IMG/VR virus record: IMGVR_UViG_3300031673_006185
Direction: 5' to 3' (one strand)
DNA: 38,673 bases
DNA from: a virus
Shown here piece after piece: positions 1 through 38,673 of this stretch. Numbering within the stretch: position 1 is the first letter of the stretch; every line of letters starts with the position of its first letter. The notes beneath the pieces were generated by a model that saw nothing but the letters and a program-made list of their open reading frames with translations, searched no databases and was not told the origin of the DNA. The position numbers and the translations under genes are program-made.

Positions 1-2
1 GA

Positions 3-251
3 CCTGGTGGTGCAGACGGCGAAATTGATCCATTGTGTCCTCTGCTAAGAGAAGATACTATACTGTCTTGTAAATCAGATAATACATCAAAAGTCATTTT
101 TGAAGATTGGAAAAACACTTCAGATTTTCTTGCTCGCCAAATCACAGATGATCTGTGTTGTGCTGGATTAGATGCAAGATTTGCCCAACACATTATAGAA
201 AAAACTCTATTAAATTGGCCAGATACTGGCCGGACATGGGGAAAAGAATAA
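3..251 (+). CDS. 3' end of a gene that starts upstream of the window (hypothetical, Cys-containing)
   Basis: The reading frame is open from the window edge to a TAA stop at 249-251; the ATG of the next gene follows 1 nt later. Confidence 0.4.
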   Translation, partial: PGGADGEIDPLCPLLREDTILSCKSDNTSKVIFEDWKNTSDFLARQITDDLCCAGLDARFAQHIIEKTLLNWPDTGRTWGKE

Positions 252-252
252 A

Positions 253-519
253 ATGGCCACAGCAAAAAACTTTTCGTTTAGTATCGAACATGATGTCGAG
301 ATTGGAGCTTACTTTCAGTTTGACTACAATGGGCCAGACTATTCTGAAGAGGTATGGGATGATCTTGAAGATATAATTACTAACAATGTTTCTACTCTTT
401 TAGATAGAATAGAAGAGAGTTCATATGAACCAGCTTGGAATCGTGATGTAGATAAAATACAATATAAACTTATATCACTTGGGTTTAAATGGTCTGGCAT
501 ACACGACTTTAAGGAATAG
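253..519 (+). CDS. hypothetical acidic protein (88 aa)
   Basis: ATG start with a purine-rich RBS (GGGGAAAAG); packed tightly between its neighbours; no motif I recognise. Confidence 0.45.
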   Translation: MATAKNFSFSIEHDVEIGAYFQFDYNGPDYSEEVWDDLEDIITNNVSTLLDRIEESSYEPAWNRDVDKIQYKLISLGFKWSGIHDFKE

Positions 520-521
520 AA

Positions 522-1724
522 ATGGAATTCAAAATAGAAGACCATACCATTTTCATTACGCTTCATGGAAGTCATGCTTATGGTATGGCAACATCTGGAT
601 CTGATGTGGATGTTAAGGGCATTGCCATTCCACCGCGAAACTTTTTTCAAGGATTCTCTAAAAGATTTGAGCAGTTTGAGGGAGAGTTTCCAAGACAATA
701 TGATAACTTTATTGGTAAAATTGAACAGATTGTTGGTAGAAAAGTGCCAGATAATGAACGCATTGATTCTACAATCTATGATATACGAAAGTTTTTAAAG
801 CTTGCATCTGATTGTAATCCAAACATTATTGAAGTTCTTTTTACTGATGAGCGTTTACATCTTGTAACATCTCCAGCACTTATTAAATTAATAGAAAACC
901 GAGATCTTTTTCTTTCTACAAAGGCTAAGTTTCGTTTCTGCGGATATGCTTTTGCCCAACTTAAAAGAATAAAAACCCATAGATCTTGGCTACTCAATCC
1001 GCCAAAAAACAAGCCCTTAAGAGAAGATTTTGGTTTGCCAGAGCGTAGCCTTATACCACGAGATCATAGGGAAGCAGCAGAGGGTTTGATAAAGAAACAA
1101 GTAAATAAATGGCTTCTATTAGAGGATGAGCTTCCCCGAGAGATCTTAGAGTCTGTTCGCATAAATACGATTGAAACCATTATAGAGGTGTGGGAATCGT
1201 TGATTGGATTGGCCGCAGAGTATGATGTTACTGGCAACATACCATTCCCTATAATCGATGGAGAGTTTGATATCAATACTCTGTCCAATGCTGCTGGCGT
1301 AAGACTTGGATATGATACAAACTTTCTGGCACTCTTGGATGCCGAGCGAAGATACAAGGGAGCACTTAAGCATTATAATCAATATCAGGAATGGAAGATC
1401 AATCGAAATCCAGCCCGAGCTTCGATGGAAGCAAAATTTGGCTATGATGGAAAGCATGCCAGTCATCTTGTAAGACTTTTACGTATGGCTGAAGAGATTC
1501 TGACAGATGGTAAAGTAATTGTTTGTAGGCCAGATGCGGAAGAACTGCTGTCGATTAGGCAGGGGACTTGGAAGTTCGATGACCTAATCCAATGGGCGGA
1601 TAATCAACAACATAAACTTGATGAATTTTATGAGTCCGGCAAATCGCCATTACCGAGAACTCCTAATTATAACAAGATTGATAAACTTTGTATGGAGATC
1701 GTACAGGAGTCGTTTTTTAAATGA
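522..1724 (+). CDS. predicted nucleotidyltransferase, RlaP/COG3541-like (minimal NTase fold)
   Basis: The N-terminus LHGSHAYGMATSGSDVDVKG fits the GS-x-YG ... SDxDxxG signature of the RlaP / minimal nucleotidyltransferase family; it is 400 aa, with a long helical C-terminal region as in that family. Confidence 0.6.
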   Translation: MEFKIEDHTIFITLHGSHAYGMATSGSDVDVKGIAIPPRNFFQGFSKRFEQFEGEFPRQYDNFIGKIEQIVGRKVPDNERIDSTIYDIRKFLKLASDCNPNIIEVLFTDERLHLVTSPALIKLIENRDLFLSTKAKFRFCGYAFAQLKRIKTHRSWLLNPPKNKPLREDFGLPERSLIPRDHREAAEGLIKKQVNKWLLLEDELPREILESVRINTIETIIEVWESLIGLAAEYDVTGNIPFPIIDGEFDINTLSNAAGVRLGYDTNFLALLDAERRYKGALKHYNQYQEWKINRNPARASMEAKFGYDGKHASHLVRLLRMAEEILTDGKVIVCRPDAEELLSIRQGTWKFDDLIQWADNQQHKLDEFYESGKSPLPRTPNYNKIDKLCMEIVQESFFK

Positions 1725-2158
1725 GAACCTTTATATTAGCATTGATGGTAGGAATTATTGGATGCGGAGGTGAACCTGTTGTGGATGATCAAGAAGAAGA
1801 TGTATCCATTCAGAAAGAACCTGCTGCGAATGAAGAGAGTTGTGGAAACAATGTATGTGAAAGAAACAAAGGAGAAGATTATTGGAACTGTCTTGACTGT
1901 GTAGATTTGTTAACTGGTGGGCCAACAAACGGCTATTGTGGAGACGGTGTGTGCTTTAATGAAACTATGTTTGATTGTTGGACAGATTGTAGACCACACG
2001 CTTCTAATCCCGCAGCATTTGATGACGATGTTCCGCAGCCTGGAAAAAACATAAGAATACTAATTGATCAAGGGCCTTGGCCCGGCATCGAGCCGATACC
2101 AAACCCAGGGCCACTTCCAGGACCTCCAAAGAAAGAGGTTGAGGATAGGAGATGGTAA
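1721..2158 (+). CDS. Cys-rich lipoprotein with a Pro-rich C-terminus
   Basis: Signal peptide plus lipobox (MRTFILALMVGIIGC). It has about 12 Cys in CxxxC-type spacings, then PGPLPGPPKKE. It overlaps the upstream gene by 4 nt (ATGA) and the MVP gene by 7 nt. Confidence 0.55.
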   Translation: MRTFILALMVGIIGCGGEPVVDDQEEDVSIQKEPAANEESCGNNVCERNKGEDYWNCLDCVDLLTGGPTNGYCGDGVCFNETMFDCWTDCRPHASNPAAFDDDVPQPGKNIRILIDQGPWPGIEPIPNPGPLPGPPKKEVEDRRW

Positions 2159-4707
2159 AAATTAATTTTAGTCCACCGCCAGAAAATGTAGGAACAGTCA
2201 ATGAGCGGTGGGAAACAAACAATCAACAAGAAAAAGAGGAGAGTAAAATGGCTGAACGTTCAGAGAGAGAGTTGGTGCTTGCCCCAAATGAGTATGCTTT
2301 TATTCTTGACACCACCAAGGGTAATGTAAATTGCTATGTTGGTCCTAATAAGACCAGTCTCGCTGGTACTGATAGTATGGTAGCTTTTAATGAGAAGACT
2401 AAAAGATTCGAGCCTGTTGCGTTAGATCGTGCCGTCCAAACGTTTAAGACTGCTCCAAGCAACTGGTATATGATTATGAAGAATCCTGCTAAGGATTCTG
2501 CTCATCCGCAGCCTGGTCCGTCTAATAGTCTTCCGCCTCTCCAGGTTGGTAAGAAGGTTAACATCCATGGCCCATCGTCTTTTGCTCTTTGGCCTGGTCA
2601 GATGGTAAAGGTTATTGAAGGTCATAAACTTCAATCAAATCAGTATCTTCTGGTTAGAATCTATGATCATGAAGAGGCCAACAAGAATATTGAAGGTATC
2701 TATGGTGGTAAGGTTCCAGAGGATGTAACTGATCTTTTCGCTGGCCAGAAAGTAATTATCAAGGGCACCGATGTTTCTTTTTATATGCCCCCAACTGGTG
2801 CGGAAGTTATGCCCGATGATAATGGTGATCTTGTACGCAACGCAGTTACTCTGGAACGTCTTGAGTATTGTGTGCTGGTTGGTGAGAATGGTGAGAAGGA
2901 ATATCGTCGTGGTGAGGATGTAGTCTTCCCGAGGCCGGATCAGAAGTTTTTGACAAGCAATAGTTCGAGGAAGTTCCGTGCTATCGAGTTGGATGAAACG
3001 ACTGGTCTTCATGTAAAGGTGATCGCTCCTTATGTGGATGAAGAGAGTGAGCGACGAGAGGGTGAAGAGCTGTTTATTACTGGCAAAAACAAGCTGTATT
3101 TTCCGAGAAAAGAACACGCTATTATCCGTGATGAGGGTGGTAATCAGCTTCACCACGCGGTTGCTGTTCCTAAGGGCGAAGGTTTGTATGTTCTGAATAA
3201 GCAGTCTGGTGATGTAAAAACTATTACTGGTCCCAAGATGTTTCTTCCCGATCCCAGAACTGAGGCGGTAACGCAGAGGATTCTTAGTGATCGTGAGTGT
3301 TCTCTCCTTTATCCGGGGAACAAAGAGGCTTTGGATTTTAACCAGCAATTGCGTGGTGCTATTGAAGTAACTGTTGCCACCAACTCTGCTGAGGCTATGT
3401 CTAAGGTTCTTAGTAATCGTCAGAGACGTGGTCCTACCAAGGGCGGGGCCGAGGTTGCTGCGGAAGCTCTGGCAGAGATGGCGTCCAGTGATTGGGCTGG
3501 CGACGGGTTTACTCGTGCTGGGTATGATGCTAAGCCCAGAAGCATTACCATTGATAACAAGTATCGTGGTACTGTTGCCTGTGATATTTGGTCTGGATTC
3601 GCTGTTCAGATTATTGATAAGGCTGGTAACAGGCGTGTGGTGGAAGGCCCGATCAATGGCGTGCTCATGGAGTATGACGAGACTGTTGAAGCCCTACATC
3701 TTTCTATGGGCAACCCCAAGTCTACCGATAAGATGTTGGCTACAGCGTTTTTGAAGACCAGAAATAACTATGTGTCTGATACCGTTGGAATTATTTCCAG
3801 GGATCTTATTATGGCACAGGTTAAGATTAAATATCTTGTTGATTTTGTTGGAGAAGACAAGGGCATGTGGTTTGCGGTTGACAACTATGTCAAGCTGCTT
3901 TGTGATCATGCTCGATCTAAAATCAAGGCTGTTGCTCGTAAGACTTCGATCAGTGATCTTCAGAAGAATATTTCTGAAGTTATTCGTGATACTGTTTTGG
4001 GTGCGAAGCCAGATGCAGGCATTCGTTCTGGTCTGGTATTTGAAGAGAACAGCATGGTTGTAAGAGATGTTGATGTGCTGTATTTTGAGATCACTCAAAA
4101 AGAAGTTAAGGATCTGATGTTTAGCAGTCAGATCGGTGTTGTGCGAGACAACATTGTGTTGGAACAAAAAGAGTCAGAGTTGGCCAATCAAAAGAGGCTT
4201 GAGGAGATTAGTCGGGCACTGGAGCAAGAGCGCCATATGACTGAGGAACTTCGAAGGCAACTGCGGTTGAAGAGTGAAGAGGGAGAGGCTGCTTATCGGT
4301 CCTCTGTTTTGACATTTGAGGATTCTTTAAGGGACCAGAGGGAAGCTTCTGATATGGCTACAGCTCAGCACGAGATGTTGCTTCAGGAGAAGCGTCGGCA
4401 GGATAAGCAGAAAGAGCATGAGCTTGATCTGAAGCGTAAGGCTGATCTTCAGGAACTTAACATTACCTATCTGAAGGAGAAGGTTGATGGGGCTGTTAAG
4501 CAGGCTACTGCGTTCTCGCCGCACATTGTTGAGGCTGTGAAGAGACTGGGCGATGCTCAGTTGCTGTCTTCTCTGGCCGAGAATTTTGGTGAACTTGCTG
4601 CTATCGAGGGTAAGGGTTTGTTGGCGGTAGCGAATAAGTTCTTAGACTTCAAGCATACGGGGGCTATGATTCCGATGCTGAAGGAACAATTTGAGTCGGG
4701 TGAGTAA
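2152..4707 (+). CDS. major vault protein (MVP) homolog
   Basis: 851 aa. N-terminal tandem ~55-aa repeats carry MVP-repeat hallmarks: PNEYAFILD...VGPNKTSL, FALWPGQMV, KGTDVSFYMP, comparable to human MVP PPYHYIHVLD...VGPKTYI, FPLYPGEVL, EGPGTYIP. A shoulder-like region follows (VSDTVGIISRD...). A ~150-aa coiled coil follows (ELANQKRLEEISRALEQERH...), like the MVP cap helix. The C-terminus GDAQLLSSLAENFG resembles MVP GPEMQVKLLQSLG. Confidence 0.65.
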   Translation: MVKINFSPPPENVGTVNERWETNNQQEKEESKMAERSERELVLAPNEYAFILDTTKGNVNCYVGPNKTSLAGTDSMVAFNEKTKRFEPVALDRAVQTFKTAPSNWYMIMKNPAKDSAHPQPGPSNSLPPLQVGKKVNIHGPSSFALWPGQMVKVIEGHKLQSNQYLLVRIYDHEEANKNIEGIYGGKVPEDVTDLFAGQKVIIKGTDVSFYMPPTGAEVMPDDNGDLVRNAVTLERLEYCVLVGENGEKEYRRGEDVVFPRPDQKFLTSNSSRKFRAIELDETTGLHVKVIAPYVDEESERREGEELFITGKNKLYFPRKEHAIIRDEGGNQLHHAVAVPKGEGLYVLNKQSGDVKTITGPKMFLPDPRTEAVTQRILSDRECSLLYPGNKEALDFNQQLRGAIEVTVATNSAEAMSKVLSNRQRRGPTKGGAEVAAEALAEMASSDWAGDGFTRAGYDAKPRSITIDNKYRGTVACDIWSGFAVQIIDKAGNRRVVEGPINGVLMEYDETVEALHLSMGNPKSTDKMLATAFLKTRNNYVSDTVGIISRDLIMAQVKIKYLVDFVGEDKGMWFAVDNYVKLLCDHARSKIKAVARKTSISDLQKNISEVIRDTVLGAKPDAGIRSGLVFEENSMVVRDVDVLYFEITQKEVKDLMFSSQIGVVRDNIVLEQKESELANQKRLEEISRALEQERHMTEELRRQLRLKSEEGEAAYRSSVLTFEDSLRDQREASDMATAQHEMLLQEKRRQDKQKEHELDLKRKADLQELNITYLKEKVDGAVKQATAFSPHIVEAVKRLGDAQLLSSLAENFGELAAIEGKGLLAVANKFLDFKHTGAMIPMLKEQFESGE

Positions 4708-4714
4708 TTAACTT

Positions 4715-4748
4715 GGGGGCGGGGAGAAATCCCCGCCCCTCTATTTTC
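4715..4748 (+). terminator. rho-independent terminator after the MVP operon
   Basis: GGGGCGGGG-AGAAAT-CCCCGCCCC forms a 9-bp GC stem, followed by TCTATTTTC. Confidence 0.75.
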
Positions 4749-4754
4749 AAATAG

Positions 4755-5231
4755 GTGAAAAACATGTGGACAAAAATTGATAAGTTATGGAAATCTATTC
4801 ATAAAGGGGTATCTTCTTTTACTTGGAAAGGAATACTAAGCCTATTGGTTGGAATAGTTGGCGGTATTATTATAGGAAGTTATGTAGTTTATAATTCATT
4901 CTCTACAAATGGCTGTGTTGTTCTAGAAACAGATTCATATATCGCCGTTGGATTTATTGGATTATTACTGGGTGCTCTTGGAACAATGCTTATATCATTT
5001 TTTATGCGATGTATCTTACAAATACCAGTCAGCATAAGAGAAGGGCGGTCGTATCGGGAACAACGCAAAAAAGATAAGAAGTTGCGAAGAAAAGAGTTGG
5101 GGCTTAAATACATAAGCCAAGATATAGCAGCTGCCATTGGAACTTGGGCACTGATAATTTTAATAGCATTGATAACAATAATTTCAATATCTGCGATCTG
5201 TGGATATGTATGGTGGATACTTTTTTGTTAG
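4755..5231 (+). CDS. integral membrane protein (158 aa)
   Basis: RBS AGGTGA; several hydrophobic helices (LLVGIVGGIIIGSYVV, ALIILIALITIISISAI). Confidence 0.5.
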   Translation: MKNMWTKIDKLWKSIHKGVSSFTWKGILSLLVGIVGGIIIGSYVVYNSFSTNGCVVLETDSYIAVGFIGLLLGALGTMLISFFMRCILQIPVSIREGRSYREQRKKDKKLRRKELGLKYISQDIAAAIGTWALIILIALITIISISAICGYVWWILFC

Positions 5232-5238
5232 GAGAATA

Positions 5239-5529
5239 ATGTACGACGAAACTAAAAGGGCTGTCAAAAAAGCCTTCCAAGTTGGCAAAATTATATTTAC
5301 TCTTGGTGAAGAAAGATATAATCAATTATTAAGAGCCGTTAGTTCTGTAAGGCACCCCACACAAAAAGAATTAAAACCATATCTCGATGATGGACTTTGT
5401 CTTGAGGATGCTTTAATTACAGAACTTAAACGTAGATATATGGCAGCAGCCACACATTCTGGTTTCACCAAGCGACAGGGATTAGCGGTATTAGAGTATG
5501 CTGCAATGCTGGAGGAACTGAAGGATTAG
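5239..5529 (+). CDS. hypothetical protein
   Basis: Internal ATG with RBS AGGAGAA (MYDETKRAV...); the longer ORF beginning at 5200 overlaps the upstream gene. Confidence 0.4.
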   Translation: MYDETKRAVKKAFQVGKIIFTLGEERYNQLLRAVSSVRHPTQKELKPYLDDGLCLEDALITELKRRYMAAATHSGFTKRQGLAVLEYAAMLEELKD

Positions 5530-5844
5530 ATGGAACCAAAACGCACAAGAAGGTTATTATTATACATCTTTTTACTTAATATTGCAGACACTATTTTTAC
5601 ATGGATATCGGTTAATGGAGATGCCGCATATGAAATCAACCCCACTGTTAATTTGCTATTAAGCTGTGGCCCCGTTGGTTTTTTCTGTGTTAAAATTGGA
5701 CTGGTCTCACTGGCTCTTTTGTTTGCGTATGTAAGGATAAAGGTAGATGCTCCAAGATACATTTATGTATTCACTGCTGTAGTAGTGATTATGTTAGTCA
5801 TTGTAATTCTTGGATTTCTAGGAACACTTCTAACATTTTTATAA
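5530..5844 (+). CDS. small membrane protein (104 aa)
   Basis: Three predicted TM helices; starts 1 nt after the previous stop. Confidence 0.45.
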   Translation: MEPKRTRRLLLYIFLLNIADTIFTWISVNGDAAYEINPTVNLLLSCGPVGFFCVKIGLVSLALLFAYVRIKVDAPRYIYVFTAVVVIMLVIVILGFLGTLLTFL

Positions 5845-5856
5845 CGGAGAGAAATT

Positions 5857-6498
5857 ATGTTTCTTCCTTTAATTGAAAAATGTGAATCTGCTGGTTCTAA
5901 TAAGAAGACGACTATAATTAAGAAAAACTTAGAAGAAATGTTTGAAGAGAGACGATCAACACTAATGATTCTTCCATCAATAAGCAGACAAGTCTTGAGC
6001 ATGGCACAGTCTTTGCCAGGCTGTTTGTTGGCTGGTGGAGCAGCTCTTGAGTTATACACTGGTGATATTAATAAGATAAAGGATTGGGATCTGTTTTTTG
6101 CTCGGTCTGAAGGTTATAAAGAAGCCCAACATAAGTTGAAAGGGCTTGGTTTTGTGGGAACAGATCGCTCTGAATGGAGCTGGACTATGGAAAAATCTGG
6201 TGTGGTGGTTCAACTTATAACCAGATTTTATACATCGTCACCCGCCGATTTGTTTAATCGCTTTGATTTTTCTGTTTGTTGCTTTGCTGTTAAAGGACCA
6301 GACATTTATTATACAGAGCAGGCTGCGGAAGATGTTGAACTCAAGAGGCTGACTTATATTTATACGGATAATATTATCAGTAGCATTAAAAGAGTTGCAA
6401 GATATGGTCATAAGGGCTACATGCCTACAACGCAGTGTGTTATAGATTTATTGAAGCAATGCAAGTTTATTCCAGAAGACGGGCCGGGTTGTAGTTAG
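5857..6498 (+). CDS. putative Pol-beta-superfamily nucleotidyltransferase
   Basis: LAGGAALELYTGDINKIKDWDLFF fits hG[GS]-x9-13-DhDh; RBS GGAGAG. The fold assignment is tentative. Confidence 0.4.
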   Translation: MFLPLIEKCESAGSNKKTTIIKKNLEEMFEERRSTLMILPSISRQVLSMAQSLPGCLLAGGAALELYTGDINKIKDWDLFFARSEGYKEAQHKLKGLGFVGTDRSEWSWTMEKSGVVVQLITRFYTSSPADLFNRFDFSVCCFAVKGPDIYYTEQAAEDVELKRLTYIYTDNIISSIKRVARYGHKGYMPTTQCVIDLLKQCKFIPEDGPGCS

Positions 6499-6508
6499 GG
6501 ATATCATT

Positions 6509-7123
6509 ATGAATCAACGACAAATTAAAGCAATACGCAAAAATCCTGATGACGTAAATTGGATATTACTATGCGAAGAGGAAAAATTATCCGAGGATTT
6601 TATAACAGAGTTTAAAGATAAAGTGGTTTGGGATCGCATTTCAAAATATCAGAAATTATCTGAAGATTTTATAGACAAGTGTCAAGACAGAGTTGATTGG
6701 TATTATATTTCAGTATATCAAAAACTTTCGGAAGAGTTTATTGAGAGCTTTAGTCATCTTGTAGACTGGGATCAGATCAGCTTCTACCAACAACTTTCAG
6801 AACGGTTTATGATTAAGCATTGCGATAAACTTGAGTGGGAAAATATATCTGAATCTCAAATATTATCTGAAGATTTCATAGCAACATTTCACGATAAACT
6901 TGAGTGGGATGCGATTTCCCGAAATCAAATACTATCTGAGGATTTTATGTCGGCGTTTAAGGATAAATTAAGTTGGCCGATGATATCTCGTGCTCAAATA
7001 TTGTCTGAGGATTTTATAGCAGAGTTTCGAGATATGGTTGATTGGTGGTATATTAAATCAAGACAAAAGTACTCGCAAGAATTTGTACAACACTTTAAAA
7101 CTGAATTAGAAAGGGCGCGATAA
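6509..7123 (+). CDS. repeat protein with six or more ~22-aa 'W-x-IS-x-YQKLSEDFI-x-F-x-DKVDW' repeats
   Basis: The period is visible in the translation (ISKYQKLSEDFIDKCQDRVDW / ISVYQKLSEEFIESFSHLVDW / ISESQILSEDFIATFHDKLEW ...). Paralogs start at 25773 and 38288. Confidence 0.6.
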   Translation: MNQRQIKAIRKNPDDVNWILLCEEEKLSEDFITEFKDKVVWDRISKYQKLSEDFIDKCQDRVDWYYISVYQKLSEEFIESFSHLVDWDQISFYQQLSERFMIKHCDKLEWENISESQILSEDFIATFHDKLEWDAISRNQILSEDFMSAFKDKLSWPMISRAQILSEDFIAEFRDMVDWWYIKSRQKYSQEFVQHFKTELERAR

Positions 7124-7125
7124 TA

Positions 7126-8256
7126 ATGTGGTCTTTTACTGGTTTTGGGGCGAGATTAGATCTGTCCAAAGTGCGATCTGATTTCCGGCAGGTTTCGGAT
7201 AGCGGATTAACTTTTATATGTCCCAGAAAAAATATGTGGGATTGGAGTTTCGAAGAGAGATTCCTGCGTTCAATTATCGTTGATCAGGATGGCTATGTAG
7301 TATCATCAGGTTGGCCAAAGTTTGGAAACTATGGCGAATTTTTGGATGATACTGAAACGCTTAAAAAAGATCTTGAAGATGGTGCGCCTGTAAGATTTAG
7401 CCACAAAGAAGACGGATCTCTGTGTATTCGATCAGTTATAAATGGCCAGGTAATTCTTCGTACTCGTGGAACCTTATATGGTGGCGAGCGTGGAGAAGAT
7501 GGAATGGAATCTTATAAGGAAAGATTTTTTCGAACTGCCCAGAAGTATCCGAAAATATTAGATTCTAACTGGATGACAGACCGATCTCTTTTATTCGAGT
7601 ATGTAGCACCAGGCAATTTAGTTGTAATACGATACAAGGAAGAAGACTTGGTGTTCCTTGGGTATGTAGATCATTCTTTACATATCGGGCACTGGTCTGA
7701 GGTGGAAGCTGTGGCGAAAGAGGGCCAGTTAAATCTTGTACGTCTGCACGATCTGCCACGAGATCCGTTGGAACTCTTGGAAATTATAAAGACTTGGAAA
7801 GATGAAGGTGTGGTTGCCAGATGTGATCAAGATCAGGTAATGGTCAAAGTAAAAAGCGCCCATTACCTGGCCCAACACAGGATGAAGTTCTCCATAAATT
7901 ATAGATTTATGGTAGAGTTTGCGGAACTATCTGGTATTAATAGTGAAGCAGACTTAATAAAAGAACTACAGGCTTGTGATTATGATTATGAGATTATAGA
8001 AACTACCCTTCCGTTTTATCATAGATACAAAAGAGCGTCTGTTTCTGTTGATAATACGATACATGAAGCTCATGAGGTAATCAATAACTTTTCGTCTGAT
8101 AAAACCGATGAGGTTGGAAGGAGAAAAGAACTTGCTATGTTGATAAGCAAACTACATGGACATATCAAGCCATTTGTGTTTGCTCTTTATGATAAGAAGA
8201 TGAGCAGAGTGGACGCTCTTAGACGAAAAACAATTCTAACCGAGGGTAAAAGATGA
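7126..8256 (+). CDS. ATP-dependent RNA ligase (T4 Rnl1-like)
   Basis: Motif I FSHKEDGSL (KxDG, the Rnl1-type KEDGSL), motif IV EGVVAR, motif V MVKVKSAHY; 376 aa. Confidence 0.65.
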   Translation: MWSFTGFGARLDLSKVRSDFRQVSDSGLTFICPRKNMWDWSFEERFLRSIIVDQDGYVVSSGWPKFGNYGEFLDDTETLKKDLEDGAPVRFSHKEDGSLCIRSVINGQVILRTRGTLYGGERGEDGMESYKERFFRTAQKYPKILDSNWMTDRSLLFEYVAPGNLVVIRYKEEDLVFLGYVDHSLHIGHWSEVEAVAKEGQLNLVRLHDLPRDPLELLEIIKTWKDEGVVARCDQDQVMVKVKSAHYLAQHRMKFSINYRFMVEFAELSGINSEADLIKELQACDYDYEIIETTLPFYHRYKRASVSVDNTIHEAHEVINNFSSDKTDEVGRRKELAMLISKLHGHIKPFVFALYDKKMSRVDALRRKTILTEGKR

Positions 8257-24740: not shown

Positions 24741-25761
24741 CAGTAAACTTACTCTTATTTTTGGAGTTATATTGGTGGCTCTTTTAATTGGGGCGGGAGT
24801 GGTTGGGTATTTCGCGTATAAATCTTTAACAGAAGATAATGCCAGATTAACTAATGAGGTGGTTCAGTTTAAGAAGTTAACGGAAGACTTGGTTAGAAGC
24901 AGTACTAAGTGGGCAACAAAACAGGACTTGGAAAACGATCTTAAAACCCTTATGACAAAAGAGGATTTGGCTACACTTCAGGCGGACCTGGACAAACTTG
25001 GATCGAAGCTTACGGCTGTTGGTAAAACTGTTGGCGAGGTTAAGCGTAAGGTGGCTTTGTTGGAGGCCAGTGATAGAGAGGGAACTGAGACCACTCCTCC
25101 TGCGGTTTGTAGAGAGACAGGAGATCCTATTGATGTTCATGGATATACTAAGAAGGTACAAATCAAAGAACTCAAGGACTCTAACGCGGCTCCAATCGCA
25201 AAGGCAGAGTTTGATGCCTCGAAAGAAAAGCCTTGGAATTATGAGGTTTATGGTAGGGAATATAGACTTACGACCGTTGTTGGTGAAAAAGACAGTGGTC
25301 AACTGACGTTCCACCATCAACTTAAGTATGCGGTTCCTTCTCAGGATCCAGAAAAGCAATATCCTGTGAGTATTATATCGTCAGATTATAGTCAGGTTCC
25401 TTTAAGTAGCAAATGGTTTTGGCTTAATCCACGCATAGATGCTAATTTTATAGTTGGTGGAATGGTATATAAGTTTGCTACTGGGCCTGGGCGGCCTGAT
25501 AATATATTATCTATGGGTGCTGATGTTGGCATATCCTTGTCATCTTATGGCGAGACAAAGGTAGATAGTTGGTTTAGATTGTTTAGATTTGGTTTAGGGT
25601 ATAATGTAGAGAGGCAAGCAGGCTCTTTTTCATTCGCTCCATTTGCTTTTAATGTGGGCAAGCCATTACCATTATTGACCAATTTATATCTCACTACGCA
25701 AGTTGCAATTGATACAGGTGGCGGAATTACAGTGAATCTTGGGATTGGGCCTCAATTTTAA
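24706..25761 (+). CDS. membrane-anchored coiled-coil protein with a beta-rich C-terminal domain ending in Phe (outer-membrane-protein-like)
   Basis: N-terminal TM or signal anchor (LTLIFGVILVALLIGAGVVGYFAY), then ~100 aa of heptad-like sequence, then alternating hydrophobic strands and a C-terminal ...GIGPQF. Confidence 0.45.
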   Translation: MSEQQIVVTSGNSKLTLIFGVILVALLIGAGVVGYFAYKSLTEDNARLTNEVVQFKKLTEDLVRSSTKWATKQDLENDLKTLMTKEDLATLQADLDKLGSKLTAVGKTVGEVKRKVALLEASDREGTETTPPAVCRETGDPIDVHGYTKKVQIKELKDSNAAPIAKAEFDASKEKPWNYEVYGREYRLTTVVGEKDSGQLTFHHQLKYAVPSQDPEKQYPVSIISSDYSQVPLSSKWFWLNPRIDANFIVGGMVYKFATGPGRPDNILSMGADVGISLSSYGETKVDSWFRLFRFGLGYNVERQAGSFSFAPFAFNVGKPLPLLTNLYLTTQVAIDTGGGITVNLGIGPQF

Positions 25762-25772
25762 TGAGGGCGGTT

Positions 25773-25901
25773 ATGAGAAAACTTACTATAAAACAAATAG
25801 CAGAGATAAGAAAATATCCTGGTTCTGTGAATTGGAATTATCTATCAAGATATCAAAAACACTATCCACTTAAGGAGCATTATAAATGGAAACACGATTA
25901 A
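25773..25901 (+). CDS. short ORF (42 aa) with the N-terminal module of the YQKLSEDFI-repeat family; a truncated paralog
   Basis: MRKLTIKQIAEIRKYPGSVNWNYLSRYQK matches MKKLTKKQLKDIRENPDNQKWDYISTYQK (38288) and MNQRQIKAIRKNPDDVNW (6509); RBS GAGGG. Confidence 0.4.
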   Translation: MRKLTIKQIAEIRKYPGSVNWNYLSRYQKHYPLKEHYKWKHD

Positions 25902-26071
25902 AAAGGCTTGACACTGGAACTTTTATTAAAGTAAATGATAAAACATATAGGTTATATATGGTGAGATTAATTTGGCCCGATGGTAAAAGTAAAGATTTTC
26001 AAAGTGAAGAGCACGCAAATGCCTTTCTTGAGCGTCGAGCCCCTAATTTTGTTGCGTTTGAAACACCATAA
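25886..26071 (+). CDS. hypothetical small protein (61 aa)
   Basis: Strong RBS TAAGGAG. Confidence 0.4.
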   Translation: METRLKRLDTGTFIKVNDKTYRLYMVRLIWPDGKSKDFQSEEHANAFLERRAPNFVAFETP

Positions 26072-26086
26072 AAGTTGAGAGGTTAG

Positions 26087-26638
26087 ATGATAACAATTAG
26101 CCAGGAAGCATATAGGTTTCTATTAGATTCTTATGAAAGTGCCGTAGAAGATTTTTTCGATGATCCTATTGGGTATTCGGATAGTGATCCTATACAACAA
26201 ACGTTTGATGAGCTTAAAAAACTTGGAGAAGAGTTGAATACGGATATGCTTGCGCTGGCACAGGCAGGTGATATAGATAGAATCAAAGAACATCTTCAAG
26301 AAGAAGAGGAAGATGGTGATGTTGAAAATATAAAAGATGTGATTCCATATTGGGAAGGGGTTCGTCGTAGACAAGCCGCTCAAGTGCCCAATAATACAGA
26401 AAAAGAAGAAGACCAAAGTATAATAGAAGAATTTAATCGTCTGTATGGAGAAAATCAAACTCCCAGTGAGCGACATCAATTCGCAATGAGCAAATGTACA
26501 AAAAAATATGTTCCGTCTGCATACAGACAATCGGATAACGATAATAAATCTATAGAAGAGAAGCTTAAGCAATTATCTGAAGCCCGCAGGTCTGAAACGA
26601 TCGGTGAATATACAACATATGAGATCAAGGAGGATTAA
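26087..26638 (+). CDS. hypothetical acidic protein (183 aa)
   Basis: RBS GAGAGG; Asp/Glu-rich. Confidence 0.45.
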   Translation: MITISQEAYRFLLDSYESAVEDFFDDPIGYSDSDPIQQTFDELKKLGEELNTDMLALAQAGDIDRIKEHLQEEEEDGDVENIKDVIPYWEGVRRRQAAQVPNNTEKEEDQSIIEEFNRLYGENQTPSERHQFAMSKCTKKYVPSAYRQSDNDNKSIEEKLKQLSEARRSETIGEYTTYEIKED

Positions 26639-27156
26639 TGGACGCACAGTGGATTACATTTTTTATTGTATTAATGCCCATTTGGTTGTTACAAAATGTG
26701 GTACATGAGTTATCTCATGGCCTTACAGTTAAACTTGGATGGGGCTGGACCTTTAAGATATGGCCATTTCCATCTAATAGGCTTGGGCGAACCACGCTTG
26801 CTTGTACTATATGGGAAAAGACTGCGACATCTAAGGACCCAGGTGATTCTGGTTGGGCATTGGTTTCTATAATGCCACGAATCACTAATATGGTGTTGAT
26901 ACTTCTATTGGCAATGTTGTTGGCTGTCTGTTCTAATGAAATTATCTCAATGATTTTCTTAGTATTTATGTGGGCAAACCTAATAGATTTTTGTGTAGGA
27001 ATACTATCTTCGTTAAGAAAACAAAATAAAAGTGATATATGGATGTTTAAAGAGTATCTTGGGATCCCAACCAATTACTTGAGATATTCCTGTGTTGGAT
27101 TTGCCATATACCAAACTATTGCTGTGGTTGTGACAACCTTAATAAAACTGTTATGA
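26638..27156 (+). CDS. membrane protein with an HExxH motif (putative intramembrane zinc metalloprotease)
   Basis: Strong RBS AAGGAGG; VVHELSHGL lies inside a TM helix; four or more TM segments. Confidence 0.4.
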   Translation: MDAQWITFFIVLMPIWLLQNVVHELSHGLTVKLGWGWTFKIWPFPSNRLGRTTLACTIWEKTATSKDPGDSGWALVSIMPRITNMVLILLLAMLLAVCSNEIISMIFLVFMWANLIDFCVGILSSLRKQNKSDIWMFKEYLGIPTNYLRYSCVGFAIYQTIAVVVTTLIKLL

Positions 27157-27884
27157 TTAAGATATTTAAGAAATATAGTTTAGAAAAAGATATGTGTGAC
27201 GAGCTTTCAGCTCATATGAAAGATAGTGGCTGGATTGTATATCCGGAACAAGGTGGTTGGGATCTATTGTTGGTTCGTAGAAATATACAGATTGGGGTTC
27301 AAGCAAAACTTAGACCAACCATCAAATTGTTGTCCCAGGCTTTAATTTCTGAACAAGTATCTGGACCTCATTATCGAGCAGTTGCAGTTGGAAATAGCCA
27401 AGAGGAAGAGAAAGAAGATTTCGCAAAGATATCTATGGCTTTAAGGCTTATCTACATAGATATGGGCATTCATCCAGATTATTGGTTTTATAAAGCTACA
27501 CAAAGAGTATCATTAAAATACTACAGGCATTTTCCTAATAACATTGTATGGACTCCGCCATATGTGCCAGAGTTAGATGCGGGCATTCCATCTCCTAAAA
27601 CAGTAAGTCCATGGAAAATAGCCGCCATAAAGATGGAATTAATAGCAGAAACAAAGGGATGGGTATCTATTATAGATGCCAGAGAGGTGGTGAGACAAGA
27701 AGTACCTATAGAAAAAAAGGGAAGTTATCCGCGTACATTATTACAATCATTTTTTGTTCGCACAAAAGAAAAAGATCCTCGAAATACGAGGTGCAGTAAA
27801 TGGGTTATGGGGCGGAAACGCTACAGACCATCAGACAAATTTAAAGATGTTTTTGAAGCTTTGAAAGGAAAGAAAAATGCGTGA
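27153..27884 (+). CDS. hypothetical protein (243 aa)
   Basis: ATGA coupling to the upstream gene. The segment GWDLLLV...IQIGVQAKL is weakly reminiscent of a PD-(D/E)xK nuclease, which I do not count as supported. Confidence 0.4.
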   Translation: MIKIFKKYSLEKDMCDELSAHMKDSGWIVYPEQGGWDLLLVRRNIQIGVQAKLRPTIKLLSQALISEQVSGPHYRAVAVGNSQEEEKEDFAKISMALRLIYIDMGIHPDYWFYKATQRVSLKYYRHFPNNIVWTPPYVPELDAGIPSPKTVSPWKIAAIKMELIAETKGWVSIIDAREVVRQEVPIEKKGSYPRTLLQSFFVRTKEKDPRNTRCSKWVMGRKRYRPSDKFKDVFEALKGKKNA

Positions 27885-28428
27885 AATTAATTGGAACGAG
27901 AAGAGTGGAAGTTATATATATAGAGAAGATAGAACTGGTTTTGCCGATCGGTTTATACCTAAGCTGTTTGACTTTAGTAATTCGCTCTGTCGTTATGTGC
28001 TCACGTCATTAACTGATTTTGCTTTTGGGCATTATAGTATTGGTGAGGGCTACGCAACTATTGGTGGTGGTAGAATTGGTAATAAATTATATTATGGAGT
28101 TTCTTTTTGTTCTCCAGAGGATAATTTCTCCAAGAAACTTGGCATACTATACGCGAAACACAATCTTGCCGGTGACCAAAGCGGTCATATGCGTGGAGTT
28201 TTCATTATTAGTGATGAAATTTCTGACGAGCCTCCGACTATTATACTTCAAAAAGCTGTAGCATCTCATCTTGATAAGATGAGGCGTGGCCGCAGGCCGC
28301 AATGGGCTAAGAATCAGCATGTTGAGTTTCGGGGTCGGCCTAAGATCAAGACTACTCCCAAAGTTCGACGTGAGGTTTTAAGTGATGAGGAGTCTTCACA
28401 TCTTCCATCTTCAACATTTACTTTCTAA
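27877..28428 (+). CDS. hypothetical protein (183 aa) with a basic C-terminus
   Basis: ORF with an RBS-like AAAGGAAAG. Confidence 0.4.
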   Translation: MREINWNEKSGSYIYREDRTGFADRFIPKLFDFSNSLCRYVLTSLTDFAFGHYSIGEGYATIGGGRIGNKLYYGVSFCSPEDNFSKKLGILYAKHNLAGDQSGHMRGVFIISDEISDEPPTIILQKAVASHLDKMRRGRRPQWAKNQHVEFRGRPKIKTTPKVRREVLSDEESSHLPSSTFTF

Positions 28429-28437
28429 GGAGTAATT

Positions 28438-28713
28438 ATGGAAGTTAAAGATCTTGTACGTGGAGATATGGTTATGGCTATAAAGCATCTTGATGTGAAA
28501 GGAGCAAATGTTCGCACTGGTACTATTGGCGTGGTATTTGAGGAGGTCAATGCCTATAAAGATGGTGGCGGCCCTATGGTTCGTTGGATGAATTGCGGAG
28601 TATGTAATGTATATCAAGGTGATGTTATTAATGTTCCATTATTCAAATACGAAATAATGGATGAGGAAACGGGAGAGATTTTGCACAACTCTAAGAGTCC
28701 ATATACGGGATAG
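28438..28713 (+). CDS. hypothetical protein (91 aa)
   Basis: Strong RBS TAAGGAG. Confidence 0.45.
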   Translation: MEVKDLVRGDMVMAIKHLDVKGANVRTGTIGVVFEEVNAYKDGGGPMVRWMNCGVCNVYQGDVINVPLFKYEIMDEETGEILHNSKSPYTG

Positions 28714-28736
28714 GACTTTTTATTGGGAGGCACAAT

Positions 28737-28765
28737 GGGGGCGGATTTCCCGCCCCCATTTTTAT
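28737..28765 (+). terminator. rho-independent terminator
   Basis: GGGGGCGG-ATTTC-CCGCCCCC forms an 8-bp stem, followed by ATTTTTAT. The stem is nearly the same as the terminator at 4715. Confidence 0.75.
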
Positions 28766-28873
28766 CTTGTTGAAATCATTAATGAATCTCTAAATAAGAA
28801 AAGCTCTCTATCAATTGTTAGGCATTATAGTAGGACGCCTAAAATGAAGACTTTCTTATTTGGAGGTTTGGAT

Positions 28874-29302
28874 ATGACAAAGCCTTGTGTTAATGGAAAA
28901 AACATAAAGATTTCAAGGGTTTTTTCTAGAATAGTAAGGCGACTTCCTTCTACTTACCCTAAAGCATTACTTGTAATACACCCAAGTCTTAGGAAATTAG
29001 AATCATACTTTTGGGAAACAGGTGGTACTGCCCTTGATCCAGGTGATCCAGGACACCCTCCGTTTGCTTATTGTGATGGAGAAGACAACTCCATTCATGT
29101 TGCGTCTATATTAAACAAAGATTCTGCGCGTCAAATCTCATGGTATTTATTACATGAAATAGGACACCTACAAGCACTTCGAAGGTACGGCGACGATGAT
29201 TCTCGTTGGGATGATTATCGAACTGCCGAGCGCTATGCGAACAGGTTCGCTAATAGATGGTGCAATAAACTAAAGGAGGAAGGTTTTTTCAAAACAATAT
29301 GA
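28874..29302 (+). CDS. putative small zinc metallopeptidase (HExxH)
   Basis: WYLLHEIGHLQALRRYGDDD; ATG at 28874 with GGAGG at -8. The longer ORF from 28661 runs through the terminator and is rejected. Confidence 0.4.
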   Translation: MTKPCVNGKNIKISRVFSRIVRRLPSTYPKALLVIHPSLRKLESYFWETGGTALDPGDPGHPPFAYCDGEDNSIHVASILNKDSARQISWYLLHEIGHLQALRRYGDDDSRWDDYRTAERYANRFANRWCNKLKEEGFFKTI

Positions 29303-29970
29303 AAACATTGAACAAAATTGGACTTTGCCTTTTGATGTGTATGACACTAAGTTGTGCTACAGTTCAAAAAGAAGGGTCGGTCAAACCAGAAATTCATAAT
29401 ATTTATCAGTCTAGTGTGACGGTGACGGACGATGGTGGCAGAACGGTTGGTAGTGGTACAATAATCCACAATGGAATTAATCAGTATATGTTTGTACTCA
29501 CTGCTGCCCATGTTGTAGAAGCCTTGCTTGAGAAAGATAAAGTTCCATGTGTTACAACTGCTTTTGATTCTAAAATTTATGCTATGAAGGTCTATAAGAT
29601 TGATGCCCAACGCGATCTTGCTATTCTATCCAGTATAAATAAAATGGAAAGGGTAGGGCCATCTACTAGAGTTTCTTTATATGGCCCAAATATCGGAGAT
29701 GATGTTTGGGTAATTGGTGCTCCGCTAGGTGACGAGAGAACGGTTACGAATGGTATAATAAGTAACTTCAAGGTTATGGATGGAAAAAAACTATATAGAA
29801 CAACCGCTCCGACTTTCTATGGAAACTCTGGTGGTGGAATGTTTAATCGCGATGGCAACCTTATTGGTGTTGCACATGGGATTTTGCGGGTTCAAATGGG
29901 ATTCTCAATTACACATGTGCCAGGCGGTTATTTTTTTGTAGGTTTAGAATCTATAAGAGAATTTATGTAA
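29299..29970 (+). CDS. secreted trypsin-like (S1 family) serine protease
   Basis: Signal peptide (LCLLMCMTLSCA), with the catalytic-triad contexts TAAHVV (His), DLAIL (Asp) and GNSGGGMF (Ser). Confidence 0.7.
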   Translation: MKTLNKIGLCLLMCMTLSCATVQKEGSVKPEIHNIYQSSVTVTDDGGRTVGSGTIIHNGINQYMFVLTAAHVVEALLEKDKVPCVTTAFDSKIYAMKVYKIDAQRDLAILSSINKMERVGPSTRVSLYGPNIGDDVWVIGAPLGDERTVTNGIISNFKVMDGKKLYRTTAPTFYGNSGGGMFNRDGNLIGVAHGILRVQMGFSITHVPGGYFFVGLESIREFM

Positions 29971-29995
29971 ACATCTACAGTTTAGATTTTTAAAA

Positions 29996-30025
29996 TAAGG
30001 CTCTTTACGGGGCCTTATTTTTTAT
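29996..30025 (+). terminator. probable intrinsic terminator
   Basis: TAAGGC...GCCTTA short stem, followed by TTTTTTATT. Confidence 0.4.
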
Positions 30026-30073
30026 TACTAGACATTTAATAATAGTAGGTTTATATTAAGAACGAGGTAGAAA

Positions 30074-30295
30074 ATGTCGAAAGTGTTTTGTAATAGGTGT
30101 AAATATTATAAAGATCTTTGGGATTGGGGTATGGCACCACAATGTGTTAGTCCCAATAACGTAGTAAAATGTGATACTTATTTTCGGTCATCAGCAAAAA
30201 CAACATATCTTCTAGCATTAGCAGAAAAAAATGCTCACAATAATTGTTTATCATATGAGCCCAAATGGTGGGTTAAATTGTTTTGTCGAAAATAA
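30074..30295 (+). CDS. small Cys-rich protein (73 aa)
   Basis: RBS GAGGT; CNRCKYYKD...CVSPNNVVKCD. Confidence 0.4.
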   Translation: MSKVFCNRCKYYKDLWDWGMAPQCVSPNNVVKCDTYFRSSAKTTYLLALAEKNAHNNCLSYEPKWWVKLFCRK

Positions 30296-30341
30296 ATGTC
30301 GATTTTTTCTGAAACTAAAGACTTAAGAAATAGTGAATAAA

Positions 30342-32458
<2,117 letters not shown>

Positions 32459-32481
32459 TAACAATTAAACATAAATAATGT

Positions 32482-32512
32482 GCCCAGTTATCTTATCGAT
32501 AGCTGGGCATCT
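32482..32512 (+). terminator. terminator-like hairpin abutting the next start codon (possible attenuator)
   Basis: GCCCAGTTATC...GATAGCTGGGC forms an 11-bp stem with one mismatch, followed by ATCTTTA. Confidence 0.35.
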
Positions 32513-32514
32513 TT

Positions 32515-33534
32515 ATGGAGAGACACATGGAAGAAAGACAGCAACTTGTTAATCTACTGTTGACGAGCTTTGGAGTTGATTTATATCCAAAATCTGATGG
32601 GCGAATAGAAATTCCAAAGTATATGATTACTACTGCGGGCTGGGACTCTTATGATAAGGTCTATATGTCCAGTGACTTACAGGGAAATCTTTATATTTCT
32701 TCAGATTCAACGTCCTTTTCTGGAGGCGTGACGATATCTGTAGCAGTTTCCCATGGAAGACTTCGGATACCCGTAGGATTTTTGAAGCGAATTGGAATAC
32801 ATAATAGAAATCTGGTTGCTGTATATGATATGAACTCCACACTTCATCTAAGACCAGATAATTCTGAATCTGAAGAAGCTTTGGTGGAGTTTGTCAATGA
32901 GCTTAATGAAAAAGATGCTATTTTGCTAGCAAACATCTTGATGGGACGAGCTGTACTTGACAACTATATTCCGAATATGGAAATTGTTAGGGTATCTGTC
33001 AACCAAAAGCCTCTTCCAGAAGCCGAGATGTTTTTATTGGAAGCTAACGAACAGCGTTCTTTTATGTTTCGTCCAATTGGGAATCCATATAAATTCAAAT
33101 GTTGTTGGGTAGATAAGGTTCCACATTTAGCTTATGAGAATAACGACAATGCGACTATGTTATATGTAATTCCTGGTATTAAACGAATCAAGAAAAACGA
33201 TGGTGGAACCGTGCCAGGGTTTCTTATAATAGATGAAACAACTTTTGGAAAGATTTGTTATGTCGTAAAGAAAAAAGGCGACGACACGGCTATTGGCAAG
33301 GATCTTATTTTTATGTTTAGTCCGAGAGTTAGAATTGGATCATTCAAGGTATTTGAAAATCCCAAGGAAGATTTAGATCCAAAGATTATAGAAGAGGCTA
33401 AGCAAGTATGTGCCAATCCAGAAAGATTTCTTTCAAGTAATTTTAGTTTGTTCAAATCTGGTAATTGTGATCTTCCACCGACCACAATTACGGTTAACAC
33501 AATAGGTAAAATAAACAAAAGGGAGCAAGCGTAA
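32515..33534 (+). CDS. hypothetical protein (339 aa) with a possible AbrB/MazE-like swapped-hairpin segment
   Basis: SHGRLRIPVGFLKRIGIHNRNLVAVYD resembles AbrB GRVVIPIELRRTLGIAEKDALEIY. Confidence 0.4.
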   Translation: MERHMEERQQLVNLLLTSFGVDLYPKSDGRIEIPKYMITTAGWDSYDKVYMSSDLQGNLYISSDSTSFSGGVTISVAVSHGRLRIPVGFLKRIGIHNRNLVAVYDMNSTLHLRPDNSESEEALVEFVNELNEKDAILLANILMGRAVLDNYIPNMEIVRVSVNQKPLPEAEMFLLEANEQRSFMFRPIGNPYKFKCCWVDKVPHLAYENNDNATMLYVIPGIKRIKKNDGGTVPGFLIIDETTFGKICYVVKKKGDDTAIGKDLIFMFSPRVRIGSFKVFENPKEDLDPKIIEEAKQVCANPERFLSSNFSLFKSGNCDLPPTTITVNTIGKINKREQA

Positions 33535-33537
33535 AAA

Positions 33538-34059
33538 ATGCAAGACGAAAAGCAGACAAGAATTAACAAGAATATCAAAGCTAAAACAGTGCTATTAATT
33601 GATGAAGAGGGTAATAATATTGGTCATGTTAACTTTTTAAAAGCACTTGCTATGGCAACGGATTCTGGATTAGATTTGGTAGAAGTTAGTTCTGGCAAAG
33701 ATGTGCCTGTTTGCAGGATAATGGACTATGGCAGGTGGCGTTATGAGCAGTCAAAACGCACTAAGAAAAATAAAAACCAGAATAAGACTCAAGGAAACAA
33801 GGAGATAAAGTTTCGTCCCAATACTGGAGAAAACGATTTGATTTATAGGGCGAAGCAGTTAGATGGTTTTATTAAAGAGGGATATAGAGTAAAACTATGT
33901 GTGCGGTTTAGGGGAAGAGAAATTGAGCACATGTATAATACCGGCAGAGATTTATTGGAACGATTTCTTAGTTTCATTACTGTTGGTTATAAAATGATTG
34001 GTACTGCTGTTGTAGAAGGTAAGACCATCTCTCAATGGTTAGGTCCGGAAAATGAGTAA
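33538..34059 (+). CDS. infC: translation initiation factor IF-3
   Basis: VCRIMDYGRWRYEQSKRTKK, EIKFRP, CVRFRGREIEHM; collinear with IF3 N- and C-domains; RBS GGGAG. Confidence 0.88.
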   Translation: MQDEKQTRINKNIKAKTVLLIDEEGNNIGHVNFLKALAMATDSGLDLVEVSSGKDVPVCRIMDYGRWRYEQSKRTKKNKNQNKTQGNKEIKFRPNTGENDLIYRAKQLDGFIKEGYRVKLCVRFRGREIEHMYNTGRDLLERFLSFITVGYKMIGTAVVEGKTISQWLGPENE

Positions 34060-34570
34060 AATAGTTACTGATTTGGAAATACTTAGAGCATCTAATGGCA
34101 CTGTTTCTTTACAAGAATCTAAACAGATCATTAACGATCTTGACATTGCTCTACAAAACTCTACCATGTCTGGACTTGGTTTGGCCGCTCCTCAAATTGG
34201 AATTAACAAACGGGTAGCCATTGTAAGAGCTTATGGTGAACTTATTAATCTTGTGAACCCAGTTATTATTGAAAAAGAAGATGGTTTTATAAATACTAAT
34301 GAGGGATGTTTGAGTATCCCTGGAACATTTGTAAATACTCAAAGATATAAAGAGATTTTTATAAAGGATGATCTACATCCCGATGGTGTAGTTGCTGTTG
34401 GCGATGTGGCTGTAGTGATGCAGCACGAAATAGATCACTTAGATGGGATACTTATGATTGATCGCGCTATTGGAAAGGGAAAGATTGGGCGCAATGAGAA
34501 GTGTCCATGCGGTAAAGTAGTAAATGGTAAGCCAGTGAAATATAAAAAATGCCACGGCAAAAACTATTAA
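34052..34570 (+). CDS. def: peptide deformylase with a C-terminal SEC-C-type zinc motif
   Basis: PDF motifs GLGLAAPQIG, EGCLSIPG and QHEIDHLDG; C-terminal tail NEKCPCGKVVNGKPVKYKKCHG (the SecA-C-terminal / YchJ-like CPCG...KKC motif). Confidence 0.85.
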   Translation: MSKIVTDLEILRASNGTVSLQESKQIINDLDIALQNSTMSGLGLAAPQIGINKRVAIVRAYGELINLVNPVIIEKEDGFINTNEGCLSIPGTFVNTQRYKEIFIKDDLHPDGVVAVGDVAVVMQHEIDHLDGILMIDRAIGKGKIGRNEKCPCGKVVNGKPVKYKKCHGKNY

Positions 34571-34606
34571 TATCGTGACATTCCTCTGTAAAATGGAGGA
34601 ATTATC

Positions 34607-35179
34607 ATGGTTAATAGAGATTTACAGGGAAAATTTGTAAGAAAGTCTTCTACTATTATTTGTTTGATGGAAGGTTGTGGCAGAAGAGTTAGAAACACAA
34701 GCGGCTTTTGTTCACGACACGTAGACTGGTCTAAATATGCTCATGCGAGTTCTGTACTAACAAATGAAGATGTTGTTTTCCTAAGTGAAAACTATAAGTT
34801 ACTTTCTGATCATGAGATTGCTAGAGCTTTAATTTCTAGGCCCTGGCATTGTGGCCATTCTGAAAAACAGATGTTAAATTCTGTAAGACATCACAGAAGA
34901 AAATATTTATCTCATAGATATAACGGCAAGTTTTATTACAAATCTATTAAATCTGATTACGCAGGATCACATACATTTTGTGAAATGTGTGGATGGTGTG
35001 AAGATACTTGTGATGTACATCATATCTTTCAAGAAAAATATTTTATAGATAAAACTAATTATCACTTGGAATCAAATCTTATCTCTCTGTGCCCCAACCA
35101 TCACAGAGTTTTAGAGTCTATTCGCAGGAATAATATATCTAGATATAAAAGTATAGTTACAAAAATAAGGGAGAAATAA
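34607..35179 (+). CDS. HNH endonuclease
   Basis: CEMCGWCEDTCDVHHI...NLISLCPNHHRVLE; RBS GGAGG. Confidence 0.6.
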   Translation: MVNRDLQGKFVRKSSTIICLMEGCGRRVRNTSGFCSRHVDWSKYAHASSVLTNEDVVFLSENYKLLSDHEIARALISRPWHCGHSEKQMLNSVRHHRRKYLSHRYNGKFYYKSIKSDYAGSHTFCEMCGWCEDTCDVHHIFQEKYFIDKTNYHLESNLISLCPNHHRVLESIRRNNISRYKSIVTKIREK

Positions 35180-35183
35180 CGAT

Positions 35184-35531
35184 ATGGGAAAAGACCGAAG
35201 AACATTATCTATAAAAGAATTATCAGGTGCTGAGAGTGTAACCATAGAATCGGAGCGCCTGCCGCAGTATGTTATTAAGCAGCCAGATTTTAGTTGTCCT
35301 CTATCACCACAGATTATGTGGCATGTTGGTTTACAATATGCCACCTGTCCAATCGTTGATACCGAAAGAGATATGCCAGAATGTGCAAGATGTAAATGTA
35401 GAGGTGATAGTAAATTCAAAGCAAAGTCTAATAAAAAACCAAGGCCACGCCACAAAAAGTCTAATGTAAGGGTAGAAAAAGCGTCTAATGATTCTACTCC
35501 AAAGATAGGAAAAACATACGTTTCTGAATAA
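35184..35531 (+). CDS. hypothetical Cys-containing basic protein (115 aa)
   Basis: ORF; C-terminal KKPRPRHKK. Confidence 0.4.
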   Translation: MGKDRRTLSIKELSGAESVTIESERLPQYVIKQPDFSCPLSPQIMWHVGLQYATCPIVDTERDMPECARCKCRGDSKFKAKSNKKPRPRHKKSNVRVEKASNDSTPKIGKTYVSE

Positions 35532-35642
35532 TATCTCTCCTCATATAAATAGCTAATTTCTTTAGCAAAAAATATAGTTTCTTTCTACTAATATAAAAGT
35601 AAATAGTCTGTGTACTAATGTTTCTTTTGGAGGATGTTCATA

Positions 35643-35936
35643 ATGGAGTCTCGTTCTGTTGGTCATACCAAGCTTATGAAGTTTTGGGCAGAGTGGTGCG
35701 CGCCCTGTAGATTTATGTCGCCAGTAGTAGAAGGTGTTTTGGAAGATAGTTTATACTCAGATGTTGAACTTATTAGTGTTAATATAGATGATGAAATCGG
35801 CCAAGAAGCCGCCAAGGAATTTAGTATTCGTAGTATTCCTACTCTTGTTCTTTTAAACGATAAAGATCAAGTGGTGAGTACGTTAATTGGAACTGCGAGT
35901 GCTGATCAATTGCGAGAATTTCTCTCAAAAAGATAA
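35643..35936 (+). CDS. trxA: thioredoxin (variant CAPC active site)
   Basis: FWAEWCAPCR at the canonical position, then IRSIPTLVL (cis-Pro region); ATG at 35643, 9 nt after GGAGG. Confidence 0.75.
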   Translation: MESRSVGHTKLMKFWAEWCAPCRFMSPVVEGVLEDSLYSDVELISVNIDDEIGQEAAKEFSIRSIPTLVLLNDKDQVVSTLIGTASADQLREFLSKR

Positions 35937-35948
35937 CTGGAGAATAAA

Positions 35949-36881
35949 ATGTCAAAATATAAGATCCCTATTGCGGACTCATTGGTCGTAGGCCATGTAG
36001 ATCCTGATGGGGATTCATTGTCTTCCATAAAAGCTGTTATTAACTTTTTAAGGAAGAATGGGAAAACAGCTTATGCGAAAGTACAAGGCCGAGTCCCTGA
36101 GCATCTTTCATGGATCGTTCCTGAAAGTGATAGGGTTGATGATATTCCAGAAGTGGAACAAATCATAGTGTTGGACTGTGCCCCAACCACTGGACGTATA
36201 GGTTTTGATGTTTTACTACCATGTATCAATATAGATCACCATATAACTCGTAAGGATGAGCACTCTCCTAAAAATAAAGTCTATGTTTTGGATAGGTGTT
36301 CAACTGCTGCGGCTCTTATATTAGACTTTGGTATTATTGATGATATTTTATTGGTTGGTTTATATACAGATACGTTTTTTGTTCGCTCTTTAAATGAGGT
36401 ATTTCAAGCGTTTAGTAAATTGGAAATTGAAGATGATACCGCTACGGAGATATTATCTGCCATAAAACCTCATAGATATATGCAGGCATTACTGAGCATT
36501 CAAGATGCAAAGATTCACAAATGCCGCAATGGATTCATGATTGTAGAAGTTGAGGAAACAGATCAGGCTGTAGTATCTGAAATCATGGATACATTGTTTA
36601 AGTATTCAGAAAATGTAGTATTAATAGATGGTTTGACTAAGGCAAGGTTAAGAACATCCAACAAACAACTGATAGAGTCCGGCAAAATAGCTGAAATTGC
36701 TAACATTTTTTCTGGAGGTGGACACGCATTTGCTGCTGGGTGCGATGTAAGTGGAAAAAGAACGGCCTTTCTTGGTGTAATTAAACAACTAAAGGTTCCA
36801 GAGTCTCGAATATCTATTGAGGCTGATGGATATGAGGAAAAGCATGAAAAGCAAGAAAAGCATGAAAAACTTACTAAGTAG
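35949..36881 (+). CDS. nrnA: DHH/DHHA1 phosphoesterase (NrnA-like nanoRNase / pAp phosphatase)
   Basis: DHH motifs HVDPDGDS, LDCAP, NIDHHI, plus DHHA1 GGGHAFAAG; C-terminal EKHEKQEKHEK repeat tail. Confidence 0.7.
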   Translation: MSKYKIPIADSLVVGHVDPDGDSLSSIKAVINFLRKNGKTAYAKVQGRVPEHLSWIVPESDRVDDIPEVEQIIVLDCAPTTGRIGFDVLLPCINIDHHITRKDEHSPKNKVYVLDRCSTAAALILDFGIIDDILLVGLYTDTFFVRSLNEVFQAFSKLEIEDDTATEILSAIKPHRYMQALLSIQDAKIHKCRNGFMIVEVEETDQAVVSEIMDTLFKYSENVVLIDGLTKARLRTSNKQLIESGKIAEIANIFSGGGHAFAAGCDVSGKRTAFLGVIKQLKVPESRISIEADGYEEKHEKQEKHEKLTK

Positions 36882-37518
36882 TATTAAAGAAACAGTTAGT
36901 GTTCCATTAAAGTTTCATTGGTCTGTTTTGTTACTACCAGCTCTTTTAATATTTTATAACGGAGCGTTTGGTATTGTCCTGTTTGCGATGTTGTTTAGCT
37001 CTCTTTTATTCCATGAATATGCTCATGTGTGGATGGCACAGCGACAGAAGTTGTATGTGCCATATGTAATTACTCATGGATTTGGTGCGGCAGCTATGAT
37101 TAGTATGACTGATTTTACTGATTATAAGAAGAATCTAAAAATTGCGATAGCTGGGCCGATAGGATCCTTTATTTTACTTGGCATAGGGTCTGTTTTGTAT
37201 AGTATTTTTCATTTTACCTGGATAATATATTTTGTATACATTAACTTTTTACTTGGAACGTTTAACCTTTTGCCGCTTTTTCCTTCAGATGGTGGCAGGA
37301 TTTTATATTCGTTACTTGGAATGAAGCTTGGTGGGTTCAAGGCTATTAAAATCGCCGTATGGGTCTCGTGGGCACTTTGTGGACTTGGTATACTATATGG
37401 CCTTCTGGCAGGCTCCTGGTGGCTTGTGATCGTTCTGGGGCTACTTATAGTGATGAGTATACAAGAAAAGAAGACAACTGAAGCACGGCTTAATGGCTTC
37501 GAGATTGAATATAAATAA
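36862..37518 (+). CDS. site-2 protease family (M50) intramembrane metalloprotease
   Basis: HEYAH in a TM helix plus NLLPLFPSDGGR (the LDG motif). The start is uncertain (ATG at 36826, 36832, 36844 or 36862); it overlaps the nrnA tail. Confidence 0.7.
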   Translation: MKNLLSSIKETVSVPLKFHWSVLLLPALLIFYNGAFGIVLFAMLFSSLLFHEYAHVWMAQRQKLYVPYVITHGFGAAAMISMTDFTDYKKNLKIAIAGPIGSFILLGIGSVLYSIFHFTWIIYFVYINFLLGTFNLLPLFPSDGGRILYSLLGMKLGGFKAIKIAVWVSWALCGLGILYGLLAGSWWLVIVLGLLIVMSIQEKKTTEARLNGFEIEYK

Positions 37519-37619
37519 AAATTTCCCGCAACGTTTGATTCTAACTTAAATTCGCTGCGACGATTTGTCAAGCAAAAAATCGCACGGCGGGTTAAGTTAT
37601 TGAAATCGCAGGAGATAAA

Positions 37620-37919
37620 ATGAACGAAGAGTTTTCTTGTCCGCTGTGTAATAGAAAAATTGAAATACTTACTGATCATCATATTGTTCCTAAAAGCAGA
37701 GGCGGATCAGAACTGATAAGTATATGTAAAGATTGTCATAAACAAGTACACGCTCTATTTGATAACAAAACTCTTGAAGAAAGCCTAAATACCGTCGAAA
37801 CATTATTAGCCAATGAGCAATTTAGTAAGTATATTAAATGGGTTATTAATCGTCCGTCGGGAATCGTACACAAGGCAAAGAGATCAAAAGAAACTAAAAA
37901 GCGTGGAAGACGGGGATAA
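37620..37919 (+). CDS. small HNH endonuclease
   Basis: CPLCNRK...DHHIVPKSRGG...ICKDCHKQVH; RBS AGGAG. Confidence 0.6.
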   Translation: MNEEFSCPLCNRKIEILTDHHIVPKSRGGSELISICKDCHKQVHALFDNKTLEESLNTVETLLANEQFSKYIKWVINRPSGIVHKAKRSKETKKRGRRG

Positions 37920-38105
37920 CCTGCCAATAAATTGATATTATTATATATCACGTTTAACGGAGGTTTCCATGGATTTTGTATATGGCTTAATTATTGGCTG
38001 TGTTGGCGGCCCTCTGGCATGGGAAATACTTAAAGTAGTATACTACAAACTAAAGCATAAATCAACTATAAGATAGAAAATTTCTATAACATTTTTTTAA
38101 AACAG

Positions 38106-38133
38106 AGAAGCGCTTTGCGCTTCTTTTTTTTTT
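38106..38133 (+). terminator. rho-independent terminator
   Basis: AGAAGCGC-TTTG-GCGCTTCT followed by T10. Confidence 0.7.
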
Positions 38134-38287
38134 GATAGGAAGAAATATGTTTAATTGTATGTGGATTGTATTTGGCGGATCGACAGAATGTCCGATAATT
38201 ATTAAGTTTATTACCAATAAATGCGAGCTAATGTCTTTCCAACTCAAAGAAAATGAGTGGGTGGAAGAGTTTGAGATCGATACACAT

Positions 38288-38673
38288 TATGAAAAAACTT
38301 ACTAAAAAACAATTGAAAGATATAAGAGAAAATCCTGATAACCAAAAATGGGATTATATTTCAACATATCAAAAACTTTCTGAGGATTTCATAGCAGAGT
38401 TCCAAGATAAAGTTGATTGGATTTATATTTCAGCATATCAAAAGTTATCTCAAGATTTCATCGCAGAGTTCCAAAATAAGGTTGATTGGATTTATATTTC
38501 AAAACATCAAAAACTTTCTGAGGATTTCATAGCAGAGTTCCAAGATAAGGTTGATTGGCTTTATATTTCAACATATCAAAAACTTTCTGAGGATTTCATA
38601 GCAGAGTTCCAAAATAAGGTTGATTGGATTTATATTTCAAAACATCAAAAACTTTCTGAGGATTTCATAGCAG
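38288..38673 (+). CDS. YQKLSEDFI-repeat family protein (5' part; continues beyond the window)
   Basis: MKKLTKKQLKDIRENPDNQKWDYISTYQKLSEDFIAEFQDKVDW, then near-identical 22-aa repeats; open to the window end. Confidence 0.6.
38340..38673 (+). repeat. 66-bp tandem DNA repeat (five or more copies, >85% identical) inside the repeat-protein gene
   Basis: TATTTCAACATATCAAAAACTTTCTGAGGATTTCATAGCAGAGTTCCAAGATAAGGTTGATTGG recurs with only a few substitutions per copy. Confidence 0.8.

Follow-up and report, generated by a model that had tools for sequence, protein, structure and literature searches.

The vault cage that major vault protein (MVP) builds is known from eukaryotes, with examples from rat, human and rabbit (PDB 4V60, 4HL8, 9BW5 and 9R86). 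Bacterial MVP-like proteins were reported in 2013 (Daly 2013; PMC3762200) and 2019 (Sokolskyi 2019; bioRxiv 10.1101/872010), and phage MVPs in 2023, in the gut Caudoviricetes ctOa11 and ct2Ri15 (Santos et al. 2023; bioRxiv 10.1101/2023.11.10.566534). The bacterial proteins, found in Myxococcota, Bacteroidota (Saprospira, Microscilla, Cytophagales) and others, belong to the same family and branch as the phage MVP described here. Like the latter, the proteins of ctOa11 and ct2Ri15 are tailed-phage MVPs, nearest to bacterial MVPs, encoded without TEP1 or vPARP and with no known function; judging from their description, these two phages represent another lineage and another habitat than ours, which comes from environmental samples.

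Whereas the preprint dealt with two phages, at least 80 contigs of IMG/VR, most of them 60-480 kb long, proved to carry MVP genes, as did huge phages (genomes of 462 kb and 735 kb; records LR756500 and LR756501). The phage proteins form about 40 lineages at 60% identity, which are deep-branching in a neighbour-joining tree, a sign of selection in phages. Altogether, prokaryotic and viral MVPs fall into more than 5,400 clusters when grouped at 90% identity, and 368 GTDB species have them; the closest cellular relatives of the phage protein are encoded by Myxococcota and Bradymonadia MAGs (47-53% identity over >94% of the length). The view that MVP homologs are rare outside eukaryotes, held in a previous sequence-only reading of this DNA, is therefore incorrect: such genes had been known before, and both bacteria and big phages carry them fairly often; the novelty of the locus had been overrated.

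The window analysed here (the whole stretch of 38,673 nt) is part of the genome of a large uncultivated (jumbo-type) bacteriophage with a GC content of roughly 39%. It is a one-strand gene array encoding an RNA ligase, Lon, GroEL, NAPRTase, E1/E2/JAB and HNH proteins, together with PHROG matches, and all features located below lie on the plus strand. The surroundings of the MVP gene are a long co-directional accessory array with functions in RNA repair, proteostasis, NAD salvage and anti-defence.

The gene at 2152-4707 encodes a protein of 851 aa if translated from ATG 2152, or a core of 819 aa if translated from ATG 2248. Its product is a genuine full-length member of the MVP family, of the prokaryotic/viral branch. 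It matches the Pfam MVP_shoulder model (1e-17; 64.7 bits, with the cutoff at 25), and a phmmer search of PDB sequences gave colinear matches to rat and human MVP (1.5e-11). The AF2 model (pLDDT 77) contains repeats, a shoulder and a 136-residue helix, and Foldseek aligned it with full-length human and rat MVP over ~760 columns (E about 1e-33 to 6e-33) and with the repeat-only crystals (R1-R7) of murine MVP (E about 3e-12). Taken together, these analyses confirm the complete architecture proposed from the sequence, in which repeats and a shoulder precede the cap helix and a cap-ring-like tail. A generic SPFH or coiled-coil protein was ruled out by the R1-R7 match and by the confinement of SPFH matches (1e-6 or weaker) to the shoulder.

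The N-terminal body, a stack of small beta-repeat domains (2377-3273; core residues 44-342), is modelled with a pLDDT of about 90, and core residues 1-43, whose eukaryotic counterpart makes the waist contact, with low confidence. It is followed by a low-confidence helical or disordered insertion at the position of eukaryotic R8 (3289-3552; core residues 348-435; pLDDT 37-59 for H359-392 and H400-414), and then by an R9-like repeat and the SPFH-type shoulder (3577-4092; aligned with rat residues 455-646; pLDDT 93-96), which carries an LSxGxPK motif aligned with the NAD-binding keyhole loop of the human protein. The cap helix, predicted by AF2 as a single 136-residue alpha helix (4099-4506; core residues 618-753), aligns with that of rat MVP. 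The cap-ring-like C-terminal region (4519-4704) consists of helices H758-787 and H791-799 and a disordered tail, and contains a segment (LGDAQLLSSLAENFGELAA) that is strongly conserved in the family.

The phage protein thus shares with eukaryotic MVP its length class, the keyhole-loop LSxGxPK and the colinear order of beta-repeat body, SPFH shoulder, long cap helix and C-terminal cap-ring region. It differs in that identity is only about 18%, divergence of the repeats exceeds what the Pfam Vault repeat models recognize (of these only Vault_3 matched, in the stretch of the R9-like repeat and shoulder, at 2.5e-4, below cutoff), the 88-residue insertion occupies the R8 position, and the residues of the NAD pocket are mostly replaced. 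No counterpart of PARP4, TEP1/TROVE or vault RNA was found in the window. Cage formation, known for the eukaryotic protein, is only probable for the phage one. Encapsulins and the jumbo-phage nucleus shell (chimallin) offer a functional analogy only, as self-assembling prokaryotic cytoplasmic protein compartments; their folds are unrelated to MVP, and neither chimallin nor an encapsulin (HK97-fold) appeared among the Foldseek matches of the model.

Upstream of the MVP gene lie those of a 400-aa nucleotidyltransferase (522-1724) and a 145-aa predicted lipoprotein (1721-2158), and the three had been interpreted as a translationally coupled operon. The ORFs are real, and a strong terminator does follow MVP (4715-4748; 11-bp stem with 9 G-C pairs and a T tract; GGGGGCGGGGA-GAAA-TCCCCGCCCCT, then CTATTTTC), closing the unit; it is identical in L001, a longer contig of the same phage. 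However, since an 88-aa ORF (253-519) ends just 2 nt before the nucleotidyltransferase start, the transcription unit begins further upstream. In L001 the nearest upstream strong terminator (17-bp stem; L001 positions 1393-1433) is located ~2.9 kb before the nucleotidyltransferase gene, with tightly packed genes in between, which places about 11 genes between the two terminators; the trio is merely the 3' end of this unit. At the first junction the ORFs share a 4-nt ATGA overlap; the MVP start is ambiguous, and a 7-nt overlap with the lipoprotein ORF exists only if ATG 2152 is used.

The nucleotidyltransferase was correctly recognized as RlaP-type: it matches Pfam RlaP (3.4e-17, above cutoff) and phrog_388 (1.2e-62, residues 5-396), with a GSHAYG...SDVDV motif close to the N-terminus. 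RlaP is a described RNA-ligase-associated (Pol-beta) nucleotidyltransferase of jumbo phages, with RNA ligases as its established partner class (PMC7824862). Its expected functional partner is the T4 Rnl1-type RNA ligase encoded downstream (7126-8256; Pfam RNA_lig_T4_1, 3.1e-11; NCBIfam T4 RnlA family, 1.9e-13, below the cutoff of that model), and the two probably form a tRNA/RNA repair pair, given the published association. The alternative, that RlaP, the lipoprotein and MVP constitute a dedicated three-gene system, with RlaP or the lipoprotein as cargo or assembly partner of a vault- or encapsulin-like compartment, would fit the tight junctions, the common terminator, and the adjacency of RlaP and MVP in relatives with 76-87% identical MVPs; in a second phage clade (MVP about 40% identical) RlaP again lies 0.4-5 kb away. 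Yet RlaP homologs occur in 582 phage records, against only 3 for MVP in the same collection, and only 8 of 64 phage MVP groups have RlaP within 10 kb, close to the ~10% expected by chance for a single-copy gene in a 200-kb phage. At 80 bacterial MVP loci there was no RlaP, RNA ligase or PARP nearby. With a unit of about 11 genes rather than three, and no targeting peptide or fusion seen, we consider such a system very improbable; the synteny described below weakens it further.

The lipoprotein itself had been rightly described as Cys/Pro-rich: it has a signal peptide with a lipobox (IIGC, residues 12-15), 9 Cys and 16 Pro residues, two copies of a CGxxVC...CxxDC repeat and a Pro-rich tail. It gave no matches in Pfam, PHROG, NCBIfam or PADLOC, and its family amounts to only 13 clusters among 5.8 billion proteins. 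It follows RlaP, not MVP. One relative (L005; MVP 76% identical) has RlaP and MVP without the lipoprotein, while in two others (L173 and L174) the lipoprotein adjoins RlaP and another cassette (Pkinase, pyruvate kinase, adenylosuccinate synthetase) replaces MVP, with the flanking RlaP-lipoprotein and DUF5658-Gad2-like genes retained. It is probably a lineage-specific envelope protein travelling with RlaP. The proposed role of either protein as vault cargo or assembly partner is not supported by these data: both have their own roles, neither is a dedicated vault component, and the phage MVP is a swappable accessory gene residing in a variable slot between the RlaP-lipoprotein pair and the DUF5658-Gad2-like genes.

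No conserved partner emerged elsewhere: across 40 phage lineages, the 131 immediate neighbours of MVP contain each Pfam family at most twice. These neighbours, which include RtcB, RlaP, AAA_33 kinase, HD, cREC, NADAR, YpsA-SLOG, RF-1 and SpoU, are often RNA-repair and NAD/ADP-ribose genes (a raw tally); in LR756500, MVP is surrounded by PARP, Macro, Rnl2 and HD-kinase genes. We favour, with a probability of roughly 65%, a genuine accessory MVP that probably forms a vault-like shell used in phage-host conflict and has no dedicated partners. By analogy with eukaryotic MVP, the protein would assemble itself into a shell, closed or half, in the infected cell's cytoplasm, by way of lateral contacts of the repeat body, shoulder and long cap helix. 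Our best guess is that this shell serves in phage-host conflict; more speculatively, RNA damage and NAD/ADP-ribose signalling might be what is fought over, and the shell might help the phage as, for example, an enclosure or scaffold for enzymes or RNAs, or as a binder of nucleotides. In contrast to the phage copy in its accessory/anti-defence array, bacterial MVP genes are solitary and stand in unrelated chromosomal contexts, so a role in conflict may not extend beyond phages.

Nucleotide binding could also be the whole function, the shoulder pockets acting as a sponge or reservoir for NAD+, ADP-ribose or related signals that buffers phage NAD or sequesters host immune signals. NAD+, ADP and ADP-ribose are ligands of the human MVP shoulder (PMC12280208; bioRxiv 10.64898/2026.05.01.722283), though with an affinity of just tens of micromolar, and LSxGxPK, including the equivalent of the phosphate-contacting K506, is nearly invariant in the prokaryotic/phage family. 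As to NAD-related neighbours, the window encodes NAPRTase and L004 NAD synthase, LR756500 has PARP and Macro, and NADAR, cREC and CTP_transf-like genes occur elsewhere, a theme that is again a raw tally. However, of the human keyhole loop's five basic residues the phage protein lacks four (R504, R507, H509 and R511 are replaced by N, S, D and M), and D521, F522 and W545 are replaced by N, Y and V; we regard this explanation as unlikely.

The shoulder and the following helix also resemble SPFH/band-7 proteins (HflK/C-FtsH, prohibitin, flotillin, stomatin; Foldseek 1e-6 to 1e-3), which likewise form closed oligomeric cages but are membrane-anchored, have no N-terminal repeat body and align over only about 220-280 residues. 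By analogy with the HflK/C-FtsH and prohibitin-m-AAA cages, an MVP shell might organize or gate the phage AAA ATPase and Lon protease, encoded 3.5 kb downstream (8253-9614 and 9614-11968) and at the same distance in L005. This gene pair recurs near MVP in the lineage (L005 and L006, the Lon gene of L006 overlapping the MVP start), and AAA ATPases, with 12 of 64 groups having one within 10 kb of MVP, were the most frequent family tested. Nevertheless, the AAA family is very broad, Lon is close to MVP in only 3 of the 64 groups, the 80 bacterial loci show no protease linkage, MVP lacks a membrane anchor and Lon is soluble, which makes a protease scaffold decidedly unlikely. Location in the phage particle, e.g. 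as an inner body, scaffold or decoration protein, would suit a self-assembling shell protein in a jumbo phage, a group with abundant uncharacterized virion proteins. This we judge extremely improbable, as enzyme and anti-defence genes surround the MVP gene and the 38.7-kb window contains no structural genes, its slot is swappable in related phages, and hundreds of bacteria have a homolog as a solitary chromosomal gene.

As to the MVP start, 4 lineages conserve the peptide encoded by the 32-codon extension before Met33 (ATG 2248); L004 has a frameshift in this extension, and L005, P0002, P0005 and P0006 lack it, whereas Met33, with its own SD sequence, is universal.

The large open reading frame at 2152-4707 of the window (+ strand, 851 aa) encodes what profile matches and a predicted structure identify as a real major vault protein (MVP) homolog, full-length and colinear with the solved MVPs. 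A Pfam scan of this ORF revealed the SPFH-like shoulder PF11978 (MVP_shoulder; 64.7 bits, E = 1e-17, cutoff 25), with residues 538-647 covering profile positions 2-116 of 118; the repeats were signalled by sequence through Vault_3 alone, at 21.6 bits, under its cutoff of 28.8. In a phmmer search of PDB sequences every match was a major vault protein, and the alignment placed query residues 472-789 colinearly on residues 455-788 of rat MVP. An AlphaFold2 monomer model of the core (the 819-aa form beginning at Met33), made from 88 homologs and with a mean pLDDT of 77, predicts a body of small beta domains or repeats (core residues 44-342, pLDDT about 90), a helical insertion of low confidence (348-435), an R9-like repeat with the shoulder (444-615, pLDDT 93-96), a cap helix formed by one helix of 136 residues (618-753), aligned with rat 647-788, and, after it, the C-terminal helices of the cap-ring segment (758-799). 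Foldseek retrieved 12 MVP entries of the PDB (E 6e-33 to 5e-27, 734-770 aligned columns) at a TM of about 0.48, a value depressed by the flexible, elongated shape of the protein. Crystals of murine repeats R1-R7 only (3GF5, 3GNG, 3GNF) were matched as well (E 3e-12 to 2e-11), whereas the SPFH cage proteins (prohibitin, HflK/C, flotillin, stomatin) matched at the shoulder only, at 1e-6 or weaker. The similarity therefore extends beyond generic SPFH or coiled-coil proteins, and the sequence-only reading, which had proposed an MVP homolog with repeats, shoulder, cap helix and cap-ring-like tail and had named Pfam and Foldseek as checks, is borne out by Pfam, phmmer, AlphaFold2 and Foldseek.

Eukaryotic MVP forms 39-fold half-vaults and 78-mer cages. 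Since the repeat body, the shoulder and the long cap helix, the three elements that drive this assembly, are all kept and strongly conserved across the family, the phage protein probably also self-assembles into a vault-like shell. The other compartment suggested from the sequence, an encapsulin-like one, can be set aside: neither encapsulins nor the HK97 fold appeared in the Foldseek match lists for MVP against the PDB and BFVD. The best viral structural match in BFVD was the 802-aa 'prohibitin domain' protein A0A3G5A4K1 of Harvfovirus sp. (835 columns, E 2.4e-11, low TM), which, going by the predicted structures, may be an MVP-like protein of a eukaryotic giant virus.

Two start codons, ATG 2152 and ATG 2248 (Met33), are each accompanied by a Shine-Dalgarno sequence. 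The core protein begins at Met33, where this sequence is kept in every lineage and where close homologs of 814-821 aa also begin. ATG 2152, which overlaps the stop codon of the preceding lipoprotein gene by 7 nt, opens an N-terminal extension of 32 codons (2152-2247), whose peptide four lineages conserve, while one has it frameshifted and several lack it. Among relatives with MVP, the matching stretch carries a frameshift and stop codons in L004 and is lacking in L005; in L175, P0004 and P0008 the extension is open, its peptide is conserved as F-x-PP-x-EN-x-G-x-V-x-ERW, and several differences from the window are synonymous. Between the lipoprotein stop and Met33 there is also a stable stem-loop (2172-2212, arms CCACCGCC...GGCGGUGG, z = -3.8); L004 retains the arms, an A-U pair having become G-C, and L175 mostly does so. 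We considered a start at Met33 only, with an 89-nt spacer holding a conserved hairpin and a compensatory change, but this was undone by the peptide-conserved, synonymously varying extension, which leaves the start ambiguous. Judged by its sequence, a longer isoform from ATG 2152 is plausible in the window phage, and two isoforms are possible. As for the hairpin, it may act as a regulatory RNA element or simply follow from the Pro-Pro (CCACCG) and Arg-Trp (CGGTGG) codons, which are reverse complements.

The two genes preceding MVP proved to be of the types originally proposed. The first (522-1724, + strand, 400 aa) encodes a Pol-beta nucleotidyltransferase of the RlaP family, with matches to PF10127 (63.4 bits versus a cutoff of 23) and phrog_388 (1.2e-62) and the Pol-beta G[SG]...DxD motif present as HGSHAYGMATSGSDVDV. 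The second (1721-2158, + strand, 145 aa), whose ORF overlaps that of RlaP by ATGA, encodes a small predicted lipoprotein with a signal peptide and a lipobox (IIGC, residues 12-15), where MRTFILALMVGIIGC fits the pattern [LVI][ASTVI][GAS]C; the L004 counterpart reads VAVGC. Its nine cysteines form two CGxxVC...CxxDC repeats, followed by a proline-rich tail, in keeping with the Cys/Pro-rich lipoprotein recognized earlier. It has no family match in Pfam, PHROG, NCBIfam or PADLOC, and its own family comprises only 13 clusters in 5.8 billion proteins. MVP and RlaP likewise gave no PADLOC match, and a defence-system role for the trio was dropped. The strong terminator described behind the trio was also confirmed, as an intrinsic terminator at 4715-4748, in which an 11-bp stem with 9 G-C pairs closes a GAAA loop and a T tract follows.

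The claim that these genes constitute a three-gene operon did not hold. An ORF at 253-519 abuts RlaP with a gap of 2 nt, and on L001, a longer contig of the same phage, tightly packed genes reach back to the nearest strong terminator, which has a 17-bp stem and lies about 2.9 kb upstream of RlaP. The three genes thus close a run of approximately 11 that is bounded by two terminators. Moreover, the trio is broken in related phages. In L005 an MVP of 76% identity directly follows RlaP and the lipoprotein is absent; in L006 an MVP of 52% identity comes after an RNA ligase, an AAA protein and Lon, the stop codon of Lon overlapping the MVP start. In two relatives, L173 and L174, the lipoprotein adjoins RlaP and the frame RlaP-lipoprotein ... 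DUF5658-Gad2 is kept, with no MVP in the fetched loci by hmmsearch; the MVP slot (L173 5194-9455, L174 2002-6273) is occupied by genes for a Ser/Thr kinase, an unknown 331-aa protein, pyruvate kinase and adenylosuccinate synthetase. These arrangements indicate that the slot is variable and MVP a swappable accessory gene within it, and that the lipoprotein tracks RlaP rather than MVP. The cassette with the kinase, pyruvate kinase and adenylosuccinate synthetase is itself an unusual metabolic set for a phage.

The phage-wide distribution of the genes also contradicts a dedicated three-gene vault system, with RlaP homologs found in 582 phage records versus 3 with MVP. RlaP is an RNA-ligase-associating nucleotidyltransferase, the commonest one of jumbo phages, whose distribution mirrors that of RNA ligases (PMC7824862). 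In the window, a gene for an Rnl1-type RNA ligase (7126-8256) lies on the same strand 5.4 kb downstream of RlaP, and RNA ligases are found near RlaP in a second RlaP-linked MVP clade too. The claim of a three-gene vault operon should not be propagated.

To survey MVP neighbourhoods, ORFs were called in 92 loci, clustered by BLAST and then subjected to iterative profile searches. In 18 loci, representing 8 of the 64 MVP groups at 85% identity, RlaP lay no more than 10 kb from MVP. By chance, a single-copy gene of a 200-kb phage would fall this close to MVP in about 10% of cases, so that the count alone is not significant; the sole suggestive point of the proximity data is the repeated close adjacency of the two genes. 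Other families near MVP were AAA ATPases (12 groups), RNA ligases of three types (about 11 groups), DUF2828/DUF7788 proteins and YpsA-SLOG (5 groups each), metallophosphoesterases (3 groups) and PARP-domain proteins (3 loci). The presence of AAA and Lon proteins near some MVP genes lends limited support to a rival reading, in which MVP would be an SPFH-style scaffold organising them; its structural matches to SPFH cage proteins are confined to the shoulder. The families tallied near phage MVP (RlaP, RNA ligases, AAA, PARP etc.) occurred in 0 of 80 bacterial MVP loci, in which MVP stands by itself and the contexts are unrelated. An unbiased Pfam survey took in 131 immediate MVP neighbours, drawn from 40 phage lineages at 60% identity, and met each family at most twice; neither this survey, BLAST clustering nor iterative HMM searches revealed a conserved partner protein. 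The families encountered were largely connected with RNA repair and NAD/ADP-ribose (RtcB, RlaP, AAA_33 kinase, HD, cREC_REC, NADAR, CTP_transf-like, YpsA, RF-1, SpoU).

One phage clade carries a 510-520-aa DUF2828+DUF7788 protein just upstream of MVP (e.g. L059 8279-9808; also loci L018, L022, L023, L028, L031, L032, L033, L044, L067, L079 and L080), together with a RlaP-like nucleotidyltransferase, a metallophosphoesterase, an RNase T-like exonuclease and an RNA ligase. These directly upstream proteins (5 groups) were examined as possible TROVE/vWA (Ro60/TEP1-like) proteins and rejected, as no TROVE signal was obtained in profile searches against the PDB or with relaxed Pfam thresholds.

The window is best regarded as part of a large uncultivated phage, considering its gene content and the results of a tblastn search with MVP. 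All of its genes lie on one strand (about 39% GC), and several ORFs match PHROGs, among them those of HNH endonucleases and of a 'translation initiation factor' family of phages. Besides the RNA ligase, it encodes an AAA ATPase, Lon, DUF7227, a Prok-E2/JAB/ThiF trio, NAPRTase, an ATP-dependent DNA ligase, a methyltransferase, GroEL, a DHH phosphoesterase and an M50 peptidase; no tRNAs were found in it. Only 3 of the 50,697 phage records searched matched MVP, all of them huge phages (LR756501 and LR756503, 735 kb, and LR756500, 462 kb), with 35-37% identity over more than 90% of the protein.

The supposed rarity of MVP outside eukaryotes was not upheld. More than 5,415 clusters of the family were detected at E below 1e-5 in a 90%-identity database, many of them already labelled 'major vault protein' by JGI, and 1.84 billion 50%-identity representatives, searched exhaustively with a profile, yielded 1,660 MVP clusters, 754 of them at E below 1e-30. 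Using two peptide patterns alone, MVP was found in 368 of 185,579 GTDB species, from Myxococcota, Bacteroidota (Saprospiraceae, Cytophagales, Microscilla), Riflebacteria, Chloroflexota, Desulfobacterota, Spirochaetes and others; the peptide-pattern approach also gave 81 IMG/VR viral contigs, mostly of 60-480 kb. Bacterial homologs have been described (PMC3762200; bioRxiv 10.1101/872010), as have two gut phage MVPs (bioRxiv 10.1101/2023.11.10.566534). The window MVP is thus an added member of an already described prokaryotic and viral family, neither rare nor the core of a three-gene system. No paper found in our literature search linked MVP to jumbo or huge phages, and vaults go unmentioned in a comparative survey of jumbo phages (PMC7824862). 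Beyond the literature found, our results show that MVP genes are widespread and ancient-looking in such phages, that they have no fixed partner, and that they often lie amid RNA-repair and NAD/ADP-ribose genes. In a rough neighbour-joining tree of 162 sequences, built without support values or eukaryotic members, the clade of the window MVP is sister to a Myxococcota/Bradymonadia MAG clade (47-53% identity) and adjoins the second clade, the one with RlaP and DUF2828 links. Within this tree the phage MVPs are spread over many deep branches, which speaks for a long stay with repeated exchanges and against one recent capture.

The minor components of the eukaryotic vault are PARP4, TEP1 (TROVE, NADase) and vault RNA. 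Pfam matches to PARP or TROVE were absent from the 23 larger window ORFs to which the scan was confined, and the window gave 0 Rfam matches to vault RNA or any other known RNA. The association of the vault with PARP4 and NAD/ADP-ribose is nevertheless echoed in the huge phage LR756500 (locus L012, 1493-13435), where MVP is flanked by a PARP catalytic-domain protein (its gene 6.2 kb from MVP), an R2K ATP-grasp, an AAA protein, an Rnl2-type ligase, an HD-plus-kinase protein, a DFP-like protein and a Macro-domain protein. The shoulder of the human vault has a pocket that binds NAD+, ADP and ADP-ribose (PMC12280208) and is lined by R437, R504, K506, R507, H509, R511, D521, F522 and W545. Via the rat alignment, R504, K506, R507, H509 and R511 correspond to N, K, S, D and M in the window MVP, and D521, F522 and W545 to N, Y and V. 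The K506 equivalent is the sole basic keyhole residue kept, and it lies inside an LSxGxPK motif nearly invariant across the family. With this lysine retained but R504, R507, H509 and R511 replaced, nucleotide binding by the window MVP is possible, though unproven.

The NADase TEP1 of humans is TIR-like and related to an antiphage system (bioRxiv 10.64898/2026.05.01.722283). This relation, together with the binding of NAD and ADP-ribose by the human shoulder, points to a speculative role of phage MVP in conflicts over RNA damage and NAD/ADP-ribose, in which cages might sequester NAD/ADPr-type molecules, or shelter RNA-repair enzymes and tRNAs from host effectors. The RNA-repair and NAD setting of the phage genes agrees with recent studies in which components of the human vault were linked to NAD hydrolysis and to immunity of an antiphage-like kind. 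That phage MVPs both form true vault-like cages in infected bacteria and act in such an arms race is nonetheless unlikely, and we would give it a probability of roughly 15%. If true, the vault would be an ancient immune-conflict device with a tractable phage or bacterial model. The function of the vault has been an open question since 1986, and a phage MVP, which can be expressed, imaged and deleted in bacteria, offers a cheap experimental route to two questions: whether the prokaryotic and viral branch forms cages, and what these contain.

Several other genes of these phages deserve mention. The window encodes a NAPRTase of NAD salvage (19043-20425), and L004 an NAD synthase (2081-2986) 5 kb upstream of its MVP; both are compatible with phage countermeasures to host NAD depletion. 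Three consecutive genes at 15739-18605, encoding Prok-E2_D, Prok-JAB and ThiF (E1), look like a phage-borne ubiquitin-like conjugation/deconjugation set that may be directed against host systems of the CBASS or Bil type; the match of the ThiF protein to the PADLOC E1-E2 model is weak. A 213-aa protein (5857-6498) is listed as Pfam Gad2 (anti-Gabija, nucleotidyltransferase-like), a local Pfam scan giving no match; it is preceded by a DUF5658 protein (5530-5844), and the pair is kept downstream of the variable slot in L004, L173 and L174. The adjacent 204-aa protein (6509-7123), with no meaningful family match, consists of about eight tandem repeats of ~24 residues (…W..IS.YQKLSEDFI..F.D.V…). 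Finally, the window carries genes for a GroEL-type chaperonin (30845-32458), about 53% identical to enterobacterial GroL, and for a protein of the PHROG 'translation initiation factor' family (33538-34059).

What the first reader, a model, noticed from the sequence alone, without database searches (positions are those of the whole stretch)
6509..7123. Paralogous family of 22-residue 'W-x-IS-x-YQKLSEDFI-x-EF-x-DKVDW' repeat proteins: two full copies, one truncated, one with near-perfect 66-bp tandem DNA repeats
The copies share a distinctive N-terminal module (M-KLT-KQ---IR-NPD--NW). One is at 6509-7123, with diverged repeats. One is at 25773-25901, only the N-terminal module, a 42-aa ORF. One is at 38288 onwards, with five or more almost identical 66-bp DNA repeats running off the window end. 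Near-identical tandem repeats suggest recent expansion or contraction, as in contingency or host-range loci. I do not recognise this repeat as a named family.
Basis: seen in the sequence. Interest (0 to 1): 0.6.

Follow-up and report, generated by a model that had tools for sequence, protein, structure and literature searches.

The report
Viral tryptophan-repeat solenoid protein paralogs
Three related genes in this large-phage fragment (two intact, one remnant) encode small helical-repeat proteins of the already named but functionally unknown viral "tryptophan repeat" family, and the number of repeat units in one gene differs between otherwise near-identical phages.

Summary
The repeat unit is 23 residues (69 bp), not 22 (66 bp). 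The third copy starts at 38289 and shows four full units plus one partial unit before the window ends.

The repeat does have a name. Foldseek against viral models gives 42% identity and TM 0.91 to the entomopoxvirus "tryptophan repeat gene family". Bacillus phage G proteins also match, and a 2025 paper annotates phage G proteins under that name. PHROG 3532 matches at 1e-60. The family is large: 6,874 cluster representatives.

In near-identical contigs (flanks 99.9-100% identical) copy 3 has 4 or 5 units, and a 93%-identical relative has 7. In-frame gain and loss of units is therefore supported, although assembly artefact is not fully excluded.

Relatives fuse the array to a RING, an F-box, DUF7666 or an ADP-ribosyltransferase-like domain. 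The most likely role is a customisable protein-binding or adaptor module used during infection. That role is inferred and has not been shown.

Verdict: a new member of a known, uncharacterised family.

The parts
6509..7123 (+). Copy 1: complete gene, 204 aa. Residues 1-17 form an N-terminal cap helix. Eight 23-residue tryptophan-repeat units follow (W18 to residue 201, nt 6560-7111). The units have diverged from one another.
   Evidence: ORF. W spacing and unit identities. PHROG 3532 at E=1e-60. AF2 pLDDT 97.8 with two helices per unit. Foldseek to MSV027 with TM 0.91 and 42% identity.
25773..25901 (+). Copy 2: truncated remnant of 42 aa (an alternative ATG at 25761 gives 46 aa). It keeps the N-terminal cap and helix A of the first unit (WNYLSRYQK), then reads into unrelated sequence. 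That sequence contains the AAGGAG ribosome-binding site of the next ORF (25886-26071).
   Evidence: sequence, with a GAGGG motif 5-6 nt before ATG 25773. (unit HMM E=2.9e-6). (76% ungapped DNA identity to the start of copy 3, about 9 SD above background).
38289..38673 (+). Copy 3: 5' part of a gene that runs off the window end. It has a 20-residue N-terminal cap, then four full units and one partial unit of 69 bp (array from 38349). Units 1, 3, 4 and 5 share identical synonymous codons, which points to recent duplication or gene conversion.
   Evidence: Complete orthologues in L003 (115 aa), L004 (138 aa) and L025 (182 aa) are.

Best explanation
The three loci are paralogs of the viral 'tryptophan repeat' family, carried by a large tailed phage: two genes and one decayed remnant.

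Each intact gene encodes a small, acidic, presumably cytoplasmic alpha-solenoid. Each 23-residue unit forms helix A (W-x-x-I-S-x-Y), a turn (Q-K-L-S), helix B (E-D-F-I-x-E-F) and a loop (x-D-K-V-D). The near-invariant residues W1, I4, S5, Q8, L10, S11, E12, F14, I15 (F18 and V22 are somewhat less conserved) build the core. Positions 2, 3 and 6 on the outer face of helix A are hypervariable, so stacked units present a customisable ridge.

Inferred mechanism: the array is a stoichiometric binding or adaptor module that captures a host (or phage) macromolecule during infection. Specificity would be set by the variable ridge and by the number of units. In relatives the same array is attached to effector domains, where it would act as the targeting part. 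The window's proteins are array-only, and so would act by binding alone, through sequestration, inhibition or bridging.

Units are gained and lost in frame by recombination between the 69-bp DNA units. This makes copy 3 a fast-evolving gene in an otherwise stable genome.

Shown here: paralogy, family identity, predicted fold, the pattern of conserved and variable positions, the domain fusions in relatives, and the allele differences. Inferred: that the proteins bind a target, that the target belongs to the host, and the role in infection.
For: Family and fold:
- PHROG 3532 matches at 1e-60.
- The viral Foldseek search gives MSV027 'tryptophan repeat gene family protein' at E=4.5e-21, TM 0.91 and 42% identity, plus other entomopoxvirus members and phage G gp558, gp560, gp562 and gp563.
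- A 2025 paper annotates phage G gp556 and gp560 under that name, with function unknown.
- The AF2 model has pLDDT 97.8 and pTM 0.88, with a regular two-helix unit.

Binding surface:
- In 651 units from 120 homologues, entropy is below 0.7 bits at positions 1, 4, 5, 8, 10, 11, 12, 14 and 15.
- Entropy exceeds 3.5 bits at positions 2, 3 and 6.
- The spacing i, i+3, i+4, i+7 of the conserved residues against 2, 3, 6 of the variable ones puts the two sets on opposite faces of helix A.

Modular use in relatives:
- An N-terminal RING is fused in P0268.
- An F-box is present in the family member AMV254 (PMC7728225).
- DUF7666 is fused in P0056 and P0120.

Expansion in large viruses:
- tblastn finds 36 places in Listeria phage LPJP1, 27 in phage G and 38 in BpSp.
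- Paralogs are arrayed in tandem in L009 and L022.
- 6,874 cluster representatives match.

Rapid array evolution:
- L003 has the unit order A-B-C-T, L004 has A'-D-E-C-T, and the window has A-B-C-D-(C/E) and continues.
- L025 has 7 diverged units.
- Flanks are 99.9-100% identical.
- The upstream 2,289 nt of L004 are 100% identical to the window, yet its first unit already differs at three bases.

Context: neighbours include a Gad2-like nucleotidyltransferase (precomputed Pfam) and a T4 Rnl1-type RNA ligase. Both belong to classes used in phage counter-defence.
Against: - No experiment on any family member is known, and no binding partner has been identified.
- The window proteins lack every effector domain seen in relatives, so evidence from fusions is indirect.
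- Neighbourhood evidence is weak. A 316-kb relative has no repeat gene beside its Rnl1.
- The Gad2 label comes from a precomputed hit that my own Pfam copy did not reproduce.
- Several contigs, including the window, end inside the copy 3 array. This is typical of assembly trouble, so some unit-number differences could be artefacts.
Confidence: 0.5

Rival explanations
1. The apparent unit-number variation at copy 3 is an assembly artefact. Short-read assemblers collapse or break near-identical 69-bp tandem units, and all strains really carry one array length.
For: The window, L006, L007 and L008 all terminate inside the array, and L005 terminates just before it. The contigs are k141 short-read assemblies. 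The L003 allele (A-B-C-T) is what a collapse of a longer A-B-C-D-E-C-T array would give.
Against: The first unit of L004 (A') is a hybrid. It shares only about 11 nt with the A/C junction, which is shorter than typical assembly k-mers (my inference from the sequences), so its k-mers must be present in reads. L024 is the same JGI contig as L004, fetched a second time, so it adds no independent support. L025 is a complete 7-unit allele with a stop codon. Unit B, which has distinct synonymous codons, is present in the window and L003 but absent from L004.
Confidence: 0.25
2. The proteins are modular nucleic-acid binders like PPR, PUF or TALE arrays. Each unit would read one base through its two or three variable residues.
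Confidence: 0.07
3. They are packaged virion or internal-head proteins of a jumbo phage, with a structural or ejected role, rather than intracellular adaptors.
For: Copy 3 gives a weak hit to phrog_8111 'internal virion protein' (E=5e-6). Jumbo phages package many non-structural proteins, as reported for phage G.
Against: The hit is far weaker than PHROG 3532 and covers about one and a half repeat units. No capsid, tail or portal gene lies near any copy. The neighbours are nucleotidyltransferase, RNA ligase, AAA/Lon, HNH and PurA genes. The passages of the phage G proteome paper that I read did not list the tryptophan-repeat proteins among detected particle proteins, and its supplementary tables are not held.
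Confidence: 0.1
4. They are selfish or decaying repeat ORFs with no function for the phage. They would spread by duplication and recombination, possibly together with the adjacent HNH endonuclease gene.
For: One copy is a truncated remnant. Copy 3 lies about 370 bp downstream of an HNH gene at 37620-37919. Position is not conserved in a distant relative.
Against: Core residues are more than 90% conserved across thousands of proteins from phages to poxviruses. The fold prediction is very confident. Reading frames are intact in all complete alleles, and every length change is a whole unit.
Confidence: 0.05

Closest known systems
Tryptophan repeat gene family of entomopoxviruses (e.g. MSV027, MSV029, MSV205, AMV029, AMV254), also annotated in Bacillus phage G (gp556, gp560), baculoviruses (ac30 homologue 'trgf') and iridoviruses
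   Same: Same repeat. Foldseek gives 42% identity over 195 columns, TM 0.91 and E=4.5e-21 to MSV027. Both have one invariant tryptophan per unit, occur in several copies per viral genome, and have unknown function.
   Different: The window's members are short, array-only proteins from a phage of bacteria. AMV254 has an F-box, and most metagenomic phage homologues carry a C-terminal ADP-ribosyltransferase-like domain that is absent here. I could not read the original 1999 family definition, so the comparison rests on database names and structure/sequence matches.
PHROG 3532 (also 11920 and 22019), phage protein families of unknown function
   Same: Strong profile matches: 1e-60 for copy 1 and 6e-48 for the partial copy 3.
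   Different: These are only clusters with no annotation, so they add no functional information.
Ankyrin-repeat/F-box host-range proteins of chordopoxviruses, and other expanded repeat families of large viruses
   Same: It works like these in outline: multi-copy, fast-evolving solenoid arrays in large viral genomes, sometimes fused to ubiquitin-ligase modules (F-box, RING), and presumed to be substrate adaptors. This is an analogy drawn from established knowledge of poxvirus ANK/PRANC proteins.
HEAT / alphaRep / leucine-rich repeat variant (LRV, 1lrv) alpha-solenoids

Membership tests
Tryptophan repeat gene family (entomopoxvirus-type) | Tandem units of about 23 residues, each with a conserved tryptophan | tested here: met
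   W at residues 18, 41, 64, 87, 110, 133, 156 and 179 in copy 1, and at 21, 44, 67, 90 and 113 in copy 3. The 23-residue figure for the original family is from my memory of Afonso et al. 1999, which I could not read.
Tryptophan repeat gene family (entomopoxvirus-type) | Significant sequence and structure similarity to named members | tested here: met
   MSV027 at E=4.5e-21, TM 0.91 and 42% identity. MSV205, MSV029, AMV029 and members from Mythimna, Adoxophyes and Choristoneura entomopoxviruses also match.
Tryptophan repeat gene family (entomopoxvirus-type) | Multigene family within one viral genome | tested here: met
   Three loci in 38.7 kb. There are 27-38 tblastn places in phages G, LPJP1 and BpSp.
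PHROG 3532 | Profile match | tested here: met
   E=1e-60 and 206 bits for copy 1; E=6e-48 for copy 3.
Named repeat families in Pfam (LRR, Sel1, MORN, Ank, TPR, HEAT, Arm, LRV, pentapeptide, Myb) | Match to the family HMM above the gathering score | tested here: not met
   Only sub-threshold, scattered hits to unrelated families at E up to 10. Homologues behave the same way. NCBIfam gave nothing real.
DUF1699 (PF08004), listed as a precomputed domain for many homologues | Match to the family HMM | tested here: not met
   No PF08004 match for the window proteins at E up to 10, nor for P0001, P0005 or P0006 at E up to 0.1, in my own scans. The precomputed labels are probably faint summed-repeat hits.
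HEAT/alphaRep-type or LRV solenoids (structural class) | Specific fold similarity to solved members | tested here: inconclusive
   [not shown]
Contingency (phase-variable) locus | Repeat-number change switches the gene on or off through frameshift or promoter spacing | tested here: not met
   The unit is 69 bp, a multiple of three, and lies within the coding region. All complete alleles (115, 138 and 182 aa) stay in frame.
ADP-ribosyltransferase-fold effectors (applies to homologues only) | ART-fold domain with a catalytic H-Y-E or R-S-E motif | tested here: not met
   [not shown]
Known anti-phage defence system components (PADLOC) | Profile match | tested here: not met
   No hit for copy 1 or for the full-length homologue P0004.

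The most novel reading that the evidence does not exclude
Tryptophan-repeat arrays could be a general, programmable protein-capture scaffold shared by jumbo phages and giant eukaryotic viruses. In-frame unit gain, loss and gene conversion would retarget the array to changing host defence proteins. In phages the array would often deliver a previously unrecognised ADP-ribosyltransferase-like effector, comparable to the anti-CRISPR AcrF11, while array-only forms such as those in this window would act as stoichiometric inhibitors. On this reading the family would be a large, unexplored class of anti-defence proteins.
Probability: 0.15. Interest if true: 0.7.

Novelty: new member of a known kind. 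Interest (0 to 1): 0.4.

Why it matters
The family is very large: 6,874 cluster representatives at 50% identity. It is heavily expanded in jumbo phages and is shared with poxviruses, iridoviruses, baculoviruses and giant viruses. Yet it has no Pfam model, no solved structure and no known function.

This window adds three things:
- A confident fold model.
- A map of structural versus variable positions.
- A natural example of unit gain and loss between near-identical genomes.

The ADP-ribosyltransferase-like domain in most phage homologues, and the RING and F-box fusions, give testable leads to function. The window's genes themselves are ordinary members of the family.

Tried and rejected
- **Profile libraries.** Pfam, NCBIfam and PADLOC scans of the window proteins gave nothing above threshold.
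- **Solved structures by sequence.** Only chance OspA hits appeared.
- **DUF1699.** The precomputed labels on homologues were not reproducible.
- **Megablast of 25 kb against cultured phages.** No match, so there is no close cultured relative.
- **Lon-like protein against phages.** Only distant hits, which did not help place the phage.
- **AFDB Foldseek.** The library was unavailable.
- **Pfam on nine long family members (up to 1,428 aa).** They are essentially all repeat, with no informative fusions.
- **Pfam on the isolated C-terminal domain of homologues.** No match, not even DUF7666.
- **HMM of that domain against six-frame translations of the window and related loci.** It is absent.
- **Myb-type HTH expansion reported for phage G.** I considered this because of the spaced tryptophans. 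I rejected it because there is no Myb Pfam match and the model is a continuous two-helix solenoid.
- **Exact-sequence cluster look-up of the copy 3 alleles.** They are not in that collection.
- **Literature.** The original entomopoxvirus genome papers are not held. Searches for motif strings and for DUF7666 found nothing relevant.
- **Synteny.** The one distant relative found through Rnl1 (a 316-kb contig) has no repeat gene there.

Full report
**Observation**

The ORF at 6509-7123 (+ strand, ATG start, 204 aa) exists as described. Its tryptophans lie at residues 18, 41, 64, 87, 110, 133, 156 and 179, a spacing of exactly 23 residues, which gives eight units. Tandem Repeats Finder reports a 69-bp period for two stretches of this gene. 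For the array at 38354-38673 it reports 4.6 copies, 89% matches and a score of 535.

The third copy starts with ATG at 38289. Translation from 38288 is out of frame. It contains four full units and 49 nt of a fifth before the window ends. Pairwise DNA identity between units is 82-100% in copy 3 and 41-70% in copy 1.

The short ORF at 25773-25901 is preceded by GAGGG and encodes MRKLTIKQIAEIRKYPGSVNWNYLSRYQK followed by unrelated residues. Its tail overlaps the AAGGAG ribosome-binding site of the next ORF. Its first 87 nt match copy 3 at 66 of 87 positions without gaps. The background over both strands of the window is 24.5 +/- 4.4 matches, and the next best value is 51.

A two-unit HMM built from homologues hits only these three places in all six frames of the window. 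The N-terminal 'module' reads as a degenerate half-unit (helix B plus loop) that caps the solenoid. That reading is my inference from the sequence and from the helix at residues 3-11 in the model.

**What kind of genome this is**

All sizeable ORFs are on the + strand and tightly packed. GC is about 0.39 with a strongly positive GC skew throughout. No tRNA genes were found.

The genes include the following:
- an RlaP-type nucleotidyltransferase
- a major-vault-protein-like protein
- a Gad2-like nucleotidyltransferase (5857-6498, immediately upstream of copy 1)
- a T4 Rnl1-type RNA ligase (7126-8256, immediately downstream of copy 1)
- an AAA ATPase and a Lon protease
- an ATP-dependent DNA ligase
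- Cpn60, IF3 and peptide deformylase
- thioredoxin, a DHH phosphoesterase and an M50 protease
- an HNH endonuclease

Bacterial-type translation genes and Shine-Dalgarno motifs indicate a phage, probably a large one. The only IMG/VR relative found through Rnl1 is a 316-kb contig. No cultured phage is close at the DNA level.

**Family identity**

No Pfam, NCBIfam or PADLOC model matches above threshold. The DUF1699 labels precomputed for many homologues could not be reproduced.

PHROG 3532 (unknown function) matches copy 1 at 1e-60 and the partial copy 3 at 6e-48.

tblastn against cultured phages finds the repeat many times per genome in jumbo phages of Firmicutes: 36 places in Listeria phage LPJP1, 27 in Bacillus phage G, 38 in BpSp and 8 in Clostridium phage c-st. 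Matches are weaker in jumbo phages of enterobacteria. In LPJP1 at least ten paralogs lie in tandem.

The word-indexed protein search gave 1,435 hits. The exhaustive HMMER search gave 6,874 cluster representatives at E<=1e-3 and 3,215 at E<=1e-10.

The decisive result came from Foldseek against predicted viral structures. The top named matches are 'tryptophan repeat gene family' proteins of entomopoxviruses. MSV027 scores E=4.5e-21, TM 0.91 and 42% identity over 195 columns. MSV205, MSV029, AMV029 and members from four other entomopoxviruses also match. So do phage G gp558, gp560, gp562 and gp563, and proteins of pithoviruses, marseilleviruses, Orpheovirus, Megaviridae and an iridovirus.

The literature confirms that the name is in use and that the function is unknown:
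- A 2025 re-annotation of phage G calls gp556 and gp560 'tryptophan repeat gene family' proteins (PMC12484599).
- AMV254, a family member, carries an F-box (PMC7728225).
- Homologues are noted in an iridovirus, in ant genomes as endogenous viral elements and in baculoviruses.

The original definition (Afonso et al. 1999) is not held. My recollection that it describes a motif of about 23 residues is unverified.

**Structure**

With a 79-sequence alignment, AlphaFold2 gives copy 1 a mean pLDDT of 97.8 and pTM of 0.88. Each unit forms a 7-residue helix (W-x-x-I-S-x-Y) and a 6-residue helix (E-D-F-I-x-E), stacked into a continuous alpha-solenoid.

**Conserved and variable positions**

I analysed 651 units from 120 homologues.
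- Positions 1 (W), 4 (I), 5 (S), 8 (Q), 10 (L), 11 (S), 12 (E), 14 (F) and 15 (I) have entropy below 0.7 bits.
- Positions 2, 3 and 6 exceed 3.5 bits.
- Positions 7, 13, 19 and 23 are intermediate.

On helix A the conserved set (1, 4, 5, 8) and the variable set (2, 3, 6) fall on opposite faces. The variable residues of successive units should therefore line one exposed ridge.

Copy 1 is acidic, with pI 4.8 and net charge about -13. The differences among the copy 3 units fall at positions 2, 6, 7, 12 and 20, mostly positions that also vary across the family.

**Domain fusions in relatives**

Most of the best metagenomic homologues are about 300 aa long, with the array followed by a conserved C-terminal domain of about 100 residues.

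The scores are weak but consistent. There is no Pfam match for this domain, and I could not find a catalytic triad, so I treat the assignment as a lead only.

Other fusions are DUF7666 (P0056, P0120), a RING-H2 finger (P0268) and a MORN-like tail (P0265). Long members of up to 1,428 aa are essentially all repeat. These full-length homologues sit in phage-like contigs of 166-353 kb, sometimes as tandem paralogs.

The window and its near-identical contigs contain none of these extra domains.

**Unit-number variation at copy 3**

Exact look-ups of neighbouring proteins retrieved contigs from other samples whose flanks are 99.0-100% identical to the window (99.9-100% for L003 and L004, the two with complete alleles). 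The alleles are:
- L003: 115 aa, units A-B-C-T, where T is the distinct terminal unit.
- L004: 138 aa, units A'-D-E-C-T.
- The window: A-B-C-D-(C or E) and onward.
- L025, a relative about 93% identical upstream: 182 aa with seven more diverged units.

All are in frame. A seven-unit master allele, A-B-C-D-E-C-T, would explain the window, L003 and L004 through in-register deletions.

Assembly collapse could mimic such deletions, and four contigs end inside the array. Three points argue against a pure artefact:
- A' joins A-specific and C-specific sequence across only about 11 shared bases, which is too short for a de Bruijn collapse.
- Unit B, with its own synonymous codons, is present in some alleles and absent in L004.
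- The 2,289 nt upstream of the gene in L004 are 100% identical to the window, while the first unit already differs at three bases.

The array is therefore a hotspot of change even if some unit counts are wrong. Because the unit is a multiple of three, this is length and surface variation, not on/off phase variation.

**Mechanism**

The best-supported reading is a modular binding or adaptor protein. A rigid solenoid core carries a hypervariable ridge. The family is expanded in large viral genomes and is fused in relatives to ubiquitin-ligase modules or enzyme-like domains. It evolves by unit gain, loss and conversion.

The window's array-only proteins would act by binding alone. A counter-defence or host-takeover role is plausible given the neighbours (Gad2-like nucleotidyltransferase, Rnl1 RNA ligase) but it is not shown. 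A distant relative lacks the gene at that position.

I rate the rivals lower, for the reasons given in their entries: a nucleic-acid reader, a virion component, a selfish non-functional ORF, and a pure assembly artefact for the copy-number claim.

**Verdict**

- The solenoid and expansion/contraction ideas are supported.
- The 'unnamed family' and 'contingency locus' ideas are not supported.
- These are new members of a known but uncharacterised viral repeat family.
- Interest is moderate. It comes mainly from the size and cross-domain spread of a family that lacks any functional or structural characterisation, and from the ADP-ribosyltransferase-like lead.

Noticed in passing
window 2152-4707 (+): An 851-aa protein matches the major vault protein shoulder domain (PF11978, E=1e-17) and weakly matches a vault repeat. 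This is an unusual domain for a phage, and no PHROG matches it.
   Followed up: partly
window 5857-6498 (+): A 213-aa protein lies directly upstream of copy 1. Precomputed Pfam labels it PF26128 Gad2 (the anti-Gabija nucleotidyltransferase family), and PHROGs call it nucleotidyltransferase-like. My Pfam copy gave no hit, possibly because it lacks that model.
   Followed up: partly
window 8253-11968, 15739-16434, 29299-34570 and 35634-37518 (+): The fragment carries many cell-like housekeeping genes: an AAA ATPase, a full-length Lon protease, a Prok-E2_D domain protein, a trypsin-like protease, a KTI12/AAA_33 kinase, Cpn60, IF3, peptide deformylase, thioredoxin, a DHH phosphoesterase and an M50 protease. 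This points to a jumbo-type phage.
   Followed up: partly
window 38104-38126 (+): A strong intrinsic-terminator-like hairpin (10-bp stem followed by a run of T) lies just upstream of a small ORF (38132-38305). That ORF overlaps the start of copy 3 by 17 nt, so copy 3 may begin a new transcription unit.
   Followed up: no
window end (38673); L006, L007 and L008 ends; L013, L017 and L018 (IMG/VR contigs): Many independent contigs terminate inside tryptophan-repeat genes. One 203-kb viral contig has such genes at both of its ends. The family appears to be a frequent cause of assembly breaks in large-phage metagenomes.
   Followed up: partly
[not shown]
   Followed up: partly
P0024 (NCBI: hypothetical protein HNY73_019622, Argiope bruennichi, on a 137-Mb scaffold): A spider genome protein carries seven or more tryptophan-repeat units at 56% identity to copy 1. 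It could be an endogenous viral element or contamination, and it recalls the ant endogenous viral elements reported in PMC6540820.
   Followed up: no
P0268 (221 aa, NCBI source): A RING-H2 finger is fused N-terminally to five tryptophan-repeat units. This would be a ready-made E3 ligase with the repeat as its substrate-binding part, presumably from a virus of eukaryotes.
   Followed up: partly
window, whole length: GC skew is strongly and uniformly positive (0.16-0.24) over all 38.7 kb, matching the single coding orientation.
   Followed up: no
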